From the NCBI RefSeq assembly GCF_009834535.1, contig NC_045696.1, forward strand, positions 32,180,001 to 32,244,000: a stretch of DNA of 64,000 nucleotides, in the 5' to 3' direction. The translations under genes and the position numbers were made by a program. This DNA comes from Camelus ferus (taxonomy: Eukaryota). Under the pieces are notes generated by a model. It made no database searches, was not told the DNA's origin, and worked only from the letters and a program-made list of their open reading frames with translations. This document shows, piece after piece, positions 1 to 64,000 of this stretch (position 1 is its first letter; each line of letters starts with the position of its first letter).

Positions 1-164
1 TGTTTGGCACATAATTGGCATTCAGTAAGTCTTTGCTGAATTAATAATTAAATAGTTTCCTACAGTTTGGGTTTGCAAACTGAGGGGCAGTTAATGGACC
101 CTACTTTGTGATATTCTGTTTAAGCATCCAACTTTCTCCTGTACTAAATGTCCCCTGGGAAAAG

Positions 165-340
165 GATAGGGTCAGCGAGCACTAGACAGAGAGCCAGGGG
201 ACCTAATTTCAGCTCTCATCTCTGTTGCTATGTATCCTTAGGTAAGCCAAGTCACAATTCCCGGACTGAGATTTTTCTCCTCTATATTATGAGGAAAATG
301 GAACCAGCATTGTAGAATTTCCTTCCATCTCCTTCCATTT
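165..340 (+). mobile_element. Degenerate MIR-family SINE fragment
   Basis: gagcactagacagagagccaggggacct...gtatccttaggtaagcc...tttttctcctctat resembles the MIR head and core; highly diverged. Confidence 0.5.
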
Positions 341-2237
341 CTAGAAATCCTACTTACAGCTATTCCTCTCTAACAACTATTCCAAAAATTTTTGAATAAA
401 TCCATCCACTGGGAGCAAAATGCAATTTAGCATAGCTCAGTTAGCAATCTGATGCTGTACGTATGTACAAGTCTCTGCACTCCAGAGAGTATGGTAAAAG
501 CAGAGCCAATAATGGGAAAACAGTGAACAAATAAATGAGAGGAAATGGACATGGCCAATATTGGAGACAATGAATAGGGAACTTATGATGGTGAAGAACT
601 CGTATTGAGAGACATAGGTATAAAATTCACTAAAATAAGTTTAATTTAGTGATCAGGTTCAAGCAATTTTTTTTTAACATCATAAGGGGCTATAAAACAT
701 AATTTGAAACAATAGAAGTTTAGCAAAGCCTGGAAATGGTATAACTTGCTACATGTAGACTTTTCTTCTCTAAATAATTGAGTTCTGTATGCCAGGGAAA
801 ATGTGAAAATAAATAACTCACTGCAGCTAGGGAGCATTTAGTTAAGAAGGGCATACTTGAAATGATAATATAGAAAGTGGAAATTTCTTTATGAGACCTA
901 CAAATTTTAATAGGATTCCAGAGGTGAGGAGAAATTATTTGTGACAGAAAAGATGAACTTCGTTGGGGGGACATTATCAGAGCATTTTAACTTGTATCTG
1001 TTACATTTACTTAATATTCCCACTTTGCCTTGTTCCTGTTGTGGTTTTATTATCTCTCTGATATGGTAGTAAATATAAGATGTATAAAAGTTTTGTAGTG
1101 AGAAACTAGAACCAGTTTCCAATTTTATATTTGTTTATACATATATATGTATATATGTATATATGTACTATATATAATTATGTTTTATATACATTCAATT
1201 ATAATTTTCACTCATAATATAGTATAAACTATGAAAGAAAAAGTAATGAAAAGTGATCTCTCTCATCTTAAAGTGATAGTTCAATGCTTGAAAAGACAAT
1301 GGAGGAAAATAGTGTTGATTGATTAAATCAAATTTAATGATTTTTAAAGTGCTTGTTGTTATAAAGCCAAAGTTATTACTGATATTTTAAATTGTTTTAG
1401 GGATGGACAATGATCTTACTAAAATAGTATTTCCATTAATACTACTGAAAACTAATCAAAACTGAAGTGCCATTTTAATAATTAATATCAATTATATTGC
1501 TAGCTATATTCATTAGGTTAAGTCTCTTCAAAGAGTTGTAGGTTTCTACTTTAGGATAAAAATAACCAGGAAATAAGTCAGTTTGATATTTCTTAAATAC
1601 TAAGACTCTCAGATCTGTCTTCTCTCTGTGAGGCAGGTAAGGACTTGAGAAAAAAAAAGTTTCTAAGATATAATATTGTCAAGGTAATTGTGTGTTTGTT
1701 GATGTTATTATGTTTGCTGTTGTTCTTTTCATTCTGGGTTTTAATTTTTTTAATGGGCACAATTTTTAACATGATTCATATTCCTTATGGAAAACAATTA
1801 GATGAGTTCCTTTTAATGTAAAACTAACATCACTTAACCAAATGTTATTCATCCACAATAAAGTGTACTTAAAATCAGGTATTTAAAGCCATGTTGGAAA
1901 TGAATCTTATTTACCAGAAGTAGTCATTATTTCTTGGGGAAAATGTCATATTAAAGCATAACAAACTTATTCTCTCAAAATTTAACTCAAGTATTGAATT
2001 AAAATGTATTAAATTATTGAGAGCTTATTACATGCCATCAGTTTTCCATATATCCAACTAGATAAACACACAGAGGCACTGTCAAATGTAGTTGCATAAA
2101 AAATCATATTAGAATTGACTTTAATTACATAATAGTTGCAATGCTTAATAGTGAAGTCAGGATATATTATTTTTAGTGTGTAAAAAATTTTAAAAATATG
2201 AAAAAGTATTTCTTTTAGGGAAAAAAATGTCAAGATT

Positions 2238-2406
2238 TTCATCAATTGTAACAAATGTACCACTCTGGTGAGGAAAGGGAAGGTGTTGATAATGGGGGAG
2301 AGTATGCTTGTGTGGATACAGGGAGTAAATGAGAAATGTTTGTACCTTCTTTTCAATTTTGCTGTGAACTTTAAACTGCTCTAAAAAAAAATAGTCTTAA
2401 TTAAAA
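2238..2406 (+). mobile_element. L1 3' UTR end (L1MC1-like)
   Basis: atcaattgtaacaaatgtaccactctggtg...tgttgataatggggga...caattttgctgtgaactttaaactgctctaaaaaaaaatagtct is a typical old L1MC 3' terminus with an A-rich end. Confidence 0.75.
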
Positions 2407-2681
2407 GGTTATGATGACTAAATGCAATGTGATATCATAGATGGGATGGTGAAACAGAAAAATGCCATTAGGGGAAAGCTAATGAAATCTGAATAAAATG
2501 TGGAGTTTAGTTAATAATAGATCAATATGAGTTTGTTAGTTGTGACAAATGTACAAGAGTAATGTAAAAAGTTAACAACTGGGGGAAAGTGGGTACAAGG
2601 TATATGGTGCTCTCTGTAGGGTCTTTGAAACGTTGCTGTCAATTTAAAACTATGCTAATATAAAAATTTACTTAGATATAT
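2407..2681 (+). mobile_element. Second L1 3' UTR end (L1MC3/L1MD-like)
   Basis: atgactaaatgcaatgtgat...gaaacagaaaaatgccattag...tgacaaatgtac...gttaacaactgggggaaagtgggtacaagggtatatgg...ctctctgta matches the old L1MC/MD 3' end pattern. Confidence 0.7.
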
Positions 2682-2724
2682 GAAAAAATGTCAAGATTAT
2701 CTAGGTTTAAAAACTTATAAAATA

Positions 2725-2875
2725 GTTACTATGTGGCAAGTACTTTTCTGATGCTCTCCATGCATTATCTCACTTAATCCTTACACAAATCCTATGGGGC
2801 AGATTCTATTATTATCCCCCCAAAATGGCTTACGAGAAAATTAAGGCACTAAGAAGTTAAACAACTTGCTCATAT
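2725..2875 (-). mobile_element. MIR SINE fragment
   Basis: attatctcacttaatccttacacaaatcctatgggg...attattatcccc...gagaaaattaaggcactaagaagttaaacaacttgctca is the reverse complement of the MIR core. Confidence 0.7.
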
Positions 2876-5800
2876 TAGGGATGCAGATAAGATTATGTTG
2901 TTGTTAGTTCACATAATGGCTTGTCTTCTGGTTCATTGAAGCCGTAGATCAGACAGTATTGGCCACGATAATATTTGTCAAAGCGGCTCGCCATTAAAAC
3001 CCCATCACATTCATCTGAAGGGCACTCCTGATGAAGGCAGCTGATTTTGCCATTCTCATTCCCTTGATAGCATTTCAGGACAGCCAGATTGATTAATTAA
3101 TCTTCTTTGTCTTATGCTTACTCTTCTTGGGAATGATGTTAAGACTTCTTCCCTTTTTTGTAGCCAGGATTTTAACTGAGGAAATTTGATGCTAGACACT
3201 GAGTTATTAACTTACTGAATCACAAAAAAGAAAGAAAAAAATATGTTGAAACAAATTCTAATTTTACGAACAATTTTATAATATATGGTATGTGTCATTT
3301 AAAATGGACCAATGAAAACTCCTTGGGAAATGAAATCTAAACCTCTTAAATATTGGTTCTGTTTATGCATGCTAGAAGACACCTCAGGATCATTAATAGA
3401 TCCAAGAGCTCTTTACCTAGAGGTTATCATTGCATCTCATCAAGGTCAAAAGTAATTAAAAATTGTTGCCATGTGTTCAGTGATTACTAGCTGAGGTTCC
3501 TTGGCAATATTCCAGTATTATGAAGAGTTTTATTATAAATGGAAACTTTTTTATTGGAAAGGATGACTAAGGATTTAATAGTTAAGAGATACGAGATATG
3601 CTATCAGTTTTTCTCTGCTAAAAATTGTCTTTGGAGACCAATATTGTTTGCTCTAAAATTTTGTTTTATATAGCATAACCATAACTGTTATGTTCAAGTA
3701 CTAAATTGTTTAGTCATTGTCACTTTATATGTGCACTGTCACTAACAATCACAGGTGATTCATTTTGAGATGATGACTATATATTTGTAAATCAAAATTA
3801 TAAAATCTCCATTGATTTATTTTATAAGTATGTACTAGGTTTTATGTCTTTTTAAATTCACCTAAATATATATAAACTTATAAACATATTTTAAAATGAA
3901 TTCTTCAAATAAAAGTGTGTGAGATTAAATATTTTACTCAATTTTGACATAAAATAACGTAATAATTTTTTTTGCCAATTGCCATGTCATAGTTGTGTTA
4001 ATAAAAAAGCGACTTCTTATCTAATGAGTGTTAAAAGTAAGCAAAATTATAAATGAAATACCATTCTTTGGTAAAGCACAATTAATTTAATAACATATGA
4101 TATGTTTTTAACTACTGTGTCAAACCTTGGTTTCATGTTTGGTGCACACAAACTCTACCAAGAAAAAAAGAAAGTACCTTTACAACTTTTGCTCCATTGA
4201 CTGTTTTCAATGTTTAATTTTTTAATGCAGATTTATGTGCATCAAATTTTACAGAGAATCTGTATGGAAATATGGTTCAAAATAACACTGCCAGTGATCT
4301 TATTGAGAGAGAGCCATTTAGTAAAGGAATAAATGCCGGTAGCTATCCTCTAAGCATTTTTAGCTCTTTGTGCCACTGACTTCTGTAAATTATCCTATTT
4401 TTAAAACTTGTCTTGCAGGAAAGGAAAGAACAGAAAATCCATATTTAGTAGTCAACCAATAACAATTCTTTTGTGTTTTTTGAATATCTCAGAAAACAAA
4501 TCATATTGAGCTCCATGGCATTAATACAAATAAACTGTTCTTTCCTACCACAGCTAGAAGGTAGCCATTGTGATTTGGGATCATCCACCAGCTTTTCAGA
4601 GCTAAGAAGAACAAAACAAAGATGTTCAATTTTGGATTAACATAGCATCTTTTATAACGTTTGCATATAGTCATGTAAAAAGAGCTGGGGTAAGGACACT
4701 TTTGTAGCATTACATCATCAGTGTAAAGCTTTACAGGAATCATTGAAACAAAGAGCATTCATATGCAGATATCTTATCAGCAGAAAGCCCAGAAACTGTC
4801 TCCCAATTTTACATTCATAACTTACGTTCAGAAGAGCTTAAGGAATAGACGTTCTCTGCAACGTTCCATTATTTCTTTCCTTCTTGAAATGAGCTTTTTA
4901 CAATCTATTGGGGAAAGATATATCCACTTCCCCCCTTGGGCATGTTCAGGTGCATACAGGGCATCACTTAATACTATTTGCAGCCTTATTTTTCTTTCCT
5001 GTCAAAAGGCTTTCTTTCATTTTCACGCTTCCTATAGGGCAATAAACTTAGGTAGTCTGCACTTCTGGGGTGTCTAAAAGGAACAGAGAAATGTTGACAG
5101 AGTATTTTGCATTACTGCTGTTAAAAAACACTTCTATAAAAAAGGAATATTCTAAGTGGTCTGCTTTTACCACACTGGATTGCTTTTTAATGGTTATTTT
5201 GTGCTATTAATAACTAAGAAAACACAGTAAATCCAAATAAGCTCAGTTTAAATTAGTTTTGTAGGTATTCTTTAAGTTTTATCCTCCAAAAGGAAAAAAA
5301 AATTCTCAATGATAACTAGTATTTTGTAAATCTAGGTATTTCTAAGAAATAGTAGAAATTTAAACATATAAAAACATCTATAATGAGTATTTCAATAAAA
5401 TAAAGCAGTTTTAAAAACAGGCATATATTACACTATTTTATGTGCAACAGACATTTTTTTGTTATCTTGGAAGGATTTTTAAATACCTGGAAATGAAATG
5501 TGAAGTCAAATGCATCACTTAACTTGATCGCAAACTTCCTCACACCCTAGTCTGTTCCATAGCTGGTCAGACTAATCATTACAATCTTACAGATAGATAG
5601 GAAGATAGCTACCTTTAGAAATTTTATGACATGCCTCTTAACTCCTCTTTCATGTGAATATTTCACTGTATAGTCACTTTAGCAAACCATGGATTCATGC
5701 TTGGGCAAAACCCTAGCGAATACGTATTCTTTCTGTTTAGCTGATGTGTCAAAGTGATTTAAGTGCTAAAAGAGGAGTAGGAATTCAAAAAAAGCTCAAT

Positions 5801-6200
5801 AGTATCTTCAAGTCAGGCAACACCAAACATATAGCTTCAATTGTCATATACATCAGAAAGATTATACATCTTATAATCAGAATAACAACATCTAAGTTTG
5901 GAATTTTCAGTGGAAATATCAAAATAAAAATCTTATTAAATTTAATGTTACCTCGGTTTTCTTTTTTCCTGGATATAATTAAATTTTTTTTGAAATATTA
6001 TCATCATTTATGTTCTCTTTTCATGCCAATGGCACATGCAAATTTTTTTTGAAAAGTTTTGATTTTATAATTTTGATTTAAAACATTCTCAGATGACCCC
6101 TGACTTGTTCACTTCTGATGTTGCTATTTAAATTTAGATCAACTTATCCTTGTACTGTGCCTCTTTCTCCAGGTTTTTCAGTCCTATATTAAGAAATCTT

Positions 6201-6335
6201 GGGGAGGAGGTTATAGCTCAGTGGTAGAGTGCATGTCTAGCATGCATGAGGTCCTGGGTTCAATCCCCAGTACCTCCGTTAAGAAACAAATTAGTAAGTC
6301 TGATTACCTACACCCCCCAAAAAAAGAAAAAGAAA
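6201..6335 (+). mobile_element. tRNA-Ala-derived SINE (camelid Vic-1-like)
   Basis: GGGGAGGAGGTTATAGCTCAGTGGTAGAG (A box), GGTTCAATCCCC (B box), unique tail ...TGATTACCTACACCCCCC plus A-rich tail. Imperfect TSD AAGAAATCT (6191-6199) / AAGAAATGT (6336-6344). Confidence 0.85.
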
Positions 6336-7102
6336 AAGAAATGTAGGTTATTGTCATAAAACAAACAGAAAAAATGGAAAATAATATTTATGTTTCTAAA
6401 ATATTCTTCACATTCTCCCTTTTAGATTAAAACTAATGATTAAAATGAAATCTGGGACTGTGTATTTTATTTATAGGACAGAGAAATTAGACATATTTCC
6501 TAATGTGGAAAAATGGAAGGTTTCTGAGCTTAAGGAGTCTGAGTAACCACCTACACTTTACTTTAAGAGTCATATCTATATATTGCTGTACCTCTGGTAA
6601 TCTTGAATACATTACAGAACCTTTGCTTTTATCAAAAATATGATATGCAGTATGAAATCTTCATAATGTAGAATGGTGAAAAATCTTCATAATGTTGATT
6701 GGATTGCACTTTGTTTTAGGTTTATTTTATAGCAAATTATTTGCTCTTCTGTTAGGTTGGTGACTGTTGACGTCAGACACATGCAAGCATGTTACTTAGC
6801 CACTATCCAGACATGGGCAAATTTCAGAAATTGCCTGGGTCCAGTTAACTTATGTCTAAAACTACAGTGAGTTACCCTTTGTGAAGCCTCATAGACCTCA
6901 TAGGAACAGAATATGTGGTAATGTCCTTCACTCTGATTCCATTTTGATTTGAGCTGGTGCCATATAAAAATATATATATAAATATGAGGAGAATTTCTTT
7001 CTACATTTTGTGGATAACAATTTAATTTCTACTTAGAAAATAAACTTGTGAAGTACCTTTCCAAGTTCAATTATCTCGATGGTTCCTTTTGTGTTTGGGA
7101 TG

Positions 7103-7416
7103 TGCTATATTCTGAATGTCTGTGTGCCCCCAAATTCATGTGTCACTTAACCTTGAAAGTGATGGTATTAAGGAGGGGCCTTTGGGAAGTGGTTAGGTCA
7201 TACAAGTGGGGCCCTCATGAGTGAGATTAATGCCCTTAGAGAAGAGGCCTGAGAAAGTTGCCTTGCCCTCCCACTGTGTGATGTTACAGTAAGAAAGTGG
7301 CTGTCATGGAGGAATTGTGATCTTATAGGACACAGAATCTTCAGGGCCTGAATCTTTTCTTTCCAGCTCCCCGAACTGTGAGAAATTTCTGTTGTTTATA
7401 ATCCACCCAATTTATG

Positions 7417-7447
<31 letters not shown>

Positions 7448-7469
7448 ACAATCCCAACTGACTAAGACA
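7103..7469 (+). mobile_element. MaLR solo LTR (MLT1A-like)
   Basis: Starts TGCTATATTCTGAATGTCTGTG and ends GACTAAGACA; internal gggcctttgggaagtggttaggtcat and gaactgtgagaaatttctgttgtttata; 5-bp near-TSD GGATG/GGAAG; expanded poly-T near the 3' end. Confidence 0.85.
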
Positions 7470-7907
7470 GGAAGATAAGTAATGCCCCACTCTGGGTGTA
7501 GAGTGAAGGAGAGCTTGATTACAGCCTCCTTCCAGGCCCTTAGCATCTCTCTAATAGTTCTCTTCTGGGCTTTGGAGATGGAGTCCAGTTTCTTTACTGG
7601 GCTTACCAAAAAAAAAATGCTTACAAGGAGGATGATTACAGCAGAGTGTGTACCACTGTCTGTCATGCAGATCTGTCTGGATATGAACAAGGAGTGTTTC
7701 AAATGTTTCAAAAAATAAGACAAAAGGGAGCCTGAGTTTGTGGCAAAAAATAATCCAGTTACCAGATATTGTTGCTGAGTATTTGTCAGCTTGATGATAG
7801 AACAGTTGTGATAGATTCTTGAGAATTAATATCGCAGAAAAACTTAATGTCACAGAAGAACTTTCATAAATACCACCTCATTTTACCTCACAACAATTCT
7901 GAGAGTT

Positions 7908-7941
7908 TGTGTGTGTGTGTGTATGTATATGTATGTATGTA

Positions 7942-7975
<34 letters not shown>
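7908..7975. repeat. Compound (TG)n/(TATG)n/(TA)n microsatellite within a MIR remnant
   Basis: Directly visible. Flanks (cctcattttacctcacaacaattctgagag; gttaaaatttttgctcaggtt...agtaaatgacatagtcagatcaaaaccaggtctt) resemble a minus-strand MIR. Confidence 0.85.
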
Positions 7976-10354
7976 AATCCACATTTAATGCAGGAGGGAA
8001 AGAAAAAAAAGTTAAAATTTTTGCTCAGGTTTCCTCCATTAGTAAATGACATAGTCAGATCAAAACCAGGTCTTCTGTCTTCTGGTCCGTATCTATCTCA
8101 TGTTTATAAATATATTGAAACCAGGTTACTCTCTTGAGAATCCAAGGCAGGGAAAAAGCATCATAAGGAGGAAAGAGAGAAATAATAATATTAAACAGAT
8201 TGAGATATACTTGGCTTAGGGCCCTATTGAATACCTCATCATATTTTTGCAAGATAAATTAAACTGCATGCATGCTTTACAGAATAGTTGTGATTTTTTT
8301 GCTGAACCCCAATGAGCGGGATATATTATTTTGCAATACATGGACATAATGTGACTCTTTATGAAGGACAAAGTTATTTCACAGTTCTCAAATGCCACAC
8401 TCTTTCTTTAGAACAGTGACTACAGATTGAAAAATGCAAAGCCCTTTTCTCTTCATAGTTATTTTTCCTCTCAGTTAATGGCATAAATCACTGAACTTTT
8501 GTTAAAACTCAACACATTTCTTTGACCTGTGACATAGAAATGACTCGATAACTAGGTGCCTGGGTGCTTGAATACATAACAATCAAGATTTTCTTATAGA
8601 TGTGTAGACTTTAAGGTACATTGGTAGGAGATTTTTTGCACAGGTGCAGTGAGTAATTTTCTAGTAAAAGCCTGAACAAGGGCACTTCACATTACAGTCT
8701 GAAAAACATAATCTGAAAGAACAAAGGCATATTTGATTACGGGGAGATGTGTAGCAATGTTGGCAGCAAACACAAAGCTTCCCTAACCCTTCCTCACACG
8801 CTATTCAGTGGAATCCAACTAACTGCATATGTCCTAAAGAATTTTTTGGGAGGATGTTTATGCAAAAATTTTCCAAGTTGTAGTTTTCATGTTTTAAATA
8901 CCATTTTTTTTAACTTTGAGAATGCCGTATTTGGTTGATGATAGCCATCTGTGTGTTTCTGTATCTCCGAAATTTATATATATATCTCTATATATATTTG
9001 TATAGATACTTATATATTCTATATACACATAAATATATATATATGTCTGTCATCCAGATATGAAAGCTTATTTTTCATATACTTGGTACATAAGCAGTCA
9101 AGTCTTGACCTTGATAAGGCCAGAATATAAAACTGTGGTGGCAAAAATGGTTGGCCAAAGACTGAAAAAGTTATCTCCATCCTTCACTTTTATCTTTCCA
9201 TCAGAGATTTTCTCATTAAATTTCAATCAAAAATATAACATTAATAATAAATGTATTCCATGTAAGAAATCTTACTTTGCCCTCTCCTATCTCTTACCTA
9301 GTCTTGGGTAAGGATTATGGACAGTGTAATTGCTTTTGATATGTTATTTTCTCCTTTTACATATATGATCTTGAATATAAAAGGATCACACCATTTGGAG
9401 AGATAGTTTTTAATCAGGTACATTATTTTCTTGCTCCTGAAGATCCAGTTAAGAATATCCTACTCTAAAAAATATCCTACAGGGTATTTCATGGTGTATA
9501 GTTTTGGGGAACTCAGCCAACAATAAGAAAACGGTCAAAATGTTTTTCTCTACCTTTAGAAAAGCTGCGTTTTAAAAATCTCCTTTAAATCTTTTTTCCT
9601 TTGTCTATCTTTTTTTTTTAAACTCTTAATATTGTGGATACAATATTTTGTAAGCAAAATAAAGGCATGCAAACAGAAACTTCCACAAATATATGTGCTT
9701 CACAATCATAGAATGGCACAACATGTATTCCATAGAAACAGAAAATGTTGTTAGCATTGAATTTAAGTTCCTATGGAAAGAAATAGCCCATTAGAAAATA
9801 AACCTATAATGATCGATTGTATTTCTACCCGCATTAAATACTTTTACTGATATCCTGACGGAGTCATTAGCATGCAATGAAGTACCCAATTATTATATGC
9901 CCTGCTGTTTTCAACTCTTGCAGATTGTCAGTCCTCAGTTTGAAATAAGCTGCATGATGTGAAAGGCATCTCTCTTTCTGTGACTGGTCTGCTGAGCTGA
10001 TACGCTTTCTGATTTCCTTAGGCTTTTCTTCAGTTCCAAGTCAATGCTAATAGCATGATCCATGCTTTTGCTTTTAAAACCATTTACACAGCAAAAGAAT
10101 CCTTATAAGTTTTTCTTTATGTACCCCAGAGTTGATTTCTTTTTATTTTTTTCTTAGAATATTGGAAATGCATACATTAAAATTTGCCTGTAGCCATAGA
10201 AAACTTTTGTTTGTTTTTGTTTTTTAAAGAGTGGACAGTCTTTTTCATGTTAAGACCAATGAAATGCCCTAATGTTAAGGTGTTCAGTATCCAACTCTCA
10301 CTTCTGTACAGTTTGCTTAGGGAAAAAAACAAAAGAACTTCAGGACAGAGCACA

Positions 10355-10620
10355 TTAAACCAGTACTGCCGACGACCGAGGCCACTAGTCACATAACCAG
10401 TTCAGCTGTGGCTAGTCTAAGCTGAGGTCTTGATGACTTAGTATGAAATATGATGACTATAAAGTATCTCATGTATAACTTTTGTATTGATCGCATGGTA
10501 AAATGATAATATTTTAATAAATTGTGTTAAATATGTTAATGAAAGTTAAGTTCATCTTTTTTTCATTTTTAAAATGTGGCTACTAGAAAATTTAAAATTA
10601 TATATATGACTTGTATTTAA
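10355..10620. mobile_element. hAT-Charlie non-autonomous DNA transposon remnant (MER33-like)
   Basis: gccactagtcacat...tgtggctagt...tttttaaaatgtggctactagaaaatttaaaattatatatatgacttgtatt. Confidence 0.7.
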
Positions 10621-13600
10621 ACAGATTAAGCTATGCCATATTTTAGGTATATCTTTCAATATTAGGTTTCCTTTGGTTCTTTCTAAAGATTTTCAAAAAC
10701 TTTTTGGGGAGTAATTCTAGTAGTGGAGGCGACATATTACTTTGCTGGATGTCATTTATCAAGTACTTTATTATTTATAAGTCTTTGTTTCTTTTCTTCC
10801 ATGAACAATTTCATCCTTCTTTGTACTCTCCAGAACTCTCTTCATATCTGTATGTTGTATGTGTTGCAGTCTTAAAACAAACTAATAAAAGCGAGCATAA
10901 TATGTACTGAAGTGGGCCCCCACGTGTATCCGATGCACCAGCAGTTAATTCCCCCAAACAACATCGTGCCAGTCATTTCTTCTGTTTCTTGCACTTTGTT
11001 TTCGGTATGCCTATGGGCATCACATCACAAACACTTGGGAAGATTTAAAGTAACACTATTCATGGGTAGAGTATCAGGGTGGGCTTGGTGATCGCAAGCA
11101 AGGGTTAAAAACTGCACATCATCATAGTGAGGACAGTCTAGGCTTAGATTTTGCTTTTTGATAAATCAAGAGGATGTCCAAGGGCAAAATGTTTTCCTTT
11201 CACACAGAATACTTAAAAAGAAGGCTCTGATATCTTTTACCAAATTTTAACGAAACTTTCTAAGTTTTAAATTAAAGAGGAAAAAATTCTAGCACAGTAC
11301 CAAATAAGAAACATAGTAAGATGGGATACCAGAATTAAAAATTCTCAAAAATGGGCCTTCGATCCCAGAAGTAGTTCACAGAGGAAAAAAAAAAGTTAAA
11401 ATGTTTTTAATGTGTATTATTTTCTCCAGCTAGGAAAATATATCCTATATTTCAACACAAACTGATGAAAAGTCCCAAAGAAAATCAAAAGAAAGGCTCA
11501 TAGAATTAGTTCCATGCCTCTCCCATCCCTCATCCCTGCCACCCAAGTCTCTCCAGAAAAGAAGATAAGGCATTTGCTGTTTGGTACAGTCCATTAAATG
11601 ATATTTATTTTTGAATAAAATCTACATTTATTTTCCCTAATCAAATACTGAAACATCAAATGATAAGCTTTATTAAAAATACATTTAATCTGCATTTTAT
11701 CCAAAGTCAGATCTTTATTAGCACTTTTTATCTGGTGTGGGTATTTGCTTTTTAAGCAAATTTTAGTTTGCATTTGAGGACAGTAAATGTTTGCGTCCAG
11801 TTTTCTCAGAATCACAAAACTATAAAATGTTGCAAACCAGAAGAAGGATGATGCTTTCATTTAAAAAAAAAAAAACAAAAGGAGTTTTGTGGCTTGAACA
11901 CTAAAAATATAAAGATAAAATTGGAATTCTAGAGCAGTTTCTTGGGGGAAGAAACAGAAAGGTCAAAAACTTCTGATGACAGCAGAAAAAGGTAATCCTT
12001 TTTGTAAGATCTAAAAGATGATCCTTGCATCCATGAATCTCAGTTAACAGCAAGGTCAGTGAGTAGTTTACTGACCGTCTCAAGGGTTTTAGCTACATGA
12101 TGCTGGACTTCCACATGTTTCTAGATATTTATAGAGTTGGTATAGGATAAGAAAAATTTCTGATTAATTATGTATTTTTTTCTATTTCTATCTGCATATA
12201 TTTGTCTTCATGTAAACAAATCTTATTTAACAATTATACCATAAGTTATTCTATATATCATTGTAAGCAAATATATATTTTACTTCAAACAGGAAAGACT
12301 TGTGAGGTTTCTAAATATTAGTTATTAATCTTCTAGGCTCAGCAATACACAGAGACTATGGAGCTGGGAATGGTAGTTTCTTTTTGCCCTTATTAGTTCA
12401 TTTTGGATTTCTATCTTGATAAAGAAAGCAAATATTATAAAGTAGTCTTAGTTTGGGAGATATAATTCTGGTCCATCGCTGTTAACTTGGGATAAATTTT
12501 TTTTGGATAAGTTATTTTTATATCTCTCTGGGTAATTGAGAGGCTTCACATTTTTTTTTAGCAGTTTCACATATTTTTGTGAGCATTTGTTGAGTGCACA
12601 CATGTTCATACAGAGTTATTCATTATTTTCAGAGGAAAAAATTTTATACCTCTGCATAGCATCACCTCCTCATATACTTGCATATTCTATACAGAAGCCT
12701 GAATACAAATAGTGCTAAGCTCTTTCATTTTTTCAAAGTTTTCTTACCAGTTTCTACATATTTCTACAATAGCACTTAATATTTTTATTGACTGTTGATG
12801 CCTGTTTGACTGCAGACTCTTTCTCATTCCTTTTACATCTCCACTGTACATCATGGTATTCTGTAAATATTTGTTTATTAAATGATAGTTATTTTATAGC
12901 AAATCAGAAGACTGAGGACCAATAGAATAAACACAATTTTCTGTCTACTCCTGAGTGAAAATATTGCTATCTACTGTTCCATTCTGACATCTTTGTCCAT
13001 AAATTTTACATACTTTTTCAATTTGATTAATTCTACTTCTTGGACCAGCTACTGAGTTTATATTGCTTCCTGACGCTTTCCTCACATGCAGTGTAATGGC
13101 TCAAGTCCTAAAACCAGCTGAGACACATGTATCTACAAGAGAAAATATTTATAAATTTTTAATTAAGAAATTTTTACAATACCAACTGTATACATTTAAA
13201 ATCTGTGGGTGAACACCAACTGCATTTTGGTGTGATAATCTGTTAAACATACTGTTTAGCAAAATTTAAAAGTATGCAAGGCTTGCAAGAATCTGAAAAA
13301 CTACTTTTTATGATATCATTAATGAAGTTTATCTGAAACCATTATTTATTTGTTTTGGCACATATGGTAATACCTTCAAAGTTGGAAAAGTAAGAGCAGA
13401 ATAATTGATCATAATTGGGAAATAGGCTCCTGAAAATAACTGGGTGCAGGTCTTATCAGGATCAAATAAACAGAAAGAGGGAAAAAGGAATTTCAAGATT
13501 ATAGTTAAGGCCCACATAGTCAGAACTGAATAAGCTTACAATTGCATGACAAGCATGCAGTATGAAACAAAAAAAGACATACTGATTTGACATAAAAATC

Positions 13601-15986
13601 TTTTTTATAAAGGAAAATAGTACTGCATTATTCTACCCCTATTGGTTTATTAAGTGATGCAACTGACATAATTATTCTCTCTATTGACAATTGCATGATT
13701 AGAAAGTTTTTAATTGATATTATCAACTTGTATTAAATGTGTGCTTCCATAGCATTTTTATCCTAGAGTAATCATTATCAGAAGTATTTTGTAGGCATGG
13801 GAGATGTATAAGACAATTAATGAAACTTATTAATAGATGGGAATTTGTTGACTTTAAATGATGATTTATAATATAGCGCTGTAGACTATTTGAAGCATTG
13901 GTCTTAAAGCTGAATATTTTCTGCCTAATTACATTTAATTATTATTAATTGAAACTTTACTGAGCCATAGTTAAACAGTCCTCTGCCTAATCTGATCTAT
14001 TGATCTCATGGAGGTTGTCTGTATTCTAAACAAATCTGATGATGATGTAGAATTTTGGACTTTAAAAATGTGGTTAATGCTCCAAGGATGATTTTTTTTT
14101 TTTTATTTTAAAGAATAATGGTTCAGTACATTTTGGCATTAAATTATCTCCTCCAGTCTTGATTCCCTAGAAAATTGTCCCATTTTTCTCTCTTGAATAT
14201 TTTGCAACAGAACTGCAATGAAGTAATTTGACTATTTAAGAACTTGATACAATACTTCATTCCTCACATCCAAGTCATTTAAATTCTTTCCCCAGTGCCT
14301 GTTTTCCACCAGATTGTGTCCAACTTCAGCAGTTTAGTCCAGAAGTTCATTATCAACTGAACTTTTGACTCACATAAATAATTTTCAATAGATTATAATT
14401 AAACTTATATCAGAGGATTAGACCAAGTCAGAGGGGTTTCTATTTCAATAAATAGAAAATAATATTTCAGGGCTGAGGAATGAACAGTAGTATTTCTACC
14501 CTTTAACTAGAACATTTTTTTGTCTTAATTAGGGTACATTTATTTACTTTTGGCTTCCAGACTGCCCGTACTGAAAACAAGCTTGGGGTTTGAATTTTTA
14601 ATACCCTAAAGAAAACAGAGTAAAATAGGACAGCATGAGGTGTTCTTGCCCACAGTTCTTTTCTGTTTGTACTATGTTTATCTTCATATACTGAAAAATG
14701 TTCCTTTTTCTGCTTTGAAATGTTGATGTGCCAAACAAATTGAATTTCTTTTTTCTCCCACGTCTCTATTGGCTAAAACAAGGAGTTTCTCTGGATTTCC
14801 ATGTAACTGTTGTTTATCAGTGTGTTTTAGTCCAGTGAACTGGCTCAGCATTGCTAAGTGCTAATATTTTAACCTTCTTTTAGTTCATACCCCAATTTTT
14901 TTCAGGCATATATTGAGTTGATATTTAAATTGAATATGAGAGAAATGTGTATCAGGTAGGTTTGTATATAAAATAGCTCTCATATTTTGGGTATATGAAT
15001 TTATGTAAGTCTTTTTTGGCTTGATTTGAAAACTTAATTTTAATTTTTATTATGACAAGTAATCTATGTGAATATTAAAAATAGTCACAATGGATATGTT
15101 CATCTTATGTGAGCTTGTTGTAAGATGCCTATGTAAGTATGTTCGTCAAACTTGTTTCTCAATCTGATAATTATGCATTATTAGATATGATAATTACAAT
15201 GAAATATTGAAATTGACAATGGTCATTTAGAGAAGTGAATTCTTATGGAAGCATTTCTTAGTTTTTGTTTTGGTTTGTCTTTGTTTTTGCTTTACTTGGG
15301 AATAATAGTGTCATAAATTGATAGTGGACTTTTTCTATGCACTAATAAAAAAAAAGATTAAAAATCATTTTTGTTAGCCTATTAGCCTGTTTGATTTCTC
15401 CGGTATCTCCTTCAACTCAACAAAATTCTATGCTCTCCAGCCAGAGAGTTTAAGACTCATAGCAGGGTGGGTGGGGATTACCAGGAGTTGATTAAGCTGG
15501 AGTGCTTGTTTAAGTGTAGAATGCACAGGAAAAATAGTTCTCAGTAGTCTGCATGTATTGAATGTAAAATATAACTTCAAATTCCATACTGTTTTAAAAT
15601 ATAAACATTAAATTGCTTTTTAATTTATGTATTAAAATATATTATAAACTGCTGCAACTAGTTTTCTACTTTTTTTAAGTTTTGATCAATTTAAGTAGAG
15701 AAATATTTGCTGAAAGTTCTTTTAAAAATTGTTTCAGAAATATCTAAACAATATGAAATATTTCACGTCAGTATTTATCTTGTAAATTGCATTGTAATGC
15801 ATTTCTAATTTTTTTATTTGAAGATATGTTTTTGCTTCAGCCACTGAGTTTCATCTAATGAGTAAGGAGAACAATCTTTAAACATCAATTCAAAAAATGT
15901 TAAGTGTCTCTTCAGCCTAGGAAACGTGTGGTAATTGAGTAAATAGTTGTATATGTGACTAGATTTTCAAAATCTAGCCTGACTTT

Positions 15987-16129
15987 AATTAATTAATTAA
16001 TTAATTAATTATTTTTGGCGAGGGGAGGTATTAGGTTTATTTATTTATTTTTAGAGGAGGTACTGGGGATGGATCCCAGGACCTTGTGGATGTTAAGCAT
16101 GTGCTTTACCACTAAGTTATATCCTCCCC
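15987..16129 (-). mobile_element. tRNA-Ala-derived SINE (Vic-1-like)
   Basis: Reverse strand reads GGGGAGGATATAACTTAGTGGTAAAGCACATGCTTAACATCC...GGTCCTGGGATCCATCCCCAGTACCTCC...AAACCTAATACCTCCCC. Flanked by a 14-bp TSD with 1 mismatch: TCTAGCCTGACTTT (15973-15986) / TCTGGCCTGACTTT (16130-16143). Confidence 0.9.
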
Positions 16130-17009
16130 TCTGGCCTGACTTTGATTAAATTGATCATTTTAATGTTTGAAATAAATTTTTTGTTTTAATTTTTATTTTA
16201 ATCTATATTTAATTTTGTTTTAATCTATATTAAATGGAATCCCTTGTGCTCTTTTGTTTGTAGTTTTATAAGGTAGCCACACTTAAAATCATGCAAATGA
16301 TGCACCCTGTGCTGAAAAACATTTTTGTATTTTGGTGATAGCTGGAAGTAGAGAGGAATAATAAAACATGAGAAACCTACTCTCAAGTTTATATGACTTC
16401 TTGTCTAAAGCCTATGATAAGTGCAACATTTCTTCTCGATGAATTTTCAGTAAGCAGGTTTTATGACCTCTTCTGTGTGAGAAGAGTAGCAGACTTATAT
16501 AAATTGTTGGAAATATAGACTTAAAAATGTAAGGTTATTATCTATTTAAGGTTAAACTGATGTAGAGCACACATTGTGGCCAAAGGGGAAAGAATTTATT
16601 TCAGAGACATCTATTTATTAATGAAATATAGATAATTATTTTACAGATTAGGCTCTTTAATGCTATATTTTGTCAGCTCTACCACTGAATCAATTCTACA
16701 GGAAAGAAACACAGAATAGTCCTCTGCTTTGTTATTTCTTTTACTCTTGTCATGGTTTTAACTACTTTGAATATGTGTTTCTATTTTTTGATGAATTGTT
16801 GCTTTGATCTTTTCATTTTAAGATAACTGGTATATATAGATATTTTATGAAGTAGAGAAAAAAACAAAATTGTTGTCATTTTTATAAACAATAAAATGTT
16901 TGCATTTTCCATAATTCATTGTTTTATGATTGATCTAGTGGCTATTAGCTGTCTAAAATAATTGAATCATCTAGGTTTCTAGATCAAACTAGCTCAGCTA
17001 CCAGTTTAG

Positions 17010-17420
17010 TGCTTTTATTGCATGTCTCACAATGTTGCCATGTCCAAAATTCAACAATGGTTCCAACTTCAAGCACATTATGAAAAAATTACTTCATATC
17101 AGTAAATAGCTTGTTCTTATTTCATAGTCAAGGTCCTAAGAATCATCCTTCACTTTTCATTTTCATTTTAATTTTTCTCTTTTTTTTAACAGCCAAACTA
17201 TTTTCAATTTCCATTGCTTCTACCTCTTAAATATATCTCAAATCTGTCTCTTTTCCTGTTTCTCCTGCCACTGCTTTGTTTGACACCTAATTCCTCTACA
17301 CTACTTTTACTCTTATGTGTCTTCATTTTCACATTCCCCAAACTCTTCTCCATTACAGCACATTGATTCTTAAACTAAAAAACAAAAAATATTATAAAAG
17401 AGATCACAGTCTTAATTAAA
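17010..17420 (+). mobile_element. L2 LINE remnant, 5' part (apparently continues after the L1 at about 20104-20245)
   Basis: catgtccaaaattcaac...gaatcatccttcactt...ttctacctcttaaatatatctcaaatctgtc resembles L2; the L2 terminus caataaacatggatgaatgagtgaatgaatg is at about 20210-20240. Confidence 0.55.
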
Positions 17421-17485
17421 ATTACTAATTTCTGTTGTAGCATTCATCACAAATTTGTAAATTTTACTTTTAAGAAATCTGTCTC

Positions 17486-18795
17486 GGTCTTGAGAGGCAA
17501 GATGGCAGAGTAGAAGGACGCTTGTAGCTCACCCTCTCCCACAAATACACCAAAACTCACATCTGCGGACCCACTTAGCCAACCAGAGCACCAGCCAAAC
17601 TCCGACAGAACGTTGCCCTCTTCGAAAGATGAAGACGCCAAAAATCTGGTAGGAGAAAAGGAAAAAAGAAAGAAGAAAAAAGCAAAACAGTGAGGGACCA
17701 ATCCCGCGGGGAGGGAGCAGCAAAGGAGGACTGGCGCTCGTTTGCTGTGTCTCTCCTCTCCATCAGAGAGGCCAGCGGGACTGAAGGGGAGCCTCCGAGG
17801 CTCAGATCTGCCCCGAGCACCACTTGACCAACAGAACTGAGTTAAACAGCCACGGAGGGTCCCCATGACACCCAGCTCGAGATGTGAGCCAGCAGCTGGG
17901 GCCAGGACGGGCCGCCCAAGCCAGGCAGAGGACTGGGGCAACTGCACTGAGGCAGCCCCAGGGAACTGCAGGGTTCTGCGCACTGTGGCTGGGAGGGGAT
18001 AAGGAACAGAACAACCTCGGTCCCCCATAAATTGTGAAAAAAGCAAAGCAACACTGCTGGTGTGCCCTAGGGGGAGGGGCCTTTATCTCCTCAGACCTGC
18101 ACCGCCATTACTGGCGCTTCTCGCGAGGAGAGGCGGAGCGCAGCCACAGCTGCCATCTTCTCCTGCGCATAGTGCGTGGGCGGGGGTGGGGCCGAGACCT
18201 GAATCCGGACCTGGGGCCTCTGCAACTTCCTAGGCAGGACTGAGTCTTGTTTACAGCCCAAGGCAGATAGGGTCTTTCTGCCCTGGCACCTCAGAGAACT
18301 TGCGCAGCCAAGACAGACAAGGAGTTGAGATTTGGCACGGAGCAGGGGCGGGGCCATTTCGTAGTCTTCCCTGAGCCCACCTTTGGAGTGCCAACCTGAG
18401 GCAGAGCGGGCAGCTGCACAGAGCAGCGGAGCGACCAGCGCCTGGAGAGGGTGGGCGGCCAACGGCCTTCCTGGCAGGAGCGCAGCACCTGACCACGGTG
18501 CTGGGAGGGGGAACGATCCGTTCACCTGCCTCCTGAGTGCAGCATCTGACTGTGGCATTGGGAGGGGGAATGACCTCAGCACCTGACCCAGTGTTAGGAG
18601 GGGGCACGATCTGCTAGCCAACAGCCACTGGGAGCAGCACAGATGAGGGCGCCAACAGAGGGCCTCTGGAAACAGCAAGCTGAGTTCATGAAACAGGATG
18701 AAGACACAAAGACCTCTGGATAAAATCATTAAGAGCACACCATCTCCAGGAGAACTAGATAACTGATACTCCTTAAGCCACAGTGCCAGAGAGAT
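17486..18795 (+). promoter_or_regulatory. L1 5' UTR internal Pol II promoter (CpG-rich)
   Basis: Only extended GC/CpG-rich tract in the window; YY1 motif CAAGATGGC at 17498-17506; GC box GGGGCGGGG near 18345-18353; lies directly upstream of the ORF1 ATG. Confidence 0.8.
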
Positions 18796-19281
18796 ATGAG
18801 CAATATGAAGAAGCAGAGGAACCGCTTCCAATTAAAATATCAAGAGAAATCCCCTGAAAGCACAATCAAGGAAATAGACATTGATGGCCTACTAGATCAA
18901 GATTTCAAAAAAGGAGTGATCAAAGTGCTGAAGGAACTGAAAAGAAATAGTGTTTAGAGATATAAAATATGTCAAAAATGAAACAGAAGCTATAAAGAAG
19001 AACCAAGTAGAATTAGGAAATTCATTTGCTGAGATGAGAGCTGACCTAAAGGCTGTACAAAGCAGGCTAGATAATGCAGAGGAACGAATTAGTGACCTAG
19101 AAGACAGGATGAAAAAAAAGAAGTCCTGAATGAAAAAAAGATGCAGCCTAGGATACTCTATCCAGCAAGGCTATCCTTTAGAATAGAAGGAGAGATAAAG
19201 AACTTCACAGACAAGCAAAAACTAAAAGAGTTTAGCAACACTAAACCCATGCTAAAAGAAATAGTGACAGGTCTACTGTAA
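18796..19281 (+). pseudogene. L1 ORF1p remnant, frameshifted and internally deleted
   Basis: MSNMKKQRNRFQLKYQEKSPE...KVLKELK, then a +1 shift at the A-run 18940-18943 (TAG at 18955-18957), then EIVFRDIKYVKNE...RLDNAEERISDLEDR. Jumps at about 19112-19121 to VLNEKKMQPRILYPARLSFRIEGEIKNFTDKQKLKEFSNTKPMLKEIVTGLL*. Confidence 0.9.
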
Positions 19282-19422
19282 ATAGAAGAGAAGCAGGATG
19301 CTACAAAAATGAGAAACTCATAACTGGAAAGTAGATAACTGCCATGAATTACAAAAAGAATAAACACAAAATTGTAAAAGAAGACATTTAAATCATTAAG
19401 AGTGGGAGAGGGAAGCAAGGAA

Positions 19423-19797
19423 AGCCACTGTGGAAAACAGTATGGAGATTCCTCAAAAGACTAGGAATAGACTTACCATATGACGCAGGAATCCTGCTCC
19501 GGGAAATATATCCAGAAGGAGCCCTACTTCAAAATGACACCTGCACCCCAATGTTCATAGCAGCACTATTTACAGTAGCCAAGACATGGAAACAGCCTAA
19601 ATGTCCATCAACAGATGACTGAATAAAGAAGCTGTGGTATATTTATATGATGGAATACTATTCAGCCACAAAAAATGACAACATGACACCATTTGCAGCA
19701 ACATGAATGTTCCTGGAGAATGTCACTCTAAGTGAAGTAAGCCAGAAAGAGAAAAAAAAAAAAATACCATGTGAGATCACTCATATGTGGAATCTAA
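19423..19797 (+). pseudogene. L1 ORF2p extreme C-terminal remnant
   Basis: [73 protein letters not shown]..., with in-frame stops; collinear with the minus-strand L1 ORF at 43544-44038. Confidence 0.9.
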
Positions 19798-22700
19798 AAA
19801 CAAAAAAACCCATAAACACAAAACAGAAACAGACTCATAGACACAATACAAACTTGTGGTTGCCAAGGGGGTGGGGGGTGGGAAGGGACAGACTGGGATT
19901 TTAAAACACAGAATAGATAAACAAGGTTATACTGTATAGCACAGGGAAATATATACAAGATCTTGTGGTAACTCATAGTGAAAAAAATGTGACAATATAT
20001 ATATGTTCATGTATAACTAAAAAATTGTTTTCTACACTAGAATTTGACACAACATTGTAAAATGACTACTACTCAATAATAATAAATAAAATAAATCTGT
20101 CTCCTAATTTCTAAATTTCTGAATTTTATGTACATGTGTAATGTTCACTGCCACATTTTCAGCATCTTGCATTGCTAATATCCATGGCATTGCTTATCTG
20201 GTACATGTCCAATAAACATGGATGAATGAGTGAATGAATGTATGAATTCTTGCTTTAGATGCACAGGTGATTATGGGCAGAATTTACCACTGCACATCAG
20301 CTTAGACCTATTTGTTTGGCATTTCAATCTTGAGGCTCAGCTTTTATTTCTAAGTGTAACCCCCTCACCTCTTTCACAGATTAGTCCAACAGTTTAATCT
20401 CTTTGATTCCAAATCCCTTCTCTTTCACAACCACTGCCTAAAATTCATTCTACATATAACTATAATATTTATCATGTACCTCCACTGTTGGAAACTCTCC
20501 AATTATTTCCTTTTGCCTTTAAAATTAGTCCAGATTTTAAAACGTGATGCATATTCTGATGTCTTCTTGTTGCTTCAAATTTACATTTGTAACTCTCCCA
20601 CCTGGAAACCTGCAGTTCTTTCAGGCTTTATTTTCTTCTTTTATGTGAAGTAAAAGCCTTTTGTTATGCCAGGACTTTGGACAAGTTTTCCCTTTTTTCT
20701 AGAACATTCTTCCTTTTTTGCTTAACATCTATCTACTCTCTCAATTTAAGGTTTTTTACATTGCTGGATATCCCCAGACAAAATTTAGAGGCCCAGCCTT
20801 CCTACTATATAAATCAGAGGACTGTATTTCTGCCATGGTGACCATTATCTTCACTGGTGCTGACACACAGAACCAGGTTAAGACACATTGATACAAGCAA
20901 ATATATCTTCACATGAACTGTTAAGTTTTATGATGATTCCTTTGTAAATTTCATTTATTAAACATAACATTAGCAAACTAAAGGGAATATAAAGAAGCCA
21001 TGTGAGGTTTGTAAGCCATAGATCAAAGGAAAATCAAAGAATTGAATTGAGAAGAATTTATTTACATAAAATAATGTTTCCAACATTAGTCCTAAACTAT
21101 TGCTGTTATGTCATTACAAATGCTATTAAATGAAAAACTGCCCTGCATATCAAATATCTGCACTAAGGCATATATCCACTATACTCCGAGAGTGAAAGTG
21201 TTATTATTTTAAAATTTAGACAGGTTTTTCCAGAAGTGGTTTTGTCGACTTTCCTTGGGGAGGGTCGGTGTGCTGGGAGAGGAGATGCTGATTGGGGGAG
21301 GACAGAAATAAATGAGTCCTTTCCAGCAGGAGGGCTGACAGGTAGGAGATTGAAGGTAAGGTAATTAGCAAAGCTAGGTGGGAGGAGAGGTGCTTCTAGG
21401 GCAGTTCCTGAGATGAATCTGTAACTGATATCCCCATTTGTACACTGGTGTAATAGATTTTCATTTAAAATGAAATTAAAACATAATGAAGCAAATTTGA
21501 TGTCTGCCAAGTTGGTTAAAATAGAGCCCTACATTTACTCACACTTCTCAGCTGAGCTGATACAATGTAGAAAAGTGAGACTAGAGTAACCTGATATTTG
21601 TTCTACCAATTTTGATAGGAAGCAAATTTACGTATGTATTTTAAAATCGTTTATAAATTAGTTTCTTCTAGAGACTTACCATTCTACTTATACAATGATA
21701 ATTACCTAAGAAGTAATTTTAGTGAGTTTAACACAGTGAGTTGAGGCTTGTATTTACCTAGTAATGTTGTTCTGTAAAAGCAATAAATTATTGCCTTTCT
21801 GATGGACAATCATTTTATAAATGTATAGTTATTTATGTACATATGCCTAACTACATAGCTACATATACAAAGCCGGAGCGAAGGGTGGTAGAGATCAGCA
21901 TTGTTGTGGTTTATTGTTGGGAAAATGTTAAAAACAAAACCTGAAACATTTTAAAATGTATTTTCTTTCTGAATATGGGTCAGTAGTTTCACTGAATTTT
22001 CTTTAAAAAGATAACTTTCCACATCAGCCAGGAAAACATAAAACAAAGACAAAGAGTTCAACAAATATTGATCAATTCTAGGGAATTATAATTTGGCTTT
22101 TAGAACTTTATACATTTGCACAAAGATAGATTTAAATGATGACTATCTGTAATGGTACAAGGGGAGAATGACACATTAACTACTTTATCAAATGTGTTAC
22201 CTTCAATGTATAATACCTACTTGTTTGCCATTAATAAAAAAATTGAGGTGCCAGTACTCATGGGAGAATGTTTTTGAAAGTAGATTAATTTCCAACATAA
22301 ATTGATTGTTAATAAGTGCCAAATTCTTAAAGGGCCATTTATCTGAATTCTTGACTTACTAGATAACAATTATCTTGATATTCCTTTCTTCTGAATTCAT
22401 TTCAAATATTTTTATTCTTTCTCCGTGGATTATTTATAGAATATGAAAACTCTTACCCAATGGATTGATTTTGATATCTTTATAAACTACATTTGGTTTT
22501 TAAAATAATCATTTAAAATATTTTATTTGTAAATAGAAAGGCAGGAAATAGGGAATTTTACTCATTGTGTTCTTGTTAAATCCTAGATATGTGCATACAT
22601 ATCAAAATTTGGCCCCTGCAGTCATTCCAAAAGCACATTGATGGGGCTCCAGGATATTGAGGGACAATTGTCTTTAACAGGACCTTTCCTCAAGTATGGA

Positions 22701-23006
22701 TCTTCTAGTGTGGCCCAGTAAGTTGGAAGTACAGTCTTGTTTCTGGGTTAACATGGATGAGTCACATTATTTGGTAGGCTCACAAAGAAACTATGTGACA
22801 TTTTCTTATTTTTTGCTTTTGGAATACCTGGTCCTCTGATTCATTTATATGATTGGATACATGCTTAATTATATATAAATGATCCTTAAACAAATATTTA
22901 TGATGCACATCACTAGGTTTTATGGGGGAATGCATAGTCCTCATTTAAAAGATGCTTAAAAGAAAAGCCAAACTCAAAATAGCATATTTTCCCTAAATAC
23001 ATATTA

Positions 23007-23009
<3 letters not shown>

Positions 23010-23053
<44 letters not shown>
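23010..23053. repeat. Pure (TA)n microsatellite, about 22 units
   Basis: Directly visible. Confidence 0.95.
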
Positions 23054-23059
<6 letters not shown>

Positions 23060-26000
23060 GCTTAAAGCTTCTTTGGCCTAATAGATTTGTTTGAAAAATC
23101 CTGCTACACAAACTTGCATAAATGAGTTTAAATCAGTTTTCCAAAATTATTCAACCATTAAGCATGTTTGTTTCTGTCCAAATTCCTTTTGCCAAGCTAT
23201 GCAGCACTAGAGTTTCTTGAGCACATCTGACAGACAAGTGGTGGACCTTAACTCACAGGCCCAATTACAGAATTCTACAAGAGTCATTGAAAGTCTCAGC
23301 CTTACCATCTACATTTGTAATACATTGGGTGATTGGGGTAGGTAGTCTCTATAAAGACTCCCCAACTTCCAAGTCTGCATGATTTCAATTAGAGATTAAA
23401 TAGTAAACTCTATACTGCTATTAGTGTGGTAGATCTGAGAGGGGAGAGATCAATGTGGATTGTTTGATGTCTGTCTAATTAGATTTGTCCTACAGGAAGA
23501 GAGATTCTTAATAAACATTTCCAGATATTTACTCTAGGACATCAGGTAAATAGGTATTTGATTTATAAGTTGGGCTCCGTGTTAATTTATATTTAACATG
23601 TCAGAATGTCAATATATCTGTTAAAGTGTTAGTGCAGCAAATTAAATTTTGTGTGTTTTTTTGGTTTGTTTTTGTATTTGAAAAATAATTTTATATACAT
23701 TTTATACTAAGAACAGCATCATATTCCTGTCAATTATAGATATGAACTATTCCCAGATCCAGGGTTGATGTAGATCTCCTAACATTTCAGTGAATATATT
23801 CTTGTACTTCGTTCTATTGCAATGTGTAGTATTTACTAATACATGACTGCTAGGTAATTTCGTTATATTCATCTCACTTTATTGTCTTATCTTTAATCTC
23901 CAGAGAATTTGGACTGCTAACTTATTTTTTTTGTTCATTATTGGTATTACCTTTCACATTTGGAGTGATAGGAAAGATTTTGAAAATACTAAATATGCCA
24001 GTATCTTTGTTTGGAATTCCATTTAGATTTTAAAGGGGTTTTAGTATGTGTGTCTTTGGTCTTACATATGGCTGCAGTTGGCAAATTTTCTCTCATAATA
24101 ATTATTTTTCCCCATTTCCCCAACCCCTTTATTATCTACTCTGTCAAATTTATATACCAATGAGTAGAATAATCTTAAAGCTGAAAGATTTTTTCTTTTG
24201 TCCTTTCATCCATCCATTGCCTCTTTCCTTATCATCCATAACAGCCCCTAAGTTTATCATTATCAAGTTTTATCTTCCATGAAATTCATCTATTGTGCTC
24301 ATTTAAAGTGCTTATTTCTGGGCTTCATTCACAAAACTTCCAATTTAATAGGATCTAAATTTTACCCAAGGAATCTGGAATAAACTCTCAAACATAAATT
24401 GGGGAAATGGGAGTTGTAAATAATTGGAGAATGATTTTGCACTAAAAGAAATGGGATCGGTTTCTAGGATACAAGGATTGATGTGGCACAGCGTGACATC
24501 TTCTGCACCATTGTGGTTGGCATTAGTCTTTGTTTGCATGATAGAAGCATCCAAAGGGCATTCTAGGTTGAGAAGGAGAGGAAGCACAATCTATTGCTTG
24601 CTAGATCCGACTGATTGAATTTCTGGATTCTTTATTCTTCCATACTGGAGATCACCTTCAAGAAAGTGAAAAGTCCTGTTTCATCTAGAATTTTGCCCAA
24701 AGCCAAAAGGTATAAAATATATACAGAGTAAAAGTAAGGAGAAAGTATATCAGACTAGGCCAAGGAATCTTAACTTTCTGTCTTTAATCTACCACTTATC
24801 AAATTGTATAACCGTGCATAAATCACTTCACCTTTTTGAACCTTAGCTTCAAAATTTATTACATGGATTAGATAAAATCAAAATGTCTTCCAATTCTTAT
24901 ATACTGAACTTGGAAGTAAGGAAATGATTTAGTTACTATTATTTATTTTCTCTTTATTTTGTAGAAGCAAGATAATATAATTTTATAGGAATTCTGATAT
25001 GATCCTAGCATTCTACGGAAGACTACAAATTACTAATTTTATGAGAGCTTGATACATACTATTTGTTGATATTTAGCATGATATCCTTCTCGTGCGCACA
25101 GCTATTTTCATTACGGCAATGTTTTTGTTTTCATACCACAGTCCTCTTACCTAAAAGTTTCTTGAGTTTATCTGATCCCAAATATAATAGGCAATGGAGT
25201 TCAGTACTGAGGCTATAACATTTAGACACTAAAGCTAGTGAACTGTAGATCTGTACAAATTAACTTTGTTTTCATAAATAAGATGAAATTATGTAATAGA
25301 AGAGCAAAACTCTTAAAGAAGAGGAATTTTAGACTTCAGAGAAAACTCAGTATTCATTACAGCCATAATCAAAGTTTCATGGCAACTAGCAAACATAAAG
25401 TATAGTTATCACAAGTCTAAATGTTGGCTTTTTTTCTCATCTGTTCATAAATACTATTACAACAGTTACTCATTTTTTATCCTGGTAAGCATTTTGGACT
25501 TCATGAGAAAAAAATTTTTTTAAATGGAGGGGGGTGGGAAATCGATGCTTGAAATTTCTGGTTTCTGATGAAGACTATACTCCTCTAAAACACTTAATTT
25601 ATCACCATTATTTTCAACCGGTCACAAGCACAGAAATTCAGCAGGAACTTTGCTGGGATAGAACAGAGCTTAAAAATGTGTGCTTCTTTTGTCCTTCAGT
25701 GCTAAACCAGAAAAAAAACTAAAGAGAATATCAAATATTCATGTTCTCTATAGACAACATAATTTGCCTCCAGGGAGAAGGCACCTGGCATCTTTAAGAG
25801 AATGTTCCTGCAACATACAGAGGAGGGAGAAGGAAGTGTAAAGATATTTTCTCAAAGTGCAATAATCTGAAATGGCACAAGATTTTACATGCAGGGTTTT
25901 AATGTTTTACTTGCATCTAAATGTTTCTCAGGAAGCATGAGGTGAATAAGATAATCATGGGGAATATGTGACTTAGTTAAAATTTCCCTTAGTTTCAGTA

Positions 26001-26599
26001 ACTTGATGTAGAACATGTACTAAATCTCTTAGTAAAAGCCGATACGTATGTAATCCTTCACATGGAGTCAAAAAGAGAGGCTTATATTCTCATCATAAAT
26101 ATGAGTAAACATGGTAATTATAACAACATTTAAATTTAAAGTATCATATTATTTTAATTAGAACATTAAAGTAAATTGAAAGTCTGAAAGCTAAGAGACC
26201 TATCATTGCTGTATTGTTGTGTTGGGTACGTTAATAATTAGTTATTTCAAGTTCCACGTAATTAATTATTTCAATAAGCATTTATTGATCATGTACAAAG
26301 TTGTAGGATACGAAGATAAAGTTAGCAGTTTAATCTTTCATGTTTAGAATGTTCTAAATATTAGAAACTTATTCTTATGTTAAGTCAGATATATCTTTTA
26401 TTATTCCTAGTTTGGACCGTAACTTCTAAGCCAGCCTCATCTTTAAATGAAAAGGTTAGATTAAATCTTCTCTGGGGATCTTTTAAACTTTAATTTTATG
26501 AGTCCATTTGATAGCCCCATAGAATTTTCTTAACTATTTTTGGAGATCTTTCATTATCTGAAAATGTACTAATTTTTCAACATCATCAAATTGACAAAT

Positions 26600-27020
26600 T
26601 GATTGTGTGGGACTAAAAGTACTCAGATATGGTCTTCTCAGAACAGAGTACACTAGAATTCTCTAACTTCCCAAGATTCAGAATAATCATTCATGTAGCC
26701 TGAGACTGATTTAAATTTTTCAGTAGCTCTATCTCTTGTTACATGTTAACAGGAAAAATTCCAAGATGACCCCACTTCCCATAAAATCTTGCCAAGATAC
26801 GCCACTCCTGCTCTGTACTATTACAAATTGTAATATTATTTTTAATATAACCACAAAATTAGCATTATCTATATCAAATTCCATCTCATTCAACTGTGTC
26901 CAACTAGTCTGTTTAAAGTGTTTTTTATTTTGATTGTGTTTCAATTTTATTAACTCCAGTCAATCCTAAAACCAGCTTAGTGTTATCTAAAATTTTGGTA
27001 AACCTGTTTTGTCTTCATTC
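26600..27020 (-). mobile_element. Ancient L3/CR1 LINE remnant
   Basis: agtactcagatatggtcttctcagaacagagtaca...atgtagcctgagactgattta...ctctgtactattacaaattg...aaattccatctc follows the order of antisense L3 motifs as I recall them. Confidence 0.5.
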
Positions 27021-30000
27021 TAAATTCTTGAATATTTCTTTTAAGAAGTATCAAAGAATCCTTGTATCTTCTGCCCCACTGCTCCCCTACCATTCATTCG
27101 GCATTTCTGGAGCTATTGTTTAACCCACTGTACCTAGCAACCATACATTCCCCCACCCATTCTAATATAGAGCATAGTGTGCTCCCTCTCTTCAAATAAT
27201 TTGTAAAAGAAATTTTGTTACTGATTGCTAAAGATAGTATTTTCAGCCAGTGTATCAACCCCCAGTTTCTCAGCTCTTCTCTCCTGTAATTATTTTCTAC
27301 TGAAATGCTCTGCACACGGGGCAACGTGGCAGCCTAGGGATGGAAATTTTAAAGTGACAGCATAGGTTTCACATTCTTAAGCTTTTTTGGGAAGCAGGGG
27401 ACCAGAGCAATAGAGAGTCTACCTTAAAGTATGTCTATCATTGCTCATCTTTGAAGTTTAGAATTGAATTTTTATTTATTTCTTACTGTTTTTCTCATTG
27501 CTCTGCTTCTCCTCCTGCTTTCCTGCTGACTAAGGGAGCTAGAAGCAATTCACTCAGTCACCATGGCTCCTTGAGATACAGTTACACATTCTCTCCTAGG
27601 GCTTCTGCTGCTCTACATTTTTTTTTCCCAGGTAAAACACTGTTCCACAATTTAAAAAAAATTCCCAAGTGATGGCTTCATGGTTTTCTTGTAATACTGT
27701 TTCTTTTCCACTCCAGGATCTAAGTGTGCTTTTGAAATAGCTGTAAAGCTAAAGTGATTTTGGTTACTATTTTAAATCACATTTGTTCTACATGTCTAAT
27801 TAAGTTCTGCTTGTCTACATAACTGATCAGTCATAGGTTACCTCATTAAACAGGGCAGAGCACTCTTTCAAGCTTGCAATCATTAGTATGGCTATATATT
27901 ATTTTCTTATAACATTTTTCTTCTTACCTTGTTGCTGAATATTAAAAATTTGACAAAAAAATGCCTTATTTCTCATAATCAGTTAAAAAAACTACTTCCA
28001 ACCAAAACTAGGATTTATCTTCTTATGAATGTAGTAGATTGGAAAGTTGACGAACAAGTTAAATATCATTAGCTCACCCTTAGCATCTATAGGATCTTTT
28101 CTGTAAATGTTACCAAAATATATTTAAAACATAAATAACATAGTCAAGATTTAAAATGAATTTGGATCTTTAACTTGAAATTTTATTTTCCTTAAAATCC
28201 TGAGATGCAGTAGACTTAAAAATACTCTGAAATGAATCTCTTGCAGCTGCACAGATCTTTTAAGTAAGAATTGTCACAGATAACAAGAAATGGGAAAATC
28301 CTCATCAACTGCATTTTTAGAATCAGCTTTTTTTTTAAGTACATGTAATTCAAAAATTATTTTCAGTGGTGTCATATGTAAATTAGATCCTGTATAAAGT
28401 GGTCTTAAAAAATCAAATAGGGTTGTTATATACTTTTGTCAAGTGCAATTCAATCTAACTACTGAACATTAGGAAAAATCTCAGGCAAAGAATAAAATGT
28501 CATCCAGATCAACAAACTAGTCAAATACTATTTTATGATGCTAGTCTTCTGCAGTTGTTTTGTAATAGCTCATTATTCTGTCAAGACATGGTATCAGATA
28601 TACAGCCCTCCAAAAGATAAAAAGCAGACCATTTAAGTATCTTAAAATGTAATATGTTATAGTGTTAAACCTAAATTTTCTTGATCAGTTATCAGTCTAA
28701 TATCTTACATGAGCATGTTTCATCTTAGAAGCATTATCCTATTAAAATCATCAAATGTAATATAGTAGACACTAATACAAGAAATGCATGTATCTAATCC
28801 ATTTTATTAACAGTACTTTTTAAAAAAAAGTCTCAAACTTTTTTTTTTTTTCAGAATTGCAGGACTTGAGCTTCGAAGTATGTTTCTAAAATTATAGTTA
28901 GGGGTGAGTGAACACTATAATTTGATGAAGTTGCTGAGTTTAATCGGATATTTAATCTTTGGTTGGACAGCTTCAATTATACAATACTTAGGTGATGCTT
29001 GAGTGAATAGGATTGGGGATTTTATTATATACAGATGCTTGAGTCCGTATTTCAGTATGTTGATGATATTCACAGTTGAATTATGTGAGGTTGTGAGTGG
29101 TGAAGGGGTAGAGGGAAAATGATTCATTCCTTCCTTACAGTTATAAGATGAGTCCTACAGAGTCCATTAACCTCATCAGGAGTTGTTCCTATTGGAACAC
29201 AGGCCTGCCCTAGTAGTTGAAGACTGCTGGAGCAATGCCCTTGCTTCTTAAAGTCACATAGGTCTTTGTATGGAGGGCATACAAAGTCACATGGCTTTGT
29301 AAGGAGGGCAGTCTATTAAGGAAGTTGATGCTGTTTTACAAGGAAATGAACACAGGAAATGGAATGGGAAGCAAATTACTATAACCAATAAATTACTGAG
29401 TTGACTTAATGATTTATAGAGGATTGCATATAGTTTCTTAAAGACTTTACATGACATGCTCAAATAGAAGAACTTCTTCCTTCCTTTCTCTCCCCCATAT
29501 TTCAAAGGAGTCAATAATTAATTATCATATGGTACCTGGGATAAGCTAGTTATTACACTTAAACACAGGTTTAAATAGAGTCACTTCATTGGTGGTAATT
29601 TTTCTTTCACTGGCTCTTGCTTTTCTTCCTGTTAGAGGGTCCTTGGCCTTGCAGTGTCCCTGACAATGATTTCTGGGAGTTCTATATATCACCTGTGCTG
29701 AGTAATTCTTCTAGTTGCCAGGACACCTACAGTTTCTTACTCACCTGCTAACCTCACTTTCTTGGTACTGTCTGCTAATGTGCCTGTTATCTCTGCAGAC
29801 TTTGTATCTGTGGATGCTGTACATGGATGCCTGGTTCTGCCTGTGAAGCCTCGTGGTACTTCATTCCATGAGATATCACTGCTGCCTTTTCAAGGCCCTA
29901 TGAACCCTGGCAAATATCGCTCCATTTCTAGCATTAACCAGTGTGAGGAACTGATCAAAACTTTCCATTTCCTAAGTAATGTCTTGCCATGTACACTCCA

Positions 30001-30472
30001 GTTGTACCTGAGCCCTCTGGATATATGAAGCAGAGTTGAGGTTTACCACAAGGCACAATATTCTTTGTTGCAAGAAAGATAAATCATTAAACTTTGTGTA
30101 GAGAAGTTTGTGAGTTTTAACACTTTCTCTTTTAAATCATAGCTTTCTTTCCCCCTAGGAGGGACCAGAGGAAGAATATGTGAATATATTCAGAATCTTA
30201 GTCCACATCCAAAGACCAAAAATTAGTTTTCTATAATTGGGTCAAATATTTTTCTTTTCTTCAAGTATATTATCTTTGAGGAAGCTTCTGGGTCTCTAAT
30301 GTACATAGACTAGTGGGCTTCATTACCAGCTTTTCAGACACACAGGCATATCTGAATCCCTGGGTTAGATATAACCTAGCCTACAACTGCTGACCACATT
30401 ACAGTTTGAAGGAGGCATTTGTTTAGAGAGATGAGGAGATAAGCCTAAGAGGGTTTTTTGGTCTGTTGACTG

Positions 30473-31070
30473 GTTTTAATTGAAATATAGTTGACAATCA
30501 ACATGGTGTAAGTTTAAGGTGTATTACATGTTGATTTGATAAATTTATATATCGCCATAGCATTAGCTAACACATCTACCATGTCACATAATTATCACTT
30601 CTTTCTTGTGGTGAGAGCATTTAAGATTTGTCTCTCAGCAACTTTTGAGGTTTATAATACAGTATTGTTGATTGTAATCACTATGCCATGCATTAGATCT
30701 TCAGAACTTAACAATTCATCTTCTAACTACAAGTTCATACCCTTTAACAATATCTCCCCAATTCCCCATGCCCAGGTCTCTGGTAATGACCATTCTACTC
30801 TCTATTTCTATGAGTTTGGCTTGCTAAGATTCCACATATAAGTGACATTTTAGAGTATTTTTGTCTTTCTCTGACTTAGCTCACTCAACATAATGTCCTC
30901 AAGGTCCATGCATGTTGTTACAAATGGCAGGATTTCCTTCTTTCTCGTGTTTATGTAATATTCCATTTTACATATATACTACATATTCTCTATCCATTCA
31001 TCCATTGATGGGATATTTAGATTTTCATATCTTGGTTATTGTGAATAATGCTGCATTAAACATGGGGTGC
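30473..31070 (-). mobile_element. 5'-truncated L1 3' end (L1MA9-like)
   Basis: ttttaattgaaatatagttgaca...gtggtgagagcatttaagat...accattctactctctatttctatgagttt...agattccacatataagtga...ccatgcatgttgttacaaatggcaggatttcc...tgtgaataatgctgcattaaacatggggtgc. Confidence 0.85.
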
Positions 31071-32634
31071 TTCTTAATAGAAGAATGGAATATAAACCAC
31101 TAGCAATTAATAATTAACATGTTCATGATGCTATTTATTTAACATAAAGTCTTAAGTAAGTCTGGCAAATGTTTGTATGCAATTTAATCACGGGTGGTTT
31201 ATCCAGAAAATTCCTGAATTGTTGACATTTTGTGTGATTTATTAAAGAGGAGTAAAATACACGCTTTGGACACCGGAGGTGCATGAGATGGTATTGCTAG
31301 TATGTTGCAAAAATCTTGGAGCCTGATTTTTATTCTTACTCAGAAATCAGAATGGCAATGGAATTCTAATTTTTTTTTTTTTTTTTACTGTTTTAAGTGG
31401 CCTGTGCTGTTTTCTCATAATATAAAGTTTAATTTGGCTTTGAGCACCCATCCTTACTATTCCTATGCCATAGACTTTAGATAAAATGTCATTTCATCTT
31501 CTTTTAGATACTGTGCTGTGACATTTCTGTTGGAATATTATTTATTGGAATATTATTAAAGCAATAAACATGTGTATTATAGATAAAGAGAAAATTTTAT
31601 AAATTTATAAATGTTCCTGGGAAAACAAAAATAATTGATGTGGCATTTGCATTATTAAAGCAGTTCATAATTTATTACAATTATAAGCACAGAGACCATA
31701 GGAAAAGATTCTGATATTCAACATACCTAATCATGACTGGAAAGAAGGAACATTTCCCTTTTATCCTCCTGCTGGTCTTTGCATCTCTCTTGTAGTGTAT
31801 AACGGGAAACAATGAGGAACAGTGCTCCTTCCCAGTTTCAAAGAAGCCCCTTCTCCAGAGGAGTAAGAAAGAGCTGTAATATTTGGAGAAGAGTTCATTG
31901 GTGACAGAACATGCTGATTTTTCACACTGACTTTAAAGTAGGGAAGCACCAAGCTTCAAAAACCAGAAATATTTTAGTAATTTACGTTGTGGCCATTCTT
32001 GACCTGTATTTGGGCTGCTGTGAGCTGAATTTCCTGTATTTCTATTTATAGCATAAGTGAAGGTATCTAGGACTTCAAATTGCTGCATTATTTTGCCAGA
32101 TTTTCCTTGCACCACCTCCTACACCAGTGTATTTTACTTTAAAGAAAAAAAAAAAAAGAAAAAGAAAGGAAAAAGCACATATAAATGTTTCCATAAAGTA
32201 ATCAAGACTTTGTTCATAGGTATTATGAGTTAACAATATGGTAACCTAGAACTCATTTCTGAACAATTCAAATATAGAATACGGGCTGTGTGCATTCTAT
32301 TGCTGGGCAACAGTGGACAGTCCTCAATTTCCTAGGAAACAGAATCTTAAATGGGAAAGGCTACCTTGGAAATGTTCAGGGTAAATAAAAAGCACTTACA
32401 ATGAATATACTTATGTGAGTTTATGGAGGAATATATTCCCAATGGATAGTTTTAATATCTTCTGGCTAGTTAAGTCTGTGTTGCAGGAGAGGAAGGAGTG
32501 GGGACTAAAAATCAGAGATTTTAGAGACTAGGAAGAGAGTCTCCTGGCAGTTTGTAAGAAAAGACTGAGAGCCTCTAAAAATAAATTACGTACATATAAG
32601 GAGGGAGGAATTTCAATGCAACTATAAATAAAAT

Positions 32635-33585
32635 CTCATACATTCACTCACTCATTTACTCACCTGCTTAAGAAATAATTATTGACCGTCTGTAAAAAAT
32701 ATAAAAAATTCAGTGTGCTAGTCTCCTATATAATTCATTGTGAAGGAATAAAAGATAAATAATCCTAGCATCTTGTCTGCAAGCACCTTTCAATATATAC
32801 AAGAAAATGGTACATTCCCAAATAAGAATACTTTAAAAGGAAGTTGTCAAATGTTATAAGGAAGACACAGAGTAATTGCATTGATGTTCAGTGGAAGGTG
32901 TAATGAATTCTAACTTTCATTGAATTGGAAACAGGGTAATTCCCATGGAAGAGAAAATATTAATTTTGGCTCTAAATGACGAGTAGGCTTTGGATATCTG
33001 GCACGGGGAGAGGCATCCCACTTGAATATAAGGAAAGACATATAATGTGTAGGAACGTTGAATAGTTGAAAGAAGCCAGTGCTTGAATTACATTAGTGAG
33101 TTGACCTCAGTGGATGGAGAGCAGGTGGAAGAGGGAAGATAAGGAACTGGGATACCTTGTTAGGAAGGCTGTGTAATTTTTGAAAGGAAGTGGGATTCAC
33201 AAATGATTTTTTAACAAGAGAGAATTGTTTTGGCAGAACAGAGGTCTGGTGAGTCAGGGAAGTGGGATTATATTAATCCAAACAAAACTACAGGAGCTAC
33301 TGAAGTAAAAATGGGTGAATTGGGAATAGAGAACAGGAGTGAGTTAAGGAACATTTTGAAAGTGATATAAGACAGAGCAAATGATAATATGTAAACAAAG
33401 ATGAGCAGATGAAAATAATTAAAAGACAGGGATTTTCCACTTAGCATTCCAGAGCAATAAAACTAATAGTATCAGAAAAGGAAATAGCTGAGGAGGAACA
33501 GGTTTGAAAGAGAAGTCACTTTCTTCAGTTTGCAGCATCCTGGTTTGAGGTATTAGTGAACCATCCAAGATGAGCTTCTCAATGC
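32635..33585 (-). mobile_element. L2 LINE remnant
   Basis: Begins cattcactcactcatttactca...attattga (antisense L2 3' end), followed by a purine-rich L2 antisense body (ggaggaacaggtttg...ttcagtttg...tttgaggta). A further L2 end starts near 33625. Confidence 0.55.
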
Positions 33586-34429
33586 ATATTATAAAAGAGG
33601 CAATGTGTTTGGACATAGGTCCCTTATTCACTTATTTCACAAATAAATGTTATGCCCTATTATGTGATAGGCACTATGCTAAGCTCTTGGGAAGTGATTA
33701 AAAGATGTAAATATCTTCTATATATGAATCTAATGGAAGATGTATCCCTCTAAACAGTCAATTATAATTCAGTATGTGTAGGTTAGGATTTGGAAATCTG
33801 TAGAGTTCAATGGAAACAAGCATGTGGGAAGTTCAGCCTTGGCCCATCGAGGAACTTGCTATGGCAGATAGCTGAAGAACCTGTAAGAGTCAACTAAGGC
33901 AGAATAGGGATGGGAAATGTGAGGGAAAATGGTCAGAAAGTGTAGCATATATATTCCACATTCAACATATAACTTGTCAAAGCTGGAGAAAATCATTAGC
34001 CTTTCATAGGTGTTCAGGTAAGTCTTAAGTTTGGATAATTTTAAAAAGGCAAAGAATTATGAGAAATAGAAGAGACTTAAGGTAGGTATATCCTTTCTGA
34101 GTATCCACGTAAGGTACAAGAAGTAGGAGGAGGAAAAGCAGAAGTGAAGACAGGGAGGAAGAAGTAGCCGGGGAAGTAATTTAACAACTGACTGTCATAA
34201 GGAAGATATGAGTTGATCATGCTATCACTGTCCCGTTTTACAAGGGCAGAGCATTAGCTGAGAATTTGTATTGGTACTGACACAAGATAACATTAGGCTC
34301 CTAAATAAAGTCTATAGCATACAGGGATGTGTGTTGAAAGTTGAGATAGAGAGGTTGAAAGGTTTTGCAAAGAAGAAAAGTGAGTATGTATGTGATTATT
34401 TTATGAGTTTTGGCAATAAAAGGAAGAAT

Positions 34430-35250
34430 GAAAGAAGATCTACAAATGACTAAACAGCACCTGAAAAGATGTACAATATCACTAATCATTAGGAAAATGC
34501 AAACCAAAATCACAATGATGTAACATTTCAGAGCCATTAGGATGACTATTTAAAAAAAAAATAAGAGAGAAAATAACAGGTGTTGATGAGGATGTGGAGA
34601 AATTGGAACCCCTGTGCATTGCTGATGAGATTATAAAATGTTTTCCATTTCTACTGTGGAAAATGGTATGGTAGTTCCAAAGAATTAAACATGAATTACC
34701 ATATGAACCATCAATTTCACTTCTCAGTCTATACCCCAAATAATAGAAAGCAGAATTGAGACAAATATTTGTTTATTTATGTCCATCACAACATTATTCA
34801 CCAAAAGTTGGAAACAACCTAAATGTTCAATAGATAAATTAAAAAACATAGTATATACATACAATGAAATATTAACCTTTAAAGGAATGAAATTCTGATA
34901 TATGCTACAACATGGATAAATCTTTAAGACATTATGCTAAGTGAAATAAGCCAGATGCAAAGGGACTAATATTGTATGATTCCATTTAGAGGTACTTAAA
35001 ATAGTCCAATTTATAGAGAGAGAAATTAGAATAGAGTTTCTGAGGGGTTAGAGAGTGAGGAAAAGGCGGAGTTATGTTTAATGGTTACAGAATTTCGTTC
35101 TGAAACTCCAAAAACATTCTGAAGATGGATGGTGGTGATAATTGCATATAAATGACAATATATTGAATGCCACTGAACTGTACACTGTGAAGTTGCTAAA
35201 ACTAAATTTTGTAGCATGTATATTTTACCTCAGTAATACAATTCTGAAAA
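34430..35250 (+). mobile_element. 5'-truncated old L1 (L1MB-like): ORF2 end plus 3' UTR
   Basis: aaagaagatctacaaatg...aaaagatgtacaatatcactaatcattaggaaaatgcaaaccaaaatcacaatg...gaggatgtggagaaattggaaccc...ttatgctaagtgaaataagccag...aatgccactgaactgtacact. Confidence 0.85.
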
Positions 35251-36297
35251 ATGAATAGAAGGCAGATTAAGTGGGAGCTTGAGGATATGTAAATTTAAGA
35301 AGAAATTATTATAGAATTTGAATCAGAAAGAACTAACCATGTTTTTAAGTTGTGGAGTAATTTAAAAAGAAAAAAGAAAAAGTAGTGAGGATGGATCTTT
35401 AGAAGAAATCAAGCTGAAATACAAAACACAAGCCTTTTATTAGGCAATTAGGACATAACTAGATAATTAATTAAGACCCAAAATAATAAATGTGGGATTA
35501 GCTAGTTTATTACACCAGCTGTGGCATATATTAATATGGTCAGCATCTATTTTGTGTGGTTTTCATTTAACCATTTTTTTTTTTTATTACTCTTCAGTTT
35601 TTCCATTTAGTTCAGCAACATGCTGGGTTTTGGGCAATGACTCAGGGAAGAGTTAGGAGGAGGAGGAAGTGGCTCCAATCAAGTTACTTAAAAAAAATCA
35701 AAACAAAGCAAAAACCCTCTGATGGTTTTGTTATGCAAACAGTTTATCCATAAGTACCAACTGTCATAGCAAAAAGCCATCCCCCAAAGGTGACAAAGGT
35801 TTCATGTATAAATTCTTTTTCTCCATAACCAGAGTGCCCATATAATTTATCCTCTGAATCAGGACACTTGGGAGTGAAAAAGGATGACAAAGATGCTATA
35901 AATACATACACTGAGACATCACGCATAAACTGGCGCAGTCCCTAAAGAAATTTGGTACTCTACTTAAGGCTAATTTTGAGGATTATCAAGGATCTAAAGT
36001 AAAGATTCAGGATGTCTGTGTTTAAAACCTCAGCCATTTAATAGTTTAGTGAACCATGAATTACTCAAGCTGGAGGGCTACTCTGACAACATTAACATTG
36101 TGTAAAATTCTTGTTATGAGGGAGAAAATGAAGAGGTAAGGATGGTACCATATTAGACTCCAAACCTTGGATTTCTAAAGAAACAGGAAGCAAAGATTCT
36201 AATTGCTTATCATAGTTGATGTGTTTTTAAATAAATAAATACTTGTGGTACAGTAGAGTGGCGATTATATGTATAATTTTGGTAAGCTTCTTCACCA

Positions 36298-36660
36298 TGT
36301 CTTGGTTAAGGCTGCTATAATAGAACACGATAGACTTGGTGACTTACAAACAACAGAAATTATTTCTCACAGTTCTGGAGAAGGAAATCTGAAATCAAAG
36401 TACCAGCCTGGTAGGGTCTGGTGAGAACCTTCTTCTGGATTGCAAATGGCTGTTTTCTCATTGTATCCTGACATGGTGGAATGAGAGTGAGAGAGTGCTC
36501 ACTGGAGTCATTTTTGTAAGAGTACTAATCCCACTCATGTGAGTGCCACTCTCATGACCTGATCACTTCCCAAAGGTCCCACCTCCTAATACCATCACAT
36601 TGGGGGTTAGGATTTCAACATGTGAACTTTGGGGAGACACAAACATTCAGTCTATTACTC
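36298..36660 (-). mobile_element. MaLR solo LTR (MLT1A0-like)
   Basis: tgtcttggttaaggctgctataatagaacac...aacaacagaaattatttctcacagttctggag...cccaaaggtcccacctcctaataccatcacattgggggttaggatttcaacat...aaacattcagtcta; near-TSD CACCA/CACAA. Confidence 0.9.
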
Positions 36661-39009
36661 CACAATGCTGTATACAATCAATATGCCTAGCAAATGTGTG
36701 TTTATATATAGTATTGGTGTCAAGTTGTTTTATTTTATTGTCTTCAAGCCATTGTTTTACATGCCTATGTAATTTTTCCTACTAAGTCTTTGATTTTAAG
36801 TATATCAAAACACTTTGTATGAGAAAAGATAACCCACTTTAAAACAATTCTCACTTACTTGAACATTGAAAGTGGGTGATTGTCTGCAATCAATACCTGG
36901 TCTAAGAGACACTGAGAAAGAGACAAGTAGTCACTGAGGAGGATGTTCGAGGTTGCTGTATAATAGTTTCATCTGGAGCAGGGCTTCCCTTATACTATTG
37001 AGAAGAAAACAAATTGGACAAGAATAGTTTTATGAAGAAGAAAAAAGGAACAATTAGGTGGGACTAATGGTCCAATTAATTCCTTGTTATCCTGTTTTTA
37101 CTAGGAGGTCTACTCAAATAGATACAACTTCAAGAGGAGTAGTTGGGACAGATTTCATTTCTACCAGCTCCATTCTTTTTTCTTCTTTTTTTTTTTTTTC
37201 TCACTTTGTCCACCATTGATGTGAACAGAATCAATACAGACATATCACCCTCATTCTTTAACCTAATACCTTTACAATTACCAGTCCTTCACCTGAAACA
37301 CAGGTAGTGCTGAAAATGGGAAGTGAAGGACAAACAAAGAAGGAAATTCTTCAAAAATTATTGATTAGGGGCCGCATATTATAAAGCAAGGATATAAATC
37401 CATAAAAGGTTTTCAGTAGATCAGCAATCATGCTTTAAATAAACATGTTGGCACTGTTGGAAATTCAAGGCTTTTCTACTTTGTTTGGTTTGGAGATATA
37501 CACTTCTGCTTTGTCAGAAAAAGTTACACTCATTTGCTTTGACATAAGAGTGTTAGTAACTTATTTAATTATCTTGGTGGAGACAAAGGAGGAGCAGAAG
37601 GATATAACAGGAGGGCAAAAGAGGAGGAAAGATCTCAAAGCCTCTTATTTAAAGGTTTATCAAATTGTCCCATTAGCCATGATCTATTTCTTTCAAGTTC
37701 ACAAAGAAAGCAGCAAACCTAGGAACATTTGGTGTATATATATATTATATCCAAAGTGATTCTCTCCTCATATTCTGGATAGATATATTTTAATTATTCA
37801 GGGCATCAGTGAGTCTTTCTGTTCTACAGTTTTTTTCTGACATGCCTTTATTGTAGATAGATAATGCACCATGAGGAACTTCTTTGTGACATCAGACCAC
37901 TCTGGGAGATTTATAATATCAGTTCCGAGTCCAGAGCAACTTGCTTCTTAAAGAAATCTGCCTCCCTTCTGAGCACTTAAGATCACATAGGTATGAAATA
38001 ATATTTAATAATTTATAAAATGTCTTTTTCATCATAATAGCTGTGGTGAAAGAGAATAGAATTCAAATCAGATAAAATTCAAATATATAGGAGATCATCC
38101 AGAAGTGTTTTAAATTGTTTTTATAAAAACTAACATTTTCTTTTCAAATTTCACTTTCCTTTATCAAGAGGCCACATGGTTTAAAAAAATAGTTTCAAAT
38201 TTATTCCTAACTTATTCTATGACAATAGTGATAACAACTGGTATTTATACCAGTTACATATTCATTTTATACCTTAAAAAATATATATAATTAAAACTTC
38301 CCCTGCTTTATTGCATTTAGTTTTTCTGATTTCATAGATAAGACACATAATCTTAGAAAAGTTAACTTGTTAAAGATGATGCAGCCAAAAAACTGATACA
38401 GCCAGGGTTCAAATGTAAGCCCTTATATCCCAGAATTTGTAATTTTTACAGTATACAAATTTGTCGATTGTGTATATTTATATGAAGGTTCTGAAGTATT
38501 TTGATTAAAAACTTACCGATGTTCCTTAAAAATGTCCCCAAATTTCAGTTTATCTCAAGCCTCATTCATCAGGGGATGAGTGTGTGGGGAATGTGGGGGG
38601 TGAGTAGTGGAGGAGCATACGGAAACCCTGTGACCTGAATTGATGAGATGGAAGTATAGTTGTGGTGAAGGTTGGTGTGGACGTAGATGGGAGATAGGCA
38701 CCCTCAGAGGAGGTGTCAGTAAATGAGGAGGGGTTTTTGTGTTTAGCTGAACGACAAGTAGTAGGTACTCAGGTCGCCCTGCCCTTGCCTACTCGGGACA
38801 CTGCAAAAATCAGGTCTTGGTTACAGCTGACTTTATAGAGAGAGTCTGGAGGTGGAAGTCACTGGAAGTGCAATTAGCAAGCCCAAACATGGTTCAGGAA
38901 CTCTGTGGTTCTGAGAATAACCTGGCTGCAGTATGATGAATTGGTTCTTTCATTGTTGAATTCAGACATAACTGGGCAGTGCTTATTGTCATTAATTGGC
39001 TTAGATAGT

Positions 39010-39150
39010 TCAGTGAGCAACAGATCTGGTGTGAGAAAGGTTGGTGTTTAAAGACTGTTCTCCCACCTATTAATTGTGTGACCTTGGACAAGTTCCTTAA
39101 CCTCTGTAAGACTCAGTTCCCTGATATGTGAAAGCAGGATAATAGTCTAG
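39010..39150 (+). mobile_element. MIR SINE fragment
   Basis: tgtgtgaccttggacaagttccttaacctctgtaagactcagttccctgatatgtgaaagcaggataatag is the MIR core. Confidence 0.75.
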
Positions 39151-39949
39151 TGCTGGTTAATACTATGTTATCATTAGAATCATTTTATATTCTAATGTAT
39201 TCTAATCATATAAAAAGCACTCAGTGCTTTCTCTGTGACCATTCATTATATTAAAGGGAAAGGATTAGGGGAATCTGGATCTTAGTTCATACACAGAAAT
39301 GTTCATGTGTAGGTTTTCATATAGTGGAGCCAACTACAACCACACTGAAATATTTTATACAGGCCCTTTTACTATTCTTAAACGTTCTCCAAACTCTAAG
39401 TGAAGTCTTAAATGTTATTTCATTTATCTCCACCTGGAATGCTTAAAATTTCAAATGAGAGAACAGCCAATGATGATTTAATAGCCAATTTACTTCTGAT
39501 AAATTTCTACTTCTTCTTTAACTACTTGAATGCTCTTTTTAATGAACATCCCACTTCTTGCTACCATACAAGGTCTGAGCTACCTTAACTTATTCCTGGA
39601 AATGACAGTCAATCTGAGAGGGGAAATGCCTATAAGTTAATAAGCAGAATTTTAAAATGACCCTCAAGAGCAGCAGATGAATTTCTAATTACAATTATCA
39701 CTGTTGCCGCAATAATACTCTTCTGAGGTCTGAATTATGTCAGGACATTAAAAGTAAAAAGTGCATTAATATTTTTAATGCAGATCTATTATTTATAAAG
39801 CGAGTATGAAGTGGGAGCATAGATGTGAGTATATTGCCTGCTTCTTACTGCCTGTCATCCTGGTTTGTTATTCCTCCTTCCTGGGAGGACGAGGAGAATG
39901 GGCATGGACCCTGTAGTCCCATTGAGCAGGGGTCAAGGTCCAAGGTAAG

Positions 39950-40125
39950 CACTCACCAGCTGCATGACCTTGAACAGGTGATTGAATCTTTCTGATCTTC
40001 ACCTTCCTCATTTGTAAAAGTCTGGGATAATAACTGCCCCACAAGTTTATTATGCCAATTTAAAAGATTATTAATGTGCAACTTTCAAGTTAATAGTAGA
40101 TTTTCTATATGTGGTAATGATTATG
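39950..40125 (+). mobile_element. MIR SINE fragment
   Basis: cactcaccagctgcatgaccttgaacaggtgattgaatctttctgatcttcaccttcctcatttgtaaaagtctgggataataact. Confidence 0.7.
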
Positions 40126-43100
40126 TGCTTGTTATATTTATTGTTATGTTATTGTTTCTCAATCATAAGGCTTTTCTTTTCACATTGAGATGATGATAGT
40201 GACCCATAGTTTAAGATCTGTAAGCTCATACTGATGACAAGTATGTGCTGAAATAAATCACTCCCTCTCATGTGGTCCCTCTTGTATGCATCTTGAGCAG
40301 GGTATTGGTTGATATGAATGGGAGCATAAGTGATTCTATTAACTGAACCATATCACTAACACATCCATGACTTTGTTTTCATTAACAGTAGGATCCAAGT
40401 AATTGGTAAACCACTGACTTTATATAAATATACACGTGTTCTTATATAGAAGGATTCTTTTTTCTCCTTTCTTTCTTTGTAGCACTACTTTAAATACAAG
40501 AAAATTAGAAAAATAAACTTCAAGCTCCCAGGATTTCAAAGCTAAGTTAGCTTTCATACATTGACTAATTACTAATAAATAATCTACACTCTTATGAGTC
40601 AAACTTAGTGAAAGAGTTGAACGAATTTCATTGTGTCAAACTTCTAGAAATAATCATTATCACAAAAATCATGTCCTTGCCTTAGGAATTATTTACTGGT
40701 ATAGAGTGCAGTATGAATGATGACATGTAAGCTTTATGCTTCTCTATTTAAATATGATGGTCAAAATTCATTCTCAATCATTCAAGATAGTGAAGGATGT
40801 TTTAAAAAATAGATATAAATGAAAATAATTCTAGGAAATACCATCTATTGCAGAAGGAAAGCTAAACAATTCCAAGCTTGAGTATGGCTGACTTAATTAA
40901 AACACAATTAACATTGTTATTGTGTAACTAATGGCTTGAAAATGGCAATGTCATGAGCCATCAATTATGGAACAGTGTATAAAACAGTAGGCGCTATAGG
41001 CTGGAATGTCACAATAAGCCTTAGGGCTTTTTTTGTTTTTTTTTCTCCTAATCTATCTGAAGTGTATTTGTCAGATTTCAACATGGCATTACAGTTGATT
41101 AAAAATGACAAACATAATGTCACTAATGAATTGTTTTTCACTGAAATACTGTTTATAGGATGTTAATAGGGATTAGGGTATTTTTATCAAGTGATATTAT
41201 TTTTCCAAACCTAAGGCATTCATTTACCATATATTTTATGAGTAACTCAGCCTAGAATAAACTTTGAGGTTTTAGATACTTACAAGCCATATCAATGTCA
41301 CTACGTATTTTCCTCCTATATATGCAGTTAACAGTTATTTTCTTTTTGATATTCTTTGAGAAATTTTCATTTGTGGATTTCACCATAATGTCACTGGAAA
41401 TCCACTTCAGTGGATAATGGATTTCACCCTGTTATGAGGAAGCTTCATGAGGCTCTCTAAGGGTTCAGAAAGTGCCTTTCTCTTCCCAGTTTTGTTTCCT
41501 GTGTCTCCTTATTGAAATTCATTTTCAAACTTTGCATCAGTCAAATTGCTAGTCCCTTTCACCAAAGTATTTTCTTCAAACTCTCTGCCCTGCACAATAC
41601 CCACCCTTTTATTTAGAACTTTTGCCATTGCTGCCTTACAAAAAATTTTTCTCTATTTCTTAGTATATTGTAAATTCTTCAAGCACTGTAATTTAAAACT
41701 GTTTAGCCGTTGATTCTCTGAACATTTTGTATACACTTATGCAAAATACATAATCAACAAATATACATTGGGGACTATAAAACATTAATTTAGAATTCAT
41801 ACATTAAAAATATCACAGTGAATTTTTGGGTTTTTTTTAAATTAGTGAATGTGTTCCATATAACCAACCTTTTTTGTGAAAAGATCAATTAGGTTTAATA
41901 TTGTCCACTTGTTGTTACACATGAAAATAGCCTCCCTCAGCTCTAGTAGACGTACATAATTTTTTAGTTAAGAACTTTTGGTTGTTTAAAATCTAAAACT
42001 TACTAGACTCTACCACAGTAATGGACTTTCATGTAGAACAACAGACTACTTTTTCCCTGTCACATTGTTTCATTGTCTTACTTTCTGGACTTCACTGTCA
42101 TTCTTTTAAAGGGTTAAATTAATTTAATTGTTTACTTGGGTTTTATGCGTTTATGCCTAGAGGTTTCCTAGAGCAAGCACATAGCTCTGTAAGATAGTTG
42201 GCCCTGCGTCTCCGGAAATCTCAGCTGGGCACAATCACTTGACAGATCTTCAGAGTAATAAAAGGCAATTCTAATGAAACACCCTGTGAAGCAAATTCCA
42301 AAAGTGATCTTTCCAGGAAGAAGCGTAAACCCCTTGGAAAAGTCATCACCTAGAATCCAGAGATACTTTGAGATGCAAATGATCCACTTGAGACAAGGGG
42401 GCACCTGTGGTTCTGTCTTGATTAGGTCTTCAGGACTCAATTTCAATAAATAAGAGAATAGAAGGAGGAGGTTCTTTTCATGAGCTCTGTCCTCAAGGTA
42501 ATAAAGGCAGAGGGAAGAGTGCTAGGTGGTGTCCATTCATAATTCCTTGCTGGTCATCAGTAATTACAAGCCACTTACTGTCATTTTGAGATGTGTGTAA
42601 GGTATAACCTTCACTGTATGCTGCCTGTTTTCCTTGAGTCTTTAGTAGTGAAACTGCAAATTTTAAAGAGGGCTTATTTACTGTCTTTGGAAAAAACAGA
42701 GAAAGAAATACCAAGGGAAAAATAATCACATCCTCACTCTGGTCTTGAGGGAAACAGAACATCAAATAAGAGTGGATGGTGACAGCAACAAAGAGGCAGG
42801 ACAAGAGCGGTCCGCAGGTGTCAGGAGAAAGGAGAACATGGGGAGGCTCACAGCTGAGAACAGGGCTTCAGGCTGAGCACACAAAGAATACAGTCATGAG
42901 ATGCTAACTCAAAGATGCCCGTGCATGACCTAAACTATGCAAAGGACAAGAGAGGAATCAATAAATGATTTAGAAGTACTTTGTGTTATTTAGTCTTCAG
43001 TACTACTCATCAGTAATTTTCCCTGTCTTTGGACAGCTCTTGCATTTCCCCATTTGACTATATCAGCCATTACTTCTTACGTTTCCTACCCACTCACACC

Positions 43101-43231
43101 TTTCTTACTCCAGTATATCTACAAATTCAAAAACGTAATTAAAGTCATTTAGCATAAACTAATTTAGTGTTCTTCTTTCTCCTTTCAGCTATATTGACAT
43201 CTTCATTTATCTCCAATTTATCTTCACTTTC

Positions 43232-44575
43232 TTTTTTTTTTAACATTTTTTATTGATTTATAATCATTTTACCATGTTGTGTCAAATTCCAGTGTTCAGC
43301 ACAGTTTTTCAGTTATTCATGGACATATACACACTCATTGTCACATTTTTTTCTCTGTGAGTTATCATAACATTTTGTGTATATTTCCCTGTGCTATACA
43401 GTGTAGTCTATTCTACAATTTTGAAATCCCAGTCTATCCCTTCCCACCGTCCACCCCCCTGGTAACCACAAGTCTGTATTCTCTGTCTGTGAGTCTATTT
43501 CTGTCCTTTATTTACTCTTTGTTTTTGTTTTTGTTTTTGTTTTTTAGATTCCACATATGAGCGATCTCATATGGTATTTTTCTTTCTCTTTCTGGCTTAC
43601 TTCACTTAGAATGACATTCTCCAGGAGCATCCATGTTGCTGCAAATGGCATTATGTTGTCGGTTTTTATGGCTGAGTAGTATTCCATTGTATAAATATAC
43701 CACATCTTCTTTATCCAGTCACCTGTTGATGGACATTTAGGCTGTTTCCATGTTTTGCCTATTGTAAATAGTGCTGCTATGAACATTGGGGTGCAGGTGT
43801 CATCCTGAAGTAGATTTCCTTCTAGATACAAGCCCAGGAGTGGGATTCCTGGGTCATATGGTAAGTCTATTCCTAGTCTTTTGAGGAATCTCCACACTGT
43901 TTTCCATAGTGGCTGCACCAAACTGCATTCCCACCAGCAGTGTAGGAGGGTTCCCCTTTCTCCACAGCCTCTCCAGCATTTGTCATTTGTGGATTTTTGA
44001 ATGACGGCCATTCTGACTGGTGTGAGGTGATACCTCATTGTAGTTTTGATTTACATTTCTCTGATAATTAGTGATATTGAGCATTTTTTCATGTGCTTTT
44101 TGATCATTTGCATGTCTTCCTTGGAGAATTGCTTGTTTAGGTCTTCTGTCCATTTTTGGATTGGGTTGTTTATTTTTTTCTTATTGAGTCGTATGAGCTG
44201 CTTATATATTCTGGAGATCAAGCCTTTGTCGGTTTCACTTGCAAAAATTTTCTCCCATTCCGTAGGTTTTCTTCTTGTTTTATTTCTGGTTTCCTTTGCT
44301 GTGCAGAAGCTTGTAAGTTTCATTAGGTCCATTTGTTTATTCTTGCTTTTATTTCTTCTAGGAGAAAATTTTTTAAATGTATGTCAGATAATGTTTTGCC
44401 TATGTTTTCCTCTAGGAGGTTTATTGTATCTTGTCTTATGTTTAAGTCTTTAATCCATTTTGAGTTGATTTTTGTATATGGTGTAAGGGAGTGTTCTAGC
44501 TTCATTGTTTTACATGCTGCTGTCCAGTTTTCCCAACACCATTTGCTGAAGAGACTGTCTTTATTCCAATGTATA
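43232..44575 (-). mobile_element. Young 5'-truncated LINE-1 (about 1.35 kb)
   Basis: Poly-T start, 3' UTR, and ORF2 C-terminus in three ORF-track pieces ([23 protein letters not shown]...[23 protein letters not shown]...[14 protein letters not shown]...[10 protein letters not shown]). TSD ATCTTCACTTTC(T)n at 43220-43231 and 44576-44587. Confidence 0.97.
43544..44575 (-). pseudogene. L1 ORF2p C-terminal about 340 codons, including the cysteine-rich region
   Basis: Recognisable ORF2 motifs, broken by one frameshift near 44330 and one stop near 44051-44053. Confidence 0.92.
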
Positions 44576-44599
44576 ATCTTCACTTTCTTTTTTTCTTCA

Positions 44600-46160
44600 C
44601 TTAGTTTACCAGAGATGAGGTGCTTCTTCCCTTGATGGAAGCCAGTCTTTTCACATTTATACTTGTTCTCATCCCTTTTCTTGTCAACAGGGACTTTATT
44701 CCATCAATATCTTCTCTATTTCATTTACCTTTGACATCAAACTCTTCTAGTTATTCTTCTCATCCTGTATGTAAAAATTGTTCTTCTGTCTCCCCTTTCC
44801 ATAACCCTCTTCAAATAAAGTCTTTTATTAGCTCTATACACTCTTAACTATATTCACCATCTCTCATCTCTCAGATTAAATTGATTCACCAACATATTAC
44901 AATTTAGTTTAGTCTTCACCACTCCAATTAAACATCTAAAGTGAAATTAAACAATAACTCAATATTGTCAAATCCAGTGAGACATTAATTTGACTTACTG
45001 GAGTGTACTGTTGCCAGACATGACTTCCTAGAACTCATTACTCTCTGGAATACTGTTATTATTATTAATACAATACTTTTGTTATACTATTTACTGTATG
45101 TACTTCTCATTTCTGGGCTCCTGCTCTACCTGTCACTTACATGTTGGGGTTGTCCACAATTCTCTCAGGTTCATTACTCTTGACTTCCTCTGAGCTATCT
45201 CATCTATTTTCAAGTTTTATGCATGATCCGTGAATGGCTTTTATAATCCCCAAACCCACATCTTTGATCCGGGCCTGTTTCCTGACTTTATGTTCATATA
45301 TGTATTTGTGCTGGACATGTTACGGAAATGACAGGCCAGCCAAGAAACAAGCACCACTTGGAGGGTTGGAGTACTCAGATGTATTATGCCGGCGGGTTCA
45401 GAGGGGCTTCTGTTCCGAAGCTCTGAGCACCTCCAAGACGTGCACATGAGGTTTTATAGGGTTAATTACAAGTATGGGGCTATTAGCCAATAAGGTTCAA
45501 ACACAAAAAAACAAGGAATCAGTACACTGGAGCTTATCAGTTTGGAACAGATCACGTTACTGACACTTGTTGAGTTTGGATTTACGAGTTAGCTTGTTAG
45601 CCCAGTAAACTGACACTAAACTTTAGATTTACGAGTTAGCCCGGCAGAACTTATATCAGTAAACTGACACTTATCACACTTAGATTTGTGACTTAGCTCG
45701 TTAGCCCATCTGGGCTTTTTCTTTACAGACATATCTACTTAAGATTCTGCAAACTTCCTAAACACATCAGCTTTCATCTATTTTTCTTAATACTTGCCTC
45801 ATTTCATTTGACAGTACCACCTAGTCACTCAAGAAAAGAGAACTAAATGTCATGTTAAAACTCTCTCTAACTTCATTGTTTGGCCAACTCATTCATTTTT
45901 ATCTAGATTTAGATCTTTTGGGGAATTACCCTCTCAGAAAAAGTCCATTAAATCTCAGATTAAGCTATGCGTTCTCCTCTGTCATCCCATGGATATTTAG
46001 CATGGCATTGGCCCCAATAAAATAACCCTTTTCTAATGTGACTGCGTACCAGTGAGTGTGTTTTGTGCCTTTCAGGACAAAGAGTGATGCTTTATTTGTT
46101 ATCTCAGAATTTAGCAGTGGCTGACACATCTTTAATGATCAGCAAACGTTCATTAAAGTC
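44600..46160 (+). mobile_element. L2 LINE remnant interrupted by a solo LTR
   Basis: aatattgtcaaatccagtg; cctgtttcctgactttatgttcatata...ctggaca[LTR]tatctactt; 3' end atctcagaatttagcagtggctgacacat...cagcaaacgttcattaa. Confidence 0.55.
45318..45727 (-). mobile_element. Young ERV solo LTR (ERV1-type, 410 bp)
   Basis: TG...CA termini (TGTTACGG...CTTTACA); exact 4-bp TSD GACA (45314-45317, 45728-45731); minus-strand CTATAAAA (45452-45459) and AATACA (45380-45385); CCAAT at 45487-45491; internal U3-type repeats; CpGs retained. Confidence 0.85.
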
Positions 46161-46822
46161 ATCTGAATTTAGTCCATCAATATTAACTAAGATTCCTATG
46201 GCTTTCTCTTCCTTAATAGGAAAAACAAACAAATAAAAACAGCTTCTGGGCAAGTTAACTGACACTGTGTTATTGGACCTGGTTTATTTCTTTGTCAATA
46301 GCTCCAGAGTGATAACACTACTAAAAGAAAATTAAGAAACAGTGTCCTTATCTGTCATTATAGTTTAAAAAGCAAAGCAATGACATTTCTTGAATATCTT
46401 ATAATTATCAATCATTGTTTTTTGACTCAGGGTACTTCCTCATTTCAGTGGATGGTCATAAGATTTATCTTTAAATTCTTATTTTATTATTACTTTTTTT
46501 GGTATAGTTAGTATTGAATATTACTTATTTGTGCTAATTGTAAAGGTCCAAAAATCTTGAAAGACCTCTGTGAGGAACAATTATCAGATAACTAATTACT
46601 CAAAAATTAACAAGATTGTTTTCTTGAATAAATCTGCTAAGTTTTGATGAACCAACAGTCATCCAAATAATTGGTAAAAGGAATATAAGTATTTAGGTAA
46701 AAGAGATTTAAGTATTTATTTAAATGTGAATAATCTTTTTCCTAGGAAGCATATAACTGAAATATGAGAAAAAAGTCTTAAAGGTCTTCAGCAGTTTCTA
46801 GGCACAATAGGCAAGTTGTTTG

Positions 46823-46871
<49 letters not shown>
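46823..46871. repeat. (AT)n(AC)n microsatellite
   Basis: Directly visible. Confidence 0.95.
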
Positions 46872-46873
<2 letters not shown>

Positions 46874-47077
46874 TAGCAACATATATATGAAACATATATC
46901 TATGTCTATATATCTATATATTACATATCTCATTCTGCTCTTCTGTGCTCAGGTTTATTTATTTTGGTTCATTTTTTCTGACCCTCTTGGGTCTTGCCAC
47001 ACAGATGTTCAAAGGTCACATAATGTTATCCAAAGTTACAAATGATTATTGCATTTAGATCTTATATTTAACATAGA

Positions 47078-47623
47078 TGGTTTCAAAGCAAAAATTGCAC
47101 AGAACAGAGTTAATTAGACAAGAAGATTTTACTCAAAGCTGTTGCAGTAGGGAACAAAGCCTGTATCTAAGTCTAGCCTCAAGTTTACTGTAACAGCTGG
47201 TGGAGGGTTTTTAAGGGTGAGCTGGGATGAGCTAGTTGAAAATGCTGGAGGATGTTATGGAGGAGGGTGCTCAGTGGGATGTGTGGAGCACAGTGAGTTA
47301 TTTCCTCCATTTGTAAATGTTTTTCTCTGTGATTGGGCCATCTGTATTTGCTATTTGGTACCTGTCAAAGTTAGGCTCCATCCCCACAATAGAAACTGGG
47401 GGATATAGGTGCTATTTTCCTAAATGAATGTATTTCAGGGGATGGCTCCCAGGTCCTTGAAAAAATATTCTTGGGTAGTAAAATTGACAGGAGATTTTAA
47501 AAAATATTTACATGTATTTCAAAGGAACAGAGAAAGAACCAAAGAAAATCTCTAAGAAAAAAAAAGGAGGTCAAGTCTAAAGTCTAGTCAAGCTGAGGAA
47601 AACAATAAGGACATTTTGGTTCA
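47078..47623 (-). mobile_element. Old ERV1 solo LTR (MER31-like)
   Basis: caaagcaaaaattgcacagaacagagttaa...gatggctcccaggtccttgaaaaaatattcttgggt...tcaaaggaacagagaaagaa...gtctaaagtctagtcaagctgagg...ttggttca resembles antisense MER31; possible TSD TAGA/TAGG. Confidence 0.7.
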
Positions 47624-48705
47624 TAGGCATTTTAAGAATATTCAGATTCTATAGATCCATGTTAAGTAGAGGAATATGCCTGTAGTTTCATTTTGTTATG
47701 AAATTTGCCTCAGAGTAACAGAGCTAAAGACATCAGTTAGGAGGAAAGCAGTGTGATGAACTAATTTACACTAATGAAGAAATGGCAGTCTAACGTTTCA
47801 CGTGAATTTGCATATTTAAAAAACGTTCACATAGGTGACACCATAATGGATGTGACAAAGTTAAAGAAAAGAATTTCAGAGGAGAGGGAAGATATGAGTG
47901 ATCTTAGATGCTTGGGAACTCTTGTCACTTTACCTAAAGAGCTTCTGTGATTTATCTACTGCCTGACAGTATTCCATTACTTACTTAGGAGGCTTAAAAT
48001 AAGTGAAAGAAACACTGCATTATATTAATAAAGAAAACTATAGCATTAAAAAGTGATTTGCATTTGTGAAATTCCCGAAAAGACTATTTCTCTAAAAATC
48101 TTGAAAATTTTGAAGGGAGAGATACCTTAGCGAAAACAAAATGTCTAGGTAGAGGCTAATTTTTTATCCTTCCTAAAACCTCTTTTTATTCATGAGATAT
48201 TATATCAATTATATTCAATTACATAATATTTTGGCAGGAATTAAAAAAACTTAAATCAAAAAAAAAATCTGTCAGAGGTTCAAAATAATGGGAAGCTGAT
48301 ACTTGCAATTGATTTAGTATATAAGTTTGCCTGTTTGTTTATGCTAACTTTCATCATTAGTTTGGTACTTGCTTGTGTTATGGTAATAAAAATATATAAC
48401 AAATATTTATGTATATAGAGAAAATATTTATTTTATCTGAAATGGGAAGACATTTAGTGAACTATTTCAGTTTTTGAAATTGATTTATTTCATAATTTTT
48501 TGAGGCATCTTGAAAGTAAAGAAATGAGATTACTTTCATGATCAAAAAATAGTACTCTATTCATTGTGTATGCATCTTAGATCAAAATCATCGCAAGCAC
48601 AATCTTAGGGTATATTTATTTAGCTTCATTTTGGTAAATATGAATTTTGAATAAAAATGATTTTATATTGCCCCAAATTTAAAACTTTTTTTTCTTAAAT
48701 CCAAA

Positions 48706-48829
48706 ACTAACCCATAGGTAAAATGTCATTCTTTTTATTTTAAGAGAATTGTATAATATTTACAGTAACTAACACACAGATAAAATGTCATTCTTTTTAT
48801 TTTAAGAGAATTGTGTAATATTTACAGTA
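48706..48829. repeat. 62-bp tandem duplication (2 copies)
   Basis: 48706-48767 versus 48768-48829, 4 mismatches. Confidence 0.95.
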
Positions 48830-49349
48830 TTTTTGTTTCCATATTTTCTAGATAATTTCGGGGGAAAAGTAACCAATTTCAGAGTCAGTAATAACAATTA
48901 CATATTATCATAGGCTATCATTTAAACATAAATAAAAGTAATATGAATTACTTTTTAAGTAGCATTCAACACTATGAAATTTATCTGTATGGTCATTGCA
49001 ATTGGATAGCTCCACTGTTACAGCCTCAAGAATTTGTTTATAGGCAGTGTTTCTCCTTAATACTTTACTAGTTAGAATTAATGAGGATAGTAATTAATTT
49101 TTTAATTAAAAATATTTATTTTCCCTTTACTATGTGTGAGGCTCTGTCTTAGAATCTTATACAGTAATAAACCAAACAGTGACAAATCTCACATTCCTAG
49201 TGTGTAGCATCTGGGAGAAAAATATAAACAATACAGTATTTTTAAAGATTGTAAGTGCCATAGAAAAAAATAAGAAAGTAGGCAGTTCAGGGGTTGGAAT
49301 TTAAAATTTTTAACATAAGAAAATATTTTTTGTTGCAAAGTTATATATA

Positions 49350-49386
49350 TAGATAGATAGATAGATAGACAGATAGATAGATAGAT
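49350..49386. repeat. (GATA)n microsatellite
   Basis: Directly visible, one GACA interruption. Confidence 0.95.
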
Positions 49387-49684
49387 ATATAGATATATAT
49401 TTAGATACATTGCCTCTTAAAAATTTTTACCTTAGGTCTTTTATGTTACAATATAAAATATGCTACTGTTTTCATTCCCATTAAAGTGTCTATTTTTGTA
49501 TTAACCATACCTGGCATACATAGTTAAAATTAAGAAAATTACTAAGATTTTCTTAGTCTATAACTTTCTTAAATTTATAACCTGTCAAGTATGATGACAC
49601 ATTGTGACACATTATAACGAGTTTGCTTCTTTCCAAAATAAATTCAAGGAAAATAAAAAATAAGTAGATGTTATAGTGTTTTTG

Positions 49685-49688
<4 letters not shown>

Positions 49689-49764
<76 letters not shown>
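49689..49764. repeat. (TA)n(CA)n(TA)n microsatellite
   Basis: Directly visible. Confidence 0.95.
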
Positions 49765-50853
49765 TGCTTTATCTTTTCCTGTTTGTTGGTATTTTTGGAT
49801 GGGGGATTTTATTTCTGTCAGTTATTCTGTTAATTTATTTTTTCTAGTATAGAGGAAAAGCACCTGGATTGAGTTTAAAAACTAATTTCATTATGCAAAT
49901 AGCTATATAGTATGTGCATGCATTGCATGTTATTTGGATAGTAAGTATCTGCCGAGAATATTATGATTTCATTATGCAATAAATCGGAACCTTATTTTTA
50001 AGGACAATTTTTAGTAGATTCATGATGAACTCTAAATGATATGAATTGTTAACCTTTAACTATTAAAATGTTATTATTAGTATTCAGCATGGGCAATCCA
50101 TTTCCTAAACATAATCAGAGGGAAAACCAGCTTTTATTCTCCTAATGTGTAGAAAATATGCATACTGAAATGCATTTACATTTATTAAACCTCCTCTAAA
50201 TAGCTGCATGCTCCAATGGAATAGACCTACTAGGAGATTTTTTTAAAAAATAGAAATTAAGTTAATTTTGTTAGAGTTATGGACCTTATGATTCCATCTT
50301 GCATTATAATGCTATATATTTTGTGTAAAATCAGTTGTAAGATTATATGGAGTTCTTGGAAAAGTGCTCTTATAAATGGCTGATAGATCAAATTTCAACC
50401 CAAGCTGAATGACATTGTATGATTGGCTCCCCATTACATGATACTGACTTCTAACAGCTAGTTGAGTTGGGGGCTTCTAGCTGGCTCAGTTTTTAAAAGT
50501 CCTGAATTCCATATATATTCAATAATTTATTTATAATTTTACCTGGAAAAAAATTTAATAATAATTCTTCCTTTACAAAGGCTGTAGGTTTGACATTGCC
50601 ATATTGTGACTTCTATTTTCTTCTGCAAATTGATCCTTTTAATTAATTTTATGCTGAGTTTTCAGTTAAGTCAGGTTCAACCTGGACTCCCTCTACTATA
50701 AGGGTTGATTGAGGCTATACATTTCTCTAGGGATATCCCTATTTATGAAACATATTTTGTTTTTAGAGACTCACTCAAGACTTACTCATTTGTGATAATG
50801 ATCCATGATTTTTTTTATTCTTCCCAATAAATGTATTCAAATACTGTGTATAT

Positions 50854-51062
50854 TTGCATTGTCCAATATGGTATCCACTAGCTGCCTGTAACTATTTGTT
50901 TATATTTAATCATTTAAAATTAATTACATTAAAAATTTAGTTCCTCTATCATCCTAGCCTTATTTCAGGTCCTTAAGAACCAGATGTAGCTAGCAGTTAG
51001 AGTGGTACAGTAAAGATACAGAACATTTCCATTATTGCAGAAAATTCTATTGAGCAGTGCTA
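50854..51062. mobile_element. hAT-Charlie MITE (MER3-like)
   Basis: gcattgtccaatatggtatccactagc...aaaatttagttcctc...acagaacatttccattattgcagaaaattctattgagcagtgct; ends form imperfect inverted repeats (GCATTGTCCAATA / TATTGAGCAGTGC). Confidence 0.8.
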
Positions 51063-52521
51063 ATTCATATTTTTCTTACTGATTAATAATGTACCTGAAT
51101 TTACATTTTAAAAGTCAGCCTGAGTTCTTCACAGCTCTATGAATAGCAAAGCTGAAACTAGACTCCAGGTCTTTGGGCACCCAAAAAGATGCTTTTTGAG
51201 AGTTCAGCTGTCCCAGAAAGATCAGCCATTTATAATGCTCCATTTTTAATTTCCTATCCTCTCATCATTGACCCTACAACATGGGGTAAAGTTTGCAGTC
51301 AGGTGCATTTATACAAAGAAGATAATTATTAAGAGCTTCAGAAATTATATTTAATTATTGGTTTAAAAAAATGTATGGATCTGTTTAGGTTCTTCATTAT
51401 GACCTAAATATTGATGTTGTTCCATAAAATGTCTGCACAGTTTATAAGATTCAAACAAGCTTAGTGATGATAGTAGACTATGCAAGTGGGCTAAATTTAA
51501 TTTGTATCTTAAAGACCTTAAATTAGTCTGATGAACCTCATGACTAGTCAGAAGGTGAATGGTATTATTCAGATAGATTACTTACAGGCCATGAATATAT
51601 ATACCAGTGAATTCCTCTTCCAATGAGTCTTTTGGGGTTAGATCTCCCAAAGATCTAAATATCTATAAACCAGATAAATGAGCATGTTAAGACTAATCCA
51701 GTACTTCATCATCAAGGTACAGTAGTGGAAACAACTTCTATTGCTATAAGAAGTAAAAGCAGAATTTTAAAGACTATTTTATGATTCTATTTACTGAGAG
51801 AAGAGAAATTATCATTATATATAGTTTATTTCCTATGTAATTCCTCCTCCAAAATCAATTATAATTTTTCAGAATATACATATCAGATATTGAGATTTAA
51901 AAATATATTTACCTACTAGCAAATATGGTCTCCCTCATTTACACGTGATTCCAGTTCTAATCATCCTTCCCTTTGTGAAATACATGTTCATTTTCTTACT
52001 TACATACCAAAATATCATTAGGTGATACAAATCACAGCAGTGGCACTTGGACCTGGCCTGTGGCCAGTACGTCATGTCAATGTTTGGGTCCATGGAAGTT
52101 TAGGATAGCTCAACAGAGCATCTGGGAAGTAAAGCCTTCTACCTCACTTTTCCTGGAAATGGTGATTCTCTGCAATATAGCCAAAGTAAAAGAATAAACT
52201 ATGAATCTTACTTAAACAATAATCTTTAAATTCTTTTTTTTGATTTTCCATTTAATGATTTTACCCTCTTAACTGCATATCATTTGTATTTCATTTGATT
52301 TATTTTCTCCATTTTATTTCCCAAATTTAGGTGATTACATATTTAAGGAAAAATTACTGTATCACTTTAATTTCCCCTTTCTTTCCTATAATTTACTATA
52401 ATCATAAAAATATTCTTAAACTTATATGTCACGTTTGAGTAATAGTTTGATTCATACTGAATCCACATTAAAAATCACCTATCTGACCTACTGATGCTTA
52501 ATTCATATGACTTCTTCATGT

Positions 52522-52620
52522 AAGTGGTTCTGACCAGCATATTCATTCTTATCACCTGAGGAATTTTAAGGAAAAAAATGCTGATGCTAGAAATTTCCCC
52601 AGACAAATTAAGAAATCTCT
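52522..52620. mobile_element. MER5-like DNA transposon fragment
   Basis: agtggttct...cagcat...atcacctgaggaattttaagg...aaatgctgatgct...ccccagac. Confidence 0.45.
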
Positions 52621-53209
52621 ACACAAAGTATGATAATGTATTTTTATTTGCCAGTTCATCTCTATTTTTCTCAAATACTTGTAATTCCACCCTTCATGGA
52701 ATTTAGCTAGAACCTGAAAACAACCTGATTGTCAGAAAGCTGGTATGTGGGTATATATGTATGCATGCTTGTATTGTGTCACTCCAACTTAATTAATAAT
52801 TGGGGAATACCCCGTAAGACATCTTAATTCTTTATCAGCAAGTTTATAGAGGAATATTTTGTGGCTGACTTCCAATTATTTAATCTATATATCAGAATGT
52901 AGTTTGGTCTGGATATTACAAGAATCCCACAGATAGTTCCTTCTTAAGAATACAGTTTGAACTTTGTTATTTTTTCTCTGATTTTGATTATCCAATGAAA
53001 GCAATTTGAATACAAAGGTGGAAGAATGCATAAAAACTTATACTAAACCCATTATATACCCATCTGAAAACAAGTCTGATCTATTTTATGACACCTTTGT
53101 TCTCGTAGCTTTCAGGCTTCTCTTGTCACAGTATAGGCATATACTTCCCTAGAATTGTGCTTATTTACCCTGATCAAGATTATTGGTTGAATACAAACCA
53201 AGGTGACAT

Positions 53210-53599
53210 TTGTATTGTAAATTTTAAAACTTCATGTTTTCCTGATGCCTCAAAATTCCTGCAAGCAATCTGAGCACCCAACCCAGGTGACCAAGAGCAC
53301 CGGCTGGTCCCTGCCACAAGTTCTTCTTGTTCTCCTCTGATAGTGATCTAGTGATATTCAAACAGTCCAGTGAAATTCCCTCACTCCTTTTACTTGTATT
53401 CTACCTGAATCTGTGATAAAGATGCTTGGAGGTCATCCCATATGGTCCCCAGCATGGCTTGAAGTACCTCCCTCTTCTAGACCATATGAATAAAATAAAT
53501 CCTTTAATTTTATATGTTTCTTCAAGGGTAATTTATATAGCTATGTTCAAGAGATTCTTAAAGACCCCCACAAGGGGGATTTAGTACCCTATTATAGCA
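53210..53599 (+). mobile_element. Probable old solo LTR (ERVL-like, family not assigned)
   Basis: Begins near TGT and ends ...TATAGCA; higher GC than flanks; AATAAA cluster at about 53489-53499 followed by a U5-like tail aagaccccacaaggggga. Confidence 0.4.
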
Positions 53600-56500
53600 C
53601 TAGTAGAAAAACAACTTTGATATATTTCTCTTAACCATTCTGAGTTTAAAACATTGTTTATTTTAAACTGTTAAATAGCATTGTTTTCTCTACACTTTTC
53701 CTGTAGCCTTACCATTGTTGAATATAATCTGATTGCCACAAAGATGTATTGCCTAAGTCCAGGAAAATCTGCAAATATAGAACCAATGAAGTCTTTAACC
53801 AGTGTTTTTAGTGGGATATCCAATGTTTCTAATCAAGGTCAGTTCCTAAGTAACATGTAAATTTATTCAATCTAATATTGATGAGGTTAGATACAACATA
53901 GTGATTAATTGTACAGGACTTTTACGAAGTTTTCAAGATAAAGATATTCTGTCCCTGTATAAAATAATTGGTCATATGGAGTATGTGAATGCAAATAACT
54001 TACTTTAGTCCTAATATTATATGGTGTTTTATTATGGTCTCTTGAAATCTATTGTTTCATAAGCAGACTTTATCTTATCTTTCATTCACCTTAAATTACC
54101 AATAGAAAGTTGTCACTCATTTTATATGAATTCTTATATGTAACCTTATCGATGTATAAAATGTATCATGATTTTTCACAAGTAATGGCAAGTAATATTT
54201 AATTTAGATACATCAAAATAAATTTTGTCCCATGAAAATTACAGCAAACAGTAATGGGTAAGTTCAAAGAAGACTTTAAGAGAATTAAAAAAATTCCCTT
54301 GGCTCTCAGAAATTATTGTGTTTTAAGGAAGCAAGATAGGTGGGTAGATAGAAAGGGGGAAGGAATGTGAGAACACGTAAATATCTCTATTCCTAGAACA
54401 CTTGTGCTCAAACAAGACACAATTTTTTATCCAAAATATTTGATCCTTGCATCCTCATTATTCACTGACCTATACTAAGCCACTTAGAAGACAATACATT
54501 TCATTAATTTATGTAGCATTTTCTAGTTTCAAAAGGTTTTCATCTTTCAAAGGATGCTCATAATATCTCTGAGATATGTTTCCACACATGTATTTTACAG
54601 GTAAAGAAATAAATTGACTACTATATACCAGGCTCCATGCTAATTACTTTAAATACCTTACCATTAGTATTCTCAATGTTTCAGAGAGTATAAGTGACTT
54701 ACCTAATTGTGTCACTCTACATTATACCATAAGGACCCATTTGAAATGTGATGATTCTTTTTACAAGCTTTAGTGCAAATGTTTCCTTTTAACCTATTAT
54801 TTGGCAAAGAGTATGTTTCTTCTGAATTGATGTGTTGTAATTGAATGAAATATCCACATAGCCTTCCATTCTATTGAATTCTACTAAATCACAAGCCTTC
54901 CCATTAACAATGGGACTGCTTTAAAAATCCTGATCTGGAGAGATACACATAATAATCAGATACATTGGAATTACAATGCAAATTGATAGTTAATTTAGAA
55001 CAGAGTTTGAAGATGATATACCTTAGTATGAATAATATTTCAATTTACAGTGTATCTTCATGTTAAGAAAAAAAACTTTTAGAGCATATTATTTATGAAC
55101 ACAATCACTAACTTTAAAAAATAAGTCAAATAATTTTCAAGATGCATTTGGATGAATGATTACCACAAAAATGCAACTTTACATTTACATAAGCTACCAT
55201 ATTCTGAACTTGCTCTTGTTTTTAAGCACAAATTCATAGACATACAAAAATACATGCCAAATACATCACCTTTTGACATTTTGTATCAAGTGAATTATGA
55301 GGTTCAGTTTACATTGTAGCAACATGTTAATGAGAGGGCACATCTTTTATATTTAAAAATATATGCAAATAAGATACTTCCCACAATTAAGTAACAACAG
55401 CAATTAAGAAAAAATATATAAATATTTCTTTCCTATATAACCCAACTGTGGATTATGTTAGGGGTATCATAACATGGAAGTATAAATAATTAATCTACCC
55501 AGGATGTCTTTAGAATTGTTTTGGTTCTATTTTCCTGAGGGTATGACACATCATTAAGATACCAATTAAATCAATGAAGTGGATTTCTTTCAATCTATGT
55601 GCTCAAAGAAATGAACAACTGGGAATTCTTTATTTCTGAAACTAAGAAAATGTATTTATTTTTAAATTTAACATTTATAAAGAAACTTCATGAGAATTTT
55701 TACATCTTTTCACTCGCTCAGGGCTATTATTTGTACTGTTGCCAAAAATATTATTTTTCCAGATCCACAGTATTTTAGAAGAATGCATTTAGTAGATAAA
55801 ATAAAGCACAAATGCTTACACACTTATTTTTACTATCAAATATAAAAACATGTTTTCACAGAATATTTAGGATAGTTGTCAGTAGTTTAATAATGTTAAT
55901 AAATTTTGACTTAGCAGTTTTCTAGTGTTTGAATAATTATATAGATATATATTTTCTATCCTGGTGATTTATTATAAACTCTGATATTTAGATGATATCA
56001 GAATATAAATACCAATTAACACAACTTCCTGAGTTTCCAGTGTCTTTACCAATGAACTTTGAAATGATTTAATATTTCTAGATTTAAGTTGCCATGATTT
56101 AAATGCACAGCAGTCACTAGTAATAGAAATAATTTTACTGATTGATTTTTAGGTATATTAAAACATAATTTTAGTATTAGAAGATATTTGTTTAATTTTA
56201 GTGTATCAGTAAAATGACTGAATCTCAGTTGCACAATTGCAAAAAATAATGTTTATGTAATATGTTGAATAAATATATATTAAAATTAATGTATATAACA
56301 TTCAAATACAGAATCATTAGTGTTCTTAATCCTGAAGTAGACAACTAAAAGGTTTTTCTTTATATGAATATGTATTCACACAAAAATATTAAAATAGATT
56401 CTTTTCTATCTTGACCACTTTCTACCTTATCAGAAAGAGCAGGATAAATTTATTTTCATAATTCTTAGGATGGAGTAAATTTTAGCTACTGGTAATTCAC

Positions 56501-56769
56501 CAGTGAGAGTCAGAATTCCTTAGTGAGTCAGGTCATTGGTTTCAGCTGTTCTTTCCTTTGTTGCATTCTGTCCCCAGCAGGGAAAACTGCACCAACACAC
56601 TTTATCTGCAGTGTCATGGAATATATTTTTATACTTATTATGTATTCCTAGTAATGGGTTACAGAGACTCTCCTCAAGAATGGAAAAGTGCTGCTTTTGG
56701 AGTGACAAAGAACACTCAAAGTGGTGAGAAAATACAGGAAAAACTCAATGATTTTTTAGAATGTTTTTT

Positions 56770-56772
<3 letters not shown>

Positions 56773-56801
<29 letters not shown>
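56773..56801. repeat. (GT)n microsatellite
   Basis: Directly visible. Confidence 0.95.
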
Positions 56802-57643
56802 ATATTAGTGAACTGTCCACACTTTATTTTCCAAATCCATTTGGAAATTTGGAATTAGGGATTAATAATCCATAGATTATTATGAAAAAATATCAAGTGA
56901 AATTAAATTTTATTATCTAGCAAGGTATTTCCCTTCCTAAGTTTTCAATGCTTATTTTCTGTAAAAGGCAATTTATGGTTGCAGTTATTGGCATATTGTA
57001 CTATTCTAATAATTCCCTTCATAAGGACAAAAATTTACTGTATCTTATCAGTAGTTCCTGGTAAATATAATTTGTGTAAAGTAAATGGTGAACATCAGAA
57101 ACTATTTTGTCTTTATAAGAGTACTATATTCTTCACAGTAGTCTCACCATCCCAAAGACAGCCCGGTGTGATGGAATACCTGGGGACTAGTGTAACTCTA
57201 ACAGCATCACTTTGAGCAAACATTCACATTCCCTTGGCTTTAGTTGCTTTGTAGTAAGCTATAGTATTTAAGGATTTGAAAGGCAGGATGGGTGTGGCTT
57301 CTTTCATCCTCATTTAGGAAGCTGAGGGCAATGCTGAGAAATGGTAGAAGTGCAATTAACCCGGCAAGTTTGAGTTTTGCGTATTGAGCTCATTATAAGA
57401 AAAGGTACTGCATCCATCGTAGTCATCCAGTTGTGCAAGCTGGGAATTTTCTGTCTGGTTGGAACATGAGGGCCAAACACAGGACACAGAATTAACCCTG
57501 CTGCTAACCCTTCTGCAATAATATCGGTCTTCCTATTGGTCTTTTAAAATTTTACTCCCTTGAGCATCCTCTAATTATTTAAAAATATCCTTGAGAAGTA
57601 GGTATGAAGTTATTGTCACTATAAATACATTTTAACAATGGCA

Positions 57644-57665
57644 ACACACACACACACACACACAC
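57644..57665. repeat. (CA)n microsatellite
   Basis: Directly visible. Confidence 0.9.
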
Positions 57666-59691
57666 GTAACATCTATTTTCTCCTGTGAGTAAAGAGAGCA
57701 AGATCTTTGGTATTTTCTTGAATTATCAAGTCATATGCTTAAATTCACCATTTGAGGCAAGACAATTTAAGTTTATGGGAATTTCATCTGAATGTCATAT
57801 TTTGGCTTTTGAGTTATTTCTTTGCATTGATCAATATTTATATGTTCATAATTACATGATATAGTTGGCATGTGCTAACTTCTTATCTCAGAGTACTTGT
57901 GCTTTACCAGCTTATACAATTAATAAACTGTGGCTCATTGATTTTGTATTTAATACTGTGAGTTTTTCTTTGTAGACCAAATCACATATGTATTTATTAT
58001 ATGCATATTTTATTTATGAGAGCTATAGGTTATCATGCAGAAAAGCTACAAAGAAGCTTAAGGAAAGCATGAAAGAAAGACATTCTAGAATAGTCAGTCA
58101 AAGTAAAAATGTAAGTTGGGCTATGATATCTAATTAACTAATGAGGAATTGTATCCATTTTTATGGGCTTTGGTAATTTTAGCAAAAATGAGAGAGGATT
58201 TTGGGGCTCAATTTTCTCTCTCAAATAAGAGGTAATTATATTTATGATATATAAGGGCTTTTTTTTTTTCCAAAGAAAAATTACCTTGCGAGAAGGGAGA
58301 AACATCTTACCTGTGGACTGATGGGAGGAACGTGGGAAGTACAAGCCTGGGTGGGGAGGTACCTGGAGATGAAAGAGGACAGGAAAGTGGGGCTGAACAG
58401 AACAGATGGCAAGTTTAGTTTCAGCCTGGAATTCAAGACCAGTGGATAGGGAGGGCCATTAGCACATGGGCACAAATACTTAATCACCTAAAGATGAACA
58501 TTCCATAAACCGGGGTTATAGTTAAGATTCAGGAACCAAAGAGTCATCAGTTTAAAAATGTGGGCTCAGCCCTCAGAAAGCTACATATATGTTCTTAAAA
58601 GGCTTGCACTCTACCAGGTTTTGTTGGATCATGCATAAAGTTACATAATAATTACATAACTTACATGCATAAAATTATATCTAAATTACTGTATATATTT
58701 TTATTTGGCATTTTAAGCACAATTATCCTTATTCAGTGCAACTGGGATTCATTGTTCTTTCAGTTGTGAAAACTAGAAAATGTATAGTTAATAATGCTAA
58801 TACAAGTTAACACAAATTAAATTCTTTATTAGAAAACAATAATTTTTTTTTGTAAGGTTCTAAGGTCATGGAAGACATAGTGTCTTCAATATGTATTCAG
58901 TAACTCAGGAGGAAAGTGAGAAGATTATGGGGGAAATTGAAGTTACAGGGCAAATAATGCTCCAAACTGAAACTAAATATATAAATTGATAGTATATATT
59001 AGAATAAGGATTTAAGACACAGCTGTATTCTCAAGCACCTTTTAAAAACTGTTCTTATAAGCCCTGTCATATCTAGAAACACGCCTGGAAATGTTCCAAG
59101 TGCTTTGCAAACATTCTCTCACTTAATTCTACATTGATCCTGAGGTAGCATTATTATCTTGAGGTTTTTGTAGCTTAAAAAGGTTAAATAACTTGCTAAA
59201 ATTCACATACCCAGTGATTAGAAGTTATTTAGACAGTTTGGACTTAGAGCCAGTTTCTCTGGGTCATATATCCTTTTAAAATTGCTGCTGCTTCTCAGAT
59301 GCATGGCATAATATCACAGCTTGTCTTTAACCTGGCAGGATTCACAGTCTTGCTTTTAATTAGCTAATTATAAATGCTGGTTATCTAAATTAGCTGTTCT
59401 CACTCCTTAGGGGTGTAGAACCCAGAGACTCTGCTTTTGAGAGCGCCCTGGTCCTCGCTGAAACCAACTTACATAAAACCCATGATGTCTAATCCAGGTC
59501 CTTTAAACTTGATTTCTTGACAGTGAAGGTAAATTTCGTCAGGGACTAGATACGTGGATCACATAGTATTTAGTCTGTCATTTTCCTCTGTCTGGCTTCA
59601 TCTTTTGTAAAAAAACCCCCCAGATTTCATATGAGAACTAGCTATCTTATTTAATACAATGAAAGAAATTAACTTCTCATGCTTCCTGAGC

Positions 59692-59945
59692 AGCAGTAGA
59701 TTACAGTTTTCAAAGCACAGACTCTGGAGACGAGATGTTTGGGTTTAAATCTCAGTTCTGCCAGTTAGTACCTGTATAACATTGGACAAAACAGTTAAAC
59801 ATTTAGTGCCTCAGTTTCCTGAAATTTCTAAAATTGGGATGAGAACAGTACCTAACTGGTAGGATACGTTTTGTGAGAATTAAATATGTAACACATATAA
59901 AGTGCTTCAACAGGCATATAGGAAGCATTGTAAAAATAAAAAACA
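59692..59945 (+). mobile_element. Near full-length MIR SINE
   Basis: agcacagactctggagacgagatgtttgggtttaaatctcagttctgcca...gtgcctcagtttcct...taaaattgggatgagaacagtaccta...tgtgagaattaaat...taaagtgctt. Confidence 0.85.
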
Positions 59946-60334
59946 ATTTGTTCTATTAGTACTGTTTGAGGAAGAGGAAGAGGAAGAGTAATAGTAGTAG
60001 CTTCATACAGAAACAGCTATTGATGTGCTTTGACCAAAACCTCTTACTTATTTCTTAACAGTAAACCCTATTATATATCATATTTTAAATATAACAGTAT
60101 GCTTTTATCTATAAGATTTTAATTGACTTCCAACCCATTTTTATTCCAGCATATTCTCTAGAAATACAGATAGAAGGAGATACTGCTGATAAAAATAATT
60201 TAAACTTTCTTTAGATAAAACTCACAATTATCTGGAACTCCCCTGGGCCTCATAGTCTCTTGTGTTTTGGGCAATTTAGCACATTTTCACATCTCAATAT
60301 AGCTACTTTCTCTAGTCTTGTTACCATCTGCTTC

Positions 60335-60758
60335 TTTCAGTAGATAATAAGATTACTTGCTCTGTCTGTGCAGCTACAACCATCCAACCCCCAAATCTAT
60401 TAATGACCCCCAAATCTCAGTGGCTTAACTTCATGGAGGTTTATTTCTGATCCAGCTAGATGTTGGCCCAACCTGGGCTAGAAGAAGAATCTGTTCATTT
60501 TCACCATTCAGAGATCCAGGCTCCTGAGACCCCACTTCAGCATATGCTTCCCTGCTTTTACCATCATTCCAGTAGAGGGAGGGAGGTGGTGAAGTAGGAG
60601 AGGTTCTAAAACAACTGACAAGAAGAAACTCATATCACTTCTACCCATGTTTCTTCAGCCAAAGCAAATCACATGTTTACACTTCAAAGGAAGAAAAGGA
60701 GAGTGGATCTGTCTGTGTCAGAGAAGAGTTTTTGGAAACAGCTCTCATGATCTTCACA
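60335..60758 (-). mobile_element. Old MaLR LTR (MLT1J/K-like)
   Basis: cccccaaatctcagtggcttaa...ggtttatttct...cattcagagatccaggct...atcacttctacccatgtttcttcagccaaagcaaatcacatg. Confidence 0.7.
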
Positions 60759-61914
60759 CTGGGAAACTCACTTATCTTCTCTCTTGCACTGTGATCTTAG
60801 CTGCCTAGCCACTGGCCTTTCAAGTTAGCTTTCTGATCAAATATATACTGTGAACCAGTTAAAAATGTACAAACTCTTGATTTGAATATGGAATTTTTTC
60901 TTAACATTTGGTTGCTTTACTAAGCATGCTTTATGTTCAAGGATGTGAAAATATGAATGAAAATGGAAATTATCCAAAAGGACATGGTGTTGGCAGACAG
61001 CCTCTTAGCACTCTGAATGCATATGGGAAGCTTGTCCCCCACCTACATTGCTCACAATATATGTATAATTGCTATAGGTATTTTTTAGATTATTTTTATT
61101 GAAATAGTTTAAATGGTTATAGACTTAGCATTATTATGAAGAAGAAAATGAACTAATTATTCCCAATGAGTTGAAGTGAGGATAAATTGCAGCAAATTTA
61201 GGTGATGATCTACCTTTCATCCCTGTGAAATGAAGAATCATAAGCTATGCACCTTTTAACTGAATCTCTTCATGGAAAATGAATAGGGCATGGCAGAGTC
61301 AATCTGTTAATTTCAGCTGTATTAACCAGCCAAAGGAATTCCTGCACTGTCTCTCTGAGTCAATATAAGTCAGGACGGTGACCTTAATGAACAAATTGTC
61401 TGCCAGTTAGTGGGGTTTGCTGAAGTGTAAAGGCAAAGATTTTGTTTTGTGTGTTTAGAAAGTAATTATTTTTCCAATTTATCTCATTATCTCATTTGAT
61501 ATTGTATTTAAAGACATACTGTAAATTTTCATAGCAAATATATTGTAAATTCTTTTAGGGATGAGATTACAATTACAGGCTAAGAACTCTAGCTAATGAT
61601 GAGCAAAACAATAGTACAAAACCAAACAAAGCTTCACAACCTAAATACTAAACACATTTTATATTTTAGTCTTTAGAATTATAAAATAATTTTAAAGTAA
61701 AATTAAACTAAAAAAGAGTAACTCCATTGTGAAAATAAGTGTATACTTAAAATATTTAAAATTTTTTTCCAGTCTGATTTCTAATGGTGTACCACAAAAT
61801 GCTTGTGTTAACGTTAACACTTCACTTTGAAAAAAAAATTAATCCCCAAAGTATCATTTCTGTTTCAAGAACTGTTCAAAGGTCAACTTTTAACTTCTAA
61901 CTCTTTGTCTAAAC

Positions 61915-62570
61915 TGTAAATCATCATCATCTCTATCCTAGGATATTGCCCTAACTTCATAAGTGGCCTCCCTATTGCTACCTTTATTTTTGTTTTCAAC
62001 GTGGCAGCCAGCATGTTTTTGATAAAAATATGAGTCAAAACATGTAATCCCATGGCTCACAGCTCTACAGTTGTTCCCATTTTACTCAGAGAAAACTAGA
62101 GTCTTCCCAATGGCCTATAAAGCTATACACAGCGTGGCTATTTCTGACTTGGTCTCCATATACACCTCCTACCACGTATGTCTGCTCCAGTAGCTCTGGT
62201 CTCTTTCCTGTGCCAGTAACATAGCTCAGATATCTCTTCATCAAGCCTCTTCATCTGTTTTTGCTGTTTGTTCCATTAATAATTTGTGATCCATTTGGGT
62301 TTTTACTGCATCAGAAATGTTGCAGGGTCTTATTCAAAAGTACCCTCTGTTAGCCTTTTCCAGACCACTCTCCTGACATACTTCCTCATCATCTATCCTT
62401 ACCCTGTTCATTTTCCATTATACTTACCACCAACATATTCTGTATTTTATAGATACATACACACACAATCTTTCTCACTTCTGTAAAATGTAAGTTTCAT
62501 GAGAGCAAGATTTGTTGGTCTGTTTTGTTCAATGCTGTGTCTCCAATACATGGAATTGAACTTGGAAAAT
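61915..62570 (+). mobile_element. L2a-like LINE 3' portion
   Basis: catcatctctatcctaggatattgc...ttttcaacgtggcagccag...ttcccattttactcagagaaaactagagtcttcccaatggcctataaagc...aatgtaagtttcatgagagcaagatttg...ttttgttcaatgctgtgtctcca. Confidence 0.8.
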
Positions 62571-63719
62571 GTTATTATTTGTACCAATAGACACAGAGAT
62601 GCTGAAAGATGTAAAAACATGGAACCTGAATAGAGAGCAAGCCATTTTTATCACTCAGAACAGAATTAATACAGTGCACATGCAGTCTGGAGCATATAAG
62701 ATCATGTGCCAAGTGTATGCCAAGCCATAAGGTAAATCTTGCACATCTTTCTGTAAAATCAGTCTAACCCAAAGACACGAGCTCTCACATAAAATGGACC
62801 ACTTATAGCCAAGTTCCATGTTTGTATAGAATGTTTACTGTTCTATGTCAAGGAGAAAGTTTTGTGAAATTTTTTTAGAGACATTGCTTTAACACATATA
62901 TGTTTTTTGAATTTGAATTCAACTTACATCCATGAATGTTTATTTGGTTATCTACCATGGGCAAGAAAATCATTACTATAGTTTCCAGATTTCTTTTATT
63001 GCTTCACTTCTTTGTATAGTTTTTTTTTTTAATGTTGGGTTGATTTTTATCAACCTTCTTAGAACAATACTGGGTACATATTAATCAATATCTATCTCAT
63101 CCATATTTCTATTTATATCAGGTTTCCTGTGATTCCAATAAAGAACATTTTCATTTTCTCAGTATTCTGTTTCCTAGTGTCAATGTATAGAACTAAATAG
63201 CAGTCTCTTATTTGCAAATCTATATGGTAAAGAATAGGGACTTTACCAAATAAACTAGCTTTCAGGATTATCATAAACATTGAAAGACTATAAGGCAGGG
63301 GAGAAATTAAAGTTGAAGACCACAAATATTTTATATTAGTGTAGTTTATCACCAGTTTGATAGACAAGGGGATTATTGCTGCCATGCTCAGTAATATAGG
63401 CAAGTAGAAATAATGGAATGATACAATTTAAATTGATCTGTGGGCAATTAAGTCCATGTATATTAGCTAGCATTTTTACTTGTGTGCACACAGATGAAGA
63501 TCAAGAAACAGGATATTTCACAATATGTGACATTTTGGATAAATTTAATTTACATGGAACATTTAATTTTTTCCCATCTCTACCTAATCTGCTAAATACC
63601 TGATGCTGACATGACAATATTATAAGCTTTGGGCCAAGCAGATTATCTGGATCAATATCAAACTAAGAAAAGTTATTTCAGTTTGGCATAAAAGGTTAAA
63701 TACAGACAATGAAGATAAA

Positions 63720-63890
63720 TTCTCTGGGTTTGAATTCCAACTTTGTTGCTCAGTAGCTGTATGACTTTGGGCAAGTTTTTTAACCTCTCTGTGCCTTGAT
63801 TTCCTCATCTGACAGATGAGATTAATATTCACACCTCCTAGGATTGCTGTGAGTTGATATCTGTAAACATTTAGAACAGTGGCTGCGTGT
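63720..63890 (+). mobile_element. MIR SINE
   Basis: ctgggtttgaattccaact...tagctgtatgactttgggcaagtttttaacctctctgtgccttgatttcctcatctg...taaacatttagaacagtg. Confidence 0.85.
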
Positions 63891-64000
63891 ACTATGTTAA
63901 CAACTAGACTTGGCATCCATGGTTTCTTAAGCAACACTCAGATAACCCAATAAGGTTCTTGTTGGCTTTCTGTAATTTTAACAGTAATTGTATTTTAGTA

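What the first reader, a model, noticed from the sequence alone, without database searches (positions are those of the whole stretch)
17472..20103. 2.6 kb mini-L1: all cis elements kept, catalytic coding regions deleted; candidate non-autonomous family
Seen: one TSD pair encloses a complete 5' UTR (YY1 motif at the very start), ORF1 N-terminus, ORF1 C-terminus, about 140 bp of inter-ORF sequence, the last ~125 codons of ORF2, the 3' UTR and the tail. Two separate junctions (about 19112-19121 and 19422) remove the ORF1 RRM region and the ORF2 endonuclease and RT. Known: L1 copies are normally full-length (6-8 kb), 5'-truncated or 5'-inverted; ORF2-less derivatives (HAL1-type) and spliced L1 insertions exist. 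Inference: two clean deletions in a young, CpG-retaining copy suggest it was mobilised in trans already in this form, as a Pol II-driven L1 parasite.
Basis: partly seen in the sequence, partly recalled or inferred. Interest (0 to 1): 0.7.

Follow-up and report, generated by a model that had tools for sequence, protein, structure and literature searches.

The report
Broken copy of camel half-L1 retrotransposon
This 2.6-kb camel-type LINE-1 fossil kept both ends but lost most of both genes; the larger loss is likely inherited from a "half-L1" family that would borrow its copying enzyme, a kind known in other mammals, while the smaller loss is likely a one-off break at this spot.

Summary
The anatomy is real: a camel-type L1 with a 13/14 target-site duplication, a complete 5' end, two ORF1 pieces, 141 bp of inter-ORF, the last 122 codons of ORF2, 3' UTR and tail. 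It is old rather than young, and the 5' insertion junction is present in DNA runs of two organisms.

The two junctions differ. Junction 1 (ORF1) removes about 429 bp, is not GT-AG, carries an 11-nt insert resembling nearby sequence, and is out of frame. Related sequence in public runs continues into intact ORF1 there. It looks like a one-off repair scar.

Junction 2 (inter-ORF to ORF2 tail) is probably shared. A dromedary gene model from another locus fits it in frame, and adding back the ORF1 gap gives about 3,050 bp. The scan has already noted ORF1-only L1s of 3.04-3.11 kb elsewhere in this genome (unchecked notes).

Best reading: a dead copy of a HAL1-type (half-L1) family with a private second deletion. 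Junction copy numbers could not be counted. An amplified double-deleted family is unlikely (about 6%).

The parts
17472..17485 (+). 5' target-site duplication
   Evidence: 13/14 match to 20090-20103 (D19); 11-mer control
17486..18795 (+). complete L1 5' UTR (internal Pol II promoter by family knowledge); YY1-type core 17498-17506; 57-bp-period repeats 18478-18611
   Evidence: 88-90 contigs of related copies begin at 17498; CpG o/e 0.42; motif position; repeats
18796..19109 (+). ORF1 codons 1-104 (N-terminus and coiled coil), with a +1 frameshift near 18940
   Evidence: tblastn 78-89% to P0001/P0002/P0012; one base left out at 18939 in 135 of 202 RNA reads
19110..19120 (+). junction 1: 11-nt insert replacing about 429 bp of ORF1 (codons 105-248); out of frame; not GT-AG
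   Evidence: loose ends at 19109 (X9 24 contigs, X24 51 reads) and 19121 (X9 40 contigs); insert resembles 19131-19141; domain limits
19121..19281 (+). ORF1 C-terminal domain, last 52 codons and stop
   Evidence: Pfam PF17490 E 8e-18; 85% to P0002 249-300
19282..19422 (+). first 141 bp of the inter-ORF spacer
   Evidence: follows the ORF1 stop; 19336-19415 aligns with the spacer of non-camel L1 loci L006 and L009, above all 300 shuffles
19422..19425 (+). junction 2: inter-ORF joined to the ORF2 tail; EN, RT and the cysteine-rich motif are absent
   Evidence: alignment to the window's second L1 resumes at 19423; P0140 residue 665 aligns at 19422
19425..19797 (+). last 122 codons of ORF2, with two in-frame stops and an expanded A run
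   Evidence: best named hits are Camelus dromedarius ORF2 models
19798..20089 (+). 3' UTR with G-rich tract, AATAAA at 20081 and decayed A-rich tail
   Evidence: 82% to the 3' UTR of the window's second L1
20090..20103 (+). 3' target-site duplication
   Evidence: D19

Best explanation
This is a dead, TSD-flanked camel-type L1 derivative that likely inserted as a ~3.05-kb ORF1-only 'half-L1' (HAL1-type) copy, which would have borrowed ORF2p from full L1s, and that likely lost about 429 bp of ORF1 in a separate one-off event at this locus. Steps: (1) Inferred: junction 2 arose once in a founder, fusing the inter-ORF spacer to the ORF2 tail. The founder kept its promoter, ORF1 and 3' end and spread in trans. 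(2) Shown by the hallmarks: this copy inserted by target-primed reverse transcription (TSD, endonuclease-type site, tail). (3) Inferred: at or after insertion, a break in ORF1 was rejoined with loss of codons 105-248 and an 11-nt patch copied from sequence 10 nt downstream with one A slip, as in polymerase-theta-type end joining or a template switch. (4) Shown: neutral decay followed, with frameshifts and stops. It makes no usable protein.
For: Junction 1 looks private. Related contigs and reads leave the reference at 19109 and rejoin at 19121 in intact ORF1 sequence (X9 24 and 40 contigs; X24 51 reads). The lost part begins CA and ends CA. The frame is broken. The insert matches 9 of 11 contiguous bases just downstream, the pattern described for templated inserts in PMC5068794 (passages). 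Junction 2 looks shared. Of 65 ORF2 hits with the P-L-W motif, 62 have Q before it and only P0140 has K, as this element does. P0140 is a dromedary model that joins translated 5' UTR of this family through R-K to the ORF2 tail. A GT right after that 5' UTR codon in this element and an AG just upstream of junction 2 give exactly that R-K with no base change. P0140 is another locus (67% identity over the translated 5' UTR). The rebuilt length is 3,050 bp. The ORF2 remnant is more decayed than all 23 camel ORF2 proteins (14 of 92, against median 5.4% and maximum 12.9%), while ORF1 shows 5 of 95 (Fisher p 0.03). HAL1 is a known, repeatedly evolved type (PMC5753468, PMC2241872, PMC3627910, passages). 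Unchecked notes of the scan list similar-sized ORF1-only L1s in this genome; these are leads, not evidence.
Against: No DNA of a second junction-2 copy was seen; P0140 is a predicted protein only. In its first 46 remnant residues P0140 shares none of this element's 6 changes, so no common drifted master is shown. The uneven-decay signal disappears with the larger, redundant ORF1 comparison set (12 of 101, p 0.53), and gene models are biased towards intact copies. The insert is A-rich: 5.3% of 20,000 shuffles and 11 of 570 local 11-mers match as well. Only 24 of about 30,000 contig pieces were listed, so the absence of junction-1-spanning pieces is weak evidence. A splice origin of junction 2 is not excluded.
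Confidence: 0.62

Rival explanations
1. Junction 2 is a splice junction. An inter-ORF donor was spliced to an acceptor at the start of the ORF2 tail, and the spliced RNA was reinserted (SpIRE-like), possibly many times from different parents. Junction 1 is still private.
For: In the window's full-type L1 the resume point follows CAG, and 62 of 65 ORF2 proteins have Q there. Non-camel L1 loci L006 and L009 have AG followed by GT within about 2 nt of the homologous left breakpoint. P0140 shares the junction but not this element's changes, which suits independent events. Spliced L1 insertions are known (PMC5860796, abstract and passages).
Against: The camel donor side was not seen in any call. 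Q-P in ORF2 supplies CAG by coding alone, and a 1-2 nt microhomology explains the join equally well. The SpIREs described in PMC5860796 are 5' UTR and 5' UTR/ORF1 events. One unchecked note on a similar element (e1-9391006) favoured plain deletion.
Confidence: 0.17
2. A full-length L1 inserted here and lost both segments locally, during or after insertion. No family is involved.
For: Junction 1 looks like a local repair scar. No second junction-2 locus was seen as DNA. The remnant shows 3 synonymous against 21 non-synonymous codon differences from the window's other L1, which plain decay also gives.
Against: It needs two independent deletions in one copy. P0140 fits junction 2 in frame at another locus. 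The rebuilt size falls inside the narrow range of other noted ORF1-only copies (lead only).
Confidence: 0.12
3. One reading: the 2.6-kb double-deleted form spread as its own protein-free, Pol II-driven family.
For: All cis parts are kept. Junction-1 copy number was not counted directly.
Against: Related sequence at junction 1 runs into intact ORF1. None of the 24 listed contig pieces crosses it. ORF1p in cis is thought to be needed by HAL1s (PMC3627910 passage). ORF-less bipartite LINEs are reported only from the RTE, Ingi, Vingi and R2 clades (PMC5786205 passage). No note of the scan that I saw describes a 2.6-kb sister.
Confidence: 0.06
4. Assembly collapse or chimera inside a repeat.
For: Neither internal junction was shown in reads or contigs. 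The best runs hold only 0.71-0.72 of the sampled words.
Against: The flank-to-element contig 16800-17526 has 0 differences at flank depth in 3 of 3 DNA runs, and an element-specific internal contig (18094-18279) matches with 0-1 differences. The TSD encloses the unit, and an 11-nt patch is not what a collapse usually makes.
Confidence: 0.03

Closest known systems
HAL1 (half-L1) non-autonomous L1 derivatives, e.g. rat RNHAL1, guinea-pig HAL1, pig HAL1_Ssc (Smit 1999; Bao and Jurka 2010, neither seen; passages in PMC5753468, PMC2241872, PMC3627910, PMC6501411)
   Same: L1-derived, with 5' UTR promoter, ORF1-derived sequence and 3' end kept and ORF2 deleted; inserted with TPRT hallmarks.
   Different: This copy's ORF1 is itself deleted and frameshifted, so it cannot supply ORF1p. 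It keeps 122 codons of ORF2. A camelid HAL1 was not found in the papers searched.
Spliced integrated retrotransposed elements (SpIREs), PMC5860796 (abstract and passages)
   Same: Internally shortened L1 insertion with TSD and tail; junction 2 resumes after CAG.
   Different: The described SpIREs lose 5' UTR or 5' UTR/ORF1 sequence and promoter strength. Junction 1 is not GT-AG, and the donor of junction 2 is untested.
Bipartite ORF-less non-autonomous LINEs (RIME, NARTc, Bov-A, Vingi derivatives), PMC5786205 (passages)
   Same: Both ends kept and no working ORF in this copy.
   Different: Those are multi-copy families from other clades. No second copy of the double-deleted form was found.
Deletions with templated inserts from polymerase-theta end joining, PMC5068794 (passages)
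   Same: Deletion with an insert of about 10 nt copied from within a few bases of the breakpoint, with one slip.
   Different: That paper is on C. elegans. Here it is one A-rich junction with shuffle p about 0.05, and reverse-transcriptase template switching could give the same scar.

Membership tests
HAL1 (half-L1) | L1-derived, ORF2 EN and RT absent | tested here: met
   only the last 122 codons remain
HAL1 (half-L1) | encodes ORF1p | tested here: not met
   codons 105-248 lost, frameshift near 18940, junction out of frame; the parent is only inferred to have had a whole ORF1
HAL1 (half-L1) | dispersed copies sharing the internal junction, each with its own TSD | tested here: inconclusive
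   one other locus inferred from protein P0140; no genome held; collection scans gave no camel DNA
HAL1 (half-L1) | ORF1 conserved while ORF2 remnant drifts | tested here: inconclusive
   5/95 against 14/92, p 0.03; 12/101 against 14/92, p 0.53, with the redundant set
HAL1 (half-L1) | L1-type insertion hallmarks (TSD, endonuclease site, A tail) | tested here: met
SpIRE (spliced L1 insertion) | GT-AG intron removed at junction 1 | tested here: not met
   lost part starts CA and ends CA, with an 11-nt insert
SpIRE (spliced L1 insertion) | GT-AG intron removed at junction 2 | tested here: inconclusive
   CAG acceptor present in the window's other L1; camel donor not seen; AG-GT near the homologous place in L006 and L009
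ORF-less bipartite non-autonomous LINE family | both ends kept, no intact ORF | tested here: met
ORF-less bipartite non-autonomous LINE family | multiple copies sharing all junctions | tested here: inconclusive
   intact ORF1 predominates at junction 1 and none of 24 listed pieces crosses it, but about 30,000 pieces were not listed
Existing Repbase/Dfam camelid consensus | match to a deposited consensus carrying junction 2 | not testable with these tools
   no repeat library is held; the supplement of PMC8605555 could not be read

The most novel reading that the evidence does not exclude
The 2.6-kb form with both junctions spread as its own family: a protein-free, Pol II-driven parasite from the L1 clade, born from a half-L1 whose founding junction was made by splicing. 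ORF-less bipartite LINEs are reported only from the RTE, Ingi, Vingi and R2 clades, so this would show that cis ORF1p is dispensable for an L1-derived RNA.
Probability: 0.06. Interest if true: 0.65.

Novelty: new member of a known kind. Interest (0 to 1): 0.22.

Why it matters
As one dead copy it matters little. It adds indirect support for a camelid half-L1 family that I found in no paper searched (Repbase and Dfam could not be checked). If junction 2 proves to be a splice junction, it would show how half-L1 parasites arise, and that spliced L1s need not be dead ends. If junction 1 proved shared, it would be the first ORF-less family from the L1 clade by the 2018 survey in PMC5786205.

Tried and rejected
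No whole genome is held, so junctions could not be counted. Only one other close L1 piece lies in the window, a 5'-truncated full-type 3' end. ORF1 protein scans of viral and prokaryote contigs found no relative. The metagenome scan gave 13 loci, all non-camel L1s at 54-81% identity. A 3' UTR motif gave 0 viral hits and 1 chance bacterial hit. Look-ups of earlier findings by sequence, relatives and near place were empty. Junction 2 was not examined in sequencing runs, so its presence in raw data and its copy number stay open. Summed contig depth over ORF1 is about 8,000-13,000 times flank depth in X1, but the tool states this is no copy number, so I use it only to say the parent family is abundant. 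An in-frame ORF1 fusion at junction 1 was rejected (frames differ by one base). A splice origin of junction 1 was rejected (CA..CA ends, insert). The L1b row was in the wrong frame and is dropped; one search replaces it. No protein among 269 hit the inter-ORF piece. Literature: no camelid HAL1 in searches, and 'HAL1' occurs 0 times in the main text of PMC8605555. Supplements of PMC8605555 and PMC3183009 could not be read and may hold camelid repeat lists. No structure or complex prediction was run, since no intact protein is encoded.
Full report
Observation. The window is AT-rich mammalian DNA. At 17472-20103 on the + strand lies an L1-type element. The best named protein hits for its ORF2 piece are Camelus dromedarius models at up to 87% identity, and earlier notes of the scan call this genome camel. 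A 14-bp duplication (13 matches) encloses it; its exact 11-mer occurs 3 times in 64 kb against 0.05 expected. The empty site fits an L1 endonuclease site with one mismatch (consensus as in a passage of PMC5860796).

Reality and age. No genome is held. Fourteen runs of two coded organisms hold 0.71-0.72 of the sampled words. I laid three of these DNA runs and one RNA run on 16800-19400. In 3 of 3 DNA runs one contig runs from the flank 41 bases into the element with 0 differences at flank depth, so the insertion is real and shared by organisms A and B. Which species they are is not known to me. In X1 and X3, 88 and 90 contigs of related copies start at 17498, so the 5' end is complete and the parent family is large. 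The copy is old. Of the 40 variant sites listed (378 in all), 36 show another letter in at least 95% of X1 depth. The commonest likeness class among X1's 8,588 laid contigs is 90-95% (4,060). There is a frameshift in ORF1 and there are two stops in the ORF2 remnant. CpG is only partly kept (o/e 0.42 against 0.15). A passage of PMC3183009 reports no young repeat families in alpaca.

Junction 1. Related sequence leaves the reference at 19109 (X9 24 contigs, X24 51 reads) and re-enters at 19121 (X9 40 contigs) in intact ORF1 sequence. Against the 300-residue ORF1 P0002 the loss is about 429 bp, codons 105-248. That covers the end of the trimerisation coil, the whole RRM and the start of the CTD. 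The lost part starts and ends with CA, so it is no intron. Eleven bases are inserted, and 9 of them match contiguously 10 nt downstream with one extra A. This resembles templated inserts of polymerase-theta repair (PMC5068794, passages), but the sequence is A-rich: 5.3% of 20,000 shuffles and 11 of 570 local 11-mers do as well. The join is out of frame. None of the 24 contig pieces listed crosses it, but about 30,000 were not listed, so its copy number is not measured. I infer a one-off event at or after insertion.

Junction 2. Against the window's second L1 (43234-44590, minus strand) the alignment resumes at 19423, just after that copy's CAG. This junction was not examined in reads. The evidence that it is shared is indirect. 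Among 136 ORF2-hit proteins, 65 carry the P-L-W motif; 62 have Q before it, and only P0140 has K, as this element does. P0140 is a dromedary gene model that runs through translated 5' UTR of this family and then R-K into the ORF2 tail. In this element a GT follows that 5' UTR codon at the right phase, and an AG lies just upstream of junction 2. Joining them yields R-K with no base change, whereas a full-length L1 would need about three changes (inference). P0140 is a different locus (67% identity over the translated 5' UTR, no flank matches), but its DNA was not seen. Adding back the ORF1 gap gives 3,050 bp. Earlier notes of the scan list nine ORF1-only elements of 3,042-3,108 bp in this genome, two of them described with a mosaic tail and so probably another family. 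One note says its deletion ends at a conserved CAG, and one reports an abundant family with the same deletion in all copies examined. These notes changed my reading but are unchecked, and I could not compare their sequences.

Decay test. The ORF2 remnant differs from the majority of 23 camel ORF2 proteins at 14 of 92 positions, more than any of them (median 5.4%, maximum 12.9%) and more than the window's other L1 (5 of 92). ORF1 differs at 5 of 95 against four non-redundant relatives (p 0.03), but at 12 of 101 against the full redundant set of 14 (p 0.53). This leans towards a remnant that drifted in a non-autonomous lineage but is inconclusive. Against it, P0140 shares none of the 6 changes in the 46 residues compared.

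Origin of junction 2. The acceptor-like CAG is present, and two non-camel L1 loci (L006, L009; probably pig, my inference) have AG then GT within about 2 nt of the homologous left breakpoint. The camel donor was not seen, and a 1-2 nt microhomology fits as well. I commit to a single founding deletion and give splicing 0.17.

Comparison with the known. HAL1 elements encode only ORF1p and arose several times in mammals (PMC5753468, passages). The rat has about 7,500 (PMC2241872, passage), and cis ORF1p is thought to be required (PMC3627910, passage). Smit 1999 and Bao and Jurka 2010 were seen only as citations. This element likely descends from something that works like a HAL1, but it fails the ORF1-coding test itself, so I file it as a broken derivative and not as a functional member. 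SpIREs (PMC5860796, abstract and passages) lose 5' sequence and are called dead ends. ORF-less bipartite LINEs are reported from four other clades (PMC5786205, passages). Searches and the main text of PMC8605555 gave no camelid HAL1. Repbase, Dfam and two supplements could not be seen and may already hold it. Other papers opened: PMC6726744, PMC6501411, PMC6675863, PMC8535693 and bioRxiv 10.1101/2024.08.27.596794, passages only.

Verdict. Observation confirmed, interpretation partly supported. It is most likely a dead half-L1-type copy with a private second deletion: a new member of a known kind, interest 0.22.

Noticed in passing
window 43234-44590 (-): 5'-truncated camel-type L1 3' end that keeps ORF2 upstream of the junction-2 point; 82.6% identical to the element's 3' part; it appears to lack a few codons near 44360 compared with P0150.
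   Followed up: partly
window 6206-6323 (+) and 16012-16127 (-): tRNA-Ala(AGC) call with a 76% identical inverted copy about 10 kb away; probably tRNA-derived SINE copies (camelid Vic-1 is recalled, not tested).
   Followed up: no
window 30827-31070 (-) and 34431-34862 (+): Older L1 ORF2 fragments, 67-71% identical to the younger copies.
   Followed up: no
window 48705-48829: Tandem duplication of a 62-bp unit, 93% matches.
   Followed up: no
window 17240-17250: A third exact copy of the 11-bp TSD core lies 235 bp upstream of the insertion; probably chance.
   Followed up: no
window 17547-19283 as laid: A different single-copy locus in all three DNA runs joins the family's 5' start to its inter-ORF region (skips 1,735 bases, 14 letters between); many other single-copy internal deletions with short inserts are listed, so such scars are common in this family.
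   Followed up: no
P0150 (Camelus bactrianus GTF2F2 isoform X1 model): The model splices GTF2F2 N-terminal exons to about 275 residues of L1 ORF2; possible exonised L1 or annotation artefact.
   Followed up: no
L014 100-1771: Bacterial MAG contig with a short repeat about every 75 bp, CRISPR-like; a chance hit of the motif scan.
   Followed up: no
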